From the NCBI GenBank assembly GCA_965208905.1, contig OZ242365.1, forward strand, positions 192,001 to 256,000: a stretch of DNA of 64,000 nt. The letters are read 5' to 3'. Shown here piece by piece: positions 1 to 64,000 of this stretch (position 1 is its first letter; every line of letters begins with the position of its first letter). A program made the translations under genes and the position numbers. The notes under the pieces are model-generated. The model was given only the letters and a program-made list of their open reading frames with translations, was not told the origin of the DNA and ran no database searches. Source of the DNA: Nitrosopumilaceae archaeon (GTDB lineage Archaea > Thermoproteota > Nitrososphaeria > Nitrososphaerales > Nitrosopumilaceae).

Positions 1-53
1 TTAGGCGCACAACGCCCAACAGTCATATAGAGAACATATCTTATATTATAGAC

Positions 54-686
54 ATGGTTAACAAAGGGTTTCCAACTTTTGGTACCACGCAAGATGGAGT
101 ACATGTTTCTACACTAAAAAACTACAATCTTCCAGATTTCATACTAAAGATGGTTGCTGCCGAGTGTGATTCGGATCTATTGGAGAAGGGGCGTATGGAT
201 GACAGGCTTCAGAGTATGAATGAACAAGCCCTCAAGATGTTATACAAGATATTTGTGGGTTGCGAGATAGATGCCGAGGGGAGATTTGCCCAGTACCGCT
301 TCTTTGCGTATGTATCTAGTGCATTTCATAAATGTGAAGTATTAGTAAATGAATCCATTCCTGGTGGATCAGGAAAAAATCACAAGTTTCATGTTGCCGT
401 AAAGAACAAAGGCATGTACATCGCAGTAGCAGACAACAAGGCTACAGGTTACCCAGTCTCCAAAAAAGAGATCACTAGATTCTATGAGGCAGTAGGCGAC
501 ATAAAACACGGTGAGCATGGCACGATGATATCCGAGGCCATATACGGCTCATCGGTAGGGATAAAACAAGAGAGTATAGAAGAGCTGCGCCACCTCAGCA
601 GTCAACGACCCTCTGATGAGGAGAATAGAATAGACTTTAGGGTTGCCAACTTTGAGAATAACATATACTCCATCACCAAGTGTTAG
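54..686 (+). CDS. hypothetical protein, possible PD-(D/E)xK/restriction-endonuclease-like C-terminal part
   Basis: 210-aa ORF. The segment IPGGSGKNHKFHVAV...IAVADNK resembles Mrr-like nuclease folds, with degenerate catalytic residues. Confidence 0.55.
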   Translation: MVNKGFPTFGTTQDGVHVSTLKNYNLPDFILKMVAAECDSDLLEKGRMDDRLQSMNEQALKMLYKIFVGCEIDAEGRFAQYRFFAYVSSAFHKCEVLVNESIPGGSGKNHKFHVAVKNKGMYIAVADNKATGYPVSKKEITRFYEAVGDIKHGEHGTMISEAIYGSSVGIKQESIEELRHLSSQRPSDEENRIDFRVANFENNIYSITKC

Positions 687-1246
687 AGGATACTAGAGGT
701 ATCCATAGTGAGAAACCTAGGGTTTGACTTTACCTGTCTGTAATCTTCATCATATCCTACAAACGGCAGATCGGCAAAGAGGTGTTCTGTCCACACATCA
801 TGAACTATGGGTATGAACTTTCGTACACCTCTCTGTCGAAGTAGTTCATGGGTCAGTATATGAGAGACGACTGGACAGTTTGTTTGGGCCATAAAGGGTA
901 TGTCATCACCCCGAGTAGGTCGCTGCCACCACACCATACCAAAGTTTTCTGCATGATATCCTTCGCATGTGCAGTCAGTCCATAATGGTCTAAAGTACGT
1001 TAGGTAAAAGTGGTATATGTCATTGCCGCGTTGTTCATGATCTTGTAGTAGTAAGTGTGTGTCGGCCCGTTGCAACAAGCCCCTAGGTGCGCTTACCATA
1101 ATGTCCGAATACACATCAAACTGTACATCAAATACCTTATGAGTCCAAAAGCCAAAGAATGCTGCCATCTCTTTTATATACTCAAACTCAATGGTACGTG
1201 ATTTTAAGTCCTCTTGCTTTATAAGAAAAATAAAATGGAGATTCAA
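683..1246 (-). CDS. conserved hypothetical protein (possible metal-binding HxxxHE motif)
   Basis: 187-aa ORF abutting its neighbours; contains CTCEGYH and SHILTHE. Confidence 0.6.
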   Translation of the reverse strand: MNLHFIFLIKQEDLKSRTIEFEYIKEMAAFFGFWTHKVFDVQFDVYSDIMVSAPRGLLQRADTHLLLQDHEQRGNDIYHFYLTYFRPLWTDCTCEGYHAENFGMVWWQRPTRGDDIPFMAQTNCPVVSHILTHELLRQRGVRKFIPIVHDVWTEHLFADLPFVGYDEDYRQVKSNPRFLTMDTSSIL

Positions 1247-1248
1247 GA

Positions 1249-1488
1249 TCAGTTCTGACCTTCTATGCCCATCAGGGTAAGGGTAGACCGAATCTTCTCA
1301 ATCTTTCTTATCTTCCATGTGATCGTCTCCCGTAGCTTCTCTATGGTGTCAGACTCTATCTTGGCTAGTATATCATACGCTCCAAAGGTACCATGAACCT
1401 CTTTGAGGCCATCTATTCCACGAAGTTGTTGTATGATTGACTGTTCAGAACCCAATTCACAATTTATTAAAACAAACGCCGTTGCCAT
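1249..1488 (-). CDS. Lrp/AsnC ligand-binding domain protein
   Basis: AFVLINCELG...EVHGTFGAYDILAKIE...STLTL is the typical stand-alone AsnC domain pattern. Confidence 0.9.
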   Translation of the reverse strand: MATAFVLINCELGSEQSIIQQLRGIDGLKEVHGTFGAYDILAKIESDTIEKLRETITWKIRKIEKIRSTLTLMGIEGQN

Positions 1489-1562
1489 TATAGTATGTCA
1501 TATAGCGGCATATATCAACAAAACGACATTATATTCTAGTGTCGACATTATTACATAAATTA

Positions 1563-1979
1563 CTATTTTGATAATGAAATTATCTTGTCCCAAATGTGGG
1601 ATGGGACTGGCACTACTGAGAGTCTACCTATCTTGAGCATCTGCCAGTCTTCAAACTCTGGTTGTTGTTTCATCTGCTCTAAGGTTACCGGTTTTTTGAA
1701 TATATGATCAAACTCTACATCTACGACTACAAATCGAGGGTTGGTCTCTTCGGGGTTAGAATATGGTTCAGATATCACCCTCATGATGCCCACAGCCTGC
1801 CGTTCCTTGCCAGTATGATAGTATATTACCAGATCATCAGGTTGCATCATGCGTATATGCTTTAATGCCAGATTGTTGTGAACGCCATCCCAAACCGTCT
1901 TGTTATCTCTTTGTAGTTGTGTTATAGGGTATCCTCTAGGGCCAGCTGGTTCTTGTTTTGCCAACCAATATGATACCAT
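1563..1979 (-). CDS. EVE domain protein
   Basis: YWLAKQEP...WDGVHNNLALKHIRMM..D..YYHTG...RLSVVPV signature. Confidence 0.9.
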   Translation of the reverse strand: MVSYWLAKQEPAGPRGYPITQLQRDNKTVWDGVHNNLALKHIRMMQPDDLVIYYHTGKERQAVGIMRVISEPYSNPEETNPRFVVVDVEFDHIFKKPVTLEQMKQQPEFEDWQMLKIGRLSVVPVPSHIWDKIISLSK

Positions 1980-2098
1980 AACATATCATGACAGACAACG
2001 TCGAATAAAGGTTATGCGTCGCGAGTGGCGTTTCATAATTTGTGACCTAACGCAATCTGGATAGTCTGGCCGCCATGCAGATCCCAGACCGCACGGCA

Positions 2099-2198
2099 TA
2101 AATCATGAGGGATGTCTCGCTGCTGTGTCTCAGGTGGCAGTATACTCAATAGTCCGTTCGTCTATTCATTGCAGAGTATGGGGGATCAGCGATCAAAA
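2099..2198. repeat. 100-bp dispersed repeat, copy 1 (copy 2 at 40025-40124)
   Basis: Ungapped alignment by eye gives 89/100 identical positions, same orientation. Confidence 0.9.
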
Positions 2199-2305
2199 AA
2201 TCTATCGGGTGGGTGTCAATGGGATCAGGATCAAATTACGCAACAACCCCCCTCTTATCGTAATGCTTATAACAGCTGCATGTAACACTATTTTCAAGGG
2301 ATAAC

Positions 2306-2875
2306 ATGATCAACCAAAAGATAATTGTATTAGGCCTGAGTGTAGTGCTGGTAGCCGGTACATTGGGCTTTAATTGGGTAGAGACACTCTTCCCATCTGC
2401 AGAAGCCCACGGTGTCCAAGCACAGCTTCAGAGCCGTTTTATTAGAATAGAAGGTGAGACATTCAATCGACAGTCTCTACAGACCGGCGAAATATTAACA
2501 CTGCAAGGTGAGCTTGTCAGTCTGGTAGAGAGAGATCTGCGTGGTTGGATATCAATATTCTCAGAATCTACTAATGCAGGAAACAGATGGGAGATAATGG
2601 CTAGAGATCCACCTGGTAATGTCTTTGATATTCCAGGAAATAGTGTGACAGCATACTCAATCTCAGCAAGAGCACTGGAAGCAGGTGTGTATCACGTCCA
2701 CACGCAACTCAATGTAGCGACCGTAGGCCCAGGTCTTGGTCCAGGACAGACAGTAGTTGTGGAAGGTGAACCAATAATCAAACCAATTCCCTATACCAAC
2801 ATCGCATATCAATCAATACTAATCGGTGTAGGATACGTAATCACGTTTGCAACCCGGCCCTGGCAAGTCATCTGA
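2306..2875 (+). CDS. amoB: ammonia monooxygenase subunit B
   Basis: Signal peptide then AHGVQAQLQSRF; YHVHTQLNV..GPGLGPG; C-terminal FATRPWQVI. Confidence 0.97.
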   Translation: MINQKIIVLGLSVVLVAGTLGFNWVETLFPSAEAHGVQAQLQSRFIRIEGETFNRQSLQTGEILTLQGELVSLVERDLRGWISIFSESTNAGNRWEIMARDPPGNVFDIPGNSVTAYSISARALEAGVYHVHTQLNVATVGPGLGPGQTVVVEGEPIIKPIPYTNIAYQSILIGVGYVITFATRPWQVI

Positions 2876-2945
2876 TCGCTTTTTAATTTTATTAAACTCA
2901 TCCTTCGGGATATTTTTTTACTAGGTACTTGCAATATTATGTATA

Positions 2946-3257
2946 ATGCTATACTTCGAGATTACAAAGTTGGATATATTTCAGAGTTACTTCTTTGGTA
3001 GCACAAAATTTCGTGGAGACTCTTACAAGGTAAACATTCAAGCAGAGAGGCGGGGCAAAGTACTCAAGCTCCCATTCGACATAGTTCCAAAAAAGAAGAA
3101 TGTCATAGTACGGTTAAGCGGTCCAGGTGACATATTTGTGGAAGACTATCTACCATACAAGGGAGAGTCCGAATGGCTAGAGATAGACTCTGACGCAATA
3201 ACCTATTTTGTAGCAGATCATCAGGATAGGTTTGACTCTATTGAGATAATGGATTAA
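2946..3257 (+). CDS. conserved hypothetical protein downstream of amoB
   Basis: 103-aa ORF with normal composition, co-oriented with amoB. Confidence 0.7.
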   Translation: MLYFEITKLDIFQSYFFGSTKFRGDSYKVNIQAERRGKVLKLPFDIVPKKKNVIVRLSGPGDIFVEDYLPYKGESEWLEIDSDAITYFVADHQDRFDSIEIMD

Positions 3258-3373
3258 GATTCCAGAAATATACGTGTGGCTTCAAATAGTCTAGCAACTC
3301 TCGGTACCACATCATGCCATATAGCATATCTAAGGGGGCAACCCAAGACGGAATAATTTTTTAATGATGTGTT

Positions 3374-3925
3374 ATGTATAACAATATGAAATGGCCAGGC
3401 ACAGCTGATCCATACAAGCGACAAAAGACCATACGCTTTCTCATAATTACAGCAATAATAGGAGTATCGGTAGCAGCAGCCAGCGCCGTCATACAATTGG
3501 TTATAAACGAGGACAATCCTCTTAAGGCTTGCATTAATGATAGAACCACACCTTACAGGGTAACAGCCACCTTAGAGTTGTGGGTGGACGGTAACCAGGC
3601 CGAGATTCCAGCAAATGTTGGATTTACAGAGGGAGAGGTCGGGTCCTGTCAGAGAACAATGTACACATTGTCTGATGATGGAACCATCTACGCCGAATGG
3701 GAAGAATCCTATCCGTTTGAGATCGGACACTTTTTGTGGATGTGGGAGTTTCCGTTACGGGACATGGTACAATCCGAGTCAGTCATATATGTAAACGGTG
3801 AGAGATCTGATCTTTTCATAAATGCGCCATTCCAGAACGGCTATCATTACAAGGCCGAATTTGTATCAAAGGAGTACGACGATAGTCAAGATATGGACTT
3901 TCTACCACCATCACGTGATGAATAG
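3374..3925 (+). CDS. membrane-anchored hypothetical protein
   Basis: Single N-terminal TM helix then ...IPANVG...C.RTMYTL..DGTIY domain. Confidence 0.7.
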   Translation: MYNNMKWPGTADPYKRQKTIRFLIITAIIGVSVAAASAVIQLVINEDNPLKACINDRTTPYRVTATLELWVDGNQAEIPANVGFTEGEVGSCQRTMYTLSDDGTIYAEWEESYPFEIGHFLWMWEFPLRDMVQSESVIYVNGERSDLFINAPFQNGYHYKAEFVSKEYDDSQDMDFLPPSRDE

Positions 3926-4225
3926 TTAGCAGGCTTGTCTGCCCCATCATATGATTCCCAGAAGTTGTATTGCGCTTGGCGCTCTAGGGAGACCAACGAT
4001 ACTCCAAATCTAATACACCAAAGTTCCAGAGACAGAATTGGGCCGCAAGCTATGACTTTGTAGTAGGGCATAGTGCTTTATGCCACCACACAAGTATCAT
4101 TGTATCGACTGCCGCAGTTGGTGTTTTATCATAGATGTGTTGTTACAAATATTGTCTAGAAAAATCTGATGGTAAAGATGGGGCGACTCACGCCCATACC
4201 ATGTAAAAAGAATGAAAAAATGGTG

Positions 4226-4510
4226 TTACCAATATTTACCGTTGTCTGGAATTAGACCGATACCTTCTCTTTCGAAATGCCTGTCCAATTCGTCAACCCA
4301 TCTCTCACGATTGTCCTTATAGGCCCATCCGTGAACACGCAACCAGAATGCAATTATTCCTAGCAGGAATACTGTAAACATGATGGTTCCAAAGATGTAT
4401 ATCATTACATCGTAGAACAATGGATCGTAATTCGGTCCCAGTTGTCCTGTTATGGCCGGTAGAATGTTTACCAGTGCCCCAATGATTGGTATCATGTTAC
4501 TATTCACCAT
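4226..4510 (-). CDS. small single-TM membrane protein in the amo neighbourhood (candidate accessory AMO subunit, AmoY/AmoZ-like)
   Basis: 94 aa, one TM helix (VMIYIFGTIMFTVFLLGIIAFWL), AT-rich promoter-like upstream, T-rich 3' end. The AmoY/Z assignment rests on context only. Confidence 0.5.
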   Translation of the reverse strand: MVNSNMIPIIGALVNILPAITGQLGPNYDPLFYDVMIYIFGTIMFTVFLLGIIAFWLRVHGWAYKDNRERWVDELDRHFEREGIGLIPDNGKYW

Positions 4511-4799
4511 ATTCTAAGTTATATAAATTTCGGTTGGCGGGCTCTGGCAAGTTAACGGGGCGAGGTAGGGCGGGAAGTGGTAAGATGGTGTGACATTAAC
4601 TCGCTAGCCGCCGACTCCGCCAACCCCCATCAGATCACCCGTCCATCATCCTCCCACACTTGAGATTATTAGATCTTCTCCCGTCCATCATGGCATATGG
4701 CGCGCCTCGGATGTTGCAACGCGCCAGATGCCGCGCATCTCTGCAGTAGGGGTCTTTGGCGTATTCAGAACATATGAAAGCGCCCGGATCCCGTGGGAT

Positions 4800-7295
4800 C
4801 TAATCAGACGTGGAGGGTCCCGACACCAGCGCGTAGAGGCTGTCTGTCGCATGATTATACAGCGCCCTTACCTGGAACGCGCCATCCTTCATCTCATACA
4901 CGTTGTAGTCAGAGCCCACCAGATCGCCGGCCTCATTGAACGTAGTCTGGAACCCTATCGCCGCCGGCAGGAGCCGGGCCACCTCCGGAATGACCGTCGC
5001 TAGCGCCTCCGCGTTCTGGCCTGTGCCGGTCTGTTTTATAGCATCTGCCAGCACATGTAGCGCGTCATACGCGTGGTACGAGTAAAAGTTCGCGCCCGGA
5101 ACGTTTGCGTCAATGTGGCGGCTGAGGGTGTTCGATACGGGCAGTGTGATAACGCTAGAGTATCCGACCTTCTCCATCCATTGTATCTGTTCGGGTGATG
5201 GTCGTACGTCGGATGAAGTGAGGAAGGCGTACCACCGACCCTCCTGCAGGGCAGGATCCGTCCTGGCTATATCCACGATATCCCAGATCTCGGAGAATCC
5301 AAACAGCATCACGGCCGCACCGGACATATCCACGCCGGCGAGCCTGGACTTTAGCGCGTCTACCACCACACGATAGTCCGTCGCGGAATCCTCGGAGGTG
5401 GGGGCGTAGCTTATGCCGGGGTGTACCGTAATGGCGCCGATATGAGAGGCGTGCTCGATTATACGCTCGTTGAGAGATCTGCCCCAGGGATCATCCCGGT
5501 ACACTATGATGAGATCGGTGATGCCATCATGGTGCAAAAGCCTTGTGTAGACGTCCGTCACCTTCTCGTCGCTGACCCGCATTCGAAATATGTTGTCGGT
5601 CAGGGCCAGAGACGGTGACGAGGATGCATAGCCGACGGCCACCATGCCGTTGTCGTTGACAAAGTCCATCACCTGGACCGTCGAGCCGCTGCTCAGCGGT
5701 CCTATCAGGGCCATTATACCGTCCATATGGAATGCCTCTACGTTCTCCAGAGTGGCGGGCGGGTGGGTCCCATCGTCCTTCTTCAATATGTCAAGCCGCC
5801 AGTCCGCCCCTTCCCCTGCCAGATCCAGATTGTAATGGTACGTGGCAAGGCTGATGGCATCGCTTGCGGCTATCCCTAAACCCTCGGCGAGGGATCCGGT
5901 CTCGGACACCAGAACTCCGATCTTTATCTTCTCTGGGTGGGTGAACTCACGTACGCTGTCGGTGGCCGAGTCATACCTATGAGTGATACTAAAGCCGTCG
6001 TCCCCTATCGAGGATATGTCATAGTCCGACCTGGCCAGATCCCCCGCCCCGTTAAGCTCGATGTTTGTCCCCAGGGCGCCCGCGTACTCGAACAGGTTGC
6101 CGGATCCGTGTGTCAGCGGATCCCGTATGTGTTGGTGTAATCCGGGACCGTGCCCAAGACGCGCCGCCTCGGGGATTGCGGCGGCTATGGCATCCCCATG
6201 GGTGGCGTTTCCAGCCATGGTTATGGCATTACCCATGATGAACAGCGCGTCATACGCAGCGTATGCATACGTTCCCGCGTCGTTGACCAGCGAGTCTATG
6301 CGTATGTTGAGGTCGTTCTCGGGATACGCTAGCGAGAGAGCCTGGTAGTCGGTCTCGATCAGGAAGGGCCGGACCGTATCATCCGCATGGAGTTCGGTCA
6401 TCAGGTGATCGGGGCCATACCACCGGGTATCGTTCATGCCCAGAATGGATGCTTCAGCCACATGCCGTATTATCTCTACAATCTTGCCGGTGTAGTCAAA
6501 GACCACTATTCCCAGCTGGGAATAGTCGTCAACCGGCGGATCGGCGGCAAGTACGGCGCCGAGCTGGGCGGCCACCGCGTATGTATCGCCGGTGTCCGGG
6601 TGGAATTTAATCGTGTCCCGTATGCTGATGCCGTCTGTCATGTCCGCCTCAATCGCCTCATATATCGTATTGTTGACGGAATGCCCTATGGCATCGTCCA
6701 TGAATATCACGACGACCTCTTGGATACCGTCGTCTCGAAGCAGTGCGTGCTCGGCGCGGGCGTATGTGGTGGCATCAGATATGGTCCTGAATATCCGGTC
6801 GCCTGGTATTGACAGGTCTGATGCGCCCGAGGCGTAGCTTATGGCCACCATCCCGTTGGCGGCCACATAGTCCTGTATCCCCCTCAAGTTTGAGCTCGTG
6901 GCCGGGCCCAGAAATGCCTTGATTCCCATGCCGTCAAACTCCTCGACTAGCGCCAGGGTCTCGGCGAGATCAGATTTTGTGTCCCGCTTCACCACATCAA
7001 GCCTCCAATCCGCACCGCTCTCGTAAAGATACCTGTTGAACTCGGCTAGGGCAAAGTCCACGGCTCCGTTGACCTGGTTGGAGAGCACGGCCGGCACATT
7101 GCCGGTATCTGGCACCAGCAGTCCAATGGTTCTAATCTCTGGGGACATCGGGACATCGGCCGCGGCCGCTACCGTGAAAAGGGAGCCCGCGAGCGCGAGT
7201 ACGAGTATGGGTACATATGAGTGGGGGGAAACGACGGTACCATACATGGGTACTGGAGACCAAAGATGCAATATAACAGTATATTGGCGGCGCAT
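4800..7295 (-). CDS. ABC-type branched-chain amino acid (type 1 periplasmic) substrate-binding protein with two tandem PBP1 modules
   Basis: Two copies of IG.L....G...GADWRLD..K.D...GP..S...YAS....L......FR...D and Y.AYDAL...N.AGDL...DY; signal peptide; GC-rich. Real start probably near 7247. Confidence 0.85.
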   Translation of the reverse strand: MRRQYTVILHLWSPVPMYGTVVSPHSYVPILVLALAGSLFTVAAAADVPMSPEIRTIGLLVPDTGNVPAVLSNQVNGAVDFALAEFNRYLYESGADWRLDVVKRDTKSDLAETLALVEEFDGMGIKAFLGPATSSNLRGIQDYVAANGMVAISYASGASDLSIPGDRIFRTISDATTYARAEHALLRDDGIQEVVVIFMDDAIGHSVNNTIYEAIEADMTDGISIRDTIKFHPDTGDTYAVAAQLGAVLAADPPVDDYSQLGIVVFDYTGKIVEIIRHVAEASILGMNDTRWYGPDHLMTELHADDTVRPFLIETDYQALSLAYPENDLNIRIDSLVNDAGTYAYAAYDALFIMGNAITMAGNATHGDAIAAAIPEAARLGHGPGLHQHIRDPLTHGSGNLFEYAGALGTNIELNGAGDLARSDYDISSIGDDGFSITHRYDSATDSVREFTHPEKIKIGVLVSETGSLAEGLGIAASDAISLATYHYNLDLAGEGADWRLDILKKDDGTHPPATLENVEAFHMDGIMALIGPLSSGSTVQVMDFVNDNGMVAVGYASSSPSLALTDNIFRMRVSDEKVTDVYTRLLHHDGITDLIIVYRDDPWGRSLNERIIEHASHIGAITVHPGISYAPTSEDSATDYRVVVDALKSRLAGVDMSGAAVMLFGFSEIWDIVDIARTDPALQEGRWYAFLTSSDVRPSPEQIQWMEKVGYSSVITLPVSNTLSRHIDANVPGANFYSYHAYDALHVLADAIKQTGTGQNAEALATVIPEVARLLPAAIGFQTTFNEAGDLVGSDYNVYEMKDGAFQVRALYNHATDSLYALVSGPSTSD

Positions 7296-7603
7296 TCTTG
7301 TATGTCAGGTGTTGGTGTCTGCGTCTCTGGTATTGCGCGGCCGGATGACCCAGTGTTTGTACCACTTGAGACCCCAGTTCTAGACATGTGCAGAGTCTTT
7401 GCCGCTTTAGACACATTCTTTCCGTCGACCTAGATGAGTATGATTAGTTGTAGATGTTTGGCGGGATCGGCATTCTTTTCTTGTATATATTCATCAAGTA
7501 TTCTTCTCTAATTCTGTTGTTAACATCTGATAATTGGTTAAGATCGAGCCCTAAAGCTTTTTCTAAAAAATATTAATATTAAGAGTTATCACAAATATCA
7601 AAG

Positions 7604-10600
7604 ATGTCTACGTACTTTTGCGATGAGGCAAAGATGTGGTGGCCGTGCCGCATGAGGGGAACAGTAGTAATGCTCCTAGCCGTGGTTGCCTTGGCCCCCG
7701 CCGTCGCGTATGCGGCCGAGACGACAGACCTTGATGGCAGCGCCTTCGTGTTTGTTCCCGGCGACCCCGTCAAGGTCGTGGATGTTACCCAGCCGTATGT
7801 GCCGCTGGAGGTCGCTACAATACCCATCCAGTCATGGGAGCTCTCGCAAGTGCCCGTCAACGGGAACACCTACTTGGTCGCGATGGGAACTGACGACATC
7901 CTACACATATGGGATGTGACCGTGCCGTACAGACCGGTTCCAGCCTCCTCGCTGCCAGCACCCATCGGGGACGACCCGCTGAGGGTCACGGACGTGGACT
8001 GGGCGGAGGCTGACGGAAGGATGTTCGCGCTGATATCCGCCGGGGACAGCATCCATGTAATAGATGTGACCGACCCGCAGAACCCGTCCAGGACGGGGGA
8101 GATCCGGAACGGCGAGCGGCGCATTGACGCGCTGGGCGGAGTAGTAGATGCCGAGCAGTTCTGGGCGGATCAGATGCCATACCTGATCGTGGCCGGGTCC
8201 GATGCCGTCCAGATCATAGGATTTGATGTTCCGACCGAGCCTGAGGGCATATCAGTCATAAGACAGGGTGAGTACGGCTTTGGAACGGTGGGGGGCCTGC
8301 TGGATGTAGATATAGCGGCGTCGGAGTCCGGTGTGTACGCGCTGATAATGGGGGCGCACTCTGTGATGGTGGCCGACATAACGGACCCTGGGCACCCTGT
8401 CCACGTGGACACCTTCGTGCATATGAATCTGGTCGACATGGACGTGCTGCAGACCGAGGATACCTCATATGCACTGGCCATGTGCATAGACAAGATGCAC
8501 ATTATAGATATGCGCGACCCGAATCGCCCCGTGGAGATCTCCGACATCCCCATTTCCACCGCCGACGTAGCGGGCATCGAGGCGGATGGGCGCCTCTGGG
8601 CGCTGTCGGTGGGTGAGACCATAGATGCCTTGGATATCACTAACCCCGAATCGCCGATGCCCGCGTACGTGCGGGAGGGAGGGTTCTCCTACGCGCCCGA
8701 AGCGACGGAGATCGCCGTCATAGATGGGGACCTGTACGTCCTGACGGCCAGCGTTGGTCGGAGCACCATACAGATAACGGAGATTACAGATCCGGCCAAC
8801 CCGGTGCCCGTATCGGCTGTGGTCGGCGGACAGCACGCCCACGGGATAATTCACGGCCCGCATGATGTGGCGGTCACCGAGGCGGACGGCAGGACGTACG
8901 CGGTGGTGCCCAACGTGTACAGCAACAGCATGGCCATCCTGGACATAACTGACCCGCGCAGCCCCACCATAGAGTCGAACGTGGAGTTCCCGACGCTAAG
9001 GGTTCCCACCTCGGTGGCGATATTCGACTCAGGATCATCCAAGTATGCGGCGGTGGCCGGCCACTATGCTGAGAGCATACGGCTTCTGGACATAACGGAT
9101 CCTGGCGCGCCTGTCCTAGGAGTGTTGATACGGGACGGCCAATACGGGTTTGAGGCCGTCGGGGATCCGTTGAGCCTTGACGCAGTCACCATCGGGAATT
9201 CTTCATATATACTGGTAAGTAGTTACTTTGAGAACGCGGTACAGGTCATAGATGTCACCGACCCCGACTCGCCGGTTCCGGCCGCGGCGCTGTTTGATAG
9301 AATAGACGGGTATACGCTGGGCGGCCCGCACGAGATTAAGGCGGTCCAGATTGGCGGCGAGACGTTCGCAGTCGTGGCAGCCGCCTACGACAGCAGCATA
9401 TCCATTATAGATATAACCGACCCCCGCTCGCCGTCGTTGGCGTCCAGGATGACTGACGGCCGCGGTGGTTTTGACCACCTCGATACCGTGCAGTATTTGG
9501 ATGTGGTAAGCCACGGGGACCGCACACTGCTGGTCGCCACCAGCTACTTTGACCATACGGTCCAGTTGGCGGACATAACGGACCCCCGCGCTCCGGAGCC
9601 ACTCCCCTCGGCGGTGCAGGGCCAGGACGGGTTCGACGCTCTGGTAGGCCCCACGGATGTGGCAGTGGCTAGCCACGGAGGGATAGCATACGTGGCAGTG
9701 GCAGACTACTTTGGAAACGGCATCCAGATTGCGGAGATAGACGGCCTGTCCCTGAAGGCGGCCTCGACCGTCTCCGCCGGGCCGCAGGAGTCTCTGCCTC
9801 TGGCAATCACCACCGGGGTGCAGTCGGCCACCATATCTGGCAGGACGTACGCCCTTACTGCATCCCCGGCGCAGGACGTAGTGCAGATAACGGACATCAC
9901 CAACCCGATCACCCCCACCGCGGTGTCGTTGATCCGCCACGGGGAAGACGGCTTTGTGATGGACAACCCGGCGGGTATAGAGGTAGGGGAGATATCTGGC
10001 GGACATTACGCGTTTGTCGCTGGAGTGGACAGCGAGAGTGTACAGGTGGTAGACATCAGCGAACCTGATGATCCCAAGCCAGTATACCTGATGAGGGACG
10101 GTCTGGGCTGGGTGGTCGAGACGGAGTTTCTGTTGATAGACCGGATGCCGTACCTGGTGATGGTGGACAGGACGAATGATACTCTACACATCATGGATGT
10201 CAGCGATCCTGCCGGTCCCGAGCGCGTGGCAGTCCTGCCCGATGTCATCTCATCTGCACAGGGTGTGGATGTGATCCGGACGGCCGAGAAAGTCCTGGCG
10301 CTGGTCTTCAGCTTTGATCACCATACAGTGCATATCATAGACATCACCGATCCTGCCAACCCCCATCAGGTCTCGGCCATATCCGGCGAGAAGTACCTGC
10401 AGGCGGTGACCGACCTGGACTCGATAACCATTGGAACCAGGACGCTGTCCGCCATATCCAGTTACAAGACGGACACCGTCTCTGTGGTGGACATTACGGA
10501 TCCGCTCAATCCCGTGCTGCTCTCATCGGTACAGGGCGGCGAGGGCGGACACTACCTCCACAGTCCTGAGAGCCTGCAGGTGGCGGCCATAGGGGACGGC

Positions 10601-10876
10601 GTATTCGTTGCTGTGGCCAACGGCAACGACAGCCTCCAGCTGATGGACATTACGGATCCGCTCCGGCCGGTATTGGCAGCCCCGATAGGGATGGTAAACG
10701 GCTCTTCCATATACGGCACCACCGATGTCGAGATGGTCAAGATAGGCGCCGACTGGTACGTGCTGTTCCAGACCATTGACGGAAACATCACGCCGCTACT
10801 GGACATAACAGACCCATACGGACCGGTGGACATGTCCTTGATACCACCCCTCCACCATCTGGAGCAGCTCAGATAG
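7604..10876 (+). CDS. secreted LVIVD-repeat beta-propeller protein
   Basis: About 20 repeats of (I/V/L)D(I/V)TDP..P; signal peptide from ATG 7652 (MRGTVVMLLAVVALAPAVAYA); GC-rich. Confidence 0.85.
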   Translation: MSTYFCDEAKMWWPCRMRGTVVMLLAVVALAPAVAYAAETTDLDGSAFVFVPGDPVKVVDVTQPYVPLEVATIPIQSWELSQVPVNGNTYLVAMGTDDILHIWDVTVPYRPVPASSLPAPIGDDPLRVTDVDWAEADGRMFALISAGDSIHVIDVTDPQNPSRTGEIRNGERRIDALGGVVDAEQFWADQMPYLIVAGSDAVQIIGFDVPTEPEGISVIRQGEYGFGTVGGLLDVDIAASESGVYALIMGAHSVMVADITDPGHPVHVDTFVHMNLVDMDVLQTEDTSYALAMCIDKMHIIDMRDPNRPVEISDIPISTADVAGIEADGRLWALSVGETIDALDITNPESPMPAYVREGGFSYAPEATEIAVIDGDLYVLTASVGRSTIQITEITDPANPVPVSAVVGGQHAHGIIHGPHDVAVTEADGRTYAVVPNVYSNSMAILDITDPRSPTIESNVEFPTLRVPTSVAIFDSGSSKYAAVAGHYAESIRLLDITDPGAPVLGVLIRDGQYGFEAVGDPLSLDAVTIGNSSYILVSSYFENAVQVIDVTDPDSPVPAAALFDRIDGYTLGGPHEIKAVQIGGETFAVVAAAYDSSISIIDITDPRSPSLASRMTDGRGGFDHLDTVQYLDVVSHGDRTLLVATSYFDHTVQLADITDPRAPEPLPSAVQGQDGFDALVGPTDVAVASHGGIAYVAVADYFGNGIQIAEIDGLSLKAASTVSAGPQESLPLAITTGVQSATISGRTYALTASPAQDVVQITDITNPITPTAVSLIRHGEDGFVMDNPAGIEVGEISGGHYAFVAGVDSESVQVVDISEPDDPKPVYLMRDGLGWVVETEFLLIDRMPYLVMVDRTNDTLHIMDVSDPAGPERVAVLPDVISSAQGVDVIRTAEKVLALVFSFDHHTVHIIDITDPANPHQVSAISGEKYLQAVTDLDSITIGTRTLSAISSYKTDTVSVVDITDPLNPVLLSSVQGGEGGHYLHSPESLQVAAIGDGVFVAVANGNDSLQLMDITDPLRPVLAAPIGMVNGSSIYGTTDVEMVKIGADWYVLFQTIDGNITPLLDITDPYGPVDMSLIPPLHHLEQLR

Positions 10877-11386
10877 GGGCGCCATTGCGCATCCCAATGG
10901 ACGCTCCATTGCATGTTGCAACAGGCCGGGCCGCGGCTACATGCCCGAAGCGGGCGCCCCCACTGGATCGATAAATCTCCAACTGCAGAGACTGAACCCA
11001 TGACGGAGATTAACATGACTCAACCACCTCTTAGTGGAAAGAAGCAACTTGATGGCAGACGTACTGCTCGACAACTGAGTAACGAGGATCGCAAAACTCC
11101 AGAAAGAGAGGATGTGAACAGCGGTGATAAGCCTTTTAGGTTATTATTTGTATTTGTAAGAGATGTCTGATTACAAGGCCAGAATGTATATTATTATGTA
11201 ATGCAATAATGTGTAACTACAATGCTAAACAATGAAACATGTTAAAAATATAGTAAAAAAATTACTAAAATTATAAATAAACAAAAATTTTTTCATATAA
11301 ATAAACAATATAAATTGTAAAAATCATAGAAAAGTTACAAGAAAGCTAATCAATGTCAATATATAGAATAGACACCAACCTATATT

Positions 11387-11950
11387 ATGGCACAAATGCC
11401 CGCACTCATCCCAAAAGAGGTCGAGATTCAGAGACTCAAGAAGATCTGGCTCATCGTAATCGCAATGGGATCAACCGCTGCATCCGTCGAAGTAGACAAC
11501 TTTGTCGACGGTTCATTGCACCAGACATCTATTCGTGATAGCGCCTTTACACCAGCTCACTGGTGGCTATACAGCCACTTTGTGGCATTGCCACTAGGTT
11601 GGGGTGCAGCTGCTATCTACGATCGTAAGGTACCAGTTCTCCGAGGTCCAAACAACTCTATGAACACCGGTCTAAAGATGACCATACTAGGTTATCTAGC
11701 AACCATGTTCACGATTGGAGTTAACGAGATGTGGCACTTTTGGTTCGTGGAAGAGATATTCGCAGTACCAAATCACTGGATGTTCAACATGGGTGTAGTT
11801 GTAGCATTTATGGGTGCCCTCGCATATGTAGTTCGAGTATATGCTCGACTCGTAGAGCTCGGTGCGGAGACTCCTGGTGAGAATCCATACGTAGCCGAGA
11901 TGTACAAGATGGCCCTAGAGGGCAAACTGTACAGCAGGGCAATACCTTAG
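11387..11950 (+). CDS. amoC: ammonia monooxygenase subunit C
   Basis: MAQMPALIPKEVEIQRLKKIW...DGSLHQTSIRDSAFTPAHWWLYSHF...NEMWHFWFVEEIFAVPNHW. Confidence 0.98.
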   Translation: MAQMPALIPKEVEIQRLKKIWLIVIAMGSTAASVEVDNFVDGSLHQTSIRDSAFTPAHWWLYSHFVALPLGWGAAAIYDRKVPVLRGPNNSMNTGLKMTILGYLATMFTIGVNEMWHFWFVEEIFAVPNHWMFNMGVVVAFMGALAYVVRVYARLVELGAETPGENPYVAEMYKMALEGKLYSRAIP

Positions 11951-12220
11951 ACGCTTTCTGCATTTTTTTTAATTTCAAAAAGATACTTCTTGTATCATGT
12001 AGTTGGTCTTTGCTAATTATTGGTATCAGGGGTCGGATGATCTTGCGATTATAATCTGCGCATGTCAACTCTGACCACATAGGTTGGGACATACATGAGT
12101 TGACTGATACATTGATTTGACATTGCCAGTGGCCATACATCGCTTGGTTAATACAAGAGTATCCACTAATTTTGAAAATCTAGAAAGATTTAAAAGGATT
12201 CTTGTGTGAAGAAACACAGA

Positions 12221-12583
12221 ATGACATTACCAAAAGGATTTGGTTCAGGCGGCTCGGGCGGAACGTCAAGCGCTGATGTAGAGCGCATGATCGGCAGACG
12301 CGTCGAGAATATGGCCGGAATAATTACAGCCTCTTACATTGCTGCATGGTTGGCAACGTTCGGTGGAACAGCTGCAGGATACTTTTACTACCCATGGGCA
12401 TACCCAACACCTAGTGGACACTATGCATTCATAGTCCTAACAATCATCGAAGCCATAGGCTACATATTCTGCGTAAAAGTTATGCAGGAAGGCTCCAATA
12501 AGAACAGCAATGGAATGGTTGCTGCAGCTGTAGCAGGAACTGCGGTGGGAACAATATTCATCTCACTATACGTAGGCAATTAG
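12221..12583 (+). CDS. amoX: ammonia monooxygenase subunit X
   Basis: MTLPKGFGSGG...GYFYYPWAYPTPSGHYAF; located between amoC and amoA. Confidence 0.92.
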   Translation: MTLPKGFGSGGSGGTSSADVERMIGRRVENMAGIITASYIAAWLATFGGTAAGYFYYPWAYPTPSGHYAFIVLTIIEAIGYIFCVKVMQEGSNKNSNGMVAAAVAGTAVGTIFISLYVGN

Positions 12584-12853
12584 AAGGGTACCCTTCAGAA
12601 AACCTCTTTTTCATTTTAAAATAGCCGTTTTGGCTTGGTCTGTATCAAGCTACTCAATGGACTGTGTATTTGGCAATAGACGAATTCTTTCAAAGCCTGC
12701 TCGGATTGAAGATCTCTACACAATACTACTCATTAGGAACAATTCAGATAAACAGACTGTCTGCAAGAGATGACCATTCGTCTTTGTTGGAGCATGCAGC
12801 ACCATCCAGTCCTTTTAAAAAATTTTATATACGGTGTGTATGTGATTGATATA

Positions 12854-13504
12854 ATGGTATGGCTTAGACGATGTACCCACTACTTGTTCATAGTGGTAGT
12901 TGCAGTAAACTCTACACTGCTTACGATCAATGCAGGAGACTATATCTTCTACACTGATTGGGCTTGGACATCATATGTGGTATTCTCAATATCACAGACC
13001 TTGATGCTTGTAGTTGGTGCAACGTATTACTTGACGTTTACAGGGGTACCTGGAACAGCCACTTACTACTGTCTGATAATGACGGTATATACGTGGGTAG
13101 CCAAAGGCGCTTGGTTCGCACTAGGATACCCATACGACTTCATAGTGACACCAGTCTGGTTACCTTCAGGGATGCTTCTTGACTTGGTATACTGGGCCAC
13201 CAAAAAGAATAAGCACAGTCTGATACTATTCGGAGGTGTGCTGGTAGGAATGTCCCTACCATTGTTCAACATGGTGAACTTGATCACAGTGGCAGACCCG
13301 CTTGAAACCGCATTCAAGTATCCAAGGCCGACATTACCACCATACATGACACCAATAGAGCCTCAAGTAGGCAAGTTCTATAATAGCCCAGTAGCGCTAG
13401 GTGCAGGAGCAGGAGCAGTGCTATCTGTAACCATGGCAGCGCTGGGCTGTAAGCTGAATACGTGGACGTATAGGTGGATGGCAGCCTGGTCCAAGTGGGA
13501 TTAA
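12854..13504 (+). CDS. amoA: ammonia monooxygenase subunit A
   Basis: MVWLRRCTHYLFIVVVAVNSTLLTINAGDYIFYTDWAW...WMAAWSKWD, 216 aa. Start corrected to ATG 12854. Confidence 0.99.
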   Translation: MVWLRRCTHYLFIVVVAVNSTLLTINAGDYIFYTDWAWTSYVVFSISQTLMLVVGATYYLTFTGVPGTATYYCLIMTVYTWVAKGAWFALGYPYDFIVTPVWLPSGMLLDLVYWATKKNKHSLILFGGVLVGMSLPLFNMVNLITVADPLETAFKYPRPTLPPYMTPIEPQVGKFYNSPVALGAGAGAVLSVTMAALGCKLNTWTYRWMAAWSKWD

Positions 13505-13978
13505 TCCCTTTTCTTTCATTTTATTATTCTTGGTTCTGCCCCCAGAGTTGGGGCGGAGTATGATGAATTATCATACATAATGAATAGAGTCATAGTCTAA
13601 CACCGTATTATATTACATCGTATGAGAAGAATAGTCGAACAATAACACGCCCATACTGAAAAAGGGGCATAAAGTCATGTCTAGCATATGGCAGCACCAA
13701 TGCATGTAAGAACGTCCACTATATCAATATGACATAATCTGTGGTTCTGGCCCCAAAACATATTTGCCATAACCCAGACTGCCATACAAGAAATAAGTAG
13801 AAATAATATTGTTTGCAGATGTAGGCTATGTACGTATCAAGATATGGCCGTGAGGTTTTGGCCAGTCTGAAAGTTCGCCGTGGCATGATGCAACACCGCA
13901 CATTCTGGAGGGCGGACAGACCATATCACAGAGGGGTGATGTAGTATAACTCAACTTTGTAGAAGGAGCTTCAGCGTC

Positions 13979-14818
13979 ATACCAAAACCTTTTGTCAAGT
14001 GGGCTGGAGGAAAGAGGCAGTTACTAAACACAATAAGAAGCATGCTTCCCGCAAAGTATGGGGCGTATTATGAGCCATTTCTGGGTGGCGGTGCCGTATT
14101 CCTCGACATGCTAAGACACCAACCATCCCGCAAATATTTTGTGTCCGACTTGAATCAAGAGTTGATACTTGCCTATGAGGCGATTCGAGACAATGTCGAT
14201 GATCTCATCAAAATACTAAAGGAGCATGCGGTTTCCTTCAACAACAGCAGAGAGTATTATAACAGAGTGCGCAGTCAAAGTCCAGACAGACGGGTGGAAG
14301 AGGCAGCCAGACTACTATTCCTAAACAAGACCTGTTTTAATGGTCTGTATCGTGTAAACAGCAAGAACCAATTCAACGTTCCCATGGGCAGTTATCACAA
14401 TCCCGAGATAGTGCACGAAGACAATCTCAGAAGCATTAATGCCATCTTAAACTCGGACAATGTAACCATACGATGTGGTGACTTTGAGGAGTCTGTAAAG
14501 TATGCCAAAAGTGGAGATATGATATACTTTGATCCGCCATATCAGCCAGTAAACAGCACCAGCAGCTTTACTCAATATACAAGGTATGGTTTTTCATACG
14601 AGGATTTGAAGAGGTTGGCAAGAGTGTGTGAAACTCTGCACAGTGCCGGTTGCATGGTGATGTTATCCAACTCAAATGTGGATGCTGTTGAGCAGTTATT
14701 CGACAGAGAGATCTGGTACATCAAAAGGGTAAGGGCGGCCAGGGCCATTAATTCGGTGGGAACAAAGAGGGTTGGACACCAAGAGTTGATCATAACAAAC
14801 TATATAACTCCAAGATAA
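13979..14818 (+). CDS. DNA adenine methyltransferase (Dam/D12 class); start codon uncertain
   Basis: PKPFVKWAGGKRQLL in frame upstream of ATG 14042; YEPFLGGGA, NKTCFNGLYRVN and YFDPPY motifs. Confidence 0.9.
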   Translation: MPKPFVKWAGGKRQLLNTIRSMLPAKYGAYYEPFLGGGAVFLDMLRHQPSRKYFVSDLNQELILAYEAIRDNVDDLIKILKEHAVSFNNSREYYNRVRSQSPDRRVEEAARLLFLNKTCFNGLYRVNSKNQFNVPMGSYHNPEIVHEDNLRSINAILNSDNVTIRCGDFEESVKYAKSGDMIYFDPPYQPVNSTSSFTQYTRYGFSYEDLKRLARVCETLHSAGCMVMLSNSNVDAVEQLFDREIWYIKRVRAARAINSVGTKRVGHQELIITNYITPR

Positions 14819-14878
14819 CTTTTGATCAGCTCATATAAGCGCAAACGTTTAATTTTGTAACCATAATGATACGGTATT

Positions 14879-15328
14879 ATGGGAAGGATGCATACACACC
14901 GACATGGTAAGTCACACTCTCGAAGGCCTGTAGAGGTTCGTATACCACAATGGATACCATATACGCCAAAACAGGTGGAGGAGTTGGTTGTAAAGTATGC
15001 CCGGGACGGTCTGACGCCCAGTCAGATAGGCATAAAGTTGCGAGACCAACATGCCATACCGCTGGTAAAACCCATAGTGGGAAAGACAATTGGAAGTATA
15101 CTAGAGCAGAATGAGTTAAAACCAGATATGCCAGAGGACTTGGATAACATAGTGAAGAAGGCGGTGGGTCTGCAGAGGCACCTTCGCGAGAATCGAGGAG
15201 ATAGAAGAAATGTGAGATCGTTAGAGTTGATAGAAGCCAAGGTACACAGGCTCTCAGTATACTACAAAAGAATGGGGAGCATACCTAGTAACTGGAAATA
15301 CAAGTCAGTAGTGGCTCAGCTGGAATGA
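14879..15328 (+). CDS. rps15: 30S ribosomal protein S15 (uS15)
   Basis: MGRMHTHRHGKSHS.RP...SQIGIKLRDQH...PEDL...LELIEAKVHRL..YYK. Confidence 0.97.
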   Translation: MGRMHTHRHGKSHSRRPVEVRIPQWIPYTPKQVEELVVKYARDGLTPSQIGIKLRDQHAIPLVKPIVGKTIGSILEQNELKPDMPEDLDNIVKKAVGLQRHLRENRGDRRNVRSLELIEAKVHRLSVYYKRMGSIPSNWKYKSVVAQLE

Positions 15329-16746
15329 CATCCCTGTCCAAATCACTGTCCATGTTTGCGGACAGAACGATGGACTGCATAAAGAGTAAGAGGCCAATAA
15401 TGGTGCTCACACATATGGACTGTGATGGGTTGACATCCGGTTCCATAATCGGCAAGGCCCTCATACGAGCTGGTGCCAACTGTACCATACGTTCATCCAT
15501 AGAGTTTAGCCCCAAAGTAGCCAAATCACTATCCAAAGATAGTAGGGCATTCCACATAATAACAGATTTGGGAGGTGGATTTGCAGATGATCTAGACAGG
15601 GAGTTGGGAGATCAATGGCTAGTGTTAGACCATCACCACATACCAGATACAGAGTTCGATAATGAGCGGGTGATAAACTCTTGGAAGTTTGACATAGATG
15701 GTGGGGTAGACATATGCGCCGGGGGTATGACGTATTTAGCAGCAGTCTCTTTGGACAAGAACAACTCAGACCTATCGCCATTGGCAGTTGTTGCTGCATT
15801 AGGAGACCGGCAAGACCAAGGCGAAAAAAGGTCACTAACTGGCAAGAATAAAGAGATATCCAAAGTAGCCGAGGAGTTAGAACTCTTAGAGATTGATATG
15901 GATCTGCTTTTGTATGGCCGAGAGACTCGCCCTATAGCAGATGCGTTGGCTTATACATCACAGCCATACATAAAGGGAGTAACCTGGGAACGAGGGAATT
16001 GCGCCTCATTACTCAAAAACGCAGGTATAGAACTAAAGGAGAGTGGCAGGTGGCGCGTCCCTGCCGAGTTGACGCAGGACGAGAAGGTTGCCATCATAGA
16101 CGCAATTGCCAAGTATGCATCCGGCCCTGGGATTACCGAGTCGATGGCAGAGATAATAGGTCACACTTATACTTTGATTGGCGAGGAGAGTGGGAGTTTC
16201 CTGAGAGATTGTAGGGAGTTTGGAACCATGCTTAATTCGTGTGGGCGTATAGGAAAGCCTGGTGTCGGTATAGCCGTCAGTATGGGCGATAGAAACAATA
16301 TGTTGACTGCGGCCGAGGAGACACTCAAAGAGTATAAGGGTCGCATAAGAGAGTACATGAATATAATATCTAATGATCGATGGAGGGTAACTGTACATGA
16401 CCATTTAGTGATGGTCAATGCCGAGGGCGTAGTTCCCGAGACCATGAGTGGCACAATTGCATCAATGATATCAGGTTCACCAAAGTATAATGGAAAGATA
16501 ATAATATTAAGAACCAGTGGTGCAGAGAACACCATCAAGTTTTCGTCCCGCAAGGCTCAAAGGTGTACCATCGCAGTCAGTTTGAGTGATCTATTACAGA
16601 AGGGGACAGAACGTTTTGGCGGAATGAGTGGAGGGCATGATATGGCAGCAGGTGCCCGTATAGATAAAGAGAAATTGGACGAGTATTTAGACTATCTAGA
16701 AGCCAATGTCAATAACATCCAGAGTGACCATACTCCTAAATCTTAA
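15325..16746 (+). CDS. DHH-family phosphoesterase (RecJ-like)
   Basis: H.DCDG, TDLG, LDHH, GDRQD and GGHDMAAGA motifs; conserved archaeal position after rps15. Confidence 0.92.
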   Translation: MTSLSKSLSMFADRTMDCIKSKRPIMVLTHMDCDGLTSGSIIGKALIRAGANCTIRSSIEFSPKVAKSLSKDSRAFHIITDLGGGFADDLDRELGDQWLVLDHHHIPDTEFDNERVINSWKFDIDGGVDICAGGMTYLAAVSLDKNNSDLSPLAVVAALGDRQDQGEKRSLTGKNKEISKVAEELELLEIDMDLLLYGRETRPIADALAYTSQPYIKGVTWERGNCASLLKNAGIELKESGRWRVPAELTQDEKVAIIDAIAKYASGPGITESMAEIIGHTYTLIGEESGSFLRDCREFGTMLNSCGRIGKPGVGIAVSMGDRNNMLTAAEETLKEYKGRIREYMNIISNDRWRVTVHDHLVMVNAEGVVPETMSGTIASMISGSPKYNGKIIILRTSGAENTIKFSSRKAQRCTIAVSLSDLLQKGTERFGGMSGGHDMAAGARIDKEKLDEYLDYLEANVNNIQSDHTPKS

Positions 16747-16948
16747 TGAGGGTGTAGCCGACATGCTGTACAAGTCTTTGGGCCCTGACAATGTAAAGAT
16801 ACCATCAGATATGGACATAAAGATGAATGTGACCAATGACGTACTCTGTATAATGGTGAGTAGTTCGAATAATCCATCCCGGGTTACACACACAGTCGAT
16901 GAGATACTATCTCATGCTCAAATGATATTGGATGTGACTCAGACATGA
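16706..16948 (+). CDS. pcc1: KEOPS complex Pcc1-like subunit
   Basis: 80 aa; LYKSL.PD motif; conserved position between DHH and serS. Confidence 0.75.
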   Translation: MSITSRVTILLNLNEGVADMLYKSLGPDNVKIPSDMDIKMNVTNDVLCIMVSSSNNPSRVTHTVDEILSHAQMILDVTQT

Positions 16949-18192
16949 TTGATCCATACATCATACGCGAGAGGCCAGATGACATTCGGCGCATGTTGCA
17001 GTCTAGGGTAGTAGATTATGATCTTAATGAGCTCATACTGTGTGAGCAAGAGCGACGTAGATACATAGCAGATACGGACAAGTTGCGACAGGAGAGAAAT
17101 GACTGTGGCAAGACAATATCAGAGCTGAAAAAGTCTAGAGAAGATGCGACCGATATGATAAACCATATGAAGAGGGTATCAGCAGAACTACGAGCTCAAG
17201 AGAGTATGCAGACTGCAAATGAAGAAAAGTATCAGAGATTGATTCGCGCCATGCCCAACATGATACACGATACTGTACCTTTGGGTCCAGACGATACGAC
17301 CAATGTAGAGATAAACAGATGGGGCCTGACAGATAGCAAGCCTAAAAACCACGTAGATGTGGCCGGAGATCTCTTAGATATTGAGCGGGCGGCCAAGGTT
17401 GCGGGATCCCGATTCTATTATCTCAAAGATGGTCTAGTACGACTGAATTATGCTATTATATCATATGCGCTGGATCATCTCTTGGAGTATGGATATACTT
17501 TGGTACAGCCACCATATATGATCAATCGCCAGTCCATGGAAGGAGCCATTATTGCCGAGGACTTTGAAGATGTAATCTATAAAATTCAGGATAAGGACCT
17601 ATACATGGTTGGGACCTCCGAGCATGCCATGGCGGCTATGCATTCAGATGAGATAATGGATGGTCATACGTTACCTGTCAGGTATGCCGGAGTTAGTCCG
17701 TGTTTTCGCAAGGAGGCGGGCGCCCATGGTAAAGATCAGAAGGGCATATTTCGTGTACATCAGTTCGAGAAGGTAGAGCAGTTTGTGTATGCAAGGCCCG
17801 AACAGTCCTGGGTTGAGCATCAAAGAATGTTGCGCATATCCGAAAAGTTCTACGAAAGTCTCAGCATACCATACAGAACAGTCATACTATCCAGTGGAGA
17901 TATGGGCAAGGTGGCATCCAAAACATATGATATAGAGGCATGGATGGCAGGACAGTCTGCATATAGGGAGATAGTGTCATGCTCCAACTGTACAGACTAT
18001 CAAGCCAGAAGATTGATGATTCGATACAGGGATCGCACCAACGACAAACCCCAGTATCTGCACACCCTAAACAGCACATTGGTGGCTACTACACGAACCA
18101 TGGTGGCCATAATGGAGAACCACCAAAGGAGAGACGGCCACATTGATGTACCAAAGCCTCTACAGTCATACATGAATCTCAAAACAATATAG
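16945..18192 (+). CDS. serS: serine--tRNA ligase
   Basis: N-terminal coiled coil, GTSEH, FRKEAGAHG..GIFRVHQFEKVEQF, EIVSCSNCTDYQARR, HTLNST. Confidence 0.98.
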   Translation: MIDPYIIRERPDDIRRMLQSRVVDYDLNELILCEQERRRYIADTDKLRQERNDCGKTISELKKSREDATDMINHMKRVSAELRAQESMQTANEEKYQRLIRAMPNMIHDTVPLGPDDTTNVEINRWGLTDSKPKNHVDVAGDLLDIERAAKVAGSRFYYLKDGLVRLNYAIISYALDHLLEYGYTLVQPPYMINRQSMEGAIIAEDFEDVIYKIQDKDLYMVGTSEHAMAAMHSDEIMDGHTLPVRYAGVSPCFRKEAGAHGKDQKGIFRVHQFEKVEQFVYARPEQSWVEHQRMLRISEKFYESLSIPYRTVILSSGDMGKVASKTYDIEAWMAGQSAYREIVSCSNCTDYQARRLMIRYRDRTNDKPQYLHTLNSTLVATTRTMVAIMENHQRRDGHIDVPKPLQSYMNLKTI

Positions 18193-18360
18193 AATGTATT
18201 ACAGATTTTGTGTAGACAGAGTCTCCTACCAAATATACGTGATGAATGCAAGAAAGGCATATGCTCAGGTCCTTTTCTATTTCTACCGCACCTATCTGGT
18301 ACTGTCCGACGCATATCAATCCATCTTGCACATGCGATTTGTAATGACAGCCTTGGGCCT

Positions 18361-18711
18361 GCCAGGGAGTCGGCCATGGCCTAGGACGACAAAGGTGGAG
18401 ACGCAATATTTCAAATTCTGAATGGCCCGCGCGACACCACATACCACGATGCCGAGCTGTACGTCCTTGTGGTGAACGAGAACCATATCATAGTGGCGCA
18501 CGGCGCAGATCCCGGCGCGGTGGGGGCCGTATGCGCATCGTGTTACACACCTGACGCTACAAGCGGTGCGGCAACGCTACAAATACCACATGATGACACG
18601 TCCGAAGTGTTGGCCCCACATATAGAGGAGAACCCGGTCAGCAGGAGTGCCGAATACAAGGTATCTTGGATAAAGGGGCATGATGGCCACATATTCGGGG
18701 CGGTCCCATAC
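18361..18711 (+). pseudogene. single Cache domain relic
   Basis: Frame reads ARESAMA*DDKGGDAIFQILNGPRDTTYHDAELYVLVVNENHIIVAHGADPGAVG...ENPVSRSAEYKVSWIKGHDGHIFG, with an in-frame TAG at 18382-18384. Confidence 0.6.
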
Positions 18712-18793
18712 CCGTTGATCACATGCGGTAGGCCACACCCGAATGGCCGTGACACGATATTAAATTATATAGAATTCGATTGGCGTCAGGGTA

Positions 18794-19684
18794 ATGAGAA
18801 AGAAGATCATAATAACGGCAATTCTCGCAATTGCGTCTGTAGCGGCGCTGACCGTGGCACTTCAACCATCTGGGGGAGACCTAGCCATACTGCAGGGTGC
18901 CGGAGACCAGACAACGGATGATATGCCCAACGGCCACAACTACACCGATACTAATTTGGAGTGGCCCAACATGCACGCCAACGTGGTGACCAGTTTCAAT
19001 CCGGAAATAGCCGAACCGTCCGTGGAACCCAGCGCGTTCATACACCCGTTCGCCATTGTCATCGGAAACTGCCACATCGGTAAGTGGGTAGCCATGTCGC
19101 CGACCGCCGTATGCAGGGCGGACGAGGGCACACCCATATTGATAGGAGATGGCTCCAATATTCAAGACGGCGTACTCCTGCACGCGTTGGAGACCGTAGA
19201 GCATGGACACAACATTGACGACCGCAGGTTCTCCATGGACGGAGAAAGACTAAAGGGGGATGATCCTGCATTTTTGGACGGCTATGCCGTGTATGTAGGG
19301 AACAATACCAGTCTTGCCCACGGATCCCTTATTCATGGTCCGGCATGGGTTGGAAGCAACACCTTCATAGGCATGGAGGCACTGGTCTTTAACGCAAAGG
19401 TGGGAAACAACGTAGCAGTGGGGGTATCGGCCACCATCACCGGCGGCGTATCCATCGCCGACGGCAAGTTCGTGCCACCGGGAGCGGTCATAGTCACCCA
19501 AGAGCAGGCCGATGCTCTGCCGGAGCGGATAGGAAGCGCATACGAGACCATAAACGATGCCGTAACAAATGTCAACCTGGAGCTGGCAGAAGGGTACAAT
19601 CAGCTTGATCTAGAAAGACTGGCCATTGAGCGCGAAAAAGAGATGGAGAAGAATATGCTGGAAACCTCAATGCCGGGTCCTTAA
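18794..19684 (+). CDS. gamma-class carbonic anhydrase (Cam-like) with signal peptide
   Basis: RADEG, NIQDGVLLH and SLAHGSLIHGP (three Zn-ligand His), hexapeptide beta-helix, N-terminal MRKK plus hydrophobic stretch. Confidence 0.88.
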   Translation: MRKKIIITAILAIASVAALTVALQPSGGDLAILQGAGDQTTDDMPNGHNYTDTNLEWPNMHANVVTSFNPEIAEPSVEPSAFIHPFAIVIGNCHIGKWVAMSPTAVCRADEGTPILIGDGSNIQDGVLLHALETVEHGHNIDDRRFSMDGERLKGDDPAFLDGYAVYVGNNTSLAHGSLIHGPAWVGSNTFIGMEALVFNAKVGNNVAVGVSATITGGVSIADGKFVPPGAVIVTQEQADALPERIGSAYETINDAVTNVNLELAEGYNQLDLERLAIEREKEMEKNMLETSMPGP

Positions 19685-19857
19685 TCCACTTTTTTTCTTT
19701 TCCAATAGGGCAGATTTGGCGTCAAATTCGCATATTATTGTAGTTTTAGAGATTCCTTATGGCGTCAAACCGCGCATAACTTTTCCGCCTTTGGGACAAC
19801 ATAGGTACCACCCTTTGTCAGTATACCCTTATATTTTGGTGATAAAAGAAAAAGAAA

Positions 19858-20469
19858 ATGGTACGTAGAAAAGGTCGAACACGAGATAAGTGGCGAGATA
19901 AGCGTTGGATAAATGTAGTGGCACCTGAATCCATGAACCATATACAATTGGCACACATTCCCATAACCACAGATGAGGGAGCAAAGGGCCGTGTGATCGA
20001 AAAGACACTACATGATATACTCAAAGGAGACCCGACCCAGTACAGCGTAAAGCTCTACTTTCAGATAGACCGTATAGAGGGAGATACGGCATATACCATA
20101 TTCAAGAGATACGAGTACTCAAAAGAGTATCTCAAGAGCTTGGTACGTCGGGACTCCTCAAAGATCAATTTCATAATGGATGCCGAGACCAAAGACGGTT
20201 ATGTCTTTCGTATAAACATCATAGCCCTCACACACAAGCGATTGAACAGTTCCCGAAAGCATGCTCTTCGACTAGCTGCTCAAAGAATACTAAACAGGGA
20301 TATACCAAAGTTAGACATACATCAGTTTGTCCAAAAGACATGTTATGGGGATATGCATGCCAGTATACTCTCCGAAGGTAAAAAACTCGTCCGACTCAGA
20401 CATGTAGGTCTAGAGAAGGTAAAGTTGGTACGTACTGCCGAAAAGCAGATAACGTTGCTTGAGGCCTAA
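19858..20469 (+). CDS. rps3ae: 30S ribosomal protein S3Ae (eS1)
   Basis: RDKW..K.W..V.AP...GRVIE.TL.D...YLKSLVRR..SKI. Confidence 0.95.
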   Translation: MVRRKGRTRDKWRDKRWINVVAPESMNHIQLAHIPITTDEGAKGRVIEKTLHDILKGDPTQYSVKLYFQIDRIEGDTAYTIFKRYEYSKEYLKSLVRRDSSKINFIMDAETKDGYVFRINIIALTHKRLNSSRKHALRLAAQRILNRDIPKLDIHQFVQKTCYGDMHASILSEGKKLVRLRHVGLEKVKLVRTAEKQITLLEA

Positions 20470-20472
20470 GCT

Positions 20473-20898
20473 GTGACAGACACTCCAGTTATACGTCTAG
20501 ACATCATAATACATGCTACAGAAGATGCAGACAAAATCTTTGAGTCAATTTATCAAACTTTGGGTATTAATCCAGAGATCTTTGATACTACTCAAACCAG
20601 AGGCCACTATCGCAATCCCATAATAATGGCCACAGCCACCCTACGTAAGACAGATGCAACTCGATTCATCAGTATATTCTCTGATAAGTTAGGTATTTAT
20701 CAAAGAGATGAGATCACACAGACAATCTCTACCCGGATAAGCAACTCTTCTTTATACTTGAGGTTAGATAGGCAAGAAATAATACGTAATGGAAGTGTGA
20801 TACTACAAGATTCGGGTACGATAAGGATCAAAATACACGTGCCCATCCATAACAGGCGCGCTGAGGATGTATTTGCGGACATATTGTGTCTATATTAA
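20473..20898 (+). CDS. RNA-binding domain protein (DUF54-like, exosome-associated)
   Basis: IHATED..K, GHY.NPI and LYLRLDRQ motifs. Confidence 0.8.
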   Translation: MTDTPVIRLDIIIHATEDADKIFESIYQTLGINPEIFDTTQTRGHYRNPIIMATATLRKTDATRFISIFSDKLGIYQRDEITQTISTRISNSSLYLRLDRQEIIRNGSVILQDSGTIRIKIHVPIHNRRAEDVFADILCLY

Positions 20899-20921
20899 TA
20901 AGGTCAGAAACAATACACATA

Positions 20922-20992
20922 TGGGAATGAGGAGATAGTAGCCGCTCCAGACCGAGCATAATGCTTTGAGGATCCCGCGACGACCTGACCCA
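20922..20992 (+). ncRNA. C/D-box sRNA
   Basis: Terminal stem TGGG/CCCA; C ATGAGGA 20927-33; D' CCGA 20952-55; hairpin AGCATAATGCT; C' TTGAGGA 20966-72; D CTGA 20985-88; TATA-like TATATTAATA 20891-20900. Confidence 0.8.
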
Positions 20993-21379
20993 AAATATAC
21001 AAGTACACGCTCAGCATCAGATACAGACAGATATGAAAGTCCCAAGTCTGTTATTTTGGGACGCGTAAAAGTCTACCATATTGTATGCCCCTTAACATGT
21101 ACTCATCATTTAACAGGAAATCAAGTCATCTATTATCTAGATGTCTACAGATGTAGGTATCACACCAAAAGACGTATCGGGAGTTGATATTAGCAGAGTA
21201 TCACTGTAATGAGCAAGAGTACCATTGTTCAATTTGTTGTATACCAAATGTATAGAGATGTAGTATCACCAAAGTTTGTGTAAGAGGGGGCTGCTTGTAT
21301 GAAATCTAATACATCTGCAATAGTATGTTGAACAGATACCTCAAAACATGCAATTATTTTAAATACGGAGAGAAAACAT

Positions 21380-22834
21380 TTGCGCATATTGGACTATGAT
21401 GTTATAGTAGCGGGTGGGGGATTGGCCGGTACCGTGGCGGCGCAAGCGGTGGCCCGATATGCTGATGGAGCAAGCATACTTGTGATAGACCGAAGTCCAC
21501 CCTTTATGCCTGGTAGAAAGAGTGTCAGTGGATGGATATGCGGGGATGCCGTCAGTAAAGAAGCCGTTGATTACATGTCAGAGAAGATAAGAGTGTCCTG
21601 GGGAGAACCCGAGATAGAGCACAAAGTCAAGGGTGTGATGGCATTCTCGCCAGACAAATCAACGGCCATACCTTTTGATGGAGATGGATATATGTTGAAC
21701 CGTCAACTGTTGCCAGAGCGACAGAACCAACGAGCCATAGATATGGGAGTACAGTTCGATTACGAGATAAATCTCACAGGTCTAATGTATGATAATGGAC
21801 AGGTTGTTGGGGTTACTGGTATAGACAAATCTAAGAACATCTACAAAAGGAGCTGTAAGGTGGTAGTTGATGCAACGGGTATGACATCTATGCTGCGCAA
21901 CCAGATATCCAACACGGACAAGATGGAGAGAAAGGTGGATCGTCAGGATGTAGAATCCACAGGCAGACACATAATGTACTTTGAGAAAGGGGAGAGAGAT
22001 CTCACCGAGTTTGATCCCGACTATTGCATAATACACTTGGATCAGGATATTGCCCCGGGCGGATACGGATGGGTCTTTCCAAAGGGAGATGACAAGGTCA
22101 ACATAGGATTAGGCGTTGAAAAGACACTACTGACCAAACGCAACAAGCGACTAAAAAGAAATGACAACGTAACGACTCTCATTGAGGAGTATGTGCAGAG
22201 AAACCGAGCCATTAAGAATCCCCGCCTCTCTACGGATCAGGAAGATATCAACAATGCCACTGGTAACTTTCAGGTGTCTGTGAGAAGGCAGAATGACTGT
22301 CTTGTGGCAGGCGGATTCATTTTAGTGGGAGACTCAGCATGGATGCCAAAGCCTTTGGATGCTGGGGGGATAGGTCCTGCACTGGTGGCAGGAACAATAG
22401 CGGGCAAGTGTATCGCCGAGGCCCTAGAAGCCGGAGATACCAGCGAAGCAGGTTTGTGGAAGTACAACAAAGAGTTCATCAATGAATATGGATACAAGAC
22501 GGCAGGTTTAGAGATATTTCGGCGCCTCATACAGACCTTGAGTAATGAGCAGATCAACTACGGCATGAAACACTTTCTAAAAAATTTGGATGTGGAGGCA
22601 ATATCCAAAGGTGAACATCCAGACTTTGGTACGTTGGGAAAGTTAGGTATGATAATTCGTGGTGCATTAAATAAAAGACTGGCCGATGGCCTCCGATTTA
22701 CATCAAAGCAGAACAAGAAACTCACTGCTCACTACTACAACTTTCCGGATACGCCCGATGGTTTTACAGACTGGCATAAAAGACTACACCAAGTACTAGA
22801 TGAATCAAATACAAATTTGAAAAAATATCAATAG
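21380..22834 (+). CDS. geranylgeranyl reductase family FAD oxidoreductase
   Basis: DVIVAGGGLAG, CGDA, DATG, PGGYGWVFPKG and LVGDSA...PL.AGGI motifs. Confidence 0.9.
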   Translation: MRILDYDVIVAGGGLAGTVAAQAVARYADGASILVIDRSPPFMPGRKSVSGWICGDAVSKEAVDYMSEKIRVSWGEPEIEHKVKGVMAFSPDKSTAIPFDGDGYMLNRQLLPERQNQRAIDMGVQFDYEINLTGLMYDNGQVVGVTGIDKSKNIYKRSCKVVVDATGMTSMLRNQISNTDKMERKVDRQDVESTGRHIMYFEKGERDLTEFDPDYCIIHLDQDIAPGGYGWVFPKGDDKVNIGLGVEKTLLTKRNKRLKRNDNVTTLIEEYVQRNRAIKNPRLSTDQEDINNATGNFQVSVRRQNDCLVAGGFILVGDSAWMPKPLDAGGIGPALVAGTIAGKCIAEALEAGDTSEAGLWKYNKEFINEYGYKTAGLEIFRRLIQTLSNEQINYGMKHFLKNLDVEAISKGEHPDFGTLGKLGMIIRGALNKRLADGLRFTSKQNKKLTAHYYNFPDTPDGFTDWHKRLHQVLDESNTNLKKYQ

Positions 22835-22869
22835 GCTTATAATCTCTTCTACGCCTTCGAATATACGGT

Positions 22870-24303
22870 TTGGAGATCAGAGAGGGCCTAACATTTGATG
22901 ATGTGCTTTTGGTCCCAAAGTATTCAGATGTTACTACCCGCAGTCAGACCAACCTATCTACAAAACTTTCCAGAAACATAAGCCTTAACATACCATTTAT
23001 CAGTGCCAATATGGATACGGTCTCTGAGGCATCCATGGCAGTCGCCATGGCTCGGGCCGGAGGTATTGGTATCATACACAGGTTCCTTACAATACAAGAG
23101 GAGAGTGCTCAGGTACTCAAGGTAAAGAGATCCAGTAGTGTGGTGATAGAAAATCCATACACAATATCCATGAACAGTACCGTGCGCAAGGCATACGACT
23201 ATGCTGATGATATGGGCGTGTCTGGACTGTTGGTCTTAGATGATGACAATCGTCTGGTGGGCATAGTTACCGACAGAGACTTTCTCTTCTGTGGAGACAA
23301 TGATCTACGGGTCTCAGATATCATGACAAAGGATGTAGTAACCACACCACCAGGTACAACGGCTGAAGATGCCAAAAGAATGCTTCGAGACAACCGAGTA
23401 GAGAAGCTACCCATCGTTGATAGTGATGGGTACGTTCGGGGTCTTTTCACCTCCAAGGACATTACCAATATGGAAAACTATCCCATGGCAGTCAAGGATG
23501 CCAAGGGCAGACCCATGGTGGGTGCTGCTGTGGGAGTCAAGGGAGACTTTATGGAACGGGCAGAAGCGTTACTGGAGGCAGAGGTGGATGTCCTAGTTGT
23601 AGATATAGCTCATGGGCACAGTCAGAATGCCATCAGAACTGTCAAAAACATAAAGAAAGCATTTCCAGATTGTGAGATAATAGCTGGGAATGTTGCCACT
23701 GCAGCAGGTACACTAGATTTAATCCGGGCAGGGGTAGACGCGGTAAAGGTGGGCGTAGGGTCCGGTTCCATATGTATAACTCGAGTCATAACCGGCTCTG
23801 GCGTACCTCAGCTTACTGCCGTAATGGACTGCGCCCGGGTAGGTAAAGAGAACGACATACCCATAATATCGGATGGCGGTACGCGAACATCGGGGGATGC
23901 CACAAAAGCCTTGGCGGCAGGAGCATCAACTGTGATGCTAGGTAGCATTCTAGGCGGTACTGACGAATCACCAGGGACAGTACTTACAAAGAACAATAAA
24001 CGCTACAAAGTGTATAGAGGAATGGCATCATTGGCCGCATCTATAGGGCGCAAGTCAAAAGAGACCGGCATGACAGCATTAGAGGATGACCTCAATGACT
24101 ATGTGGCCGAGGGTGTGGAAGCCATGGTTCCCTACAAAGGTAGTGTAACAGACATACTAAAGCAGTTGACTGGCGGGGTCAGGTCTGGCTTGAGTTATTG
24201 TGGAGCACATACAATATCTGCTATGCAACAAGAGTCTGAATTCATAAAGATATCCCGGGCCGGCTTAGCCGAGAGTCAGCCACACGACGTTTCAGTTATG
24301 TGA
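22870..24303 (+). CDS. guaB: IMP dehydrogenase
   Basis: [20 protein letters not shown] pair, [23 protein letters not shown]. Confidence 0.98.
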
Positions 24304-24404
24304 TGTATAAAGTGTGGTCAGGTCCTCGCTTACAGATACATCAAAAAGATCATAACCAATAGTCAACACAACCAAAATGTCTTTAATACTGATACTCCAA
24401 GTAT

Positions 24405-24878
24405 TTGGTGATGTTCAGTACTCGTACCATAATAGGTATAGCTGTGGGAGCTGTCATAGTTGGTGTCCCACTAGTATCCTTGGTAGTAGACCTGACAGGA
24501 GGCCCTCTTGTAATATCCGAAGAGTATGGTATAGGCGAGACTGCATCATATTCGATAACAGGAGATGAGGGTGCCGTTCACTCCATGACCATAACGGCGG
24601 ACAGGTTCCAATTAAAACTAGAGAGCCCTGGCGAGGGCTTTAGCATACCTTCAAGTGAGTTTGAAGACTTCCACAGTATGGAGTGGGTACACCAAGAGTC
24701 AGGCCGTACACTGATACAGATACAAAACATTGGTGAGGATGTAATGAACATAGATGCAACACTGGAGATATCCGAAGATCCCTTATGGTTTGCATATAGA
24801 TTGGTAGTCATAACAACTGGTGTGATAATAATCGGTTTGAGTTTGGGGTTCAGTGTTAGAAAGCCTAGAGGGTTTTAG
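24405..24878 (+). CDS. hypothetical membrane protein
   Basis: TM helices at both ends of a 157-aa ORF. Confidence 0.7.
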   Translation: MVMFSTRTIIGIAVGAVIVGVPLVSLVVDLTGGPLVISEEYGIGETASYSITGDEGAVHSMTITADRFQLKLESPGEGFSIPSSEFEDFHSMEWVHQESGRTLIQIQNIGEDVMNIDATLEISEDPLWFAYRLVVITTGVIIIGLSLGFSVRKPRGF

Positions 24879-25116
24879 ATGTGGTCATAACCTTCTGCAC
24901 ATATACACGATAATCACCATAAACAAATCGTTATACCTGTCTGTTCCATATGACTTCAGGGGCAGAATTTATCAGGGGTGGTTTTCTAGTAGTATAGCAT
25001 GACGGCCTCAACACATCTACACCATATGGCAAAAGGTATACCAAAGATTGGTATGTTTTTAGATGCACATATTATACAAATGAATTATACACCACACACA
25101 AGATGGTACAACTAGT

Positions 25117-25686
25117 TCACTGTCTGTGTTTATGAAAAGAGTCTTGATCAAAGACCAAAAAGTCAGATGTGCCGAATTTGTTGGAGAGTACCCTCTCATC
25201 AATCCACGAGCATTCGATACATTTTATTGCATCACGTACAGGGACCACACCACCGCCACACTTTACGCACTTTGTCTGTAAAACGCCCAACGAGTGATCA
25301 TCCATAACAGCATGTATGGTGCCATTCAGATGAGACTCTATACGAAGCATGACAATATCATTCACCAACGCTATATTTTTTCGACGTATGTGTCGGGTTG
25401 AACATATACACTCTACATTGGATAGTGTGCGTCTACCGTTGACATATTGTATCGATACGGCAAACATCATGGACATGACCGCCGCCACTGTTCCTATAAT
25501 GATATCACCAGGTTCAGGTACACTGGTCCTCTTGTGACTCAATATGTTGGCAACATGGTTAGACGCATCAATGGAAGTATGTCCCACCACTGTGGAGCGG
25601 ATCATATCACCGTCATCAAAAGCGTTGGAACCAGCTTCGTACTCCTCAATGGAGGCTATAGTGTCGCCGGGCAGTACCTGAGACAT
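25117..25686 (-). CDS. csl4: exosome complex RNA-binding protein Csl4
   Basis: VLPGD.IASIEEY, PEPGDIIIGTV (S1 domain), LGV...C.KC...C..C...ER Zn ribbon. Start corrected to 25686. Confidence 0.9.
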   Translation of the reverse strand: MSQVLPGDTIASIEEYEAGSNAFDDGDMIRSTVVGHTSIDASNHVANILSHKRTSVPEPGDIIIGTVAAVMSMMFAVSIQYVNGRRTLSNVECICSTRHIRRKNIALVNDIVMLRIESHLNGTIHAVMDDHSLGVLQTKCVKCGGGVVPVRDAIKCIECSWIDERVLSNKFGTSDFLVFDQDSFHKHRQ

Positions 25687-25814
25687 AGTAAAAATATCTT
25701 TGTTGTGATTATAACTGTTAGGGTTCTGTCGCAAACGCGGTTGATACGACAAAACCCTTGTGCGTTCACTCATAAAAGTGATAAAAATATTGATGGTATA
25801 ATGAATGATACTGT

Positions 25815-26972
25815 ATGAACCGATTTGTTGTGTTAGTATTTGTAACAGCGCTCGTACTAGGAGTATCGTATGGTATGCACGGGCCAGTAGTGCCAGTCTT
25901 TGCCAAGGACAGTGTGGGTGCCACATACGCCGAGCTGGGACTGATTGGAATGGCCAACTTTCTCCCATACATGATAATTCCCATCTTTGTGGGCATACTA
26001 CTAGACCGCATTAACAACAGATACTTGTTGACCGTTGGCGTGATACTCAATGCGATATCACTATACCTGACATCCACAGCAAATACAGTAGAGGAGATAA
26101 TAGCCTATCGTCTTATAGCAGGTGTGGCTCATGCTTTCTTCTGGCCAACCTCAGAGTCCATACTGTCAGGAGATGAGGAGTCTCGTGTAAAGTACATCTC
26201 GTGGTTTATCATGTTCTTTGTGGTGGGATTCATGGTGGGTCCACTTCTAGGCTCAGTAGTACTAGATATGGTTGGGTCGGACTATCGTATGTTATTCCAG
26301 ATTACTGCATTTGTGATGGCCGTAGCCATGACAACCTCAGTAATTGCATCCCCAAAGACCTCAAAGCCGGTACATGGAGGCTTGAATCTCAAATCCTTTG
26401 GTGCAATAGCCAGATTCCCGGTAGTAGTAACACTGCTGTTATACAGCACTGCAGCTTTTGGTGTGATACTTACGATATATCCAGCATTCATGAGTGATCG
26501 TGGCATGGGCGATAACAGCATACTGTTATTGTTCTTCATATTTGGCATAACGCGAGTAGGTGCACTGTTAGTTGCAGGGTTTTTGTCCAAACGGGCAGTA
26601 CCTACCTTTGCAGCATCGACAATTTTGGTATCAGTTGGAATGGGGATAACAGCCATTGGTACATCATTTATCGATTTTACCATCGCCTTACTACTACTAG
26701 GATTTGGATGTTCTATATTATACCCATTGGCACTGGAAGTCATTCTGTCAGGTACAAAGAAGAGTGCCTCGGGTAGGATGATTGGTGCTTATGAGGCCAT
26801 ATTCGGTGTGGGTTGGGCTGCAGGTCCGGCTATCAATGGTTATGCCACAGATGCATTTGGCGAGGCGTCGCCGTATTGGTTGTTCTGTATACTAGGTATG
26901 ATGGTGACAGTAATGGTGGTAGTGTTTCGTAGAAGATTAGAGAGGGTCAGCTCGGAACGTGTCCAAGATTAG
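25815..26972 (+). CDS. MFS transporter
   Basis: About 12 TM helices; G.LLDRI.NR motif A. Confidence 0.9.
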   Translation: MNRFVVLVFVTALVLGVSYGMHGPVVPVFAKDSVGATYAELGLIGMANFLPYMIIPIFVGILLDRINNRYLLTVGVILNAISLYLTSTANTVEEIIAYRLIAGVAHAFFWPTSESILSGDEESRVKYISWFIMFFVVGFMVGPLLGSVVLDMVGSDYRMLFQITAFVMAVAMTTSVIASPKTSKPVHGGLNLKSFGAIARFPVVVTLLLYSTAAFGVILTIYPAFMSDRGMGDNSILLLFFIFGITRVGALLVAGFLSKRAVPTFAASTILVSVGMGITAIGTSFIDFTIALLLLGFGCSILYPLALEVILSGTKKSASGRMIGAYEAIFGVGWAAGPAINGYATDAFGEASPYWLFCILGMMVTVMVVVFRRRLERVSSERVQD

Positions 26973-27000
26973 TAATAAAATACCATATGGATTGTACTTG

Positions 27001-27279
27001 TTAGCCTCCAGCAACTGCAGGCAATATATACACCTCATCGCCATCTTTCAGTGGCGCGTCCATTCCTCCTGTAAATTTTGCATTCTTACCGTTTATGTAC
27101 ACGTTTATCAGCGAACGGGGACTGCCATCCGGTTCTAGTACCCGCCGGGCAAAGTCATCACCCATTATATCAGTACATTTTGTAAACGCATCAGATAATG
27201 ATGATGCATCCAAATCTAGTCGTCGTTCACCGCCACCTTTGTTCAATACAGAGGGGACTACAAATGCTATGCTGGCCAT
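27001..27279 (-). CDS. MoaD/ThiS-family sulfur carrier (ubiquitin-like)
   Basis: INVYING...LKDGDEVYILPAVAGG C-terminal di-glycine. Confidence 0.92.
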   Translation of the reverse strand: MASIAFVVPSVLNKGGGERRLDLDASSLSDAFTKCTDIMGDDFARRVLEPDGSPRSLINVYINGKNAKFTGGMDAPLKDGDEVYILPAVAGG

Positions 27280-28506
27280 CTACTTTATCACCGCTGCTAT
27301 CGCTGCCACATCGGGGCGCATCACATGAGGTTTTGGTAATACGGACATTACAGTATCAGTAGCCTTTAGTCCGTTGCCGGTAATATAACAAACGGTAGTC
27401 TCATCGGCAGATATCATGCCTTCCTGAACCATCTTTTGAAGCACTGCCACGGCGACACCACCGGCCGGCTCTGTAAATATACCCTCAGTTTTGGCCAGTA
27501 ATGTGAGCGCATCTAAAATTTCATCGTCGGTGCACTCAGCGGCACTACCACCATATTGTTGTAGTCGTTTCAGAACGTATCTGCCATCTCCTGGGTCTCC
27601 AATGGCAAGACTCTTGGCTATTGTATCGGGGACAGATACTGGAGTTACAGTACCGCCACTCTGGAAGGCATCAACGACAGGTGCACAGCCATGAGGTTGC
27701 GCAGCGTAGGGGTGCATTCTGGACGCATCATCAACCAGTGAGGCAGCCTCTAGTTCTTCAAACCCTTTGCATATGGCGTTTAGCATGGCGCCGCTACCCA
27801 CAGGAATTACCAGATGATCTGGCATCTCCCAGTTTAGCTGTTCGGCCACCTCAAATGCCAGCGTCTTTGATCCTTCTACATAGTATGATCTCATGTTAAT
27901 ATTCACAATTCCTATACGATAGCGATCTCCTATCTGCGCAGCTATTGTGTTTGCATCATCATACGTACCCTCAACAGCCACAAAGTTAGCTCCGTACGAC
28001 ATGGCCTGTACTGTCTTTGCCATCTCTATATCACTAGGTGCAAATATGTGGCAGTCCAAGCCAGCTTTGGCAGCATGCGCCGCAGTAGCCGATGCCAAAT
28101 TTCCTGTGGACGCACATCCCACTGCAGTGAGGCCCAACTCTCTAGCCTTTGAGACGGCAACCCCAGCAGGGCGGTCCTTGAATGAAAATGTTGGATTGAC
28201 AGAGTCATTTTTTATGTATAAATTGTGTAGTCCTAACTTTTCGCCTAATCGTTCGGCACGAATCAATGGCGTCATGCCCGCGCCAATACTCACAATATTG
28301 GATTTGTCACGTATGGGAAGTAGTTCATGGTAACGCCAATACGTCTGCTCCCGATGTGTGAATAGATCAGGGGATAATGTCGGTATATCATACGATACAT
28401 CAAGTGGTCCAAAACATTCTTCGCAGATATAATGGAACTTCATATCATGCTCGCGCCCGCATTCTCTACATTTTAGAGACTTTACACTCATGGTGTTCAG
28501 TGACAC
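27280..28506 (-). CDS. thrC: threonine synthase
   Basis: N-terminal Zn ribbon, NPTFSFKDR PLP lysine, ASTGNLA, EGSKT, P.GSG, ITGNGLK. Confidence 0.9.
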   Translation of the reverse strand: MSLNTMSVKSLKCRECGREHDMKFHYICEECFGPLDVSYDIPTLSPDLFTHREQTYWRYHELLPIRDKSNIVSIGAGMTPLIRAERLGEKLGLHNLYIKNDSVNPTFSFKDRPAGVAVSKARELGLTAVGCASTGNLASATAAHAAKAGLDCHIFAPSDIEMAKTVQAMSYGANFVAVEGTYDDANTIAAQIGDRYRIGIVNINMRSYYVEGSKTLAFEVAEQLNWEMPDHLVIPVGSGAMLNAICKGFEELEAASLVDDASRMHPYAAQPHGCAPVVDAFQSGGTVTPVSVPDTIAKSLAIGDPGDGRYVLKRLQQYGGSAAECTDDEILDALTLLAKTEGIFTEPAGGVAVAVLQKMVQEGMISADETTVCYITGNGLKATDTVMSVLPKPHVMRPDVAAIAAVIK

Positions 28507-28578
28507 ATTACCATTGATATATTGTCCTAATATTAAATTTAGTTATACTTAATTTTATACTAATAATATTCAATAAAA

Positions 28579-28920
28579 TTACATTATTGTGTTAAAAAAG
28601 CAGAGTCTACGCCCAGTATGGCAGGCAGGGCCAGTTGGGTTTACCAGATATATGATAGCATCCAAATCACAGTCAGAGAGTATACCAGTTATATTCTGAA
28701 TATTGCCGGACTCTTCACCCTTCATCCAGAGTTTTCGCCTGGATCTACTCCAAAACCATGACTTTTTAGTTTTAATTGTACGCTCCAACGCCTCACGGTT
28801 ACAGTATGCCAGTGTCAGTACCTCTCGGGTCTTTTCATCTTGTACTATTACTGGGATTAAGCCATCACCTTTGTTAAAGTCCAAGCTTGCGATTTCCACC
28901 TTCATCGTATCATATACCAC
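28579..28920 (-). CDS. hisI: phosphoribosyl-AMP cyclohydrolase
   Basis: FWSRSR..LW.KGEESGN.Q, DCD.D, ACHTG...CF. Confidence 0.97.
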   Translation of the reverse strand: MVYDTMKVEIASLDFNKGDGLIPVIVQDEKTREVLTLAYCNREALERTIKTKKSWFWSRSRRKLWMKGEESGNIQNITGILSDCDLDAIIYLVNPTGPACHTGRRLCFFNTIM

Positions 28921-29157
28921 ACATGTTGTAAATTTATAACTTGGGGGTCGTGCAGTCTTTTTTCTAAATGTAAGGCAACTCCAGTCTACATGAGTTTGAG
29001 CAGGATTGACACATAGATGATTAGTGTATCATGATACCGCACATGTCTGGCTTGGTAGACCCATCTGATAAAATATCGCCTGACTACTCGGTTAAGGATA
29101 TAACGTGTGATCTATCTAAAATAATACAGATGGGCAAGGCCAAACAACAAACCATGC

Positions 29158-29961
29158 TTATAACCTGACAGAGACTCCGCGTTTCTGCAGATATTCTTTT
29201 ACAGATTTGATGGCATCATCTTTATAATGAAATATGGATGCGGCCAGGGCTGCGGATGCATCAGTATGTATTAAAACATCAGCCATGTGATCAGGTTCTC
29301 CACAACCCCCCGAGGCTATAACTGGTATAGAGACTGCATCAGATACTGCACCAGTCAGCGTCACATCATACCCTTGGCGCGTGCCATCAGCGTCTATGCT
29401 AGTCAATAAAATCTCACCAGCTCCCAAACTTGCAGCCTGGCAGGCCCATTGTACGGCATCCAATCCAGTAGGCTTCTTTCCACCGTATATGTACACTTCA
29501 AACCAGAACTCTCTTGTGCCCTCGCAGAATAGTGTATGGTTTGTAGGAGGCGGACCATAATTACGTTGGGCATCAATGGCGACCACCACACATTGACGAC
29601 CAAACGTCTCCATCATGGATGTAATCAATCTTGGATTTTTCACAGCGCCGGTATTGGTTCCGGCCTTGTCGGCACCATTTAGTAGGATGGTCCGGGCATC
29701 ATCAACAGATGATACGCCGCCCCCCACAGTAAATGGTATGTCCAAGACTGATGCCACATCACGGACCAGTTTGGCTAAAGTCTTTCGTCGCTCCTCAGAG
29801 GCGGTAATATCCAAAAACACAAGCTCATCAGCACCCTCAGCACCATATCTGGTGGCTAACTCAACTGGGTCTCCAGCATCACGTATGGAACGAAACCTTA
29901 GACCCTTGACTACGCGGCCAGACTTGACATCCAAACAGGGGATCACTCTCTTTGTTAACAT
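29158..29961 (-). CDS. hisF: imidazole glycerol phosphate synthase cyclase subunit
   Basis: MLTKRVIPCLDV..GRVVKG, GADELVFLDITAS, GEILLTSIDADGT. Confidence 0.98.
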   Translation of the reverse strand: MLTKRVIPCLDVKSGRVVKGLRFRSIRDAGDPVELATRYGAEGADELVFLDITASEERRKTLAKLVRDVASVLDIPFTVGGGVSSVDDARTILLNGADKAGTNTGAVKNPRLITSMMETFGRQCVVVAIDAQRNYGPPPTNHTLFCEGTREFWFEVYIYGGKKPTGLDAVQWACQAASLGAGEILLTSIDADGTRQGYDVTLTGAVSDAVSIPVIASGGCGEPDHMADVLIHTDASAALAASIFHYKDDAIKSVKEYLQKRGVSVRL

Positions 29962-30656
29962 TCCAGTGCCTCAGGGATGGTGATTAAACCCTCGTATAGT
30001 GCCTTTCCGAGTATTATGCCGTACGGGGACAGCTCTGCCACATCCCGTACATCCGAAACGCCCGACACGCCACCACTGGCTATAACATTAGATATGCGAC
30101 ACGCCTTTGAGAGTGTTTGAATGTCAGGGCCAGATAGTGTGCCGTCACGTGAAATGTTAGTGATTAAAAATTGAGTAACACCCAATGCTACCAGTGACTT
30201 CATGGTGGGGATTATCATATTGTCTGTGGCCTGCTGCCAGCCGTGACTCATAATATGGCCATCATTGTGGTCCAATGACACCACCAGTCGATCATCGTAT
30301 CTTTGTATCAGTTTGTGCAATACTTTGGTGTTTAGTGCCAGTGTACCCACTACAACGCGATCTGCATACTGTAAAGTGTCATGTACTAAATCTTCACTGC
30401 GTCGCCCACCTGCAACCTGTATTGGGACTGAGATGGTACTTGCCATATCCTGTATTATATCGGTATTATCTCCCAAGGATAGTGTGGCATCCAAATCCAC
30501 CACATGTAACATATGAGCACCTTGACCCTCCCATTGTTTTGCAATGCGTATGGGATCGTTATAGTATATGGTCTTGTCTTTTGGGTCTCCACGCAAGAGG
30601 CGCACCACCTTGCCGTCCATTATATCAATAGCGGGAATTATCTTCAGTGTGAGCAC
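29955..30656 (-). CDS. hisA: ProFAR isomerase
   Basis: IIPAIDIMDGKVVRL..G, LHVVDLD, T.ISRDGTLSGP, IASGGV. Confidence 0.96.
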   Translation of the reverse strand: MLTLKIIPAIDIMDGKVVRLLRGDPKDKTIYYNDPIRIAKQWEGQGAHMLHVVDLDATLSLGDNTDIIQDMASTISVPIQVAGGRRSEDLVHDTLQYADRVVVGTLALNTKVLHKLIQRYDDRLVVSLDHNDGHIMSHGWQQATDNMIIPTMKSLVALGVTQFLITNISRDGTLSGPDIQTLSKACRISNVIASGGVSGVSDVRDVAELSPYGIILGKALYEGLITIPEALEC

Positions 30657-31246
30657 TCCCGCATAAAGTTGTCAAGTATTATGCCGCCAGACGCGCCTGA
30701 TTTTTCAGGATGAAATTGTGTACCAAAATAGTTGCGATACTCTACTACAGCAGGTACTCTTATCCCATAATCGGATGTAGCCGTTACCAAAGAGTCATCA
30801 TTAGGTTTGGCCATATACGAGTGCACAAAGTACATCCATGAACCATCATCCATACCATCCAAAAGGGTTCCAGAGTGTTGTATGTGTAATGAATTCCAGC
30901 CCATGTGGGGCACCTTCATCGTATCAGGGAGTGATACAACCTCACCATTCATTATGGACAGTCCCTTACATGAACCCTCTTGGCTACGCTCAAAGAACAT
31001 CTCCATACCCAAGCAGATGCCCAGAACCGGCATTGTATCTTTCACATACGAATGTATCATATCAGCAGATAGTGAATGCATGGCAGTGTCAAAGCTCCCC
31101 ACGCCCGGTAGCAACAATCCTGAATAATTATTATCATCATTAGACAATGAGTTTATGACTTGCACAGTAGCACCCCGCTTCTCAAAGGAGTTTTTAAGGC
31201 TGAATATGTTACCCGCACCATAATCATACAAGGCCAGACGGACCAT
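30644..31246 (-). CDS. hisH: imidazole glycerol phosphate synthase glutaminase subunit
   Basis: DYGAGN, LPGVG.F, GICLGM, PHMGWN, YFVHSY, QFHPEKS. Confidence 0.97.
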   Translation of the reverse strand: MVRLALYDYGAGNIFSLKNSFEKRGATVQVINSLSNDDNNYSGLLLPGVGSFDTAMHSLSADMIHSYVKDTMPVLGICLGMEMFFERSQEGSCKGLSIMNGEVVSLPDTMKVPHMGWNSLHIQHSGTLLDGMDDGSWMYFVHSYMAKPNDDSLVTATSDYGIRVPAVVEYRNYFGTQFHPEKSGASGGIILDNFMRECSH

Positions 31247-31842
31247 TACATCTTACCCTTGGTACTGGCAGGACCCATCCTCTTGACATCAAGCGATGCG
31301 GCATTGCGCAATGAGACGGCCAGTGCTTTTGTGGCAGCTTCGGCAATGTGATGATCGTTGTTGCCGTGTATCGCTCGTATGTGTACGCATACTTCCATAT
31401 TCTGCAAGAGTGAGGTGAAAAAGTGCTCCAAATCCTCCTGTGGGACTCCTTCAGTGGCAGGTCCGGACAAGCCAAGTTGCACTACATTATATGGGCGGCG
31501 CACCAAGTCTATAGAGCATTCTGCCAATGACTCGTCCATCGGTATGCAACAGTGCGCAAAACGAAGTATATTATTTCTCTCTCCCAGAGCATCGCGTAGC
31601 GCCATTCCCAGTGTTATGGCTGTATCCTCTATAACGTGGTGTAGCATCCCATCATGGGATTTGCTCTTCACTGTAATGTCAATCATCGAATGGCGAGCCA
31701 ATGATGTGATGATGTGATCAATAAATCCAACAGTCGAGTCTACGTTCGCCTGGCCGGTACCATCTAGATTTACAGATACATATATTCCAGTCTCAGATGT
31801 CTCCCTGGTCATCTCAGCCTTTCTCTCCATTACATTATACAA
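31246..31842 (-). CDS. hisB: imidazoleglycerol-phosphate dehydratase
   Basis: RET.ET, HHVIED, PMDE, G.NDHHIAEA..KA, STKG. Confidence 0.96.
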   Translation of the reverse strand: MYNVMERKAEMTRETSETGIYVSVNLDGTGQANVDSTVGFIDHIITSLARHSMIDITVKSKSHDGMLHHVIEDTAITLGMALRDALGERNNILRFAHCCIPMDESLAECSIDLVRRPYNVVQLGLSGPATEGVPQEDLEHFFTSLLQNMEVCVHIRAIHGNNDHHIAEAATKALAVSLRNAASLDVKRMGPASTKGKM

Positions 31843-32313
31843 AACAATCAGGGATTTAACAGCTTTGCAGCTACATAGGGTAAACGTCAGGATATACCAA
31901 AAGAGTGTTCTGTAGAGTATTATTTGGTATCATGAGGATAGTCATACAGGTTGGTGACCTGCAGGTTTCTAAATGGTATTGACAGATAGAATTTCTATAC
32001 TGGATGCATTAGTGGTTCAAAGAGTGATAGTATGACAGCCTCATCACAGGGCGCATCATATCTAATACACATTCACAAAAGCTGATTTGCGCAACATCTA
32101 TTGCTCTGATTTATTGAGTAGGATACTCACGATACACCGTTGATTTATTATGTTTTGAGAATATTATAGGCTAGATATTTTTTGTCTGACAAATTACAGC
32201 ATATGTATTACAGTTCGGATTTCATACTACAAGTGACATATCTAGTTATTCAGAGTACCAACTATATGTTAATCACGCATAAAATTTCTTATTAATAGAA
32301 TAATTTCCAGTAG

Positions 32314-32526
32314 GGGTCATCTCAAAAACCATACAATGCATTAGATTTGAGGTACTCAAGTCTCGTCGTAGGAAACACAGTCATCAATGAATCCGGTCTA
32401 AAGGGTGCGACATGTATCGTTATAATAATGATTGAACTCAAGAGTCGCTTGACAACAACCAAAGGGATTTTAGAAAAATTTGAAAATAGTGTCAATATCA
32501 TATATCAAATTTTAAAAAAAACTTGA
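32314..32526 (+). pseudogene. probable decayed gene fragment inside a 1.2-kb AT-rich gap in the his operon
   Basis: Open stretch ...CIVIIMIELKSRLTTTKGILEKFENSVNIIYQIL ending just after an A8 run; resembles small PD-(D/E)xK-like proteins. Confidence 0.35.
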
Positions 32527-33030
32527 AATTAAAGACTGCAAAATAAGCTCCATACCATCTAGCAAATCATTCCTCCATCGTTCCTCACGGTATAATGGCC
32601 AACTTTGCAAAATTAAGAGCGAAAATACAATACAGTCATACACAAGATCAAATGCGGGGAATATTTGAGCGACTTTTTATGACAGGTTTTTTACCCATTA
32701 TGCACATCGCAAAGACCTGTAGATGCAACTGAAAAGATACTGGTAAAATCTTTGGAGGCCATACGTATAACATTCATCAATGATTTTTAGACAATAAATA
32801 CGAAATAAATTCTACACCAAATTAAATTTCAGTACTTGGACAATAATTATATAATTTTATTGTAATTTTTGCCATAATTTAACCAGTGTTTTATATGGTA
32901 TTAAAATTAGTATATTAAACCAAAATGTTGCGCAACAACATGCATTTGATCATACCAAAGACATAACATCAAAGATGTGTTATGGAATAGTCATTATGTT
33001 ATCTACTAGCTATTACAAGATTTGACATTC

Positions 33031-33912
33031 CTACAATAGTAGTTCAAGATGTGATAAAGACTCAATTGTATAGTCAGCTCCATTATATTGAAGAGCTCGC
33101 TCTCTTTGAGATGGGTCTATTGATGAGCCCCACACGCCCACAAACGTAACAGAGTCCACACGTTTGGCCATAATCAAGTCCTCCACAGAGTCACCGACAT
33201 ATATGCAGTTTTGTATCTTCATCTTTTGTATGGCCGACTTTAATGGTTCAGGATTAGGTTTTGCCAAAGCTCGGGGCTCATCCTCTAAAAACGAGGATGC
33301 CTGAACATCAAATATCTTCATGAATCCGCCTAATGTATATGATGCTGACTTGTAGCCACGGCCAGTCACCATACCTATTTTATCATGGAACCGCCGTACC
33401 AATACGTCAGATATTTTATCATCTATATAGAGCCGTTCTGTGTCAATCAATCCAGGTTCGCTAAATTTTGAAGGACGATTGAATATTGTTCTGTATAATG
33501 ATGGTCCATAAAATATCTGATCAAAGACCTCCTGAACCACACTATTACATCCAGGATATGCCAACTCATCTATCATATCATGTATGTTGTGTATCTCGTT
33601 GGCCCTCTGTTCTGTATCATGTATACCCTTGTTGTGCACGGATAACTTCATGGCAGTTTTGTATGGGTCAAGACCAGCTCGATGGCCAGCAACTATCGAT
33701 AATATTATAGAGTAAGTTAGGTCTATCTCGTTGTTGTATGCGCCCGTGTCCTTAAATGACTGTATTAGTGGTCCGATCTCAGGTTCAGATACAGGTATGC
33801 TAAAACTATACAAGATATTATGAGTCGTTAACGATATTGTCTTGTAGTATGAATTGGCCACATCAACCAATACACCATCGCAATCAAACACAATCCCATC
33901 AGCGGTTATCAT
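33031..33912 (-). CDS. HAD-family hydrolase (candidate histidinol-phosphatase)
   Basis: FDCDGVLVD, VTGR, KPNP and YVGDS.ED motifs; overlaps the hisC stop. Confidence 0.85.
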   Translation of the reverse strand: MITADGIVFDCDGVLVDVANSYYKTISLTTHNILYSFSIPVSEPEIGPLIQSFKDTGAYNNEIDLTYSIILSIVAGHRAGLDPYKTAMKLSVHNKGIHDTEQRANEIHNIHDMIDELAYPGCNSVVQEVFDQIFYGPSLYRTIFNRPSKFSEPGLIDTERLYIDDKISDVLVRRFHDKIGMVTGRGYKSASYTLGGFMKIFDVQASSFLEDEPRALAKPNPEPLKSAIQKMKIQNCIYVGDSVEDLIMAKRVDSVTFVGVWGSSIDPSQRERALQYNGADYTIESLSHLELLL

Positions 33913-34958
33913 TTCAACAAGTCTCTAACAGCCAGTAAAAATCGTGAGTTCATCTTGTGTGTTCCAACGCTCACTCGCAGGCAGCCGGCGGCATCTCCTA
34001 GTTGCCCGAGCACTCTAACATGTATTCCCTGCTCTGCCAAGGCTTTGTGTATACGACGATAAGAGCCACCAGCATCAAAGAGCACAAAGTTAGCATTAGA
34101 GTCGAATACCCTAAAGGCGCTAAACTCACGTAATGATTGCACAATACGGTCACGCTCTTCTCGGATCACATCCCAAGAGGCAGATATTTCATCACGTAGT
34201 TGTAGCGCCCGTATGGCACCGTCTATAGATACTATGGATAGTGGATAAGGATACTGTATCATGCGGCGGAACGCATCTGTAATATGTGTATCAGCGACCA
34301 TGTACCCCACCCGCAAACCTGCCAGACCAAACGATTTGGAGAGTGTGCGCACTACCATTAACTGAGGCATATCCAAGACCATCTTACTGGCTGAAAATAC
34401 TCCAAAGTCTGCATACGCCTCATCTAATATTATGGGCGTGTCACATGATTCAATCAATCTATGTAAATCGCCCGGAGGTATCTGATATCCAGTAGGATTG
34501 TTAGGCGAGTCCAGATATATCATGTCAACAGATGGAGCGTGCTGTATTATTGTATCCATGTCAAGGCTCATATCACTTCGACATTTTACACGTTTTAGTT
34601 GTATATTGTGTAGTTGGCACCGATCAACAAAGAAAGAGAATGTGGGGTCAGAGGCCAGTATTTTAGAGCCGGCCATCTTTGAGAGTATCATGTCTAGAAT
34701 TTGGTCCGAACCGTTGCCGACCGAGATATAATTCTCAGATATATTCAGATATTTAGATAGACTGGATATTAGCCTCTCGGTGCCATCCAACGGGTATATG
34801 CGTATGTCCGAGTTTATGTCGGCGGTTATCTTATCTTGTATATGTTGAGATATAGCAAGGTTCTCGTTGGAGTCCAACCGCAGACCACCATGTGTTGCTG
34901 GTTTTTCATATGATGATAGTTTAGAGAGTGCATCAAGTCGCTCACGGAATGTACTCAT
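33909..34958 (-). CDS. hisC: histidinol-phosphate aminotransferase
   Basis: LDSNEN, GNGSD, SPNNPTG, DEAY, RTLSKSFGLAGLRVGY. Confidence 0.96.
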   Translation of the reverse strand: MSTFRERLDALSKLSSYEKPATHGGLRLDSNENLAISQHIQDKITADINSDIRIYPLDGTERLISSLSKYLNISENYISVGNGSDQILDMILSKMAGSKILASDPTFSFFVDRCQLHNIQLKRVKCRSDMSLDMDTIIQHAPSVDMIYLDSPNNPTGYQIPPGDLHRLIESCDTPIILDEAYADFGVFSASKMVLDMPQLMVVRTLSKSFGLAGLRVGYMVADTHITDAFRRMIQYPYPLSIVSIDGAIRALQLRDEISASWDVIREERDRIVQSLREFSAFRVFDSNANFVLFDAGGSYRRIHKALAEQGIHVRVLGQLGDAAGCLRVSVGTHKMNSRFLLAVRDLLK

Positions 34959-36187
34959 TTTAAACGACCCCGCACTGCTTCATAGTGATTGTACAGTCCT
35001 TCAGAGTCTGTAATGTTTTGTATCTGCGGCGCAATCTTGCCAAGTCGTGTATTATCGGCTTGAGCTGTAACCTTCATCTTTACAAAGTCAAGTACGGACA
35101 ATGGTCCTCGAATCTGACCTTGCCTGTTGGTGGGGAGTATGTGGTTTGTTCCTAGCATGTAATCACTGGCCGCCGAGGGCGTGTCGGATCCCAATAGAAT
35201 TAAACCCGGAGACTGTATCTTGGAGGCATCTTGTTTAGGGTTTGTGGTCATTATCTGTAGATGTTCTGGGGAGAGCCTCTCTGCTAGTTGTGTAGCATCG
35301 TGTATTGTGTTGCACACGACGATAAAACCATTATTGTATAGGCTGTCCCGTACTATATCAGGACGCCGTATGGTTTGTAGTCGATACTCTATCTGTTCGG
35401 ATACGCGTTGAGCCATACTGTGCGAATCTGTCAATAAAAAGCAGAATGTATCCCGGCTGTGCTCTGCCTGAGATATCATATCAAGTGCTACAAAGTCCGG
35501 ACTTGCATTCGAGTCGGCAATTATACCCAGCTCGGTGGGGCCAGCATCCATATCAATCGATGTCACATCACAGACCAGTCGTTTTGCCTGAGACACTATA
35601 GAGCCGCCTGGTCCCACAATCTTGTGTACGGGCCGTATCGTCTCTGTGCCGTATGCCAGTGCAGCAATTGCTTGAGCCCCGCCGGTCTGGTATATCTTGT
35701 GCGCTCCACAGTAGTGAGCTGCCACTATGGTGGCCGCATCTATAGGAGGTGGGGAGACTGCAACTATATTTGGTACACCCGATACAGCGGCAGGCGTTAT
35801 TGACATTATGGCGGAGCTGGCATATCTAGCTTGGCCTCCGGGTATGTAGCAGCCCACACTTGGTATGGGACAGAACTGTCGTACCATATGGGATGCAGGT
35901 ATGCTGTTTAATGTGTCGTATAGTATACGTTCATTTTCACGCAATACATCAGCCATTGCTTGTATGGCTTCACGCGTAGCGTCAGGTATGGCATCATATG
36001 CAGCCTTTATCTCATCATCAGATACAAGTAGAGGTCCCGCATATCCGGTGAACTTTTTTTCGTATTCGTGTAATGCCTCATCACCGCGCTCTTTAATGTC
36101 GTGTATAATATTTTTTACTGTATCAGAGACTGTTATGGGGGGCCTGCCCAGCGCAGTAGTGTCGCTCAGCTCCAGTATACGAATCAA
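34955..36187 (-). CDS. hisD: histidinol dehydrogenase
   Basis: VGCYIPGG, GGAQAIAALAYGT, AGPTE, QAEH, PEHL, DY..GTNHILPT. Confidence 0.97.
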   Translation of the reverse strand: MIRILELSDTTALGRPPITVSDTVKNIIHDIKERGDEALHEYEKKFTGYAGPLLVSDDEIKAAYDAIPDATREAIQAMADVLRENERILYDTLNSIPASHMVRQFCPIPSVGCYIPGGQARYASSAIMSITPAAVSGVPNIVAVSPPPIDAATIVAAHYCGAHKIYQTGGAQAIAALAYGTETIRPVHKIVGPGGSIVSQAKRLVCDVTSIDMDAGPTELGIIADSNASPDFVALDMISQAEHSRDTFCFLLTDSHSMAQRVSEQIEYRLQTIRRPDIVRDSLYNNGFIVVCNTIHDATQLAERLSPEHLQIMTTNPKQDASKIQSPGLILLGSDTPSAASDYMLGTNHILPTNRQGQIRGPLSVLDFVKMKVTAQADNTRLGKIAPQIQNITDSEGLYNHYEAVRGRLK

Positions 36188-37140
36188 TTTTCAATATCCA
36201 GTATCTGACGAGGTTCGTGGACTACCAATCCTTGTGCCAAACGAGAGAGCCGAGGTACTAGTTTGTGGTATTCGGCCTTGCGAATTATGGTATTTACGGC
36301 ATACCAGTTTGGATCGCTTAATGGACTTATGGTGGGCCGTTTGAGGGACGTAAGTTGTTCAAGAACCATACCCAGATTGCTCCTATGAACGTTAAAGTAG
36401 ATGTGTAAGTGCTTTCTGGCCTGAACGGCTCCCTGTAATAGCGATGTAATCTCGCGCATTATTTCACACTTTGCGGGATTGTTCAGTGTTTCTTTGTTGG
36501 ATATAAGGCGGGCGCTGGAATGCATTATGGTATCTACGATCTTTAGATTATTTTGGGTTAGTGTGGTACCTGTCTCAGTAACATCCACTATGGCATCCAC
36601 ATCTAGAGGCGGTTTTGCTTCGGTGGCACCAAATGAGAGATGAATCTGGACTGCTTTGTTGTCACCCCGACGGAGCCAAGGTGTTATAATCAACGGGTCC
36701 TGATCCCCAAAGGCATCCTTGTAGGCTCTTCGCTGTTTGATAAATGAGGAGGATGTGGTCAAGTATTCTGAGGATATACGAAGTGTGCGGTTGTTTGAGG
36801 CGTAATCTGCAATCAAGTCGTTTAATGAGTCAAATTTTAACGAGTTGTGAAATGCTGTTACCACCTTTATACGACCATACTCCAAGTCTGCAATCTCATC
36901 CACATTTGCAACTGTCTCTTGTATCCAGTCGCGACCAGTAATACCTACATCGTACAATCCTTCAGCCACTAAAGTTGGTATCTCTTGTGGACGCATCAAC
37001 TTTACTAAGATGTCTGGATCATCAAGATAAACATCATAACTGCGTTCTTTGCGCTTTACCTTTGCCCATGCCTCTCTTAGCAACTTGAATGTAGCCTCTT
37101 CAAGACTTCCTTTGGGTATTGCAAACCGAACCTGTGCCAT
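36184..37140 (-). CDS. hisG: ATP phosphoribosyltransferase
   Basis: AIPKGSL, RPQEIP, GITG.D, GATE, D...TGTTL..N.L, C-terminal PTISPL. Confidence 0.96.
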   Translation of the reverse strand: MAQVRFAIPKGSLEEATFKLLREAWAKVKRKERSYDVYLDDPDILVKLMRPQEIPTLVAEGLYDVGITGRDWIQETVANVDEIADLEYGRIKVVTAFHNSLKFDSLNDLIADYASNNRTLRISSEYLTTSSSFIKQRRAYKDAFGDQDPLIITPWLRRGDNKAVQIHLSFGATEAKPPLDVDAIVDVTETGTTLTQNNLKIVDTIMHSSARLISNKETLNNPAKCEIMREITSLLQGAVQARKHLHIYFNVHRSNLGMVLEQLTSLKRPTISPLSDPNWYAVNTIIRKAEYHKLVPRLSRLAQGLVVHEPRQILDIEN

Positions 37141-37392
37141 TATCTATCTGTTTGAGTGTGGTTCTAATATATTATATTGGTTAGTTCTATGAGGTCAAAA
37201 CTTTTGGATGGTGTAAACTAGTAGTGTTTGGGTGTTGATATTATATCGTATAGTGTTAGTTTAGAAGTACATGGTGAGCAGGCACCACACAGTCTGAAAA
37301 TGAATTTGATGATACATCAAGATATACATCTGATAAATTTGAGAGATAGGACATGATAAAATATCTTTAAGGCGGTCAAGATAATACGTAAT

Positions 37393-37809
37393 ATGCCAGA
37401 TGAGAGGAATCGTGTAAAGGCGACAAAGGCAACTGCCAATGCACTCCTAAGTGACGTAAGGCAGTACATGGACGATAATGGATATCTTTCATGGTCAGAG
37501 AGGGATAAAAAGTACATACTATTAGGTACAAACTCGCCCAAAAGTGGATTGGTGGACTGTCCAGAGTGCACCATAGGGAGAATCATAATGATACGCTCCA
37601 AATCCACTGGTAAGCGATTTTTGGGGTGTACAAACTATGCTAATGGCTGTACTGCATCATCCCCTCTTCTGCAAAAGGCGCGGCTTCGGGTCACAAAGAC
37701 CCCCTGCGACATATGCAGGTGGCCCATTGTGATATTTCGATATTCTAGAAATCAAAAATGGTCCCGACAGTGCTCTAATATCAACTGCGAATCGCATAAA
37801 GTCACTTAG
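37393..37809 (+). CDS. topoisomerase-type C4 zinc-ribbon protein
   Basis: CPEC...RFLGCTNY..GC and CDIC...C...C. Confidence 0.85.
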   Translation: MPDERNRVKATKATANALLSDVRQYMDDNGYLSWSERDKKYILLGTNSPKSGLVDCPECTIGRIIMIRSKSTGKRFLGCTNYANGCTASSPLLQKARLRVTKTPCDICRWPIVIFRYSRNQKWSRQCSNINCESHKVT

Positions 37810-38620
37810 GTATATCCTTCAATTCAGGGTATATGTCCAAACGCCTATTCTTAAGGAGTGGTAGTTTCTCTCTTGTACTATCCACAACAGATGTGTTGAT
37901 GTCTACATATGCAATATCCTCCTCATCGCCCAGCTCGAATATTATGTCTCCAAAGGGATCTATAGCCATACTATGTCCGCAGTAGATATTCTTCGTATGG
38001 GCCGGCGCTATAACATAGCAGCCGTTCTCTATGGCTCGGGCACGATTCATTATAAGCCAGTGATCTTTCTTGCGATATCCGCGTACCCATGCCGATGGTG
38101 CAATTAGAACCTGTGAGCCGGCATCAGTTAGGGCCCTGGACACCTCAGGAAAGCGCAAGTCGTAGCATATCAGTACTCCGACCATTCCAGCAGATGTCTG
38201 TATTGGTAATGATATGGCATCACCCTGTACAAGTTTGTCCGACTCTGTAAATCCCAAGGCATCATACAGGTGTGTCTTTCTGTATGTAGATGTGATCTCG
38301 CCAGAGTTGTTAATTATAAAGGCAGTGTCATAGACGCGTTCTGGTACAGGGCTGGTCTCGTAAAATGTTCCCACCACCTCAATTTGGTTATCTTTAGCAG
38401 CTTGACATATTGATGTGACAAACGGTCCTGTTATATCCTCAGAGTCATCGGCAAGCTGTGCCGGGGTCATGTCGGATGGAGTGTGAAACATCATAAATTC
38501 AGGAAAGGTGCACATATGAGCCCCTTCTTCAGCTGTTTGGCGAATATACTCTAGTATTCGGTCTTGATTTACATCCTTATCTATGGATGCCTTCATTTGG
38601 ACTACAGCTATTTTGGCCAT
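37802..38620 (-). CDS. carbon-nitrogen hydrolase (nitrilase superfamily)
   Basis: FPE, YRKTHLYD and ICYDLRFPE catalytic triad; RAIEN. Confidence 0.93.
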   Translation of the reverse strand: MAKIAVVQMKASIDKDVNQDRILEYIRQTAEEGAHMCTFPEFMMFHTPSDMTPAQLADDSEDITGPFVTSICQAAKDNQIEVVGTFYETSPVPERVYDTAFIINNSGEITSTYRKTHLYDALGFTESDKLVQGDAISLPIQTSAGMVGVLICYDLRFPEVSRALTDAGSQVLIAPSAWVRGYRKKDHWLIMNRARAIENGCYVIAPAHTKNIYCGHSMAIDPFGDIIFELGDEEDIAYVDINTSVVDSTREKLPLLKNRRLDIYPELKDIPK

Positions 38621-38656
38621 CTTAAAACATACAGTATAAGTCAAAAATAAAAGAGT

Positions 38657-38833
38657 TTAAAGTGGTTTGCCGGCATGAAACCAGTTCTCTGAGGGATTCT
38701 CTTCAAACACGACTATTACATGGTTTGCTTTGGCTCCAAGAATCTCGGTGGCGGCCTTTGTTATTGTGCGGGCGAACTCACTCTTTTGTTCTGCACTCCT
38801 ACCTGGATACATTGATATCTTTATCAAGGGCAT
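38657..38833 (-). CDS. 4-oxalocrotonate tautomerase family protein
   Basis: MPLIKI....GRS.EQK...IT with N-terminal Pro. Confidence 0.9.
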   Translation of the reverse strand: MPLIKISMYPGRSAEQKSEFARTITKAATEILGAKANHVIVVFEENPSENWFHAGKPL

Positions 38834-38865
38834 ACTTTTGCACCACACAATACACAATAAAATGA

Positions 38866-39675
38866 TTATCTATAGTCGTCAGGCCTGTACCCATAGCGGG
38901 TCCCGTATGTGGGCTCCCTATAGAACATCTTTTTGTAGAGATATCCAACAGCCAGCCCCACAACAAATCCTCCAATGTGGGCCAAATATGCTACACCACC
39001 ACCGGCCACACCAAATCCACTCACAAAGAACGGTAATAAATTCTGAAATACAAGCCAGAATGGCAAAAACCATCTTGCCTGTATGTGCATCATACGCCAA
39101 AAGAAGAAGAGCATCAGTACTGTCAGTATACGGGCGCGGGGAAACAGTACAAGATATGCACCCAGAATTCCAGATACTGCACCTGATGCGCCCACTGCTG
39201 GAATAACACTGGAGAAGTCGCCTGCTACATGTGCAAGTCCGGCCAACACGCCCCAAGCCAGATATATTCCCAGATACTTGAATCTACCAAATCTGTACTC
39301 TATATTATCGCCAAATATCCACAAAAATAGCATATTTCCACCCAAATGTAGTATGCCACCATGCAGAAATGTCGATGATACCAGTGTGAATAATGGATTG
39401 TTTGGACACTCTACGCTGAACGGCCCACTCCCAAAGTTCAATGTTAGAGTGTCGGCCCCCATTATACACTGTGGTACTGCCCCCCATTCGTAGAATAGTT
39501 GGAGGGCACGTCCATTGGTAAAGTCTATGAACTGCCCTGTCACAATAATCTCAAATATGAATGCCCCCACATTGACTGCAATGAGCATATATGTCATGTA
39601 TGGCTTCCATCTTCCCCGAGTCTGCCTCTCATGTTCGTCCAGATAGGAATTATCATCTTTTATTGGTAGTAGCAT
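38866..39675 (-). CDS. rhomboid family intramembrane serine protease
   Basis: FLHGG..HL.GNMLFLWIFGDN.E, GASGA, AY.AHIGG. Confidence 0.95.
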   Translation of the reverse strand: MLLPIKDDNSYLDEHERQTRGRWKPYMTYMLIAVNVGAFIFEIIVTGQFIDFTNGRALQLFYEWGAVPQCIMGADTLTLNFGSGPFSVECPNNPLFTLVSSTFLHGGILHLGGNMLFLWIFGDNIEYRFGRFKYLGIYLAWGVLAGLAHVAGDFSSVIPAVGASGAVSGILGAYLVLFPRARILTVLMLFFFWRMMHIQARWFLPFWLVFQNLLPFFVSGFGVAGGGVAYLAHIGGFVVGLAVGYLYKKMFYREPTYGTRYGYRPDDYR

Positions 39676-40024
39676 GCATTGTAGTATATGCCGAAATTGT
39701 TTAAATATTACTGAAAGTTGTTCTTGTGCAAATTCGGGCGTTATCTGGATTATGCAGTTTCAGAGCCCGTGTCTTTGACCAGGATGGCCGGATTTTGTCC
39801 GGTTGGACGATCTTGAACAGTATCTGGCAGTGGTGGTTTTAGTCGTACCGCTGGTTCGCATGAAAGACGGACGATAGACGCTGTCGTCTCATCTCGCCCG
39901 GCATGTACGGCAACATGGTCACATCGTTGATGCTGCTCTGGACGATCTCTGACTCCAGTATGGTCCCCGGCCGCTCTTCTCTTGGCGCGGACACGGGTGC
40001 CCCCGCACCAAATTTGTCACGATG

Positions 40025-40124
40025 TAAATCATAAATGATGTCTTGTTGCTGTGTCTCAGGTGGTAGTATATCCAATAGTCCGGTCGTCTATTCATTGCCG
40101 AGTGTGGGGGATCAGCGATCAAAA
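40025..40124. repeat. 100-bp dispersed repeat, copy 2 (copy 1 at 2099-2198)
   Basis: 89/100 ungapped identity to copy 1. Confidence 0.9.
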
Positions 40125-40131
40125 GATACAT

Positions 40132-41349
40132 CTACTCGGGGATGACAACTATGATGCCCAACTCGATCATGTATGAGATGGACTTTAGAAATTCATCATC
40201 AGAGATTGTACCGTCCGCATACCATAGGGCCAGTGGGACCAACCAGCGGGGTAGGTAGGGCTCACCTTTGTATCCAGTAGAGATCATATCAAGATCAGAC
40301 AGTAGAAAGAGATCATCTAATATATCATCTTTAGACTCATCCAAAGCCCACTGCTCTGCATCATATCTTAGATATTCAGGTACAAGTGGTTCTAGTGTAG
40401 GGCCAGGAACGAACCCCCGTATAGTTATGACATCTTGAGATAGTTTTCGTATATCAAAAGCCAGATGCCACATCCCCAGCTCATCCACACTCTGTACAAA
40501 GTCTATCTCTGCTCCGTTTCTATACACCTGAAAAGTCTCCTGTCTAGTCACTGGAGGTATCTCAATGTTGGCAAATGTCTCAAACGTATAGCTGTTAGTA
40601 GTCTGTAATGTCAGTGTGGTGCCGTTCTCGGTAAATTCAGGCCTGTAAATCCATGCGCCAGACTCGTATCGAAGATTGTACGTCATATCGCCTCGCTGAG
40701 CCTTTATTGGGTATGTGGAGCGAGAGCTGGGAGCAAAGCAGCTATAATATGTTACATCATCAGATACAGCAGGGTCTGGATGCATTACAAATCTTCCCAT
40801 TTGGCCTGGGTCTAATGGTCCTATCTCATGTAGACTCTGAGAGACATCCAAGGCTCCATCCATACCATGAACAACAGCCCATATTGTAATGTCTTGTACT
40901 GTGTAATTACCATCATTGATTACAAATCCAGAGAGGGTCCCATTTGTGTGCAGTACAAGTGTCTCATCATATATGACTGATACCCGGGGTGCATAGCCAG
41001 TAGTGTTATAATATTCAACTTGTGGGTCCAACAGTACCAAATTATCATATGGTTGAGGTATCTGTGGCATCTTTACCTTGAATGGCAACTCGGAATTGGC
41101 AGGCAAAAAGTCATGGCGTATGGTGACTGTATATATGATATCACCATCAGTTGCTGAAATTGTAACGGTTGTGGATATGTCTACAGGTTCCGTATTCTTG
41201 ACATTTCCAATTATGGTGTACATGCCGTTGGTATCTACATACGAAAGATATTCGTTGTTCGGGACATAGACTTCGGCTGTGGCACTCAGTGTACCCACAA
41301 GTATTATCATACATGATAGTGGAACAGTTGTATATCTAGTCAAGATCAA
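40132..41349 (-). CDS. secreted/surface protein with thaumarchaeal C-terminal P.W...A.WW..G.I.D domain
   Basis: Signal peptide, two Ig-like G.V.N units, C-terminal LPRWLVPLALWYADGTISDDEFL. Confidence 0.75.
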   Translation of the reverse strand: MILTRYTTVPLSCMIILVGTLSATAEVYVPNNEYLSYVDTNGMYTIIGNVKNTEPVDISTTVTISATDGDIIYTVTIRHDFLPANSELPFKVKMPQIPQPYDNLVLLDPQVEYYNTTGYAPRVSVIYDETLVLHTNGTLSGFVINDGNYTVQDITIWAVVHGMDGALDVSQSLHEIGPLDPGQMGRFVMHPDPAVSDDVTYYSCFAPSSRSTYPIKAQRGDMTYNLRYESGAWIYRPEFTENGTTLTLQTTNSYTFETFANIEIPPVTRQETFQVYRNGAEIDFVQSVDELGMWHLAFDIRKLSQDVITIRGFVPGPTLEPLVPEYLRYDAEQWALDESKDDILDDLFLLSDLDMISTGYKGEPYLPRWLVPLALWYADGTISDDEFLKSISYMIELGIIVVIPE

Positions 41350-42931
41350 CAGGTATCACGCCCTTCTCCACCAAAAACGCAACACTGGCCAAAAACTCGG
41401 CATCGCTGACCAGTCCATCTACCCACCATTGAGCCGTGCTTCGGACCCATGACTCTATATCACCGCCTGTATCAGATGAGACCGCATCAACCTGTATTAC
41501 ATCATTCTTAATTAAAAAGGCCATAGCCTGTACAAACGAATCATCATCTATATCACCTTCTGCCCACCACTGAACTGTATTACGGATCCAATCTGGTATC
41601 AAATCCATATTACCATTTGATGCGGTATTGAATACTATTGGTAGTGCTGCTGCCGCCAACTCGTTATCATCCACATTACTAAACTGTAAGAGGGCAGGTC
41701 CCTGTATATCCGAGGGCACATCAAATACAATACTTACAGGTTTATTCTCATCGGATACGCCACTCCCCGAGTACAGTATAACATCATCATCATATACTAC
41801 TTGTACATCGTATGGTACTGATACCACCAAGCTGCTGGGAAAGACGTGTGTTATGTTAAATGATGCTGTGTTTGATTGTCCCGATACAGGTCCGTCCGGT
41901 TCTAAATCGATTAGTATGCGGTACTGGCCATTGGTGGTCACCGAACTGTACACAGAGTCCAAAGACGGTTTGGCAGTGACTCTCATTACATCGATATCAT
42001 CGGTCTGCTCGTATAATCTAAACAGTTCACCCTGAGGTAGTACTAAATGCACTATCCTATAGTCCAAAAAGTAGTCATCTATAGTCACTATTCTAGGAGG
42101 CAAGTCAAGTCCGTTTATTTGAACATCAAAATCAGAGACCAAAAGTTCCCCAAAGGTTATGGGCACAGCAAACTCTACATGTACCACATCTATCTGATTT
42201 AATATATCCTCATCCCATTCAAAGGGCATCTCAAATGAGACGGTTCGCTGTGTGTCATCATATCTTATGTTATGTAATACATCATAGTACGTGACAAATC
42301 TCATGGTTTGTTCATTCCAGTATTGATCGTCTATCGTATGAAGAAACGTCATGGGTACAGTGACGGCGGAGTTAAACTGTAATGGTTCAGGTGGCGCATA
42401 TCCCTGAGATGACAGTATGGAGACATCCAGAGAATATAGGCCGCCATCAGCCAAAGCGGGCCCAGACATCATATACGTTACATCGCTTAAAATTCCAAAG
42501 AAGCCGCCAGAACTACGCTCATACAGTACGCCATCACCAGAGTCATCAGAGGTAAATTGTAGTTTTACGACACCATTATTTGCTTGAAACTCTTGCGCAA
42601 AGAGTTGGGTCTGTCCGCGTCGGGCATCGATGTATAATATAGTATCCCCTATAGGCTCTCTATTGTCATCGCGAATGAATGATACGGATACCAGAACTTC
42701 AGACTCTGTCTTTTCAGAGTCGACCATTACAGTGACTAGTTGATTGTTCATCAGTATGGGCGGTAACACCTCAGTACCAGTACCGTGTCCATGCGCCATA
42801 AAGTTTGGTGTCATAATGACGCATAATGCCATTATCATACATGGTATCCATATAGTCTTACACATACTGTATATTAACAAATCAAATGCTGATAAAAATC
42901 TCGCCATTCCCATGTCAAGGTCGTTGCGCAA
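41336..42931 (-). CDS. secreted/surface protein with two C-terminal IP.WIRN...WW..G.I.D repeats
   Basis: AHGHG after a hydrophobic leader (real start probably downstream of 42931); IPDWIRNTVQWWAEGDIDD and IESWVRSTAQWWVDGLVSD. Confidence 0.8.
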   Translation of the reverse strand: MRNDLDMGMARFLSAFDLLIYSMCKTIWIPCMIMALCVIMTPNFMAHGHGTGTEVLPPILMNNQLVTVMVDSEKTESEVLVSVSFIRDDNREPIGDTILYIDARRGQTQLFAQEFQANNGVVKLQFTSDDSGDGVLYERSSGGFFGILSDVTYMMSGPALADGGLYSLDVSILSSQGYAPPEPLQFNSAVTVPMTFLHTIDDQYWNEQTMRFVTYYDVLHNIRYDDTQRTVSFEMPFEWDEDILNQIDVVHVEFAVPITFGELLVSDFDVQINGLDLPPRIVTIDDYFLDYRIVHLVLPQGELFRLYEQTDDIDVMRVTAKPSLDSVYSSVTTNGQYRILIDLEPDGPVSGQSNTASFNITHVFPSSLVVSVPYDVQVVYDDDVILYSGSGVSDENKPVSIVFDVPSDIQGPALLQFSNVDDNELAAAALPIVFNTASNGNMDLIPDWIRNTVQWWAEGDIDDDSFVQAMAFLIKNDVIQVDAVSSDTGGDIESWVRSTAQWWVDGLVSDAEFLASVAFLVEKGVIPVDLD

Positions 42932-43086
42932 TGTATACGGTAAACTCCCAATTCATTGGGAAGCATCTCCCGTTGTAGGAGAGTCATACATAGAATTACT
43001 AGTAAATTTTGCCTATTTCAGGTATTAGTTCGTATTTGAGCAGGTTTGGCGCGCCCCGGGAGAACGCATTAAAATAATCAATGGTT

Positions 43087-44079
43087 TCACAGCCAATGAG
43101 GCAGTCTTAGGTATTCATCTAGGTTCTCGCCCCGCAACACTCGAAGCAGACCCTGTGCTTGTGGGGTAGACAGGACAGGCATATCAAACTTGTTATCTAT
43201 AGAGATTCGGGGACACGCCACCTGTATGAAAGCATCCACATTGTGAATATTCACGAGTCGGTCGTTGGTTATATCAGTGAGAGCAAACATCTCCACCTCT
43301 TTGCCCAACGACTCTAGTTCTTTTTTAAATTTTAGACCAACAGTTTTAGAGAGCTGCCCCTCTTTTAATCCCACAACAATACCAAATCGCTTAGCCTCGG
43401 CCGCTTTGTATATAGACAGTGTGGCCTTCTTGCGCAACAACTCTGCAAACTCAGATATCTCCCGAACCTCATTAAAATATGGATCAAGCACATATGTGGG
43501 TTTACCAGTGGAGAGTGCAACGCCAGCGGCATGAAAGTTGCTCTGTCCCAGAAATAGATACGAATCCACATCATTACAAAGTGATGTGGCAGGATAAAAT
43601 TCACATCCAAATACTTGTCCATCATTTAATTGCCCCTTGCCAGCGCCGATAACTGTCTTTATGCCGTGTTTTTGGAGAATTTCTACAACCTTCTGTATTT
43701 GGTGCAAATGTTGACTGTCAGTCACCACTGCTACAGTACCTGATTTTAAGAGTTGGGCGCATTTCACTGCCACCGAGTCAAACGAGACATCATCAAAAGC
43801 ATCTACCATTACGGTATTCCCAATAGTATCCATGGATATGGTGTGTCCTATGTTAAAGTGAATACCAGTTCCCAAAGTGCGAGCACTACTCTCATTAATA
43901 TCACAGCTGCCCCAGGTGGTATCAGCTATGACAAATGCAGGTATTCCAAACTTTTTGGTTATGTTTATTGCAGTCTTTTGTACCTGCGCAAGAATACCTT
44001 CAGGTCCGTTCAACGATACCGATTGGGGTCTTTTAGTGGATATTTCACGAAATATGTGCTCCTCATCGATGACTATCAT
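43087..44079 (-). CDS. dph2: diphthamide biosynthesis enzyme Dph2
   Basis: PEG, WGSCD, GH, GQVFGC, FH, K.GQ and ACPR.SID motifs. Confidence 0.93.
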   Translation of the reverse strand: MIVIDEEHIFREISTKRPQSVSLNGPEGILAQVQKTAINITKKFGIPAFVIADTTWGSCDINESSARTLGTGIHFNIGHTISMDTIGNTVMVDAFDDVSFDSVAVKCAQLLKSGTVAVVTDSQHLHQIQKVVEILQKHGIKTVIGAGKGQLNDGQVFGCEFYPATSLCNDVDSYLFLGQSNFHAAGVALSTGKPTYVLDPYFNEVREISEFAELLRKKATLSIYKAAEAKRFGIVVGLKEGQLSKTVGLKFKKELESLGKEVEMFALTDITNDRLVNIHNVDAFIQVACPRISIDNKFDMPVLSTPQAQGLLRVLRGENLDEYLRLPHWL

Positions 44080-44216
44080 GTAGACACCAATGTTGATTTT
44101 TAATTTAAACTAAGGGTTGAGGACATTAGAATTATACACTAAAGTTCACAGAACTACTTGTCTAGTTGTTTGATCATTAGTGACCGCCATGTGTAGCTGA
44201 ACGTCTCGGTTAGAAC

Positions 44217-44330
44217 TAAGCTGTTATAATGCCAAACTTCATCCTCAAAACTCCTATGAAACCGCTCCAACTTGCCATTGGTTTGTGAGTGGCGTGGTCT
44301 TGAGTTTATCAGTCCCACCCAAGTGAACCA
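44217..44330 (-). pseudogene. IS481-type (integrase-core) transposase remnant
   Basis: Minus strand reads LINSRPRHSQTNGKLERFHRSFEDEVWHYNSL, matching the P.HPQTNGK.ERF motif around the catalytic E. Confidence 0.8.
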
Positions 44331-44469
44331 ATAAACTATCAGTAGTGTAATGGGTTACTTCCAGTCTTATCAGGAGGCCAGATTAGCTCTGAATAGTCCA
44401 GGTATGCGTAAAATCACCATCAACCGCTTTCTAGAGAACCATATATTGCAATACTGTATAACGAATATC

Positions 44470-45786
44470 ATGCAAGAGATGCATGTGGGTCTTGATGACA
44501 CCGACTCAACAAAGGGTATGTGTACTACATTTTTGGCATATATAATAACAGAGAGACTCTTGAAAGACAGAGTCAAATTCTTGGAGTATCCAAAACTTGT
44601 ACGCCTAAATCCCAATGTACCCTGGAAGACAAGGGGGAATGGCGCCGTTGCACTACACTTTGCAACAGATGATGTAGAGCGCGTACGGCAACACATAACA
44701 GAGATGGTATTATTATATTCGGATTTACAGAATGGTGCAAATCCAGGTGTGGTATTTTTGGAGGGAGACAACATAACTTCACATATGAAAAGATTCAGTC
44801 AAGATGCATTACATAAAATTGTAAAGATATCTGATGCGCAGAGTATAATTAAGCAAGCTGGTGGCGATACACTCTCTTTGGGGACCGGGATGGGAATAAT
44901 CGGAGCTACTGCTGCCATTGCATATGACTTTAGAGACAGTACGGTAGAGATTATCACATATAGGAGAGATACCAACCTTGGGACGCAGCGTCACATAGAT
45001 CCCGACAGCGTACGAATGATGCAAGAGAAGACTTTTCCGTATACGTTCAATAGTTATGATGATGACTCTGGCCATGTATTGATAGCGCCTCGAGGGCCGG
45101 ATCCTGTCTTTTATGGAATAAGAGGAGAATATCCCAACATATTGCATAGGGCATCATCGATGATAATACATAAGGAAAGATTACGAGGACATATGATATT
45201 TCGTACGAATCAAGGTACCGGGGACCACCTGCAACATATCATAAAATCAGATGCAATGGAGCCGCATACATCTGGATGTGTACAAGGAGTGGTATCAAGT
45301 GAACCTCAAATCATACCAGGAGGTCACATGTGCTTTAACATACACAGTAAAGGTATATCCATACCTTGCTGGACATACAAGCCTACAAAACTTCCCCAAA
45401 AGTTATCAGGACTGATCTGTGGGGATCATCTCATTGTGGGCGGTGGCGTCAGGGCGGAATCAGTAGATCACTCCAGATCCATAAATATTGAAAATGTACA
45501 TGTGCAGAGGCTAGCTCCACATATCACATATAGAAATCCTCGTTGTGAAAGATGCAATAAAAGCATGAAATCAAAGGGACGCGGGCAACACTTCTGGTGT
45601 ATACGGTGCGGCGATAAGGCAGAGCACCGCCAACAGGTCTTTATTCCTAGAAAGATATCAGAGGGAGAGTACAGCGCCGTAATGACTGCGCATAGACACC
45701 TAACACGGCCACCTCAAAGACATAACAAGATAAACCGTATAACCTTTGAGCCAAATACAAACTGGGTCGCAGTTTATGAATACTGA
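44470..45786 (+). CDS. tiaS: tRNA(Ile2) 2-agmatinylcytidine synthetase
   Basis: GLDDTDS..GMCTT, LVRLNPNVPWKTRGNGA, GPDPVFYGIRG, TNQGTGDH, Zn ribbon, RHLTRP. Confidence 0.96.
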   Translation: MQEMHVGLDDTDSTKGMCTTFLAYIITERLLKDRVKFLEYPKLVRLNPNVPWKTRGNGAVALHFATDDVERVRQHITEMVLLYSDLQNGANPGVVFLEGDNITSHMKRFSQDALHKIVKISDAQSIIKQAGGDTLSLGTGMGIIGATAAIAYDFRDSTVEIITYRRDTNLGTQRHIDPDSVRMMQEKTFPYTFNSYDDDSGHVLIAPRGPDPVFYGIRGEYPNILHRASSMIIHKERLRGHMIFRTNQGTGDHLQHIIKSDAMEPHTSGCVQGVVSSEPQIIPGGHMCFNIHSKGISIPCWTYKPTKLPQKLSGLICGDHLIVGGGVRAESVDHSRSINIENVHVQRLAPHITYRNPRCERCNKSMKSKGRGQHFWCIRCGDKAEHRQQVFIPRKISEGEYSAVMTAHRHLTRPPQRHNKINRITFEPNTNWVAVYEY

Positions 45787-45876
45787 TAGCGGGGAGTAGA
45801 TTTGAACTACTGGTTTGCGGGTTATGAGCCCGCCGGGATGACCTAGTCCATAGTTGTCTGACTTCCCCACCCCGCT
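45787..45876 (-). tRNA. initiator tRNA-Met (CAT) with 15-nt D-loop intron (45843-45857)
   Basis: AGCGGGG/CCCCGCT acceptor stem (A1:U72), GCGGG-CTCATAA-CCCGC anticodon arm, AGTAG-TTCAAAT-CTACT T arm; extra 15 nt form a bulge-helix-bulge. Confidence 0.93.
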
Positions 45877-46367
45877 GATATTAGTGAGATGCACAGATAT
45901 ATCTATTTTTGGAAAACGTCCCAGAGTTACACCATATGCAAAGGGGGATGAGTTCATTTGCGACTGCCGGTCATCCTTGTCTTGTGTCGTTAGTCTCAGA
46001 GTCACCAATGTACGTCTTGCCCGCCTAGATGAGAGTACTGGCTCTTGCGCAAACGCAGGTGTCCCCTGGCTTGCATTATTACACGTCACACCAAAGAACG
46101 ACTGTACATGGAGCATCCCGTTCTCCGGTCAGTGCTTGATGGTTCATGGGGGGCCAATGCAAGAACCATAAGACACAGTATACAATATAGTCGATACACG
46201 GGGGCAGAGTCGCACATATTAGAGATCGGTCCCACTACCACCCGTTTTCAAAATGCCTCTCCAACCACCAGATGTAACTTGCCAGATATGTTTTAGTGAA
46301 TTACCCAGTGTTTATCACCATCCTAAACATGAGTGGTATATACTTATTGAACACAGCCGCTAATCAT

Positions 46368-47453
46368 ATGGTGGATAAGAGAGTACGTATCGCAGGCATA
46401 ATAGGGGCACTGGCTTTCTCTGCATGGGTACTGACATCACCATCAGATCCCCTACCCATACCAGCACCGTCTGGTGAGGGACCTGAAGACTCTGTAGTCA
46501 TATTGGCAGAAGATTTAGAGAGGCCAAGGCACATAGCTGTAATAGATGATTATGTATTTGTTACAGAGCGGGAAGGGCGTATACGATTGGTGGATAATGG
46601 GACACTACTCGAAAGGCCAGTAGCAGTACTGCGGCCTGTTGAGGACTTTGATATAGGACTCAGTGGCGTTGCAGTGCATCCAAACTATAACGAAAATGGA
46701 TTGTTATACGCATACATATCCTACAGAGAAGATGGCACACTATACAATAAAGTCATGAAGATAACGCTGGTAGAGAATAGATTGGTGGATGCCATACCAA
46801 TTATAGAGCATATACCGGGATCCCGATTCTCCAACGGTGGTGTAGTAAAGTTTGGGCCTGACGGTATGCTATACATAGGAACCGGTACACCTTCAGACTC
46901 ATCCCATCTACCTCAGGATATAGACTCGTTGGCTGGAAAGATACTGCGCATACATGATGATGGAGCCATACCAACAGATAATCCGTATAAAGATTCGCCG
47001 GTATACTCACTTGGTCATCGTAACATCAGAGGCATGGACTGGGACAGTACAGGAAGATTATACATATCCGAAGAGGGTCCTGACAAAAACGATGAGATAA
47101 GCCTCATAACACCCGGTGAAAATTATGGTTGGCCAGAGAGTGAGTGTTATGGTTCAGGTTATGCCAATGCCACAATATGTTATGATCCTGCCATAGAGCC
47201 AGGGGGCATAGCATTCTCAAATGGTGTCGCGGCTACATCAGGTCATCTGTTGTTGGCATCATTACGGGGCGGTGGGCTCTTTGAGATAGACGTAAATGAA
47301 GGTCTATCATCACAAAAAATTCTCTTAAGTGGTGTTGGACGCATTCGGGATGTGGTCCAGAGTGAAGATGGCACAATATACGTGATAACCTCAAATACAG
47401 ATGGTAAAGGATTTCCCGCCGAGAGTGATGATAGACTGCTGATGCTACGATAG
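46368..47453 (+). CDS. PQQ-dependent sugar dehydrogenase (GSDH family), membrane-anchored
   Basis: VTEREGRI, FGPDGMLYI.TG, LAGKILRI..DG.IP.DNP, GHRN, G.NYGWP, GRIRDV. Confidence 0.92.
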   Translation: MVDKRVRIAGIIGALAFSAWVLTSPSDPLPIPAPSGEGPEDSVVILAEDLERPRHIAVIDDYVFVTEREGRIRLVDNGTLLERPVAVLRPVEDFDIGLSGVAVHPNYNENGLLYAYISYREDGTLYNKVMKITLVENRLVDAIPIIEHIPGSRFSNGGVVKFGPDGMLYIGTGTPSDSSHLPQDIDSLAGKILRIHDDGAIPTDNPYKDSPVYSLGHRNIRGMDWDSTGRLYISEEGPDKNDEISLITPGENYGWPESECYGSGYANATICYDPAIEPGGIAFSNGVAATSGHLLLASLRGGGLFEIDVNEGLSSQKILLSGVGRIRDVVQSEDGTIYVITSNTDGKGFPAESDDRLLMLR

Positions 47454-47601
47454 CACAGGCCAGATGTGGTCTTGAATTATACTGGACAGTTGTAAAAGAC
47501 AACAGGTCAAGATGGCCTCCAATATCAAGGGGCGCCGGGCGCATACATTATCAGGTTCCTCCCGCAAAGTCGGGTGATGGTTGATGTGTTGTTGGATAGT
47601 G

Positions 47602-47608
47602 TTAAATA
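47602..47608 (+). promoter_or_regulatory. probable TATA box of tnpB (element 1)
   Basis: TTAAATA about 20 nt upstream of ATG 47628/47631, consistent with a leaderless archaeal mRNA. Confidence 0.45.
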
Positions 47609-47627
47609 CGTTATTAAACCGTACTAT

Positions 47628-49145
47628 ATGATGGCTCTTGTAAAAAATAGTAGGGCAATAACACGTACATACACAAAAAATTTGGGTATGCAGTACGTGT
47701 TTGAGCATGTCAGGAAGGTGGCAGAAGTGGCGTACATTATAGCAGATAACACGGGGAAGAATACCTATGGTGTTAACGCATTGATGTATCGTACAATGCG
47801 CGGCCCTGACCCCAAAGTACATTCGTCCATAACGCAGACCGCCATACGGGACGGGGTTGCCGCCCATAACACGTACAATACAAAGACTGCGCAGGGCATG
47901 AAGGTATCTGAGCCCGTGTTTCGCAATCCGGTTGTAAAGTTGAAAAACCAAAATTGGAGGCTGAATCCGATAGCGGGTGGATATATGACTATTGCAAATG
48001 TTGGCTCATCAAAACACCCACATATGATAGCAATTCCCATCTCTTCAGATGTGGTACGCCGCATAGGACAAAATGAGTTGGGCGAGTTGTGGATCACGCC
48101 GACCACATACACCATAACGTATTACAACAAAGTGCCCGAGGTTGACAAGCCCCACCCATACGGCAAGTCAGAGATTATCGAGTTGCTTACGGATGTGGGG
48201 TATGTGGGCGGCACACCAAAGGATGTAATTGGCGTAGATATCAATGAGAAGAACATCACCGTAGGAGATAAAGATACAATGGTACAGTTTGATCTATCCG
48301 ATACGATACAGGCCATTGAAGACGCAAAGACTGAGGATGCAAACAATACGTATACACGTACACATGATAATGCTGTATATGCGGCACGTACCGGAAGGCG
48401 TGTTGTATACAAGAAAGAGGAGGAGCGCAGAGAAAAACAACAAGTTGTGTGTGGCGGTCCCAAGTTACACAGCAAACTCAAACGCAGATACAGAAAACTC
48501 AAGAGGGAGGGCAAACACAAGAGGGCCGCGGAGATAAAGAAGCAGATGAATAAATGCATATTAAACATACAGCATAACCACACAAAGTCAAAGAAGAATG
48601 CTAAAAAGCGCAAGGTGGCCAAAGCCGTGCGCCATCATGAACATGTGCTGAATGTGATGGCACTATGCATCGCACAGTGGGCCGCACAGTCTGGGTGTTT
48701 GGTGGTGTTGGAGGATTTAACCCGCATATCGTATAATTGGCAGAAGGGTGGAAGGTTTGGACGTATGATGCGTCGCAGGTTATATTCTGCCATGATGCGA
48801 AAGGCATCGGATTTAATTTATGAAAAGTCCCGGTTTTTGGGAGTGGAGGCATTACATATGCGTCCACACAACACATCCAAGCTATGTGCTGCGTGCAGAA
48901 CCATACTAACTGGAACTTATCATAGAAAAGACTGCACCCGCTGCCATATAGTTGGCGTAGATCGTGACGTCAACGCAGTGGAGAATATACGGCGAACAAG
49001 TGCCGTATCCCGATATGGTCGTCAGGTTTCGGCCAGTCTGGGCGAAGTCCGTCGTGGTGTGGATGTAATCCTCGATCCCACACCACTCATACAGGGTTGC
49101 TGGAGCAACTGGGCTGACAGACTATCCCGCATAGCGGGGGTGTAA
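47628..49145 (+). CDS. tnpB: TnpB-family RNA-guided endonuclease
   Basis: RuvC-I VIGVDINEKN, RuvC-II VVLEDL, P.NTSKLCAAC...CTRC Zn finger, RuvC-III DRDVNAVENI. The ORF track start (47574) lies inside the TIR. Confidence 0.9.
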   Translation: MMALVKNSRAITRTYTKNLGMQYVFEHVRKVAEVAYIIADNTGKNTYGVNALMYRTMRGPDPKVHSSITQTAIRDGVAAHNTYNTKTAQGMKVSEPVFRNPVVKLKNQNWRLNPIAGGYMTIANVGSSKHPHMIAIPISSDVVRRIGQNELGELWITPTTYTITYYNKVPEVDKPHPYGKSEIIELLTDVGYVGGTPKDVIGVDINEKNITVGDKDTMVQFDLSDTIQAIEDAKTEDANNTYTRTHDNAVYAARTGRRVVYKKEEERREKQQVVCGGPKLHSKLKRRYRKLKREGKHKRAAEIKKQMNKCILNIQHNHTKSKKNAKKRKVAKAVRHHEHVLNVMALCIAQWAAQSGCLVVLEDLTRISYNWQKGGRFGRMMRRRLYSAMMRKASDLIYEKSRFLGVEALHMRPHNTSKLCAACRTILTGTYHRKDCTRCHIVGVDRDVNAVENIRRTSAVSRYGRQVSASLGEVRRGVDVILDPTPLIQGCWSNWADRLSRIAGV

Positions 49146-49290
49146 TCACCCGACTTTGCGGGAGGAACCCATTATCAAAGATGTTTGTAATGTATGAATG
49201 AAATTTACATATTTACAAGACCGCCATCGACCAGGCGTCAGCACACATAAAATAACAAATCTGTCATAGAGTTTTAATATAGACAAAAAA

Positions 49291-50457
49291 ATGATAAAAA
49301 GTGTGGAAAGCGTATGTGTTTTGGGTGCGGGAAGTACAAAGTATGGAAAGTTAGATGATAGCATAGTAGACATAACCGTACAGGCATCAGCAGATGCAAT
49401 AAACAGTGCAGGAATAGAGCCTGCCGACATAAAGGCCGGATACATATCCAATGTATTTGGCATAGCAGACAAACAAGTGCATCTAGGACCTGTAATTATG
49501 AGTAACCTTGGTATTTCAGACAGACCATCATTATCCATAGAGTCCGCATGTGGCAGTGGCTCTGTCTCGTTTAGGGAGGCATATGCCAATGTGGCGGCAG
49601 GATTCTACGACTGCCTATTGGTAGCAGGTACAGAGAAGGTCACCCACACCGGTACCGAATGGACTACCACGTACTTTGCATACTGCTCAGACTTCTTCCA
49701 TGAAGGGTCTGCAGGCGCATCGTTCCCAGGACTGTTTGCAGCCATGGCACGTGCCTACCTGACCGAATTTGGCGCCACCGAAGAGGACTTTGCGCAGGTT
49801 GCAGTAAAAAACCACAACAATGGAATACTCAATCCAAAGGCGCATTTGAGAAAGAAGATAACCATAGATGATGTTATGAAATCGGCCGTGGTAGCCAGTC
49901 CGCTCAAGCTGTACGACTGCTGTCCATTCTCAGACGGGGCCAGTGCCGTCATATTATGTACAGAAGAGTTTGCCAAGAAGACAGGCGGCGACTACATAAA
50001 AGTAACAGGATCCGGACGTGGAGGTTCGCCAGCAGCATTGCAGGGACGGGAGCACATTACAACAATTCCCAGTACAGTAATAGCATCAAGATCAGCCTAC
50101 AAGATGGCAGGTATAACTGCCAAAGATGTGGACTTTGCCGAAGTACATGACTGTTTTACAATAGCCGAAATAGTAGATACTGAAGATTTGGGATTCTTTG
50201 AGAAGGGTAAGGGTGTGGAAGCTGCTCGAGAAGGTAGAACCGCACTAAATTCAGACATATCAATAAACCCCTCTGGAGGTCTAAAGTCAAAGGGACATCC
50301 CATTGGTGCTACCGGTGTGGGGCAAGTAGTTGAGATGTATGATCAGTTAACAGGCCAAGCAGGTCCCCGGACCGTACATGATGCACATATAGGACTTACT
50401 CATAACTTTGGAGCCACCGGGGCCAGCTGCGCCGTCCATATCTTTGAAAGTGTTTAA
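49291..50457 (+). CDS. thiolase (acetyl-CoA C-acetyltransferase)
   Basis: ESACGSG, KNH.N...NP.A, DCCPFSDGA, EVHDCFT, NPSGGLKSKGHPIGATG. Confidence 0.95.
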   Translation: MIKSVESVCVLGAGSTKYGKLDDSIVDITVQASADAINSAGIEPADIKAGYISNVFGIADKQVHLGPVIMSNLGISDRPSLSIESACGSGSVSFREAYANVAAGFYDCLLVAGTEKVTHTGTEWTTTYFAYCSDFFHEGSAGASFPGLFAAMARAYLTEFGATEEDFAQVAVKNHNNGILNPKAHLRKKITIDDVMKSAVVASPLKLYDCCPFSDGASAVILCTEEFAKKTGGDYIKVTGSGRGGSPAALQGREHITTIPSTVIASRSAYKMAGITAKDVDFAEVHDCFTIAEIVDTEDLGFFEKGKGVEAAREGRTALNSDISINPSGGLKSKGHPIGATGVGQVVEMYDQLTGQAGPRTVHDAHIGLTHNFGATGASCAVHIFESV

Positions 50458-50458
50458 A

Positions 50459-50824
50459 ATGTCCACTCGTCAAAAATTTATTGATGCCGCCCAAAGTGGT
50501 AAAGTACTACTATTACAGTGCAAGAGATGTAATACAATGCATACATCTACGGTGTGTTTCTGCAAAAAGTGTGGCTTCTCAAAGTTTGAGGACAAGGTAG
50601 TTCAAGGGATTGGCAAGGTAGTCACATATACCATAATTACTGTTCCACCGGCGGGTTTTGAAGAGTATACACCCTATGCGTTTGTTGTTGTAAACCTTGA
50701 TGATGTAGACCAGCGAATATCTGGGTTCATGGGAGGGATCTCTACACCTGCAGATTTACCAGTGGGGTCTGCAGTCCGTGTATATGGATACGATGAGCGC
50801 GGTCTATTGATAAAGTTTCACTAA
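50459..50824 (+). CDS. DUF35 Zn-ribbon/OB-fold thiolase partner
   Basis: C.RC...C..CG, GKV.TYT.I.VPP.GF..Y.PY; directly follows the thiolase. Confidence 0.9.
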   Translation: MSTRQKFIDAAQSGKVLLLQCKRCNTMHTSTVCFCKKCGFSKFEDKVVQGIGKVVTYTIITVPPAGFEEYTPYAFVVVNLDDVDQRISGFMGGISTPADLPVGSAVRVYGYDERGLLIKFH

Positions 50825-50855
50825 CTTTATAAAATGATAAAGGATCATTCCTTGT

Positions 50856-51041
50856 ATGGTAATCGATGTTTATTGTGGAAAGTGCAATACAAAAATAGGA
50901 TCAACAAATATACTAAAGCCCATCAAGCAGATATCTGGAGTCGAAGATGGAAAGTGTCCATCCTGCGGACATAAAGTATCACTGTCAAACTTCACATTGG
51001 ATGTAGTAAAGTCCACCTCCAAGTATGGCTCTCTAGAGTAA
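50856..51041 (+). CDS. small zinc-finger protein
   Basis: CGKC ... CPSCG in 61 aa. Confidence 0.7.
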   Translation: MVIDVYCGKCNTKIGSTNILKPIKQISGVEDGKCPSCGHKVSLSNFTLDVVKSTSKYGSLE

Positions 51042-51191
51042 CATGTGATATAATGGGCCATACATCTCATACACCACACAAGATATCGGCTACATCTAAG
51101 GAATCATCATTTTCTAATGTTATAATAATCACCAATCTCTACAAAATGAGTAGAACCTAACTATTAATTACAACTTTGATGTAACCAGTCC

Positions 51192-53090
51192 ATGGATAAG
51201 TGGGTTGGCGATATGTTTGAAGAGCCAGAGAACGAGTCGGTCATGCCAACCCGGGTCAAAAAGATCTTTTCAGCCATGGACAGTCCCCAGAGATTGAGAA
51301 TTCTTAGGGCACTAAACTCAAAAGGTCCGCTCAGTTATTCAGAGCTTAAAAGACTTGCCGGCTTTCATCCCAAAAGTGAGAGTGGTAAGTTCGCATATCA
51401 TCTGCGCAGCTTGGACAATCCGGGTCTGGTATTGTTGGACAAAAATACCAAACGGTACGACATTACTAATCTAGGAAAGATGTCCATAAGTCTGGTAAAA
51501 CAGATAGAAGAAAAGTCCATTCATGAGTCCAGTCGAATGTACGTGAGAACATCTCATCAGGCCATAGAAGAGTTTAACGCAGATAAGATAATGCGATCCT
51601 TGGTACGTGAGGGGAGTATGCCCATGGATCTTGCGCAGCGCATCACCGAAGAGACGGAGAACCGCATATACAAGTATCAGACATCTCATCTTACAGGGCC
51701 TCTAATTCGAGAGTTGGTGAATGCCGTACTTTTGGAGGGCGGACATGAAGGCTATAGGAGCAAGATGGCCCGGTTGGGCATTCCCGTGCATGATCTACAA
51801 GAGATGCTGACAGATGTCGATAGCGTGATGGCCGGTTTAGAACACATAATGCTAACTGCAGGGCGGCGGGTATTTGTAGAGTATCTACTAACTAATACAT
51901 TGCAGCGAGATGTGGCAGACATGTATCTGTCAGGTGGCATTCACATATCAAATCTGGCTTTATGGCCACTGGCACCAGATACAATATTTCTGAATATCAA
52001 CGACATCATACCGCAGAGTGACATAAAGATATCAAGTCTAGTCAAGATGCTCAACCATGTATTGTGGGAGGCATCCAGTGAAGTTGTAATAGATGGCATA
52101 TCCAATATCGACTCAATATCGCAGTATATGGCAGACACTCTCATCATGATGCACGCACCCCACGGTGCGGCCCACCTGTCACTATATGTACCATTGAACT
52201 CAAAGTCCATACATGGCATATTAGAGGCGTACAAGACCTATGTCAAAAGTGTGGACACTCCCACAGCAGGGCTTGTCATAGATACAAAAGATACCAAGAT
52301 TGCAGAATTTTCAGACATATTATCAGATATTATAAAATGTAACGGAGTCATAACTATTACCAAACAAAAGTCTGGTAAAAGTGGTATCATAGACAGTAAC
52401 GATAAGGGGGCATCAGCAAAGATGCACTCGCTGGCCATAAATCTGCCTAGTTTGGCTTACGAGTCAGAGGGTGATGAGGCGTACTTTCGGGCAAAGTTAG
52501 CAATGAGTATGGAACCCATAATATCAGCATTGGAGTCAAGACGAAAGGATATTGCCGACATTACACGTTGGGGGCTTAATCCGATTCTTGCAGAGAACAT
52601 CATAAAGCAAGAGAAAAGGTCTGTAAATATCACTATCAATTTAGTGGGAATGCATGAGGCCATGACTCACATTTTAGGAGACGATTACCCGCCCAAAATG
52701 GTGCTCAAAGTATTAGAGACTGCCAACCATGTTGTATCAAAGATTAGTGGTAAGACAGGTCTCCCCATACTGATATCCATGATACATGCAGATGGCATCT
52801 CCCGTCTGGTGGAATTAGACGCAAAGAAGTACGGTAAAGACAAGGTGTATAATATGCAGGATGGTAGATATCAGCACGGTGTCAGTATAGATGTACGTCA
52901 GACCATAATACCAGGACAACTAGATCGCATAATATCAAATGCAAAGAAGGCTGCTGCTGTTTTGGGTGGAGGCCTGTACACCGAATTGTCATACCAAAAG
53001 AGTACGCCGCAGTCAGATATCATACGTGGAATAGAGTTGTTATCAGATCATCTCAACTTTACAGTAAAGCTCAAACACGACTCATCTTAA
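51192..53090 (+). CDS. winged-HTH + ATP-cone + degenerate class III ribonucleotide reductase-like protein
   Basis: N-terminal RLRILRAL...LSYSEL...GKFAYHLR.L; ATP cone MYVRTS...EEFNADKI..SL..E; YL...L..DVA...LSG.IHI and SLAINLP.LAYES as in NrdD. Confidence 0.75.
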   Translation: MDKWVGDMFEEPENESVMPTRVKKIFSAMDSPQRLRILRALNSKGPLSYSELKRLAGFHPKSESGKFAYHLRSLDNPGLVLLDKNTKRYDITNLGKMSISLVKQIEEKSIHESSRMYVRTSHQAIEEFNADKIMRSLVREGSMPMDLAQRITEETENRIYKYQTSHLTGPLIRELVNAVLLEGGHEGYRSKMARLGIPVHDLQEMLTDVDSVMAGLEHIMLTAGRRVFVEYLLTNTLQRDVADMYLSGGIHISNLALWPLAPDTIFLNINDIIPQSDIKISSLVKMLNHVLWEASSEVVIDGISNIDSISQYMADTLIMMHAPHGAAHLSLYVPLNSKSIHGILEAYKTYVKSVDTPTAGLVIDTKDTKIAEFSDILSDIIKCNGVITITKQKSGKSGIIDSNDKGASAKMHSLAINLPSLAYESEGDEAYFRAKLAMSMEPIISALESRRKDIADITRWGLNPILAENIIKQEKRSVNITINLVGMHEAMTHILGDDYPPKMVLKVLETANHVVSKISGKTGLPILISMIHADGISRLVELDAKKYGKDKVYNMQDGRYQHGVSIDVRQTIIPGQLDRIISNAKKAAAVLGGGLYTELSYQKSTPQSDIIRGIELLSDHLNFTVKLKHDSS

Positions 53091-53340
53091 AGTCGCGGCG
53101 AGGCTGCTGAAGAGACAGTAGTATCTGTTTTAACTGCTCATCAGTGACAGGGGGACTCAGACGGCCCTGAGTCATCATGGAAAGTAGATAATTTTCGACC
53201 TGTGTGGCCAAATCTGGTCGGACCATGCGAACATTGCCCAATCGTAGACGTGACTCGGGATTAAGGATTCGACGTAATAGTGCATCTTTTTGTGCAGCAG
53301 CTTCATTGGCCTGTTCATCATTAAATTCAGGAGTGCTCAT
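53071..53340 (-). CDS. PDCD5-like DNA-binding protein
   Basis: LRRIL.PE.R.RL.NV.MV.P.LA..VE..L; adjacent to rps19e. Confidence 0.9.
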   Translation of the reverse strand: MSTPEFNDEQANEAAAQKDALLRRILNPESRLRLGNVRMVRPDLATQVENYLLSMMTQGRLSPPVTDEQLKQILLSLQQPRRDFKMSRV

Positions 53341-53342
53341 AT

Positions 53343-53795
53343 CTACATGTATACCCGAAGTTTGGGATTCTCCTGTACCATCTCTTTGAGTATGTCAGTG
53401 GATAGATTGTCTAACTTTTTCATGCCTGCAGAGGTTACGACACGTCCCCTCTTATCTATCGCCTCTACCAAGCCCAACTTCTCCAAACCATGTACGGCAT
53501 TGCGAATTATGGCACCACCACCAGCGCGGTGATGTGCGGCTCCATATCCAGACGGCTTTCCGCCTCCGTACTCTTTGCGCAACCTGCTAATTCCAACAGG
53601 GCCCTCCAAGTATATCTTGCGCAGAATAGATGCGCAACGGGTGTACCACCAGTCTTTTTGATGGGGCGGTCTGTCAGCATGTACTCCAGTCTTTACAAAT
53701 ATCGTCCATTCGGGCTTCTCTATACCACTATCCTGCAGGTATTGTGCTGTACGTGTGATGAGCTCGTGTGGCGGTACATCATATACTTTTGCCAT
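53343..53795 (-). CDS. rps19e: 30S ribosomal protein S19e
   Basis: VYDVP, PEW..FVKTG, WWYTR.ASILRK.Y..GPVG...L...YGG. Confidence 0.97.
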   Translation of the reverse strand: MAKVYDVPPHELITRTAQYLQDSGIEKPEWTIFVKTGVHADRPPHQKDWWYTRCASILRKIYLEGPVGISRLRKEYGGGKPSGYGAAHHRAGGGAIIRNAVHGLEKLGLVEAIDKRGRVVTSAGMKKLDNLSTDILKEMVQENPKLRVYM

Positions 53796-53930
53796 ATTTT
53801 TTTATTTTCTTGTCTATTTATAAATCATAATTGAGCAGAAGAGCGTTTTATAATTTATCACCTTGGTCAACACCACCTAACTTTCAACGTATCAAAGTCA
53901 TACAAGTTGTGATGACGTAATAGATATCTC

Positions 53931-54512
53931 TTGATTATGCGCACTCCCCTAGGACACATCTTTGTATATGAAGACAGGTATATAATTCCCCCATACACCA
54001 CATGTACAGTGTATATTGTATCTGTGTTGTTGTGTATTTGTATTATATTGGTAGCAGGAGATGCATATGCGCACTCTCTATTCAACTCTGCTGAAGAGTT
54101 CTATGGTGGATATAGGGTACAAGTAGCAACAACTCCTGAATTTCCCCAGATAGACGAGATCTCGACAATTCTAATCCGTGTGACAGACGAAGACTTTGAG
54201 GAGGTTGATAGCTTCACCATGGGTCTGCGATTCTTTTATAATGATCTACAAGTAGATGCTGTGCCGCCCCAGAGCCACCAGGGAGGACACTGGGATATCG
54301 ACTACATCTGGAAGAAAGAGGGAAATCACATAGTGATGGTGGATATGTATAGTGTGAATGGAGATAGCACAGACATATTGACATATACGTTCAACATGGG
54401 AACTCAGAGTCCGTTTGGATATATCTTCATATCCGCCATAACCGTGGGCGCCCTTACATTTACAGGAATAATGACATACATCTATCTTCCAAAGATACTG
54501 CGGCGCCGTTGA
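53931..54512 (+). CDS. membrane-anchored hypothetical protein
   Basis: Leader ending AYAH, Ig-like body, C-terminal TM. True start uncertain. Confidence 0.7.
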   Translation: MIMRTPLGHIFVYEDRYIIPPYTTCTVYIVSVLLCICIILVAGDAYAHSLFNSAEEFYGGYRVQVATTPEFPQIDEISTILIRVTDEDFEEVDSFTMGLRFFYNDLQVDAVPPQSHQGGHWDIDYIWKKEGNHIVMVDMYSVNGDSTDILTYTFNMGTQSPFGYIFISAITVGALTFTGIMTYIYLPKILRRR

Positions 54513-54673
54513 ATTTGGCATTTCTGTATAGACAGCCCAAGTATCATCTATAGTATAGAAGGAGTATACGTTAATGTCCAAAGGCATACACCATACAGAA
54601 TAGTTGGATGCCTGTGACGGTTGGCTGCTTACCACCCTACCTATATGATATCATAGTACAGTAGTTTCAAGAG

Positions 54674-55117
54674 TTATGTGTGCGCAGGCATCTCTATCTT
54701 TGATATGCGAAACGCAAAGAGGGTGGTTAATAGCACCATTGAAAACAACAGTATGCCTATACCCAGATGTATGGCGACTAGTACGGCGTGCAGATTCATA
54801 TCGATTACCAAGGCACCTAGTGTTATCTGAGTAACAACAAAGGCGGATGCCAAAGAGCTGGTCAGTTTTATCTTCAGGTCGGCACGCTTGTTCATGTATG
54901 ATGCGACCATTGTAGCAAGTACCAATGCACCCGTAGTGGCAGCTATCAGGCGATGCACCCATTCTATGAGATACTCTTCAGATGGCATCACGCCATTAGG
55001 ACACAGTGGCCACTCCGGGCAGGTCAAGCCCAAGCCAGCAGCAGAGATGTACCCGCCAATAAACATCAGCGAATAGAGTACTATCATTGTACATAATGCT
55101 AGATACTGTATAGCCAA
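54674..55117 (-). CDS. ctaA: heme A synthase (short COX15/CtaA)
   Basis: GL.CPEWPLC, EW.HR, Q..LG...V..H. Confidence 0.88.
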   Translation of the reverse strand: MAIQYLALCTMIVLYSLMFIGGYISAAGLGLTCPEWPLCPNGVMPSEEYLIEWVHRLIAATTGALVLATMVASYMNKRADLKIKLTSSLASAFVVTQITLGALVIDMNLHAVLVAIHLGIGILLFSMVLLTTLFAFRISKIEMPAHT

Positions 55118-55121
55118 GATA

Positions 55122-56072
55122 CTATTCCACTATGAAGGTCCCTTGCATGCCTTGTAGTGCATGGCCAGGAACTGTACATATGTAATAGTAGGTTCCAGGC
55201 GTATCTGCCACAAAGTTTACCTGACCGCTCTGACCTCCAGTCAGGGGTATATTTGCGGAACCTATTGCAGAGTCCCACATTATGGAATTAAAGTTTGCGG
55301 GATCCCGTACTATCGCAAATGAATGGAACGATATTCCTTGGTTTGTAGAAGAGATATTCACCTCATCTCCAGCGGTTACACGAATTTCAGGGTTTGCTCC
55401 TTCTGTACCGGGAACAGCAGAGAATGCAAACGTCAAAAAGTCATCGGACTCGTAAAAGTCCAGTGTAAAGTCATGGACAGTTCCAGTGGGCTCTACGGCA
55501 GATTCCTCTTGGCCGGCCGCACCAACAATTATCTCACCTACCATTCCCTGTTCGCGGTGACCAGGAACAGTACAGAGATAGTAGTAAGTACCTTCGCTAG
55601 GTGGTATGAACTCGGATGTGCCTGACTGGCCGTTTGTTAGGGGGTTCATTGCAGTTCCTATCTCAGAGCCTGGAAATATTCCTTCAGTACCACTCTCTTC
55701 GGCAGTAACACCAAAGGAGTGAAATGATATACCCTCACTGACTACGTTGAACACAATCTTGTCGCCTACTTGAGCGTTGATCGTCGGATTTGCGCCAGGT
55801 TCACCTAGTACCTCATTAAATGAAAAGTCTCTAAAGTCTGCAGACTCTACAAATACCAGATCTACCGTAAGTAGACTGCCGGTGAAGGAGCCCAACTCTT
55901 GCTCAACGGCCTCGCTCATTATTGCCACTATGGGAGGAGCTTCAGATATCCAATAGTCCCATAGTCCAAAGAATATACCGCCACCAGATATGCAGATGCC
56001 CAGCATTATGGCCATCATCTTGGCGGTCCTAGCAGGACTCGTTCTCATTATTGGTGTGTCTTCATTTACCAT
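55122..56072 (-). CDS. membrane-anchored blue copper protein with two cupredoxin domains
   Basis: Two copies of HSF ... YYY.CTVPGH..QGM.G. Confidence 0.92.
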   Translation of the reverse strand: MVNEDTPIMRTSPARTAKMMAIMLGICISGGGIFFGLWDYWISEAPPIVAIMSEAVEQELGSFTGSLLTVDLVFVESADFRDFSFNEVLGEPGANPTINAQVGDKIVFNVVSEGISFHSFGVTAEESGTEGIFPGSEIGTAMNPLTNGQSGTSEFIPPSEGTYYYLCTVPGHREQGMVGEIIVGAAGQEESAVEPTGTVHDFTLDFYESDDFLTFAFSAVPGTEGANPEIRVTAGDEVNISSTNQGISFHSFAIVRDPANFNSIMWDSAIGSANIPLTGGQSGQVNFVADTPGTYYYICTVPGHALQGMQGTFIVE

Positions 56073-56082
56073 ATCTTATCAC

Positions 56083-57609
56083 CTAATGATGTGGGTTCTT
56101 TTGGGTATGCGGATAGTAGTAGCGGCCACCCAACCCAAATGGATCCTCCATATTTGCCTCTGGTCCTTTTGCAGAACTATATATCATATTACCCAACCAA
56201 ATGGCCATGCTGATTCCAATGAGCATGGCGCCAACTGTAGCTATCTGATTCATGGCAATCCACTCAGGTATAGGTGGATAGTCGTATATGCGTCTGGGCA
56301 TTCCGTATAGTCCTAGTACATGTTGTGTAAAGAATACCATTACAGTTCCTATCATGGCCAACACAAAGTGTATCTTGCCCAATACTTCGTGATACATACG
56401 GCCAGTCACGTATGGGAACATGTAGTATACATATCCTATTGTGCCAAATGCAATAGTTCCCATTACAAAGAGATGGAAGTGGCCCACCACCCAATAAGAG
56501 TCGTGCGTAACAAAGTCCAAGGGCATGGCGCTGTTTACCACACCACCAGCTCCAGCCGAGAAGAAGAGTGCAATTCCACCTACAGCCCACATCATGGGTG
56601 TGGAGAATCGTATACGACCACCCCACATGGTAGCGAGGAAGTTAAAGACATGCATTGCCGATGCTGGAACCGCCGCCAGTGTACCCACCATAAAGACAGT
56701 CTTCTCTGTGAATGACATGCCAGTGGCATACATGTGGTGCGCCCAAGACGAGAATCCCACTATGGCCAGTATTATAAAGGCGGCCAGTCCTGAGGCATGA
56801 CTAAAGATGGGTTTGCGGGAGAAGCGAGGGATTATCTCATACATCATGCCTATGGCAGGTATGACCAGTACATACACTTCAGGGTGGAATGTAAACCAAA
56901 AGAGGTGTGCGTATGCGATGGGGTCGCCACCCATGGCAGGATTAAAGAATCCCGAGACGCCCAACCTGTCTGTAAGCAACATAAGTAGTGCAGCAGCAAA
57001 TGTTGGGAGTGCCACTAGTATTATCAAGGATGATGAGAGAAATGACCATGCCAATAACGGAACCTGACCTAGCGACATGTCTGGGTGTTTGCACTTCATT
57101 ATAGTTACAACAAAGTTGATGGCTCCCAGTATGGAGGAGACTCCCAGTATCTTTAGGCCGAATATCCACATGTCTGCGGCAGGACCTGGTGCGCTGATTA
57201 TAGAGTAGGGTGGCGTGGCATACCAAGTAAAGTCGGCAAACCCTAGCCATATCAAGGCCCCTCCTGGAGGAATCATCCAAAAGGCTATGGCGTTTAGTTT
57301 TGGATACGCCATATCCTTGTAGCGTACCATTATTGGAACAAAGTAGTTTCCCACCGCCGATGCCGAAGGCAATATGAACAGAAATATCAATGTGGTGCCG
57401 TGTACTGTAAACATACGGTTGAACGTCATGGAGTCGGCGATAATCTGTGAGCCCGGAAAGAAGAGCTCCGCTCGGATGGCCAGCGCCAATGCGCCTCCCA
57501 AAAACAGAAATCCCAAAGACATTATCAGGTATAGAAGGCCCACATCTGTGTGGTGTGTTGAGAACATTATCTGCCAGATGGGTCGTGGTTTGTGCAGTTC
57601 CAGTACCAT
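56083..57609 (-). CDS. coxA: heme-copper oxidase subunit I
   Basis: FTVHG, FWFTFHPEVY, WAHHM, VVGHFH, GMPRR. Confidence 0.97.
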   Translation of the reverse strand: MVLELHKPRPIWQIMFSTHHTDVGLLYLIMSLGFLFLGGALALAIRAELFFPGSQIIADSMTFNRMFTVHGTTLIFLFILPSASAVGNYFVPIMVRYKDMAYPKLNAIAFWMIPPGGALIWLGFADFTWYATPPYSIISAPGPAADMWIFGLKILGVSSILGAINFVVTIMKCKHPDMSLGQVPLLAWSFLSSSLIILVALPTFAAALLMLLTDRLGVSGFFNPAMGGDPIAYAHLFWFTFHPEVYVLVIPAIGMMYEIIPRFSRKPIFSHASGLAAFIILAIVGFSSWAHHMYATGMSFTEKTVFMVGTLAAVPASAMHVFNFLATMWGGRIRFSTPMMWAVGGIALFFSAGAGGVVNSAMPLDFVTHDSYWVVGHFHLFVMGTIAFGTIGYVYYMFPYVTGRMYHEVLGKIHFVLAMIGTVMVFFTQHVLGLYGMPRRIYDYPPIPEWIAMNQIATVGAMLIGISMAIWLGNMIYSSAKGPEANMEDPFGLGGRYYYPHTQKNPHH

Positions 57610-57645
57610 GTTATGTAATCCCTCCATGCACGGTTAAAATTCTTT

Positions 57646-58077
57646 TCAAGATGGGTCCTCCACGTATAGTTTTCCTCGCATGTTATAGTGAATTAGACCG
57701 CAGTATTCACGGCACTGAATATCGTACTCCCCAGCTTCGGTGGGAGAGAACCATACAGTGTTAATACGACCAGGCACGGCATCCAACAACACCACATAAT
57801 CATGTATGTTAAATGAGTGATTTACATCAGTCGATGTTATCTCAAATTTGTACGCCTTGCCGGTCTCCAGATGTAGTTCGCCCACCTCCTTTGTACCATC
57901 TTCATGCTCAAATGTCCAGAACCACTGCTGGCCGACCACTTTAATTATCTCAGCGTCTTCGGGTACATGCTCCACCAATCGCTCCACATTCCAGGCTTCA
58001 GCTCCCACCCAACAGAGTAGAGCTACCACGACTCCTATGTACACCCACTCAGGCCAGCTAGAATGTTCATCAGACAT
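57646..58077 (-). CDS. coxB: heme-copper oxidase subunit II (CuA domain)
   Basis: GQQWFW.F, DVNHSF, DAVPG, CREYCGLIHYNM. Confidence 0.94.
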   Translation of the reverse strand: MSDEHSSWPEWVYIGVVVALLCWVGAEAWNVERLVEHVPEDAEIIKVVGQQWFWTFEHEDGTKEVGELHLETGKAYKFEITSTDVNHSFNIHDYVVLLDAVPGRINTVWFSPTEAGEYDIQCREYCGLIHYNMRGKLYVEDPS

Positions 58078-58078
58078 A

Positions 58079-58330
58079 CTACCAATCAGTCCCCTCATAT
58101 TTGGTTGGTTTTGCATTTGGGTGAGACTCTCTGAATCTCCATATCAGCCATATTATTGTACCAGATACAACAGCCCCTATTGTAATTGCAACCACCATCA
58201 TTCTAAAGAATAGATTCCATATCTCAACACGACGATCAAGATACTCGCCGGGTTCGGCGGTGGCAGCAAACGCCACATTAACTGTAAACATAACCGCCAT
58301 CATAACTAAAGCTCCAATAATGTATCGCAT
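58079..58330 (-). CDS. small membrane protein resembling the N-terminal TM part of oxidase subunit II
   Basis: IWNLF..MMVVAI.IG.VV......IWRFR; first gene of the cox cluster. Confidence 0.75.
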   Translation of the reverse strand: MRYIIGALVMMAVMFTVNVAFAATAEPGEYLDRRVEIWNLFFRMMVVAITIGAVVSGTIIWLIWRFRESHPNAKPTKYEGTDW

Positions 58331-58604
58331 TCCCTATTCACGATTCTATTAGGAATTCTATTTAATGGTTTACAGGGGTATGTCCTACTAGTATAAAGCT
58401 CCCGGAGTTTCCCCCGGCGACCTTATATCAGTAGCATAATTGGATACATCCAGGCGGTCGTCCAGAGATGGTGACTCATCACCCACATAAAGCAAGCTCC
58501 TCGCCTCCCCTTTAGGCCGCCGCCCTTCACCGTCGCATGGAAACCACAAGACGATACAGTCCAACAATTGTTGAACGCACTGCTCCCAATCCCAGTCTTA
58601 GTCA

Positions 58605-60075
58605 TGGGCTGTGACGTTATCTGCGCGTGTCCCAAGACAGCGCGTTTGACAACCCGTCGTATAGTTGAGTAGACAAATCTCCTGAATACACCGCTTAAAT
58701 ACCACCGAACTCATTGTATAATATGAAGTACAAAGACGAAAAGTACGTCATAAAGACTCTACAGTACCGTCTTAAGATATCCACCAGACTCACTCGATAC
58801 TTTAACTCAATGTATTCGGAATCCCACATATGGCTCAATGCAGGAATAAGGGCGCGTAAGGCTGGACTGACGGTGTTTGACACCAATAAGATAGCCACTA
58901 TATGCCAGACCATCCCCCAGGCCTGGGTTCGCGGCGCCATACGTGAAGGCCACAAGATAGAAGGCTGTACGCATGTAAGATATGGTAGGAAGGTTTACCC
59001 CCTGTTTAGTAACGTGCCACTCGGTAAAAAATCCAAAGGTACAACGGTGTATTTCCCAAGATGTAATATACCATTCAAACTACAGAAAGGGCATCTACCC
59101 AATACATCCCAATCATATAAGATAGTGGATGTCACGAACACTACAGACAAGGAGAGGCAGTTCGAACTACATGTAACTATACGTGAGCATGTCCCGGACC
59201 GCGTAGCGACGGGTGTACATGCTGGTATTGATATGGGTGGTAAGCACACGCTTGTTGTTGGAAAGTCCGATGGTAGTATTGCCATGCTGACATTACGTGA
59301 GAAGGATACTATACGGAACATAGCGCGTATGCAAAAGAAGATGAGTAGGTGCAAACTTCACTCCCGCAAGTGGCGCAACCTGCATGATACATTAAACAGC
59401 ATATACCGTAAGTTGGGAAATAGACAGAAAGACAAGCTGCGCAAGTTCTCAAAGAAACTAATGCGGCAGTGTGATAGAATAATCATGGAGGGGATGAACC
59501 TCCGTACAATGACGACCAAGGGTCCCGGGCAGACGCCCAAAAATCGTACGATGCGACAAAGTCATTGTGGTGAGGCGCGGGAGCACATTTCACAACAATA
59601 CCTACGATATAATGTAGAATATACGGAGATAAACCCAAAGAATACCTCAAAGCAGTGCTGTATGTGCGGTAGTTTGAATACGTGGCGCAAGAGCAGTAAG
59701 TTTAGGTGTCATAACTGCGGTATAGTGTGTCATGCGGACATCAATGCGGCATTCAACATACTTTTCGCTTTTCGTATTATACAGTGGAGTAAGCGCGCTC
59801 AGGGCGTTTATTCCCTACAAAACAAGGCTGGAATGGTCTTGAGAGGAAAGATACATCTCGCGACACTTACTATACCCAGTGTCGTTGGTGATGTGATGGC
59901 CGGTACAGGCTGTCACCAGGCTAGGCGTCAAAACCCGGCTGACAATGAACGTCTCTTGGAAACTCCTCTGGATGGTAATTTGCCAACATTTGTTGTACTG
60001 GGCGCAGGCCCAACTGTATAGCAGCTGTATTGAGTACGCGCATGTATGGACACGCGCAGATAACGTCACAGCCCA
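58605..60075. mobile_element. 1471-bp non-autonomous TIR element carrying only tnpB
   Basis: Perfect 28-bp TIR TGGGCTGTGACGTTATCTGCGCGTGTCC (58605-32 / 60048-75); 8-bp TSD CTTAGTCA (58597-604) vs CTTGGTCA (60076-83), one mismatch. Confidence 0.9.
58723..60021 (+). CDS. tnpB: TnpB-family RNA-guided endonuclease
   Basis: KTLQYRL N-terminus, RuvC-I AGIDMG, RuvC-II IIMEGMN, INPKNTSKQCCMCG...FRCHNCG, RuvC-III HADINAAFNI; CTTAAATA box at 58694-58701. Confidence 0.93.
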   Translation: MKYKDEKYVIKTLQYRLKISTRLTRYFNSMYSESHIWLNAGIRARKAGLTVFDTNKIATICQTIPQAWVRGAIREGHKIEGCTHVRYGRKVYPLFSNVPLGKKSKGTTVYFPRCNIPFKLQKGHLPNTSQSYKIVDVTNTTDKERQFELHVTIREHVPDRVATGVHAGIDMGGKHTLVVGKSDGSIAMLTLREKDTIRNIARMQKKMSRCKLHSRKWRNLHDTLNSIYRKLGNRQKDKLRKFSKKLMRQCDRIIMEGMNLRTMTTKGPGQTPKNRTMRQSHCGEAREHISQQYLRYNVEYTEINPKNTSKQCCMCGSLNTWRKSSKFRCHNCGIVCHADINAAFNILFAFRIIQWSKRAQGVYSLQNKAGMVLRGKIHLATLTIPSVVGDVMAGTGCHQARRQNPADNERLLETPLDGNLPTFVVLGAGPTV

Positions 60076-60290
60076 CTTGGTCATATGACATGAGTCTATA
60101 AGATGCCTTGTGGCTTTGCAGTACTTTGGTGAAGTGTTATTAACTATTTTGCTTCATTGGTTGTCAAAGATGAGGTGTGCAGCCAAATGCTCTATACGTA
60201 ACAGTACAACAGACAAAATAACAGATAGTTTAGAGGATACCTTTGTACAACAAAGAGACTACATCTACAATACCAACGAGTTGCCCTAGA

Positions 60291-61130
60291 ATGATAAACC
60301 TACTGGATGTGGTAAGATGGACATTCAGGCGTAGTCCATCAGATATAATACGACTCTACAACTCCCTCTCAGGAGTCATGGTCACAGCCACTGGAGGGGC
60401 CAGCCTCAACTTTGGACTGTGGTCGGACGACTGTGTTGAACCACTCTTGGCGCAGGACAATATGGCGCGACACTTTGGCAGGATGGCAGACTTGGATACG
60501 GCCAGTGTCGGGGCGGATGTTGGTTGTGGGCGGGGCGGACCTGCTAAAATATGGCAACAGTTGTATCCTGACTTTGATATAATAGGAGTAGACGTAAACC
60601 GTAGAGGTCTAGTAGAGGCCAAGCGTCTGGACCTTGCAGTCAATGCACTCTCTACTAGTCTACCTCTAGCCAATAACTCGATGGATCGTGTGCTTGCACT
60701 AGAGTCTGCGCAACATTTTCGTCCACTGTCAGTATTCACCAATGAAGCTGCCCGCGTATTGAAGCCTGGCGGCATACTATGTATGGCCATACCAGTCGTC
60801 GGACGACAGTACCACATAAGCCGATTGGGAATGCTTTGGTTGACATGGACATCTGAGCATTACAATGTATCGACCATACATGAGGCAATCAAAGCATCTG
60901 GGCTCCATATACAATATGAAGAGATGGTTGGTCCCATGGTGTATCTGCCGATGGCCAACTACTATATGAATAACAGAGACAGATTACAGGAGAGAATCAC
61001 AGCCACATATCCTAGATATGTAGAGTCAATACTGTATCGCTCCATACTAGACATGAGGCGGGCTTCCACACAGGATGTTATTGAGTATATGATTATAAAA
61101 TGTATAAAGCCATCACATGAGCGTATATGA
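60291..61130 (+). CDS. class I SAM-dependent methyltransferase
   Basis: LNFG.W, DVGCGRGG, ALESAQHF, RVLKPGG. Confidence 0.9.
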   Translation: MINLLDVVRWTFRRSPSDIIRLYNSLSGVMVTATGGASLNFGLWSDDCVEPLLAQDNMARHFGRMADLDTASVGADVGCGRGGPAKIWQQLYPDFDIIGVDVNRRGLVEAKRLDLAVNALSTSLPLANNSMDRVLALESAQHFRPLSVFTNEAARVLKPGGILCMAIPVVGRQYHISRLGMLWLTWTSEHYNVSTIHEAIKASGLHIQYEEMVGPMVYLPMANYYMNNRDRLQERITATYPRYVESILYRSILDMRRASTQDVIEYMIIKCIKPSHERI

Positions 61131-61158
61131 GACTATCCGCATAACGGGGAACCACACA

Positions 61159-61794
61159 TCACCATAGTTTTATCAGGCGTGAAGGCTCCATGACGTTTAT
61201 GCCGCCCACGGAGAATATACCCTCGCTATTCAAAAATATATTCAATGATGCGTTGGCTATGATCAGGTGATATAGATTTTGAGGCGTCATGTTCAGTATG
61301 GTAGACAGCATGGCCTTGATGGGATCCATATGTGTGACTAATAGTACATTCTCGCCGGCATGTTTCTGTTGTATATAAGATACAATGTCAAGTATTCTGT
61401 TACGGACGCTTGCAAATGTTTCGACGCCCATATTTGTAAAATCATCAGATCCCTGATAGAAGTGTAGAAATATGTTCCCGTATCGTTCCATCAAATCGTC
61501 ATACGTCTTACCGGTAAGTCCACCCATGTCTATCTCTGTAAGTCTATCGTCCGGAATAACCTCCAATGAGTTGTGTTTGGCGACAATTTGCGCAGTCTCC
61601 ATGGTCCTCTGTATGGGACTAGAGTATATGCGGCTAACCTGCATGTCCGCGACACATGCAGCAGCATACGCTGCTTGAGCCTTGCCCTCAGCAGTGAGGG
61701 GTACATTCGGCAGGCGTCCCACAAGCCGTCGTTCAACATTGTTCTGAGCCTGGCCATGACGTAGGAATATCAACGAGGCCAACAGTATAGCCAT
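61159..61794 (-). CDS. histidine phosphatase (phosphoglycerate mutase family)
   Basis: LRHGQ...N, SSP..RT.ETA, L.E...G, VTH. Confidence 0.92.
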   Translation of the reverse strand: MAILLASLIFLRHGQAQNNVERRLVGRLPNVPLTAEGKAQAAYAAACVADMQVSRIYSSPIQRTMETAQIVAKHNSLEVIPDDRLTEIDMGGLTGKTYDDLMERYGNIFLHFYQGSDDFTNMGVETFASVRNRILDIVSYIQQKHAGENVLLVTHMDPIKAMLSTILNMTPQNLYHLIIANASLNIFLNSEGIFSVGGINVMEPSRLIKLW

Positions 61795-61834
61795 ACTATA
61801 AAGATAATAAGAACATTCACTATGACATTACATA

Positions 61835-62506
61835 TTGAAGGTGGGAATAGTTGGTGGGACCGGAGGTATGGGTAAAGGGTTTGCCATGAGATGGTGTAAG
61901 AGTCATGACGTTTTAGTGGGATCGCGAAATGCCCAGAGGGCATCAGAGAGTGCTGCCACCTATGAGAGTGATGCCATAGAGGTATACGGCAGCATACAAG
62001 GAACCATAACTGGTAGCGACAACCTATCAATAGCATCAGATAGCGATGTATTACTACTATCCATTGGGTATGAAAATATTGACTCTACCTGCCCAGATGT
62101 CTTGAATAATATCAAAGATGACTGCATAGTGGTATCGCCCATAGTACCCATGGAGAAGACAGATGTGGGGTTTGAGTTTATTCCATTTCGTGACAACAAA
62201 CAGTTTGCCCATCAGATGGTACAGAGTCACATGAAGGACCCCTCTAGATTGGTGTCGGCGTTTCATGTCATATCAGAGAAGAAACTGGCCAACCTCAAAA
62301 GAGAGTTAGACTATGACATATTCGTATGTGGTGATGACAAAGGGGCCGTGGATGTTGTAAATGGTCTGATAAATGAGATTGATGGACTTCGTCCACTATA
62401 CATAGGGGGTAGCGGATTGTCATATATGGTAGAGATATCCACGCCCATACTACTAAACATAATGATTCAGAACAGAATTAAAAATCCAGGGATTAAAATA
62501 GTCTAG
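61835..62506 (+). CDS. npdG: F420-dependent NADP oxidoreductase
   Basis: KVGIVGGTG.MG.G.A.R, GSR...RA, VSAFH, VCGDD. Confidence 0.85.
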   Translation: MKVGIVGGTGGMGKGFAMRWCKSHDVLVGSRNAQRASESAATYESDAIEVYGSIQGTITGSDNLSIASDSDVLLLSIGYENIDSTCPDVLNNIKDDCIVVSPIVPMEKTDVGFEFIPFRDNKQFAHQMVQSHMKDPSRLVSAFHVISEKKLANLKRELDYDIFVCGDDKGAVDVVNGLINEIDGLRPLYIGGSGLSYMVEISTPILLNIMIQNRIKNPGIKIV

Positions 62507-62740
62507 ATGAGTCCTGAATATTATAGGCGCGGACGTAACTGGTATACAGCGTTAGGTGTACTGTTTATAGTATCAGCCATCATAGTTATAGTACGGCAGA
62601 TAGCGCTATGGGGGTTTGAGTTTGTGGGGGACTTTATGTTGAATAGTGAATTTACCAATGAAAAGATATCTCTAGGTATGATAGGTTTTGGATGTCTCAT
62701 GATAATCTTGGGGTTGCGGCGTAATGTCCCGGCGCGTTGA
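62507..62740 (+). CDS. small two-TM hypothetical protein
   Basis: 77 aa, translationally coupled to its neighbours. Confidence 0.65.
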   Translation: MSPEYYRRGRNWYTALGVLFIVSAIIVIVRQIALWGFEFVGDFMLNSEFTNEKISLGMIGFGCLMIILGLRRNVPAR

Positions 62741-63119
62741 CTTTCTCCAGCACCAAAAGATCATGAGGCTGGCTACCACAAATGAGCATGGTGAGCCGCA
62801 CGTAGTACCTGTGTGGTATATGTACGATGATAATACCATATACATAGGAACCAATACACGAACTGTAAAAGCAAGAAATGTAAAACATACAAAGACTGCT
62901 GCCTTCTGTGTAGATGAAGGGGTACGGGCACCCATATATGGCATAATGGGAAGAGGGTCTGCACGATTAATCTTAGACCCCACACAGGTGGGTAATTTGG
63001 CAGAACAGATACTGATGCGATACTATACAGATATACACCAAGAGGCAGCTCAGGCTCTATACAAGGATACAGACTGTATTATTGCCATACGTGTGGACTC
63101 TATCACCGAATGGTCATAA
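62724..63119 (+). CDS. pyridoxamine 5'-phosphate oxidase-like (PPOX/F420-binding) protein
   Basis: RLAT....G.PHVVPVWY...K.RN......A.CVD. Confidence 0.88.
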   Translation: MSRRVDFLQHQKIMRLATTNEHGEPHVVPVWYMYDDNTIYIGTNTRTVKARNVKHTKTAAFCVDEGVRAPIYGIMGRGSARLILDPTQVGNLAEQILMRYYTDIHQEAAQALYKDTDCIIAIRVDSITEWS

Positions 63120-64000
63120 AATCTTCAATCTTGTCTAGTGCGGAATTTAGTGTCGATATAGGGGGCAGAAATACCAGCCGGAAATGTTCCCTGCCAAATG
63201 CCTCTCCAAATCCAGACCCATGCACGGTTAGTACACCTTTTTGACGGAGCAGCTCCAACACAAACTCTTTGTCTGAACTATACGGGTTGTCATCTATGTG
63301 TGGAAATACATAGAATGCGCCCTTAACAGGAGGACAGGTCAAATTCGGGATGGAGTTCAGACGTTTCACCATCAGGTCTCGGCGGCGACTCATCTCAGCT
63401 ACAAACTTGTCGATATAATCCTGAGGGCCCCGCAGTGATTCAAGGGCCGCATATTGAGCGGGCATGTTGGCGGCTATGCGCACCCTAGTCAGCTGAGGCA
63501 GATATTTCTTTATATTGTGTAGTTGTGGCGAGTCGGCAAACGCAATATAGCCTAGGCGCCACCCGGTCATCAAGTTTACCTTTGAGAAGCCGTTCAGTAG
63601 AATCACTGGTGAGTCTTTGGCTACTCTACCAATGCTGGTGAACTCATCATCGTACGTTATACGATCATATATTTCATCACATATCACGTATAGATTATGC
63701 TCGTTGGCCACATCTATTATATCTTGTAGTGATTTACGATCATACACCATACCGGTGGGATTGTTCGGGTTTATCAGACAGACTGCTACTGTCTTAGGTG
63801 TTATCTTTGAGCGCATATCCTCAATGTCGGGCCTACCAGCAGCAAGATCGACACCAAACTCTACAGGCGTACCGCCGTGTAGCTTAACATATGAAGAGTA
63901 TGGTGGATAGTATGGGCCAGGCAACAGAACCTCATCGCCGGACTCCACTATGGAGGCGGTCACCATATCCAGTGCTTCGGATATGCCGTTTGTCACGATT
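63103..64000 (-). CDS. class I/II aminotransferase (5' end outside the window)
   Basis: INPNNPTG, DEIY, NGFSK...TGWRLGY, GAFY.FP. Confidence 0.93.
   Translation of the reverse strand, partial: IVTNGISEALDMVTASIVESGDEVLLPGPYYPPYSSYVKLHGGTPVEFGVDLAAGRPDIEDMRSKITPKTVAVCLINPNNPTGMVYDRKSLQDIIDVANEHNLYVICDEIYDRITYDDEFTSIGRVAKDSPVILLNGFSKVNLMTGWRLGYIAFADSPQLHNIKKYLPQLTRVRIAANMPAQYAALESLRGPQDYIDKFVAEMSRRRDLMVKRLNSIPNLTCPPVKGAFYVFPHIDDNPYSSDKEFVLELLRQKGVLTVHGSGFGEAFGREHFRLVFLPPISTLNSALDKIEDFMTIR

Follow-up and report, generated by a model that had tools for sequence, protein, structure and literature searches.

A tnpB gene in the genome of a sponge-associated Nitrosopumilaceae archaeon raises the question of what kind of element carries it and which enzyme moves that element. 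It was found in 64,000 nt of contig OZ242365.1 (positions 192,001-256,000; assembly GCA_965208905.1), the stretch referred to here as the window, where it lies alone between perfect inverted repeats that are themselves flanked by a short direct repeat. The original prediction took IS200/IS605 and IS607 elements, which make neither kind of repeat, as the normal vehicles of prokaryotic tnpB. As an exclusive rule, this premise is out of date, as DDE-associated TnpBs with inverted terminal repeats, together with solo TnpBs having the same ends, were reported in 2023 (PMC10691335). The best overall explanation of the locus, which we consider probable, is a non-autonomous insertion sequence with the ends of archaeal IS6-like DDE elements and a divergent tnpB as its sole gene. 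Two layers have to be distinguished in this explanation: that the element is an IS6-like TnpB carrier mobilised in trans is very probable, while for an active TnpB/omega-RNA whose TTA-type TAM explains the sequence motif found in the flanks the chances seem evenly balanced.

The tnpB unit (47554-49169) measures 1616 bp by inspection of the sequence and by a repeat finder, its two 25-nt arms, GGTTCCTCCCGCAAAGTCGGGTGAT, being 100% complementary, and the 8-bp sequence CATTATCA is present on both sides of it (Table 1). When the 25-mer end was searched with up to three mismatches, exactly two matches were obtained in the window, against a mean of 0.00 in 100 shuffles, none of which gave two or more; the perfect inverted and direct repeats first described from the sequence alone are thus confirmed. 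The sole long ORF of the unit encodes 523 aa when read from a GTG, although alignment with homologues suggests that the true start is a downstream pair of ATG codons. As originally noted, the stop codon of tnpB overlaps the right repeat, by a single base: the TAA ends at 49145, where the inner edge of the right arm lies. The absence of an internal transposase was also borne out, tnpB being the only gene and the ORF list of the unit holding no further ORF of 200 aa or more.

Table 1. Features of the tnpB element and its flanks (positions in the window)
Feature	Position	Strand	Basis or remark
Flank motif ATA (TA at -2/-1), candidate TAM	47543..47545	+	Directly 5' of the left duplication; recurs in F1 flanks
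Left 8-bp target-site duplication, CATTATCA	47546..47553	.	Single-copy in the G005 empty site
Left terminal inverted repeat, IS6-like, begins GGTTC	47554..47578	+	Repeat finder, end-match searches
tnpB ORF, 523 aa from GTG; probable start ATG 47628/47631	47574..49145	+	ORFs, alignment, fold search
Putative omega-RNA region, spanning the tnpB 3' end and right repeat	48770..49169	+	Conservation; extent inferred
Right terminal inverted repeat	49145..49169	-	Repeat finder, end-match searches
Right 8-bp target-site duplication, CATTATCA	49170..49177	.	With an outward-reading omega-RNA, would make up guide positions 1-8

The element is one member of a multi-copy mobile family, named F1, whose insertion makes an 8-bp duplication (F2 and C0 are other TnpB families of the same genome). 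With up to three mismatches, its end has 35 matches in the window's genome (G000) and none when the reversed sequence is used as a control. This genome contains 12 full-length F1 units of 1608-1644 bp, nine of which retain an intact ORF of at least 518 aa, and two deletion derivatives of 585 and 496 bp. The further copies with duplications of their own, to which the original prediction looked, do exist: the 8-bp duplications are perfect and mutually different at 8/12 full-length copies, and perfect at both derivatives. Of the remaining copies, one has a 9-bp duplication with one mismatch and 3/12 have none, and a comparison by eye of the flanks of these three revealed no reciprocal matches that could identify partners of recombination or inversion. 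The predicted empty site was likewise present in the sister species G005, in which flanks 92-96% identical to those of the window are joined at a single CATTATCA. The claim that the insertion is recent stands in so far as it postdates the split from G005; however, the mean pairwise identity of the aligned F1 copies, 0.885, argues against a fresh burst.

As regards the ends, the published consensus for IS6/IS26 is GGTTCTGTTGCAAA (PMC6807381). In related genomes, the F1-like and F2-like tnpB elements, as well as miniature elements, read GGTTCTATTGCAAA or GGTTCTGTTGCAAA, matching 13-14 of the 14 consensus bases. The end of the window's copy reads GGTTCCTCCCGCAAAG and deviates in its spacer: GGTTC and GCAAA are kept, G7 is missing and the C-rich spacer has one additional nucleotide. 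The IS6-type character originally assigned to these ends is supported by the sequences of the relatives. The F1 end extends over at least 25 nt and has a second conserved block, GTGATGG. The end pattern was found in seven of the ten genus genomes searched, G000 included; outside the genus, among 301 family genomes, it gave single matches in five genomes from two other genera, compared with four single matches for the reversed control. F1 ends belong to the end family of this genus's IS6-like DDE elements, it being noted that archaeal 'IS6' elements are only distantly related to IS26 and that their mechanism has never been tested (PMC6807381).

A profile search gave 75 TNB-domain (TnpB) matches in the window's genome. 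Its tnpB genes, about 70 in number, fall into eight families, and inverted ends are present in at least six of these. The same genome has 13 matches over the cut-off to DDE_Tnp_IS240, and four of these IS6-like DDE genes sit in inverted-repeat transposons of 3.4-3.7 kb, two of which carry 8-bp duplications (GAATTTTT and GTCAATAC). The ends of these transposons and those of F1 have GG(T/A)(T/A)C ... GTGATGG in common. Around all 13 genes, clear ends could be recognised for the four, none of them exactly equal to those of F1, and neither the window's genome nor G005 yielded an intact DDE element whose ends are exactly those of F1; present-day mobilisation of F1 may be over in both. In the second sister species, G009, an intact 402-aa DDE ORF occupies a 1746-bp element, one end of which matches an end of that genome's F1-like tnpB element in 24/24 bases, both elements having 9-bp duplications. 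In the further relative G001, a frameshifted DDE element has a 24-25-nt end equal to that of the G005 tnpB elements, and in the window's own genome a DDE pseudogene (G000:926302-927837) has F1/F2-type ends on both sides; counting G006, another relative, DDE remnants with such ends occur in three genomes. The DDE transposase with matching ends that the original prediction called for is thus intact in G009 and decayed in G000, and these shared ends support the view that the element is of IS6 type, non-autonomous, and carries nothing but TnpB.

The partner proteins, of about 400 aa, contain a SWIM zinc finger, a zinc ribbon and a DDE_Tnp_IS240 core. Among the loci inspected in the window's genome and four relatives, no element holding both a DDE gene and tnpB was found; each of the two genes was in an element of its own, with ends common to both. 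The 8-mer GTCCGTTG recurs on the outer flanks of two identical, directly oriented 3602-bp DDE transposons, a hint of copy-in cointegrate transposition. Two rve-type elements with high activity, one of 1044 bp (15 copies) and one of 1056 bp (seven copies), were also considered as mobilisers and rejected, because their ends (TGTATTATGTCG...) are unrelated and their duplications measure about 14-16 bp.

On sequence evidence, the gene itself belongs to tnpB, although divergent, and its catalytic site is intact. An exhaustive protein search among 1.84 billion sequences returned only 17 representatives at E <=1e-30. In the alignment of 17 homologues, which reach down to 37% identity, the RuvC residues D222, E380 and D465 are invariant (17/17), the last within R464-D465-V466-N467-A468; in the zinc finger, a CxxC...CxxC falling between RuvC-II and RuvC-III, C438, C441 and C454 show no variation, while C457 is kept in at least 90%. 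Both sites are therefore as intact as initially read. The sole Pfam match is Cas12f1-like_TNB (PF07282; E 2e-6, 28.3 bits against a cut-off of 26.3). A structure model of moderate quality (pLDDT 66.8, pTM 0.42), compared with the PDB by Foldseek, had Cas12f/TnpB chains as best matches (E 1.6e-13 to 5e-7; the top 14 listed, to 1.4e-7, with probability 1.0), with TM-scores of 0.2-0.3. The N-terminal half of F1 TnpB is lineage-specific. A scan of JGI metagenomes with the F1 protein alignment gave no F1-family member and 16 loci, all of them distant TnpBs matching the alignment in the RuvC/zinc-finger part only.

The flanks of the elements contain a further regularity. In 14/14 F1 left flanks of the window's genome, next to the 5' end of tnpB, the dinucleotide TA precedes the left repeat by 8 nt (once by 9 nt), and it is followed by C in 10/14, or in nine out of ten elements with a perfect 8-bp duplication. 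In G005, TTA is directly 5' of the duplication in all four F1-like copies inspected. On the right flank, the mirror position has TA in only 1/7 G000 copies and 0/4 G005 copies. The motif tracks the TnpB family and not the ends, since F2, with ends nearly the same as those of F1, has TT in 7/7 flanks and TTG in 5/7, and the motif of C0 is A..G. This one-sided TA/TTA motif looks like a TAM.

Several observations concern the putative omega-RNA. Element positions 1466-1565 are the most conserved part among copies (0.964 identity), third-codon identity is 0.895 in the tnpB 3' region versus 0.83-0.86 elsewhere, and this region is kept in both short F1 derivatives. Its fold z-score is only -1.94, no Rfam match was obtained for it, and the F1 copies are so nearly identical there that they offer no covariation to analyse. 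Public contigs on 46900-49800 came from three DNA runs and one RNA run of four studies. RNA contigs cover 16 of 30 bins, mostly at the tnpB 3' end (mainly 48768-49145) and in the neighbouring thiolase gene, although such contigs are no proof of transcription and cannot show RNA ends. In one DNA contig, an internal deletion of 1143 bp joins 47948 to 49092. Since the repeat interrupts assembly, no public contig reaches 31 nt or more across a junction or passes through an empty site; on occupancy the contigs are silent.

Taking these data together, the following process is proposed. An IS6-like transposase with a SWIM zinc finger, a zinc ribbon and a DDE_Tnp_IS240 core, supplied in trans, would bind the GGTTC...GTGAT(G) ends and insert the tnpB element; if it acts like IS26, this would occur by copy-in formation of a cointegrate, followed by its resolution. 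If TnpB works as in other OMEGA modules, an omega-RNA made from the tnpB 3' end together with the right repeat would continue into the flank, so that its guide would consist of the 8-bp duplication and the DNA that follows. Unoccupied alleles having TTA or ATA directly 5' of the guide-matched sequence would then be cut by TnpB, and this cutting would favour retention or copying of the element.

It could be argued that the carrier is the same, with TnpB being an inert or otherwise employed passenger, so that TA/TTA would only reflect a target preference of the transposase or AT-rich intergenic DNA. AT-rich targets are often preferred by DDE transposases, the flank samples are small (14 and 4), the duplication of the single F1-like copy of G009 is preceded by GCA or CAC instead of TTA, and the omega-RNA is only putative, given the fold score and Rfam result of its region. 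However, a symmetric transposase dimer should leave the self-complementary TA on both sides, and the motif is confined to one; it goes with the TnpB family (TTG in F2, A..G in C0) and not with the ends; the catalytic residues are invariant among 17 homologues as distant as 37% identity; and the ORF is intact in 9/12 F1 units. For these reasons, the passenger reading appears unlikely.

The abutment of a family-specific, one-sided motif on the duplication, with TTA/ATA in F1, TTG in F2 and A..G in C0 despite nearly the same ends, would also be explained if TnpB steered insertion: bound to its TAM, with or without omega-RNA, it would recruit or orient the DDE transposase, and integration would take place immediately 3' of the TAM. 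We consider such steering distinctly improbable.

A further reading makes the element autonomous, the TnpB-like nuclease, with its RNase-H-fold D-E-D site, being itself the transposase that recognises the inverted ends and makes the 8-bp duplication. Autonomous insertion sequences classically have such a layout, with a single ORF filling an element that has inverted ends and flanking duplications; end sequences differ from one TnpB family to the next; and no intact DDE gene with the same ends was found in the window's genome or G005. Nevertheless, the DDE_Tnp_IS240 element of G009 and the DDE remnants of G001, G006 and G000 share such ends with tnpB elements, and ORF-less miniature elements of 112-132 bp bear ends of the same kind, the one with inspected flanks, in G000, having an 8-bp duplication; besides, the ends, as read in the relatives, match the IS6/IS26 consensus, and the duplication is as long as that of the genome's DDE transposons. 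To our knowledge, DNA transposition has never been shown for any TnpB, and this reading is highly improbable.

Finally, an ordinary IS1341-type (IS200/IS605 or IS607) tnpB-only element with coincidental or nested repeats, as might be thought because most solo tnpB genes are IS1341-type (PMC10691335) and the upstream TTA|C resembles the IS608 target TTAC (PMC13565253), is refuted by the different duplications that recur with the ends at different targets in 8/12 full copies and by the G005 empty site, which shows a true duplication, and has practically no probability left, the 99.6%-complete, single-contig genome having 0 matches to Y1_Tnp (PF01797; control genomes responded) and 0 to Resolvase (PF00239, serine TnpA; 12/14 control genomes responded), and the repeat not being a palindromic hairpin in the same orientation at both ends.

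The IS6-like, trans-mobilised TnpB carrier preferred here has its closest known counterparts in the DDE-1 to DDE-6 TnpBs (Altae-Tran et al. 2023, PMC10691335). In both cases, a prokaryotic TnpB lies inside an inverted-repeat transposon without IS605/IS607 ends, the tnpB 3' end is close to the transposon end, and the ends of solo tnpB elements equal those of transposase-bearing copies, implying mobilisation in trans. The DDE-linked partners named in a 2026 review are ISL2, IS630 and IS1031 (PMC13565253), while the proposed partner here is IS6-like (DDE_Tnp_IS240) and makes 8-bp duplications; moreover, in the loci inspected, the DDE gene and tnpB are in separate elements with shared ends, and at least six of eight TnpB families have inverted ends in a genome without Y1 or serine TnpA. 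The novelty originally claimed is accordingly reduced, as pairings of TnpB with DDE elements have been published (PMC10691335, PMC13565253), and what appears to be new is the IS6-like partner: IS6 is not among the partners named in the review, although the 2023 study may list such archaeal TnpBs under a DDE branch in its supplements.

With IS6/IS26 (Harmer and Hall 2019, PMC6807381), the family shares ends starting with GG, which fit 13-14/14 consensus positions in the relatives, and the 8-bp duplication, and the DDE_Tnp_IS240 core of the partner has N-terminal zinc-binding extensions like those of the long clade VII/VIII archaeal 'IS6' transposases. Unlike IS6/IS26, F1 has no internal transposase and tnpB as cargo, an end of at least 25 nt with the GTGATGG block and a C-rich spacer longer by 1 nt, and partner proteins of about 400 aa with a SWIM finger. 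A eukaryotic parallel is Fanzor1 (Bao and Jurka 2013, PMC3627910; PMC13565253), a TnpB homologue found, often in non-autonomous copies, on DDE transposons that end in inverted repeats and duplicate their target. The review assigns the 5' duplication of Fanzor1 to its TAM and the 3' duplication to the scaffold of the omega-RNA (PMC13565253), whereas the F1 motif is just outside the 8-bp duplication, which would start the guide-matched target; in addition, the host of F1 is prokaryotic and its protein has a typical DRDxN RuvC-III motif. IS200/IS605 elements have neither inverted ends nor duplications and need a Y1 TnpA (PMC13565253), and F1 departs from them on all three counts. Like the IS1341 group, F1 is a lone tnpB of roughly 1.3-1.6 kb with many copies per archaeal genome and no internal transposase. 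It differs from IS607, which uses a serine-recombinase TnpA and lacks inverted ends and duplications, in having both kinds of repeat, in a genome with no PF00239 match.

TnpB is thought to persist by repairing the loss of scarlessly excising IS605/IS607 elements. This standard rationale, the restoration of an excised donor site, is not directly applicable to a copy-in transposon because such a transposon does not excise. The role of TnpB for a DDE transposon has been raised explicitly as a question in a 2026 review (PMC13565253), and this genus is an apparent natural test case for it, the window's genome having about 70 tnpB genes, no Y1 or serine TnpA, and an IS6-type transposase that, if IS26-like, copies in and never excises. 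In annotation practice, tnpB-only genes cannot safely be assumed to be IS605-type, nor can this be assumed when omega-RNAs and guide boundaries are predicted. The one-sided motif, specific for each TnpB family, amounts to a concrete TAM prediction, and bears on the choice between a nuclease that filters the insertion sites of a DDE transposon and one that steers them; if steering were true, an OMEGA nuclease and a DDE transposase would be coupled in a minimal way that is independent of CAST.

The 1616-bp tnpB element of the window, a member of the family called F1 in this analysis, is flanked on the outer side of both inverted arms by CATTATCA as a direct repeat, and the innermost base of its right arm is the last base of the tnpB stop codon. 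The 25-mer arm, allowing up to 3 mismatches, was found at just two sites in the window; two matches did not occur in any of 100 shuffles. Thus, sequence and repeat finding bear out everything that the original prediction had described (arms, flanking repeats, single tnpB ORF, overlap of stop codon and right arm), and its reading as a non-autonomous DDE-type element, possibly IS6-mobilised, with TnpB as cargo, has been supported. Alignment with homologues suggests that translation would start at the ATG pair 47628/47631.

In the window's own genome (G000), 35 matches to the F1 end (up to 3 mismatches; 19 forward, 16 reverse, with none for the reversed-pattern control) resolve into 12 full-length units, each 1608-1644 bp long. 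The ORF is intact (at least 518 aa) in nine of these, carries in-frame stops in one and is split in two. The further copies with different 8-bp duplications that had been predicted were found: perfect direct repeats surround 8 of the 12 units, differing from unit to unit, and also surround two derivatives with internal deletions, which retain the 3' 430-490 nt. Of the other four units, one is flanked by a 9-bp repeat that contains one mismatch, and three lack a duplication. An empty site, also anticipated and the decisive evidence, is present in the sister species G005, where matches to the left flank (up to window position 47553) and to the right flank (from 49170 on) overlap by 8 bp on the contig, resulting in ...gcgcatgCATTATCAaagatg... 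with one copy of CATTATCA. This places the window insertion later than the split from the G005 lineage, and to that extent the proposed recent insertion holds; the mean pairwise identity of aligned F1 copies (0.885) indicates that the family is no very recent burst.

Coordinates of the elements discussed
Feature	Location	Size	Remarks
F1 element, left inverted arm	window 47554-47578	25 nt	fully complementary to right arm
F1 element, right inverted arm	window 49145-49169	25 nt	fully complementary to left arm
F1 element, tnpB ORF	window 47574-49145		single ORF filling the unit
8-bp duplications of eight F1 units	G000		CTGATTTT, CATTATCA, AGTAGCGG, TTCAGATG, TGTATTTA, TAGTTCTG, ACACTTAG, TACACCTG
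F1 deletion derivative	G000:999540-1000124	585 bp	both ends, perfect duplication
F1 deletion derivative	G000:626859-627354	496 bp	both ends, perfect duplication
Second tnpB-only element	window 58605-60075		perfect 28-bp inverted repeat TGGGCTGTGACGTTATCTGCGCGTGTCC
tnpB ORF of second element	window 58714-60021	435 aa	TnpB family cluster 1
IS6-like cargo transposons	G000:18695-22054, 157876-161563, 1130912-1134320, 1337692-1341293
DDE element	G009:2072318-2074063	1746 bp	ends GGTTCCGTTGCAAAGTCGGTTGAT and GGTTCTATTGCAAAGTCGGTTGAT; 9-bp duplication
F1-like tnpB element	G009:980521-982422		ends GGTTCTATTGCAAAGTCGGTTGAT and GGTTCTCTTACAAAGTCGGTTGAT; 9-bp duplication
Decayed DDE element	G000:926302-927837	1536 bp	F1/F2-type ends GGTTCCTCCCGCAAGGACGGGTGGT and GGTTCCTCCCGCAAAGTCGGGCGGT

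In a Pfam search of the window protein, the TnpB/Cas12f zinc-finger domain (TNB) was the sole match, barely over the cut-off. The catalytic residues and zinc finger, claimed to be intact, are so according to an alignment of the protein with 16 homologues (lowest identity 37%), in which D222, E380, R464-D465-V466-N467-A468 and the cysteines C438, C441 and C454 are invariant in 17/17 sequences and C457 nearly so. The structure model obtained from this alignment is moderate (pLDDT 66.8), and in the PDB it is matched best by chains of Cas12f and TnpB (E from 1.6e-13 to ~1e-7). This is a rare family: among 1.84 billion representatives, searched exhaustively, there were 17 proteins at E <=1e-30 and 129 weaker matches, most covering only residues ~320-480. 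Near-identical proteins carry the NCBI label of a Cenarchaeum sp. metagenome-assembled genome, and the DNA is present in sponge and marine metagenome runs from 11 studies, so that the host is a sponge-associated ammonia-oxidising archaeon; its genome is a single contig of 2.21 Mb with 45.6% G+C.

F1 is one of at least six families with inverted ends among the eight into which the 75 TNB matches of G000 fall, and target duplications were found in all four families checked (F1, F2, C0 and that of the window's second element). F2 elements (1514 bp, with a canonical OrfB_IS605 plus TNB TnpB), whose ends are closely related to those of F1, show them in 7/9 pairs; C0 elements (about 1.47 kb; the cluster holds 16 tnpB ORFs) combine the ends GGGAATTATATACAAAAGTACACA with 8-bp duplications; and the window's second tnpB-only element is flanked by CTTAGTCA/CTTGGTCA, 7/8 identical, and resembles in its ends an IS6-like cargo transposon, the one at G000:1130912 (GGGGCTGTTAAG...). 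Families 5 and 6, too, are bounded by their own inverted ends.

With regard to the mobiliser, neither the Y1 TnpA family nor serine recombinases, the usual partners in IS200/IS605 and IS607, had matches in G000, in searches to which control genomes responded. Membership of F1 in either group was tested and rejected, since inverted ends and duplications, both present in the window element, are lacking in these groups. Two highly active rve-type elements were ruled out by their unrelated ends and duplications of ~14-16 bp. Among the insertion sequences of G000, those of 1044 bp (15 copies, e.g. 319634-320677), 1056 bp (a relative of the former, 7 copies) and 1248 bp (12 copies, e.g. 1099447-1100695) have copies 99.7-100% identical and have been very recently active; the 1044-bp transposase looks rve-like by eye, with unusually long target duplications (~14-16 bp), and one copy interrupts an F2 tnpB element at G000:805876-808440.

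G000 also encodes 13 genes with the IS6-type transposase core (DDE_Tnp_IS240), of ~360-500 aa each; in those inspected, the core is preceded by a SWIM finger and a zinc ribbon. Four of the 13 belong to transposons of 3.4-3.7 kb, bounded by 23- to 50-nt inverted repeats and carrying restriction-modification genes: each combines a SWIM-finger DDE transposase with a DNA methyltransferase, and three carry a further ORF, perhaps the nuclease. Within their repeats, the block CTGTCAAA..TGTGTGATGG is doubled. Duplications of 8 bp (GAATTTTT and GTCAATAC) flank two of the four, whose ends are GGTTCTGTCAAGATAGCGTGTGATGG and GGAACTGTCAAAAACTTGTGTGATGG; cargo transposon ends and the F1 end GGTTCCTCCCGCAAAGTCGGGTGATGG share one layout, GG(T/A)(T/A)C, 14-15 nt, GTGATGG. 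The F1 copy at G000:161568-163066 is 5' truncated exactly at the end of one cargo transposon (157876-161563), so the two element types nest. Another cargo transposon, of 3602 bp (1337692-1341293), has a 100% identical copy in direct orientation 514 kb away (1851328-1854929), and GTCCGTTG is common to the left flank of the former and the right flank of the latter, an arrangement such as an IS26-style cointegrate, or some related rearrangement, would be expected to leave.

The end pattern was searched in 301 genomes of the family, including 10 of the genus. Multiple matches appeared in 7 of these 10 (G000 included) and single ones in five genomes of two other genera (among them G243, flagged as unpublished, on which no further result depends); the reversed control gave four single matches across the 301 genomes. 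The predicted DDE transposase with the same ends was found intact, as the clearest case, in G009, of the same genus, as a 402-aa ORF with DDE_Tnp_IS240 over cut-off, and one end of this element is identical in 24/24 bases to one end of an F1-like tnpB element of that genome (protein identity 39-41%). In G000 its counterpart is decayed, the IS6-like gene containing stops and being distributed over three frames. A 1345-bp element of G001 with ends (A)GGTTCTCTCGAAAATACGGTTGATG encodes, in frameshifted form, a homologue of the DDE protein of G000 (E 5e-19 and 2e-11), and G006 has a copy interrupted by an IS66 insertion. The same GGTTCTCTCGAAAATACGGTTGATG end bounds the F1-like tnpB elements of G005, where the four copies read are each flanked by an 8-bp duplication (perfect in three, with one mismatch in the fourth). 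Miniature elements of 112-132 bp without ORF have the same kind of ends in G000 and G005. A solitary end, GGTTCTGTCGCAAACGCGGTTGAT, lies at window 25722-25745, its inverted partner being absent within 6 kb; this end forms a ~112-bp miniature element at G000:1167871, with the 8-bp duplication CCTAGACG. In G007 (same genus, 210 contigs), the F1-type end GGTTCCTCCCGCAAAGACGGGTGAT makes up 22 of 28 end-pattern matches, many only 52-77 nt from contig ends, so that the assembly is evidently broken by a high-copy element with such ends; the assembled contigs gave no DDE_Tnp_IS240 match.

The ends in this genus agree at 13-14 of 14 positions with the IS6/IS26 consensus GGTTCTGTTGCAAA, associated with 8-bp duplications (PMC6807381); according to the same paper, the relationship of archaeal 'IS6' elements to IS26 is only distant, and they are experimentally untested. 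The premise that prokaryotic tnpB travels solely on IS200/IS605 or IS607 does not stand, because six DDE-associated TnpB branches have been published, each of them with inverted terminal repeats, along with solo TnpBs whose ends are the same (Altae-Tran et al. 2023, PMC10691335); a 2026 review (PMC13565253) names ISL2, IS630 and IS1031 as the DDE partners. Thus, TnpB in DDE transposons is already known, and what differs here is the probable IS6-type partner. Neither such a partner nor a TAM (the flank motif for TnpB target choice) abutting an 8-bp duplication was found in the portions of the literature covered, and either may overlap with the supplements of PMC10691335.

F1 copies were oriented by tnpB before their flanks were compared. 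TA lies directly upstream of the left duplication in all ten elements with perfect 8-bp duplications, nine of which have C as first duplicated base, and at equal distance from the end in the three duplication-less copies and the 9-bp-repeat copy (14/14 in total); in G005, TTA occupies this place in 4/4 F1-like copies read. On the other side, at the corresponding position just past the right duplication, TA was found in 1/7 G000 and 0/4 G005 copies; TA being self-reverse-complementary, a symmetric transposase preference should appear on both sides. F2, with nearly the same ends, has TT upstream in 7/7 copies and TTG in 5/7, and in most C0 copies position -4 is A and position -1 is G; the single F1-like copy of G009 is an exception to the TA/TTA motif. 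Hence the motif tracks the TnpB family and its orientation, which would be TAM behaviour if the right flank supplies the guide. The empty allele would then present the TAM, a single 8-bp target and the right flank, equal to the guide, and in the occupied allele the match to the guide would be limited to 8 nt. We infer a TAM with a guide from the right flank, with weak hints from 3' conservation and folding: conservation of F1 is highest over the last ~150 nt of the ORF plus the end (0.964 identity), third-codon identity is 0.895 in the 3' part versus 0.83-0.86 elsewhere, and the fold z-score of the 3' region, which had no match in Rfam, is -1.94.

The feature most worth experiment is this polar flank motif, differing between TnpB families, which suggests that the nuclease filters, or conceivably steers, where an IS6-like transposon persists.

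What the first reader, a model, noticed from the sequence alone, without database searches (positions are those of the whole stretch)
47546..60083. Convergent architecture: two independent TnpB captures with shared flanking motifs suggest a class of TIR-TnpB elements
Seen: the two proteins look only distantly related (RuvC-I GVDINEKN vs GIDMGGK; D-E spacing 158 vs 86 aa) and the TIRs differ. Even so, both have the order TSD-TIR-TTAAATA box-tnpB-TIR-TSD. Both TSDs fit C-N4-TCA. Both have TTGAY just inside the left TIR (TTGAT 47581-85; TTGAC 58646-50) and TCAC inside the right TIR (49146-49; 60066-69). Established: TTGAT is the ISDra2 target/TAM, and TCAC/TCAA-type tetranucleotides mark many IS605 right ends. 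Inference: either IS605-type tnpB units inserted into small MITEs and now move with them, or DDE elements repeatedly recruit TnpB for RNA-guided retention at vacated sites. Two examples cannot establish a motif.
Basis: partly seen in the sequence, partly recalled or inferred. Interest (0 to 1): 0.75.

Follow-up and report, generated by a model that had tools for sequence, protein, structure and literature searches.

The report
TnpB genes riding DDE-type transposon ends
Both elements are real insertions of small mobile units that carry only an RNA-guided nuclease gene (tnpB) between the inverted-repeat ends typical of IS6-like cut-and-copy transposons, a rarely described arrangement that here looks built for RNA-guided homing.

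Summary
The architecture is real. Element A (47554-49169) has perfect 25-bp TIRs and an 8-bp TSD. Element B (58605-60075) has perfect 28-bp TIRs and a 7/8 TSD. A sister genome (G083) has both sites empty, each with one copy of the 8-mer.

Both are multi-copy families. The host genome has 74 tnpB loci in 8 clusters, and no Y1 or serine TnpA was found. The clusters sit inside IS6-like, IS1595-like or other TIRs. The same ends flank DDE transposase genes, transposase plus restriction-modification cargo, and MITEs. I read these as non-autonomous DDE-type elements with tnpB plus omegaRNA as cargo, moved in trans. TIR type and TnpB tree disagree, so ends were swapped or captured repeatedly.

A different motif does. 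WTA lies directly 5' of the left TSD in 14 of 15 family-A sites, and TTA in 5 of 5 sites of a 35%-identical family in G083. It is not mirrored on the right, which is where a TAM should lie. The 3' 200 nt of A holds a structure with 15 compensatory pairs.

DDE-linked TnpBs with inverted ends were reported in 2023, so this is a new variant, not a new class.

The parts
47543..47545 (+). ATA: TAM-like motif directly 5' of the left TSD of element A
   Evidence: TA at -2,-1 in 14 of 15 family-A left flanks (binomial P 1e-15 against genome TA frequency 0.070). The 15th has TTA before a 9-bp TSD. Not mirrored on the right: 2 of 16. TTA in 5 of 5 sites of the related G083 family.
47546..47553 (.). Left target-site duplication CATTATCA (element A)
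   Evidence: Identical 8-mer at 49170-49177. Single copy at the empty site in G083.
47554..47578 (+). Left TIR of element A, GGTTCCTCCCGCAAAGTCGGGTGAT (IS6-like: GG tip, CAAA)
   Evidence: I1. The same TIR type bounds a decayed IS6-like transposase element at G000:C1:926302-927837.
47602..47608 (+). TTAAATA, likely archaeal TATA box of tnpB-A
   Evidence: GTTAAATAC is invariant in 12 of 12 full copies. It lies about 20-26 nt before the in-frame ATG at 47628. Promoter function is inferred.
47628..49145 (+). tnpB-A. The open frame starts at 47574; likely starts are ATG 47628 or TTG 47682; the stop TAA 49143-49145 overlaps the right TIR.
   Evidence: Pfam Cas12f1-like_TNB 2e-6. D186/E344/D429 and 4 Cys are invariant in 20 homologues. 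AF2 model pLDDT 74.8; Foldseek top hits Cas12f 8e-12, TnpB 1.6e-7, Fanzor2 3e-7. dN/dS 0.20 among 9 intact copies.
48970..49169 (+). Structured 3' region (candidate omegaRNA scaffold), ending at the right TIR
   Evidence: 41 pairs, 98% of cells paired, 15 pairs with compensatory changes against 0-3 in slid controls. Many G-U pairs place it on the sense strand. RNA-library contigs cover 48768-49158, 48926-49145 and 48786-48994.
49145..49169 (-). Right TIR of element A
   Evidence: I1: 100% complementary to 47554-47578.
49170..49177 (.). Right TSD CATTATCA. In the model, the first 8 nt of the guide.
   Evidence: The guide role is inferred.
58597..58604 (.). Left TSD copy of element B, CTTAGTCA (one G>A change)
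   Evidence: The G083 empty site has a single CTTGGTCA.
58605..58632 (+). Left TIR of element B, TGGGCTGTGACGTTATCTGCGCGTGTCC (IS6-like: GG..CTGT)
   Evidence: I1. A second copy with the same TIR and TSD GTTCAGAG lies at G000:C1:2209813-2211265. It resembles the TIR GGGGCTGTTAAGTTAACG of the IS6-like tnp element L116.
58695..58701 (+). TTAAATA, likely TATA box of tnpB-B
   Evidence: It lies 22-28 nt before the in-frame ATG at 58723. Inferred.
58714..60021 (+). tnpB-B (435 aa from TTG 58714; ATG at 58723)
   Evidence: NCBIfam guided_TnpB 113.3 bits (cut-off 100). Pfam OrfB_IS605 and TNB. PDB sequence hits to ISDra2 TnpB, 4.6e-8.
60048..60075 (-). Right TIR of element B
   Evidence: I1.
60076..60083 (.). 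Right TSD CTTGGTCA (element B)

Best explanation
Both window elements are non-autonomous transposons of the DDE kind. They have IS6-family-like inverted ends and make 8-bp target duplications. Their only cargo is an RNA-guided nuclease module: tnpB plus a structured 3' RNA that runs into the right end.

They do not move like IS200/IS605 elements. IS6-like DDE transposases encoded elsewhere in the genome recognise the shared GG..CTGT-type ends and copy the elements into new sites. This trans-mobilisation is inferred from matching ends, a composite element and deletion derivatives.

The TnpB module most likely does what it does in IS605: RNA-guided homing or retention. A transcript reading out of the right end carries the right TSD plus flank as its guide. 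At an empty allele that same sequence sits directly 3' of a short motif (WTA for family A), which would serve as the TAM, so the empty allele is cut and repaired from the occupied copy. At the occupied allele only 8 nt match, so it is spared.

Shown: insertions, TIRs, TSDs, family structure, shared ends with transposase elements, intact catalytic residues, purifying selection, the flank motif and the covarying RNA structure.

Inferred: trans-mobilisation, the guide, the TAM role and homing.
For: Insertions and families
- Perfect TIRs and TSDs. Empty sites for both elements in G083.
- Family A: 12 full copies plus derivatives. 9 of 12 full copies and a 585-bp deletion derivative have their own TSDs. 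One pair is 99.7% identical with different TSDs.
- 10 of 12 copies keep a frame of at least 500 aa. dN/dS is 0.20.

Transposases
- Not found in the genome: Y1_Tnp (0 matches) and Resolvase (0 matches). There are 74 TNB-domain loci over the cut-off.
- About 13 IS6-like tnp genes. Pfam DDE_Tnp_IS240 6e-15. Best NCBIfam hit is IS6, 101 bits, below its 125 cut-off.
- IS1595 transposase scores 176 bits.

Shared ends
- The family-B4 TIR has the same architecture as the TIRs of IS6-like tnp elements.
- The A/c3-type TIR bounds a decayed IS6-like tnp element. That element and a c3 tnpB element are together flanked by one 8-bp repeat, TTAAACTC.
- The c0/c4/c6 TIRs share GGGAATTATA with the IS1595 tnp element.
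- IS6-type MITEs (8 copies of 171 bp) and tnp+R-M cargo elements use the same kind of ends.
- IS6 family hallmarks (8-bp repeats, GG tips, cTGTt, caaa) are taken from PMC7986276, passages read.

Flank motif
- 14 of 15 and 5 of 5.
- Cluster c3 has the same TIR as A but a different motif: TT at -3,-2 in 9 of 10 sites.
- IS6 MITEs without tnpB show TA at -2,-1 in 1 of 8.

RNA
- structure; RNA-library contigs over 48768-49158.

Fold and catalytic residues
-.
Against: - No intact transposase gene with family-A-type TIRs was found in this genome. The only one is a pseudogene. Yet a 99.7% pair suggests recent movement, so cross-mobilisation has to be assumed.
- The IS6-like transposases score below NCBIfam's IS6 cut-off and carry an extra N-terminal zinc-finger region.
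- Family A's TIR lacks the cTGTt motif.
- IS6-family transposition is replicative (PMC7986276, passages). There is then no vacated donor site to restore, which weakens the retention rationale and leaves only homing into empty alleles.
- The two IS1595 tnp elements without tnpB also show G at -1. For that end type the flank motif may therefore belong to the transposase.
- The family-B flank motif is weak: G at -2 in 5 of 8 left ends against 2 of 7 right ends.
- Family-B RNA covariation is modest: 5 of 30 pairs.
- The covariation in A rests on only two lineages.
- RNA evidence consists of contigs from one study. These cannot show ends, strand or level.
- No Rfam match.
Confidence: 0.7

Rival explanations
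1. The left-flank motif is the DDE transposase's own asymmetric target preference, not a TAM. TnpB merely rides along, or has co-adapted to that motif as in IS605.
For: Two IS1595 tnp elements without any tnpB remnant also have G at -1, like tnpB cluster c0. Elements with GGGAAyTAyATAC ends in other genomes have a purine at -1 in 11 of 11 cases across different TnpB clades.
Against: Clusters A and c3 share nearly the same TIR but have different motifs (WTA|Y against ATTG|N). The G083 family has a different TIR sequence but the same TTA|Y motif as its TnpB relative A. IS6 MITEs without tnpB show no motif (1 of 8). The TIRs are perfect palindromic pairs, so an orientation-specific preference is not expected from the transposase alone.
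Confidence: 0.25
2. IS605-type tnpB units once inserted into pre-existing small MITEs and now hitch-hike. The TIRs and tnpB would be unrelated passengers of each other.
For: MITEs with the same kinds of ends exist in the genome. TIR type and TnpB phylogeny are discordant.
Against: No IS605-type ends and no Y1 TnpA were found. In A the promoter-like box follows the left TIR within 24 nt, and the stop codon overlaps the right TIR. The covarying RNA runs up to the TIR. The same tight layout holds in a 35%-identical relative, so no MITE 'filler' sequence is left.
Confidence: 0.08
3. TnpB here is domesticated, for example as an RNA-guided regulator like TldR, or is otherwise not a nuclease. The copies would be kept for a host function.
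For: Many intact copies under purifying selection.
Against: The D-E-D triad and zinc-finger cysteines are invariant in 20 homologues. Copies sit at different, mostly intergenic sites with TSDs. They are present or absent between sister genomes.
Confidence: 0.04
4. TnpB itself, alone or with a host factor, creates the staggered cuts and moves the element.
For: No intact cognate transposase was found for A-type ends.
Against: A 585-bp derivative lacking most of tnpB has its own TSD. The same end types flank transposase genes and MITEs. Recalled, not tested here: TnpB is dispensable for transposition in IS608/ISDra2 and cuts 15-21 nt from the TAM.
Confidence: 0.03

Closest known systems
DDE-transposase-associated TnpB branches (DDE-1 to DDE-6) of Altae-Tran et al. 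2023, PNAS (PMC10691335; passages read)
   Same: TnpB sits inside symmetric inverted terminal repeats. Solo TnpBs lie between ends nearly identical to those of transposase-bearing elements, so they are mobilised in trans. The TnpB 3' end lies close to the transposon end.
   Different: That main text names only IS630 for these branches. A 2026 review (PMC13565253, passages) lists ISL2, IS630 and IS1031. Whole-word IS6, IS26 and IS240 do not occur in the PNAS main text; its supplements could not be seen. Here the ends are IS6-like and IS1595-like with 8-bp TSDs, the transposase is never in the same element, and a TAM-like motif lies outside the TSD.
IS1341-group (tnpB-only) members of the IS200/IS605 family
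   Same: A single tnpB gene of about 1.4-1.6 kb, many diverged copies per archaeal genome, and a motif directly 5' of the left side of the insertion.
   Different: IS200/IS605 elements have no TIRs and make no TSDs (PMC13565253 and PMC3119063, passages). They depend on a Y1 TnpA. Here there are perfect TIRs, 8-bp TSDs and no Y1 gene found in the genome.
IS6 (IS26) family insertion sequences and their MITEs
   Same: 8-bp duplications. Short TIRs with GG tips and CTGT/CAAA motifs. Flank exchange between copies, as expected from replicative or recombinational behaviour.
   Different: Typical IS6 members are 0.7-0.9 kb and carry their own transposase. Only one member with a passenger gene was known in 2021 (PMC7986276, passages). 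Here the cargo is tnpB, or elsewhere in the genome an R-M system, and the transposase acts in trans.
Fanzor (eukaryotic TnpB homologues) inside TIR/TSD transposons
   Same: An RNA-guided nuclease carried by DDE-type transposons, with the guide RNA overlapping the right end.
   Different: In Fanzor the fixed TSD (TA, TTAA) is part of the TAM and the 3' TSD is part of the scaffold (PMC13565253, passages). Here the TSD is variable, the motif lies upstream of it, and the TSD would be the start of the guide.

Membership tests
TnpB (OMEGA RNA-guided nuclease) | Split RuvC domain with a D-E-D catalytic triad | tested here: met
   A: D186, E344 and D429 are invariant in 20 sequences. B: NCBIfam guided_TnpB 113.3 bits, above the cut-off of 100.
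TnpB (OMEGA RNA-guided nuclease) | Zinc-finger/TNB domain between RuvC-II and RuvC-III | tested here: met
   PF07282 above cut-off in both: 28.3 and 52.3 bits against 26.3. Four invariant Cys in A.
TnpB (OMEGA RNA-guided nuclease) | TnpB/Cas12f-like fold over the whole protein | tested here: met
   A: Foldseek hits to Cas12f 8e-12, ISDra2 TnpB 1.6e-7 to 2.7e-5 and Fanzor2 3e-7, about 480 aligned columns. TM is low (0.3) and pLDDT is 74.8. B: tested by sequence only.
TnpB (OMEGA RNA-guided nuclease) | Structured omegaRNA encoded at the 3' end of tnpB, reaching the right end | tested here: met
   A: 41 pairs, 15 compensatory, sense-strand G-U pairs. B: inconclusive, 5 of 30 pairs. Guide function is not testable with these tools.
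TnpB (OMEGA RNA-guided nuclease) | TAM next to the sequence that matches the guide at the empty site | tested here: inconclusive
   The geometry fits and the motif is strong for A (14/15 and 5/5). Cleavage was not tested, and the motif for B is weak.
IS200/IS605 family transposon (IS1341 group) | No terminal inverted repeats and no target duplication | tested here: not met
   Perfect 25- and 28-bp TIRs and 8-bp TSDs. Empty sites confirm the duplication.
IS200/IS605 family transposon (IS1341 group) | Y1 (HUH) TnpA available in the genome | tested here: not met
   PF01797: 0 matches in a genome that is 99.6% complete. The control genomes gave matches.
IS6 family insertion sequence | 8-bp target duplication | tested here: met
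IS6 family insertion sequence | Short TIRs with GG tips and cTGTt and caaa motifs | tested here: inconclusive
   B types fit: GGGCTGTGAC, GGCACTGTCAAA, GGAACTGTCCC. A has GG and CAAA but CCTC in place of CTGT.
IS6 family insertion sequence | Own DDE (IS240-type) transposase gene between the ends | tested here: not met
   The only long ORF in A and B is tnpB. Transposase genes with like ends lie elsewhere.
DDE-associated TnpB branches (Altae-Tran 2023) | Inverted terminal repeats shared with transposase-bearing elements | tested here: met
DDE-associated TnpB branches (Altae-Tran 2023) | Placement of these proteins in one of the named branches DDE-1..6 | not testable with these tools

The most novel reading that the evidence does not exclude
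In these archaea the RNA-guided nuclease and the DDE transposase form one working system. The TAM of each TnpB clade decides which IS6/IS1595-type insertions exist at all. It would do so either because TnpB-omegaRNA helps choose the target, or because only TAM-adjacent insertions can home and so reach fixation. The variable 8-bp TSD would be used as the first 8 nt of the guide. That would be a natural solution for coupling RNA-guided homing to TSD-making, replicative transposons. It differs from IS605, from Fanzor and from CAST.
Probability: 0.25. Interest if true: 0.8.

Novelty: new variant of a known kind. Interest (0 to 1): 0.6.

Why it matters
TnpB is the ancestor of Cas12. Its biology is understood almost only in IS605/IS607 elements, which excise without a scar.

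Here a whole archaeal genome has moved its 74 tnpB genes onto DDE-type ends that make 8-bp duplications, and no IS605-type transposase was found. The sites give a concrete, testable geometry (TAM - TSD - element - TSD - flank) for how a guide taken from the flank can still match an empty allele.

If the motif is a TAM, it predicts compact nucleases with 3-nt TAMs (TTA/ATA). It would also show that homing pays even for replicative transposons.

It also shows IS6-like ends acting as a general cargo carrier in this genome: tnpB, restriction-modification genes and MITEs.

Tried and rejected
C-N4-TCA is not kept across family TSDs. TTGAY and TCAC lie inside the element or the TIR and are not flank signals.
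- Long TIRs around the IS6-like tnp genes. A seed-based scan mostly failed. Ends were found only by reading the flanks and by motif search. 11 of 13 IS6-like genes gave no TIR+TSD pair in the strict scan.
- Family-A-only RNA fold. It gave 1 compensatory pair in 70, which is uninformative. It became informative only once the G083 family was added.
- Rfam. No match at E up to 1 in 47000-61000.
- The search for related loci with protein B in genome contigs returned 1 locus only.
- Cluster c5 (TIR TAGAGTTTATGCGTAAT). The TSD is unclear, perhaps TA. Its ends do not match the IS630-like elements of this genome.
- Cluster c6. IS1595-like ends, but no matching TSD.
- The 1.05-kb and 1.12-kb repeats that clustered with the tnpB elements are separate rve-type and IS630-like ISs, not derivatives.
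- RNA contigs. The 5' two-thirds of tnpB-A and nearly all of element B had little or no cover in X1-X4. A contig joint 47748>49089 had only 26 letters on one side. Absence of cover in contigs proves nothing, so none of this is used as evidence.
- The TAM-position difference between G000 (ATA) and the G083 empty site (ATG) is a single observation.
- Literature searches that found no paper on TnpB with IS6- or IS1595-type ends: (listings read). Supplements of PMC10691335 may hold such cases and could not be seen.
- The tally (9 of 101 genomes) includes one weak match in G077, flagged unpublished. No other claim rests on it.

Full report
**Observation**

Element A has perfect 25-nt inverted repeats at 47554-47578 and 49145-49169. 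It is flanked by CATTATCA on both sides. Element B has perfect 28-nt inverted repeats at 58605-58632 and 60048-60075. It is flanked by CTTAGTCA and CTTGGTCA.

Each element holds one long ORF.
- B is a clear TnpB: NCBIfam guided_TnpB 113 bits over a cut-off of 100, plus Pfam OrfB_IS605 and TNB.
- A is a divergent relative with only the TNB domain by sequence. The D-E-D triad and four zinc-finger cysteines are invariant in 20 homologues. An AlphaFold model (pLDDT 74.8) matches Cas12f, TnpB and Fanzor2 over its whole length, with Foldseek E down to 8e-12.
- The two proteins share only a 51-residue stretch at 37% identity.

**Both are true insertions**

A sister genome (G083, about 97% identical in the flanks) has both sites empty. 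The left and right flanks are contiguous there, with one CATTATCA and one CTTGGTCA. The 7/8 TSD of B is therefore a later G>A change in the left copy.

**Both are multi-copy families**

The window's own genome is 2.21 Mb in one contig.
- It holds 12 full copies of A plus truncated and deleted forms, at 86-92% identity. One pair is 99.7% identical with different TSDs.
- 9 of the 12 full copies and a 585-bp internal-deletion derivative have their own 8-bp TSD (one is 9 bp). All the TSDs differ.
- 10 of the 12 keep an open frame of at least 500 aa. dN/dS among 9 intact copies is 0.20.
- Family B has about 12 copies at 73-83% identity. They fall into four subfamilies with different but related TIRs, most with 8-bp TSDs.

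**What kind of ends these are**

The genome is full of mobile DNA: 348 kb of repeats. It has 74 TNB-domain loci over the Pfam cut-off. No Y1 transposase and no serine recombinase was found (controls positive).

The 74 tnpB ORFs fall into 8 clusters at 50% identity. I ran a strict scan requiring a TIR of at least 11/14 and an 8-bp TSD of at least 7/8, with about 0.005 false hits expected per locus by my estimate. It found bounded elements at 33 of the 74 loci. Hand inspection added more.

The end types are:
- **Clusters c1 (A), c2 (B) and c3:** ends start GGTTCC, GGGCTGT, GGCACTGTCAAA or GGAACTGTCCC, with 8-bp TSDs.
- **Clusters c0, c4 and c6:** ends start GGGAATTATATAC.
- **Cluster c7:** ends start GGGTGTGTCCC, with 9-bp TSDs.
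- **Cluster c5:** ends TAGAGTTTATGCGTAAT.

The IS6 family is defined by 8-bp repeats and short IRs with GG tips and cTGTt and caaa motifs (PMC7986276, passages).

The genome encodes about 13 IS6-like DDE transposases. They hit Pfam DDE_Tnp_IS240, and their best NCBIfam model is IS6 at 101 bits, below its cut-off of 125. They carry an added N-terminal zinc-finger region. It also encodes IS1595 transposases (176 bits).

Their elements carry the same kinds of ends.
- The IS6-like elements end in GGTTCTGTCAAG, GGAACTGTCAAAAAC, GGGGCTGTTAAG, or (G/T)GAACTGTCCCAAATATAGCGTGTG. The last has the same long architecture as the family-B4 TIR.
- The IS1595 element ends in GGGAATTATAGTG with 8-bp TSDs.
- A decayed IS6-like transposase gene lies between TIRs of the A/c3 type at G000:C1:926302-927837. 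That element and the neighbouring c3 tnpB element are together flanked by one 8-bp direct repeat, TTAAACTC. They seem to have moved as one unit on shared ends.
- IS6-type ends also flank eight 171-bp MITEs and two elements that carry a transposase plus methyltransferase/nuclease cargo.

I conclude that A and B are non-autonomous DDE-type elements with tnpB as cargo, moved in trans.

**Spread**

- Protein A's family is narrow. It has 31 clusters in the large protein collection, and the named ones come from Cenarchaeum MAGs. It matched in 9 of 101 Nitrosopumilaceae-level genomes, in 2 of 27 genera.
- In G083 a 35%-identical family of five copies has TIRs GGTTCTCTCGAAAATACGG and 8-bp TSDs in 5 of 5.
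- Of 22 loci of B relatives in six other genomes, 11 have GGGAAyTAyATAC ends with 8-bp TSDs. These include four loci in a second genus.

**Independent association**

I built a FastTree of 22 proteins, up to three per cluster, using only ORFs of at least 400 aa.
- {c1, c5, c7} splits from {c0, c2, c3, c4, c6} with support 1.0.
- c2 (IS6-like ends) pairs with c6 (IS1595-like ends) with support 1.0.
- c3 (IS6-like) pairs with c4 (IS1595-like); no support value was returned for this pair.
- c1 and c3 share almost the same TIR, yet their proteins give no BLASTP hit at E 1e-3.

Ends and nucleases have therefore been recombined several times. The tree is midpoint-rooted and has no outgroup.

**A flank motif that does generalise**

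- In family A the two bases before the left TSD are TA in 14 of 15 left ends. P is 1e-15 against a genome TA frequency of 0.070. The 15th site has TTA before a 9-bp TSD.
- Position -3 is A or T, and the first TSD base is C (11) or T (4).
- The mirror image is absent on the right: 2 of 16.
- The five G083 relatives all read TTA|Y.
- Cluster c3, with A-type TIRs, instead has TT at -3,-2 in 9 of 10 sites (ATTG-like).
- Cluster c0 has G at -1 in 11 of 13 sites.
- The tnpB-less IS6 MITEs show TA in 1 of 8.

The motif thus follows the nuclease clade more than the ends. It sits exactly where a TAM must sit if the guide is read from the right flank: at an empty site the order is WTA - 8-mer - right flank.

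Two observations go against this reading. Two tnpB-less IS1595 elements also have G at -1. Family B's motif is weak.

**RNA**

I aligned the last 200 nt of six A copies and the five G083 relatives.
- The alignment folds into 41 pairs with 98% of cells paired.
- 15 pairs have changes on both sides, against 0-3 when partners are slid.
- One 9-bp stem has 7 compensatory pairs.
- Many G-U pairs are valid only on the tnpB sense strand.

This rests on two lineages. The structure ends at the right TIR and overlaps the end of the ORF, as in omegaRNAs.

Contigs from four sponge metatranscriptome runs of one study cover 48768-49158, 48926-49145 and 48786-48994. They carry differences that point to sibling copies. 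Contigs cannot give ends or strand.

Family B shows conserved blocks but only 5 of 30 compensatory pairs. Rfam has no match.

**Comparison with what is known**

IS200/IS605 and IS1341-type elements lack TIRs and TSDs (PMC13565253 and PMC3119063, passages). As transposons, A and B fail that membership test, although their protein is TnpB.

TnpBs linked to DDE transposases were reported in 2023 (PMC10691335, passages). That paper described inverted terminal repeats and solo TnpBs lying between the same ends. A 2026 review lists ISL2, IS630 and IS1031. Neither main text names IS6 or IS1595, and the supplements were closed. The class is therefore known.

What this case adds:
- IS6-like and IS1595-like ends with variable 8-bp TSDs.
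- A whole genome's tnpB set carried on such ends, with no IS605 machinery found.
- A composite tnpB+tnp unit.
- The TAM-like motif outside the TSD.
- The covarying 3' RNA.

**Verdict**

Noticed in passing
L113:1-3360 (G000:C1:18695-22054) and L116:1-3409 (G000:C1:1130912-1134320): IS6-like TIR pairs enclose an IS6-like transposase plus restriction-modification-like cargo: an adenine methyltransferase and an unassigned ORF. L113 has the 8-bp TSD GAATTTTT. The 2021 IS6 review knew only one IS6 member with a passenger gene.
   Followed up: partly
G000:C1:347829-347999, 470002-470172, 470822-470992, 474681-474851, 489410-489580, 644882-645052, 1779678-1779848, 1928312-1928482 (outside the window): Eight 171-bp MITEs have IS6-type ends. 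Two have matching TSDs. The other six have flanks exchanged among copies, in one closed cycle of four and one swapped pair. This is the pattern expected from replicative transposition or recombination between copies.
   Followed up: partly
L115:81-3138 (G000:C1:924780-927837): A composite unit: a c3 tnpB element, an 8-bp spacer AGCGTTGA and a decayed IS6-like transposase element with the same TIR type. The whole is flanked by the direct repeat TTAAACTC.
   Followed up: yes
window 58372-58593: A 222-bp piece of another TIR-tnpB family lies right beside the left end of element B. That family is cluster c7: 1.73 kb, ends GGGTGTGTCCC, 9-bp TSDs. The same piece is present at the G083 empty site.
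   Followed up: partly
window 47545 against the G083 empty site (L072): The base just before the target 8-mer is A in the occupied genome (ATA) and G in the empty allele (ATG). The proposed TAM is thus altered in the empty allele. This is a single observation and may be chance.
   Followed up: no
G000:C1:157876-161563 (outside the window): A 3688-bp element has IS6-type ends (GGAACTGTCAAAAAC) and TSD GTATTGAC. It carries an IS6-like tnp and about 2 kb of unexamined cargo. It abuts a 5'-truncated family-A copy at 161568-163066.
   Followed up: no
whole genome G000: About 15.7% of the 2.21-Mb genome is repeated DNA (348 kb). It has 74 tnpB loci in 8 clusters, at least 14 rve-type ISs (about 340 aa) and 9 IS630-like ISs (342 aa). 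No Y1 or serine TnpA was found.
   Followed up: partly
window 47748 and 49089: One RNA-library contig (run X2) joins 47748 to 49089, skipping 1340 nt. This would be a short deletion derivative of family A that I did not find in the genome. Only 26 letters lie on one side, so it is weak.
   Followed up: no

Follow-up and report, generated by a model that had tools for sequence, protein, structure and literature searches.

The element and its insertion site

The window, a 64,000-nucleotide stretch of the genome of a Nitrosopumilaceae archaeon (genome G000), contains a 1,471-bp unit, element 2, in which tnpB lies between two terminal inverted repeats (TIRs) flanked by the two copies of a target-site duplication (TSD). 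The features, in window positions, are as follows.

58593–58596, + strand: CAGT, the 4 nt that immediately precede the left TSD copy; candidate site of the TAM
58597–58604, no strand: left TSD copy, CTTAGTCA, with one G>A change
58605–58632, + strand: left TIR, 28 bp, perfect, beginning TGGG-CTGT, with an imperfect extension to ~58645 that holds a second GCGCGT motif
58692–58701, + strand: CGCTTAAATA box, conserved among copies, which may be an archaeal TATA element serving a leaderless tnpB mRNA; left cassette boundary
58723–60021, + strand: tnpB, coding for 432 aa when started at the conserved ATG (435 aa from TTG 58714), RuvC D/E/D and Zn-ribbon intact
59818–60047, + strand: ωRNA-like structured region, overlapping the last ~68 tnpB codons and running on to the TIR
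60048–60075, - strand: right TIR, 28 bp, perfect
60076–60083, no strand: right TSD copy, CTTGGTCA, the ancestral form
60076–60095, + strand: putative guide template, comprising the TSD and ~12 nt of adjoining flank, on the assumption of an ωRNA that reads through the TIR

The two TIR arms were complementary at 28/28 positions, and the 28-mer occurred at just two sites within the window, where none was expected (100 shuffles). An imperfect inward extension ending in GCGCGT was present on both sides. The repeats, their extension and the length of the unit had all been read previously from the letters alone and were borne out, as was the 7/8 identity of the flanks CTTAGTCA and CTTGGTCA. That sequence-only reading had left the duplication at 8 or 9 bp and called for a comparison with empty sites. 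In the sister genome G005, the element was precisely absent and the locus read ...CCCCGGT CTTGGTCA TATGACACGAG, with a single copy of the 8-mer. Because the empty site carries one CTTGGTCA, the flanks of element 2 are a true target duplication of 8 bp, and the extra T/A at the boundary is part of the TIR (TGGG.../...CCCA), not of the TSD. Another copy that shares this TIR type had a perfect 8-bp TSD, GTTCAGAG. Element 2 is a real mobile element in an archaeal genome, inserted between the cox cluster and the methyltransferase gene with duplication of 8 bp of target sequence. The sequence-only reading had named as evidence against itself a lack of other copies or of a partner transposase and an inconsistent empty site; other copies and a candidate partner were found, and the empty site was consistent.

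The closest paralogue of element 2 was only 83% identical, which gives no indication that the element was copied recently in this genome. No empty allele of the element was seen in the contigs of four sequencing runs of one sample; these contigs were broken at repeats, and the summed depth of ~10x over 59791–59932 came from collapsed paralogues. A joint 58629>60050 in one run, with a shorter side of 26 letters, was set aside, since the contig most plausibly derives from a different element that has this TIR.

The TnpB cassette

As had been noted earlier, tnpB was the only gene: it was the sole long open reading frame of element 2, with no transposase gene inside the unit, and its product scored above the cut-offs for Pfam OrfB_IS605 (PF01385, 44 bits, cut-off 30.5) and Cas12f1-like_TNB (PF07282, 52 bits, cut-off 26.3). 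The residues D173/E259/D342, numbered from TTG 58714, aligned with the catalytic triad (D/E/D) in ISDra2-type TnpB structures, and the CxxC...CxxC zinc ribbon was intact, both in agreement with the sequence-only reading. The start conserved among the paralogues was ATG 58723, from which the catalytic residues are D170/E256/D339. Homology with ISDra2 TnpB (8bf8/8exa/8h1j), with the catalytic residues and the Zn-ribbon aligned, covered residues 135–384. The tail past RuvC-III, formerly put at ~85 aa, was present and its length was refined to 93 aa, of which ~50 aa lie beyond the ISDra2 homology; these extra C-terminal residues, which overlap the predicted RNA scaffold, and the transposon context distinguish the protein from ISDra2 TnpB. 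The description of this TnpB as unrelated to that of element 1, another TIR-bounded tnpB element, was slightly too strong, since the two were 37% identical over 51 aa in the Zn-ribbon/RuvC-III region (E 1e-5), while the difference between their TIRs stood.

The CGCTTAAATA box, the putative promoter of tnpB, was located 22–30 nt upstream of the ATG in the nine G000 copies listed and was replaced by CTTAAAC in the two G005 copies listed. The DNA similarity among copies began at about this box. At the other end of the gene, from about codon 366, the third codon positions were as conserved as the first and second. In the ωRNA-like region, compensatory changes were found in 12/56 predicted pairs, two more hairpins were kept through different sequences, and the folding was stronger on the sense strand (z = -3.0) than on the antisense strand (z = -0.9). 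Rfam gave no match over 58400–60300 or 58300–58620 (E <= 1). These computational tests (codon position, covariation and strand-specific folding) support a structured ωRNA that overlaps the 3' end of tnpB, and with it the earlier supposition that the C-terminal tail overlaps such an RNA. The right TIR probably forms the last part of its scaffold. In the MFE fold, the TIR tip CAGCC pairs with an invariant GGCUG block; this helix was dropped, as it showed no covariation with TIR type in the other copies.

The promoter–tnpB–ωRNA cassette was found between at least five TIR types, with IS1595-type ends in G005 among them, and its edges (the promoter box and ...CCAACATYTG) were sharp and fixed inside these modules. 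Such edges would also be expected if the cassette were an IS1341-type (IS200/IS605-like) element nested in an IS6-type MITE, to which alone the TIR and TSD would belong. The guide would then be the 16–20 nt past the scaffold end (~59993 onward, inside the unit) and the target would be cassette-free MITEs. MITEs with these ends do exist, and an A precedes the promoter box region in the nine G000 copies listed. However, nesting is unlikely on several grounds: 1) no cassette-free MITE joining left arm to right arm was found for the 10 copies tested, 2) the 144-bp MITE at genome position 1905800 consists of two right arms placed head to head, 3) the sequence following the scaffold is homologous among copies and always forms a hairpin with compensatory changes, resembling scaffold and not guide, 4) the bases ahead of the cassette are poorly conserved save for the final A, and 5) the genome has no Y1 TnpA that could serve as mover.

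The candidate partner transposase

The source genome had 75 TnpB hits and, at 99.6% completeness, no hit to Y1 TnpA (PF01797). Most copies of its three main TnpB families were located between DDE-type inverted repeats with 8-bp duplications, and among 15 scored paralogous copies from G000 and G005, 10 had a TIR together with a TSD of no more than one mismatch. The TnpB of element 2 was present in two of 81 genomes in a family search, the source genome included, and in G005 out of five further genomes of the same genus. A search for related loci returned one locus, in a Nitrosopumilaceae MAG, from genome contigs and none from metagenome contigs.

The relatives bear the database name 'IS200/IS605 family element transposase accessory protein TnpB'. 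This name, and membership of the same TnpB superfamily, would suit an ordinary TnpB-only element of the IS1341 group, moved by a Y1 TnpA and flanked by repeats through coincidence. However, this explanation is contradicted by the true 8-bp duplication at the G005 empty site, by an inverted repeat with no expected occurrence, by the paralogues that have both TIR and TSD, and by the lack of Y1 TnpA in the genome; we consider it extremely improbable. The mobilisation of element 2 in trans by a DDE enzyme, as the sequence-only reading had proposed, is well supported by the TIRs, by the 8-bp TSD with its empty site, by the absence of a transposase inside the unit and by the lack of Y1 TnpA in the genome. 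With its TIRs, TSD and passenger gene and no transposase, element 2 corresponds to a mobile insertion cassette, and it is probably a non-autonomous DDE-type transposon of this kind.

The genome contains 13 DDE_Tnp_IS240 genes. For three IS240-type representatives, the best NCBIfam match was IS6 at 92–103 bits, below the equivalog cut-off of 125, and the Pfam DDE_Tnp_IS240 scores of 48–56 bits were above the cut-off of 27. IS6-type genes occupied the right end of transposons bounded by TIRs and by perfect 8-bp TSDs (AAAAATTC, GTATTGAC); the left ends of these transposons lay 2–2.6 kb upstream of the genes, behind cargo genes. These autonomous relatives are cargo transposons of 3.4–17.4 kb whose transposases have a zinc-binding N-terminal extension, unlike the classical IS6 elements of ~800 bp. 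One of them, 17.4 kb long and likewise flanked by an 8-bp duplication, carries at its right end an intact 356-aa IS6-type DDE transposase (genome positions 156690–157757). One IS pair in direct orientation had the arrangement GTCCGTTG-IS-AAAATAAC ... AAAATAAC-IS-GTCCGTTG and another pair had a common inner flank; this t-IS-d...d-IS-t pattern is compatible with products of cointegrates.

The sequence-only reading had suggested a search for transposase genes sharing the 28-mer and had listed IS6 among the candidates. An autonomous element with the exact TIR of element 2 (TGGGCTGTGACG... ends) was not found in this genome. The TIR of element 2 matched the right end of the 17.4-kb transposon at 19/24 positions, the next best ends matching at 16 and 15. 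The left end of paralogue c740549 was identical at 38/40 positions to the TIR of an autonomous IS6-type transposon. The IS6 signature comprises 8-bp direct target repeats and short TIRs with a GG tip and cTGTt and caaa motifs (PMC7986276). A tip of 4 nt followed by CTGT is a register common to element 2 and the other TIR types of its family; the B-type paralogues' TIR reads GGCACTGTCAAATC. In element 2 itself (TGGG-CTGT-G), CTGT is in register, the first base of the tip is T and there is no caaa. The inexact 19/24 match and the transposase scores below the NCBIfam IS6 cut-off speak against an IS6 partner. Nevertheless, judged from these sequence comparisons, the IS6 type appears to be the best candidate partner family. 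The TIR type of element 1 surrounds a different, decayed IS6-type transposase gene, and the TIRs of the two elements differ, as the claim of distinct partners had it; the comparison supports two partners that would belong to the same superfamily and to different subfamilies.

Transposases of the IS1595 family also make 8-bp duplications, and could have moved element 2 instead. IS1595-like genes are present (4+4 copies), and one of those in G000 was flanked by TGAGTTGG/TGAGCTAG, matching paralogue c1947335 in the first 8 nt of its ends. In G005, X-type TIRs, those of TnpB family X, enclosed an IS1595-family transposase (163 bits, cut-off 75) and were flanked by an 8-bp TSD. TnpBs of the element 2 family also occurred on X-like (IS1595-type) TIRs in that genome, and TnpB therefore does not predict TIR type. 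However, the TIR of element 2 is unlike that of X, which matched any IS6-type end at no more than 10/24 positions, compared with 19/24 to one such end for element 2. In addition, the shared TGAG motif is not the end of the IS1595-like unit, for two 99.9% identical copies were homologous far beyond it. No TIRs were found around the IS1595-like genes of G000. An IS1595-type mover for element 2 is accordingly very unlikely.

We consider it likely that an IS6-type DDE transposase carrying the extra N-terminal zinc-binding region moves element 2 in trans. The best candidate mover is the intact 356-aa enzyme, whose transposon has nearly the same ends. The two IS6-type TIRs would enclose a self-contained module consisting of the promoter box, the intact tnpB and the ωRNA scaffold overlapping its 3' end. 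An enzyme of this type would act through replicative cointegrate formation, probably followed by homologous resolution.

Proposed guide geometry and comparison with known systems

In family X, G occupied position -1 in 12/12 elements, on the tnpB-upstream side of the TSD only (binomial 2e-8), and two more X-type TnpB elements in G005 conformed, giving 14/14. Among TnpB-less X-type elements, 2/5 had no G on either side. In family Y, T was found at -2 in 12/12, again only on the tnpB-upstream side (binomial 2e-7); for this family, a search with element 1 DNA gave no match in five sister genomes at E <= 1e-30. The tnpB stop codon was inside the right TIR in both families. Element 2's own family had G at -2 in 7/10 TSD-verified copies, a weak signal that was not significant after multiple testing, and two G005 copies with X-like TIRs had TA instead. 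Because base conservation on the 5' side of the TSD is asymmetric in families X and Y, it suggests a TAM and a guide that would be read through the right TIR. The stretch between the last conserved scaffold block and the end of the element measured 43 to 83 nt among copies, and the TIR types differed, an awkward fit to a fixed scaffold 3' end.

For element 2, it is nearly an even question whether the ωRNA is transcribed through the right TIR, with the TSD and flank as guide and a TAM a few bases 5' of the TSD in the unoccupied site. The putative guide template at 60076–60095 was identical to the G005 empty site at 19/20 positions. A read-through ωRNA would end in CTTGGTCATATGAC..., and TnpB would cut empty alleles, leading to their conversion by recombination (homing or drive), which would benefit an element that is never excised by its transposase.

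More speculatively, the promoter–tnpB–ωRNA cassette might be a portable homing module, carried inside the termini of two or more unrelated DDE families (IS6-type and IS1595-type), that takes its guide through the right TIR into the TSD and flank, recognizes a TAM 5' of the TSD and acts as a gene drive against empty alleles. Drive against empty alleles, and not donor restoration, is proposed because these transposases copy and do not excise. If this were true, essentially only TAM-adjacent insertions would persist, as in the invariant G of family X, a signal missing in TnpB-less elements with the same ends, and the pattern of DDE transposon insertions in a TnpA-free genome would be shaped by an RNA-guided nuclease.

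In the usual view, TnpB partners excising, scar-free transposases (Y1 or serine) and cuts the emptied donor again so that the element is restored. The IS6 family is reported to act by replicative cointegration, so that no empty donor site is left. A genome with 75 TnpB hits and no TnpA is a natural test case for the role of TnpB in a non-excising transposon, where the candidate roles are drive against empty alleles, addiction and help with cointegrate resolution. A cassette found between different TIR types presents TnpB–ωRNA as an exchangeable cargo module, and element 2 illustrates that RNA-guided nucleases can hitch-hike on unrelated transposons. Capture by CRISPR arrays or by other transposons is believed to come after steps of this kind. 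On the practical side, these are compact archaeal TnpBs with a predicted TAM.

DDE-associated TnpBs as such are already published. Altae-Tran et al. (2023, PNAS; PMC10691335) described the DDE-transposase-associated TnpB branches DDE-1 to DDE-6, which resemble the present case in having 1) TnpB between inverted terminal repeats instead of IS605 hairpins, 2) solo TnpBs whose ends resemble those of relatives that carry a transposase, and 3) a tnpB 3' end less than 250 bp from the transposon end. IS630 is named there as a partner family, and ISL2 and IS1031 are named in a 2026 review (PMC13565253). A link of TnpB to IS6 or IS1595 was not found in print in the portions of this literature cited here, and the supplementary loci of PMC10691335 may already include this family.

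Element 2 resembles IS6/IS26 (Varani et al. 2021, PMC7986276) in the 8-bp duplication and, in part, in the TIR, which has a G-rich tip and CTGT at positions 5–8; its autonomous relatives have a DDE transposase of the IS240 type by Pfam score and flanks compatible with unresolved cointegrates. It differs in that it has no transposase and its tip begins with T, while its autonomous relatives carry cargo and the zinc-binding N-terminal extension and score below the NCBIfam IS6 cut-off. One passenger-carrying member and two MITEs have been reported for the whole IS6 family (PMC7986276).

Members of the IS1341 group are similar in being non-autonomous and ~1.3–1.5 kb long, with one tnpB and an ωRNA scaffold over its 3' end. 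However, they have no TIRs or TSDs, insert 3' of a fixed 4–5-nt site and depend on Y1 TnpA (PMC13565253, PMC4810608), whereas element 2 is bounded by TIRs and an 8-bp TSD and resides in a genome that lacks Y1 TnpA. Fanzor, like the protein described here, is an RNA-guided TnpB-type nuclease that travels as a passenger of TSD-making DDE transposons; it is eukaryotic or viral, its RuvC-II glutamate is relocated, and its TSD, short and fixed, is interpreted as belonging to the TAM (PMC13565253). Element 2 has an 8-bp, variable TSD, with the candidate TAM located 5' of it. The base that is invariant beyond the TSD, in an orientation-specific manner, offers a testable guide/TAM geometry for elements with TIRs and TSDs; the question of such geometry arises for the eukaryotic Fanzors as well.

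Insertion site and gene content of element 2

Element 2 lies in the single 2.21-Mb contig of the genome under study (G000; 45.6% GC; the window is C1:192001-256000), in an intergenic position with cox-cluster genes on one side and a methyltransferase gene on the other. The features concerned are, in window coordinates:

47554-49169, element 1, perfect 25-bp TIR GGTTCCTCCCGCAAAGTCGGGTGAT, 8-bp TSD CATTATCA
47574-49142, element 1 TnpB
58597-58604 and 60076-60083, flanks of element 2, CTTAGTCA on one side and CTTGGTCA on the other
58605-60075, element 2, 1,471 bp
58605-58632 and 60048-60075, TIRs of element 2, TGGGCTGTGACGTTATCTGCGCGTGTCC
58723, ATG, probable start of the element 2 tnpB

The perfect 28-bp TIRs of the sequence-only reading were borne out (28/28 inverted match), and no third occurrence was found in the window, where none is expected by chance. 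In G005, a sister genome of the same genus, sequences 97-99% identical to the two flanks overlapped by 9 nt, and the site read ...CCCCGGT CTTGGTCA TATGACACGAG, with a single copy of the 8-mer and the element exactly missing. Element 2 is therefore a true insertion with an 8-bp TSD, the left copy of which was mutated later (G>A). The choice between an 8- and a 9-bp duplication, previously left ambiguous, was settled as 8 bp, the T/A pair being part of the TIR. The only ORF crossing the empty site was a 72-aa frame that was unconserved between G000 and G005. Immediately to the left of element 2, a 220-nt stretch at ~58375-58593 was single-copy in G000 and multi-copy in the sister genomes (69-80% identity; at least nine places in G006, several in G001 and two in G005); it matched nothing in Rfam and contained no conserved ORF.

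The sole long ORF of element 2 encodes TnpB, as had been proposed; its OrfB_IS605 and TNB domains exceeded the Pfam cut-offs, D173, E259 and D342 fell at the catalytic positions in an alignment with TnpB structures of the ISDra2 type, and the zinc ribbon CxxC...CxxC was intact. Translation probably begins at ATG 58723, giving 432 aa, since the paralogues begin MKYK... Eleven paralogues, full-length or nearly so, were 72-83% identical, and the element 1 TnpB matched at merely 37% over 51 aa. The protein family was narrow, with 44 clusters among 5.8 billion; the only names given came from Cenarchaeum sp. MAGs, and the sole named genomic relative was a Nitrosopumilaceae MAG. The whole G000 genome had 75 TNB-domain matches and no Y1 TnpA (PF01797).

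Terminal repeats and the candidate transposase

The ends of the element 2 TnpB family were scored at 16 loci (11 in G000 and five in G005), one of which had no candidate ends; 10 of the remaining 15 combined a TSD carrying no more than one mismatch with a TIR of at least 9/14. Two further TnpB families of G000, X and Y, were also bounded by TIRs.

TIR types around the TnpB families
TGGGCTGTGACG: element 2 and one further copy, with perfect TSD GTTCAGAG
TGGGCTGGTAAC: one copy of the element 2 family, ~110-bp TIRs, TSD TAGACTAA
GGCACTGTCAAATC: element 2 family, TSDs TTGACAAC and TGATCACG
GGAACTGTCCCA: element 2 family
GGGAATTATAT: element 2 family, G005 only
GGGAATTATATACAAAAGTACA: family X, ~1,470 bp, 8-bp TSDs
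GGTTCCTCCCGCAAAGTCGGGTGAT: family Y, including element 1, ~1,615 bp, 8-bp TSDs

The types TGGGCTGTGACG, TGGGCTGGTAAC, GGCACTGTCAAATC and GGAACTGTCCCA shared a register of 4 nt followed by CTGT. Units lacking tnpB were also seen. A 1,054-bp unit with element 2-type TIRs (G000:C1:1880028-1881081) had neither tnpB nor transposase and retained part of the omega-RNA 3' region, and a 144-bp MITE (G000:C1:1905800-1905943) joined two right arms head to head, of types TGGGCTGTGACG and TGAGTTGGTAAT. At L017 (G000:C1:1691100-1693100), a long tandem run of CACTA pentamers adjoined the right end of a tnpB paralogue.

An unbiased census of multi-copy ORFs in G000 yielded two rve-type families, an IS630-like family, IS1595-like genes and 13 IS240/IS6-type genes. 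Neither the rve-type nor the IS630-like elements had ends related to the TnpB TIRs. The IS6-type proteins were 356-463 aa long, with cysteine-rich N-terminal extensions; for three representatives the best model was NCBIfam IS6 (92-103 bits, below the equivalog cut-off of 125), and Pfam DDE_Tnp_IS240 was passed. Because matching left TIRs stood 2-2.6 kb upstream of these genes, the units are cargo transposons of 3.4-4 kb, with DNA-methylase-like genes among the cargo, the transposase at the right end and directed outward, TIRs beginning GGnnCTG[TG] and perfect 8-bp TSDs (AAAAATTC, GTATTGAC). A 17.4-kb transposon (genome 140415-157841) carried a 356-aa IS6-type enzyme at its right end and 22/22 TIRs TGGGCTGGTAACTTATCCGCGC; its right-side flank TGTCAAAA was seen again at 1116873, beside a second copy of the left end. 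That copy was 99.9% identical over 8.3 kb and was then truncated by another IS6-type transposon at 1130912. The cargo of the 17.4-kb transposon (locus L025, G000:C1:140300-157960), namely DUF499, a DUF1156 DNA methylase, an SNF2/ResIII helicase with NOV_C and several further, unassigned ORFs, looks like a defence-type cargo.

The element 2 TIR matched the right end of the 17.4-kb transposon at 19/24 positions, the next best ends scoring 16 and 15; the X and Y TIRs matched every IS6-type end at 10/24 or fewer. Independently, the autonomous IS6-type transposon at 1337692-1341644 had a left TIR that agreed with the left end of paralogue c740549 at 38/40 positions, by our own count. This transposon (3.6-3.95 kb, with cargo) has a direct copy at G000:C1:1851328-1854929, and the flanks of the pair were crossed: GTCCGTTG[IS]AAAATAAC ... 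~510 kb ... AAAATAAC[IS]GTCCGTTG. This is the pattern left by an unresolved replicative cointegrate, and would fit the fusion of a ~510-kb replicon to the chromosome via replicative transposition. In the copy at 1337692-1341644 the left end was present twice in tandem, at a spacing of 351 bp. Ten places in G000 (for example 347859, 470068, 470888, 474711 and 489476) held 75-nt fragments that matched the 3' end of a single IS6-type transposase gene at 96% identity; they are probably MITEs from the right end of that gene's transposon.

A 1,536-bp unit at genome 926302-927837 had the TIR type of element 1 around a decayed IS6-type transposase gene (tblastn E 5e-23), so elements 1 and 2 use different subfamilies of IS6-like ends, which agrees with the proposal that their transposases are distinct.

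Among the alternatives, IS1595-like genes in G000 make a weak partner for element 2. A motif flanking them showed an 8-nt resemblance, but it sat within a larger duplicated segment and not at an element end. In G005, a transposase of the IS1595 family (163 bits against a cut-off of 75) and methylase cargo lay between X-type TIRs that had a perfect TSD, AAATAAAG; other X-type pairs there held cargo only, a TnpB or nothing. DNA-methyltransferase cargo was carried between IS1595-type TIRs, again with perfect 8-bp TSDs, at L029 (G005:C1:877275-881143) and L032 (G005:C1:1011330-1013152). L029 was interrupted by a nested IS630-family element, and the C-terminal residues ~193-266 of its methylase ORF, which matched IscB/Cas9d models weakly, are probably an HNH-like domain.

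The cassette, its predicted omega RNA and a proposed guide geometry

Conservation among the copies began at a CGCTTAAATA box 22-30 nt 5' of the ATG, plausibly the archaeal TATA element of a leaderless mRNA, and stopped after ...CCAACATYTG, 43-83 nt short of the element end. One cassette, with fixed edges, thus sits between interchangeable TIR modules. Nucleotide conservation 3' of RuvC-III was unusually high.

Mean pairwise identity at codon positions 1/2/3
Residues 1-345: 0.82/0.86/0.52
Residues 366-395: 0.86/0.83/0.73
Residues 396-420: 0.71/0.73/0.75

The approach of third positions to the first and second after RuvC-III shows that the TnpB tail is under constraint at the RNA level. For 11 copies, RNAalifold predicted 56 pairs, 12 of them with compensatory changes; 94.6% of cells paired, as against 35-46% with slid partners, and the 12 double-change pairs compared with 6.3 +/- 1.6 after shuffling (1/500 shuffles as high), the structure tested in these controls having come from the very sequences scored. 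One hairpin occurred in two versions, CGACACU/AGUGUCG and GCACUUG/CAAGUGC, that differ at five of seven pairs, and a final hairpin 5' of the right TIR was present in every copy with differing sequences. The sense strand of element 2 folded with z = -3.0 (0/200 shuffles equally stable) and the antisense with z = -0.9 (37/200). An Rfam search of the region gave no match. Codon-position identities, compensatory pairs and strand-specific folding thus agree with the earlier suggestion that the tail overlaps an omega RNA, here predicted from sequence.

The sharp cassette boundaries would also fit a discrete IS1341-type IS, with an internal guide, nested inside IS6-type MITEs. This is unlikely: cassette-free junctions were searched for 10 copies and none was found, the candidate 144-bp MITE was the head-to-head pair of right arms, and the post-scaffold sequence was homologous and structured across copies.

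Under a read-through model, by comparison, the guide template of element 2 would be CTTGGTCATATGACATGAGT, which by our own reading matched the G005 empty site at 19/20, and CAGT or CGGT would occupy the TAM position. Both in family X and in family Y the right TIR contained the stop codon of tnpB, which was 5 and 24 nt away from the end of the element; the flank is therefore the only place left for the guide, and we infer that position. In family X (12 TSD-verified pairs out of 23 left-type and 27 right-type ends), the tnpB-upstream side had G at -1 in 12/12 and, in 9/12 each, T at -3 and A at -4, counting 5' of the TSD. Family Y had T at -2 in all 12 pairs, two of them MITE-sized and hence of uncertain orientation. 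The binomial tails were 2e-8 (X) and 2e-7 (Y), prior to correction for 64 tests, and the mirrored downstream positions gave no signal in either family.

A two-fold symmetric transposase complex is expected to prefer targets symmetrically, so the one-sided preference points to something oriented, the obvious candidate being a TAM. Both of two more X-type TnpB elements in G005 had G at -1 on the tnpB-upstream side, whereas two of five TnpB-less X-type elements lacked G on both sides, which, in a small sample, ties the base to TnpB and not to the transposase. The signal in the element 2 family was weak (G at -2 in 7/10 copies; two G005 copies with X-like TIRs had TA), and the varying 3' distance and TIR type are awkward for a fixed scaffold. 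The most interesting point is the invariant oriented base that the sister families have outside the TSD; it gives a testable guide and TAM geometry, for which element 2 itself is still a candidate.

Comparison with known systems

Overall, the finding is real and the sequence-only reading was essentially right. The IS200/IS605 and IS607 families have neither TIRs nor TSDs (PMC13565253, PMC4810608), whereas element 2 has TIRs and an 8-bp TSD. The IS6 family is described in a review with 8-bp repeats and with TIRs that are tipped by GG and contain the motifs cTGTt and caaa, and only one passenger-carrying member and two MITEs are reported (PMC7986276). Altae-Tran et al. 2023 describe six TnpB branches that are associated with DDE transposases and bounded by inverted terminal repeats, as well as solo TnpBs sharing those ends; the 3' end of tnpB lies at most 250 bp from the element end (PMC10691335). 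The DDE families named in the text were IS630 (PMC10691335) and, in a 2026 review, ISL2, IS630 and IS1031 (PMC13565253). Literature searches that paired TnpB with IS6, this archaeal lineage or mobile insertion cassettes gave nothing relevant; supplementary locus lists may include such loci. G000 is a genome in which TnpB moved wholesale onto DDE-type ends. DDE-associated TnpB was already known; what appears new is its archaeal, probably IS6-type, non-autonomous form, which is what element 2 represents.
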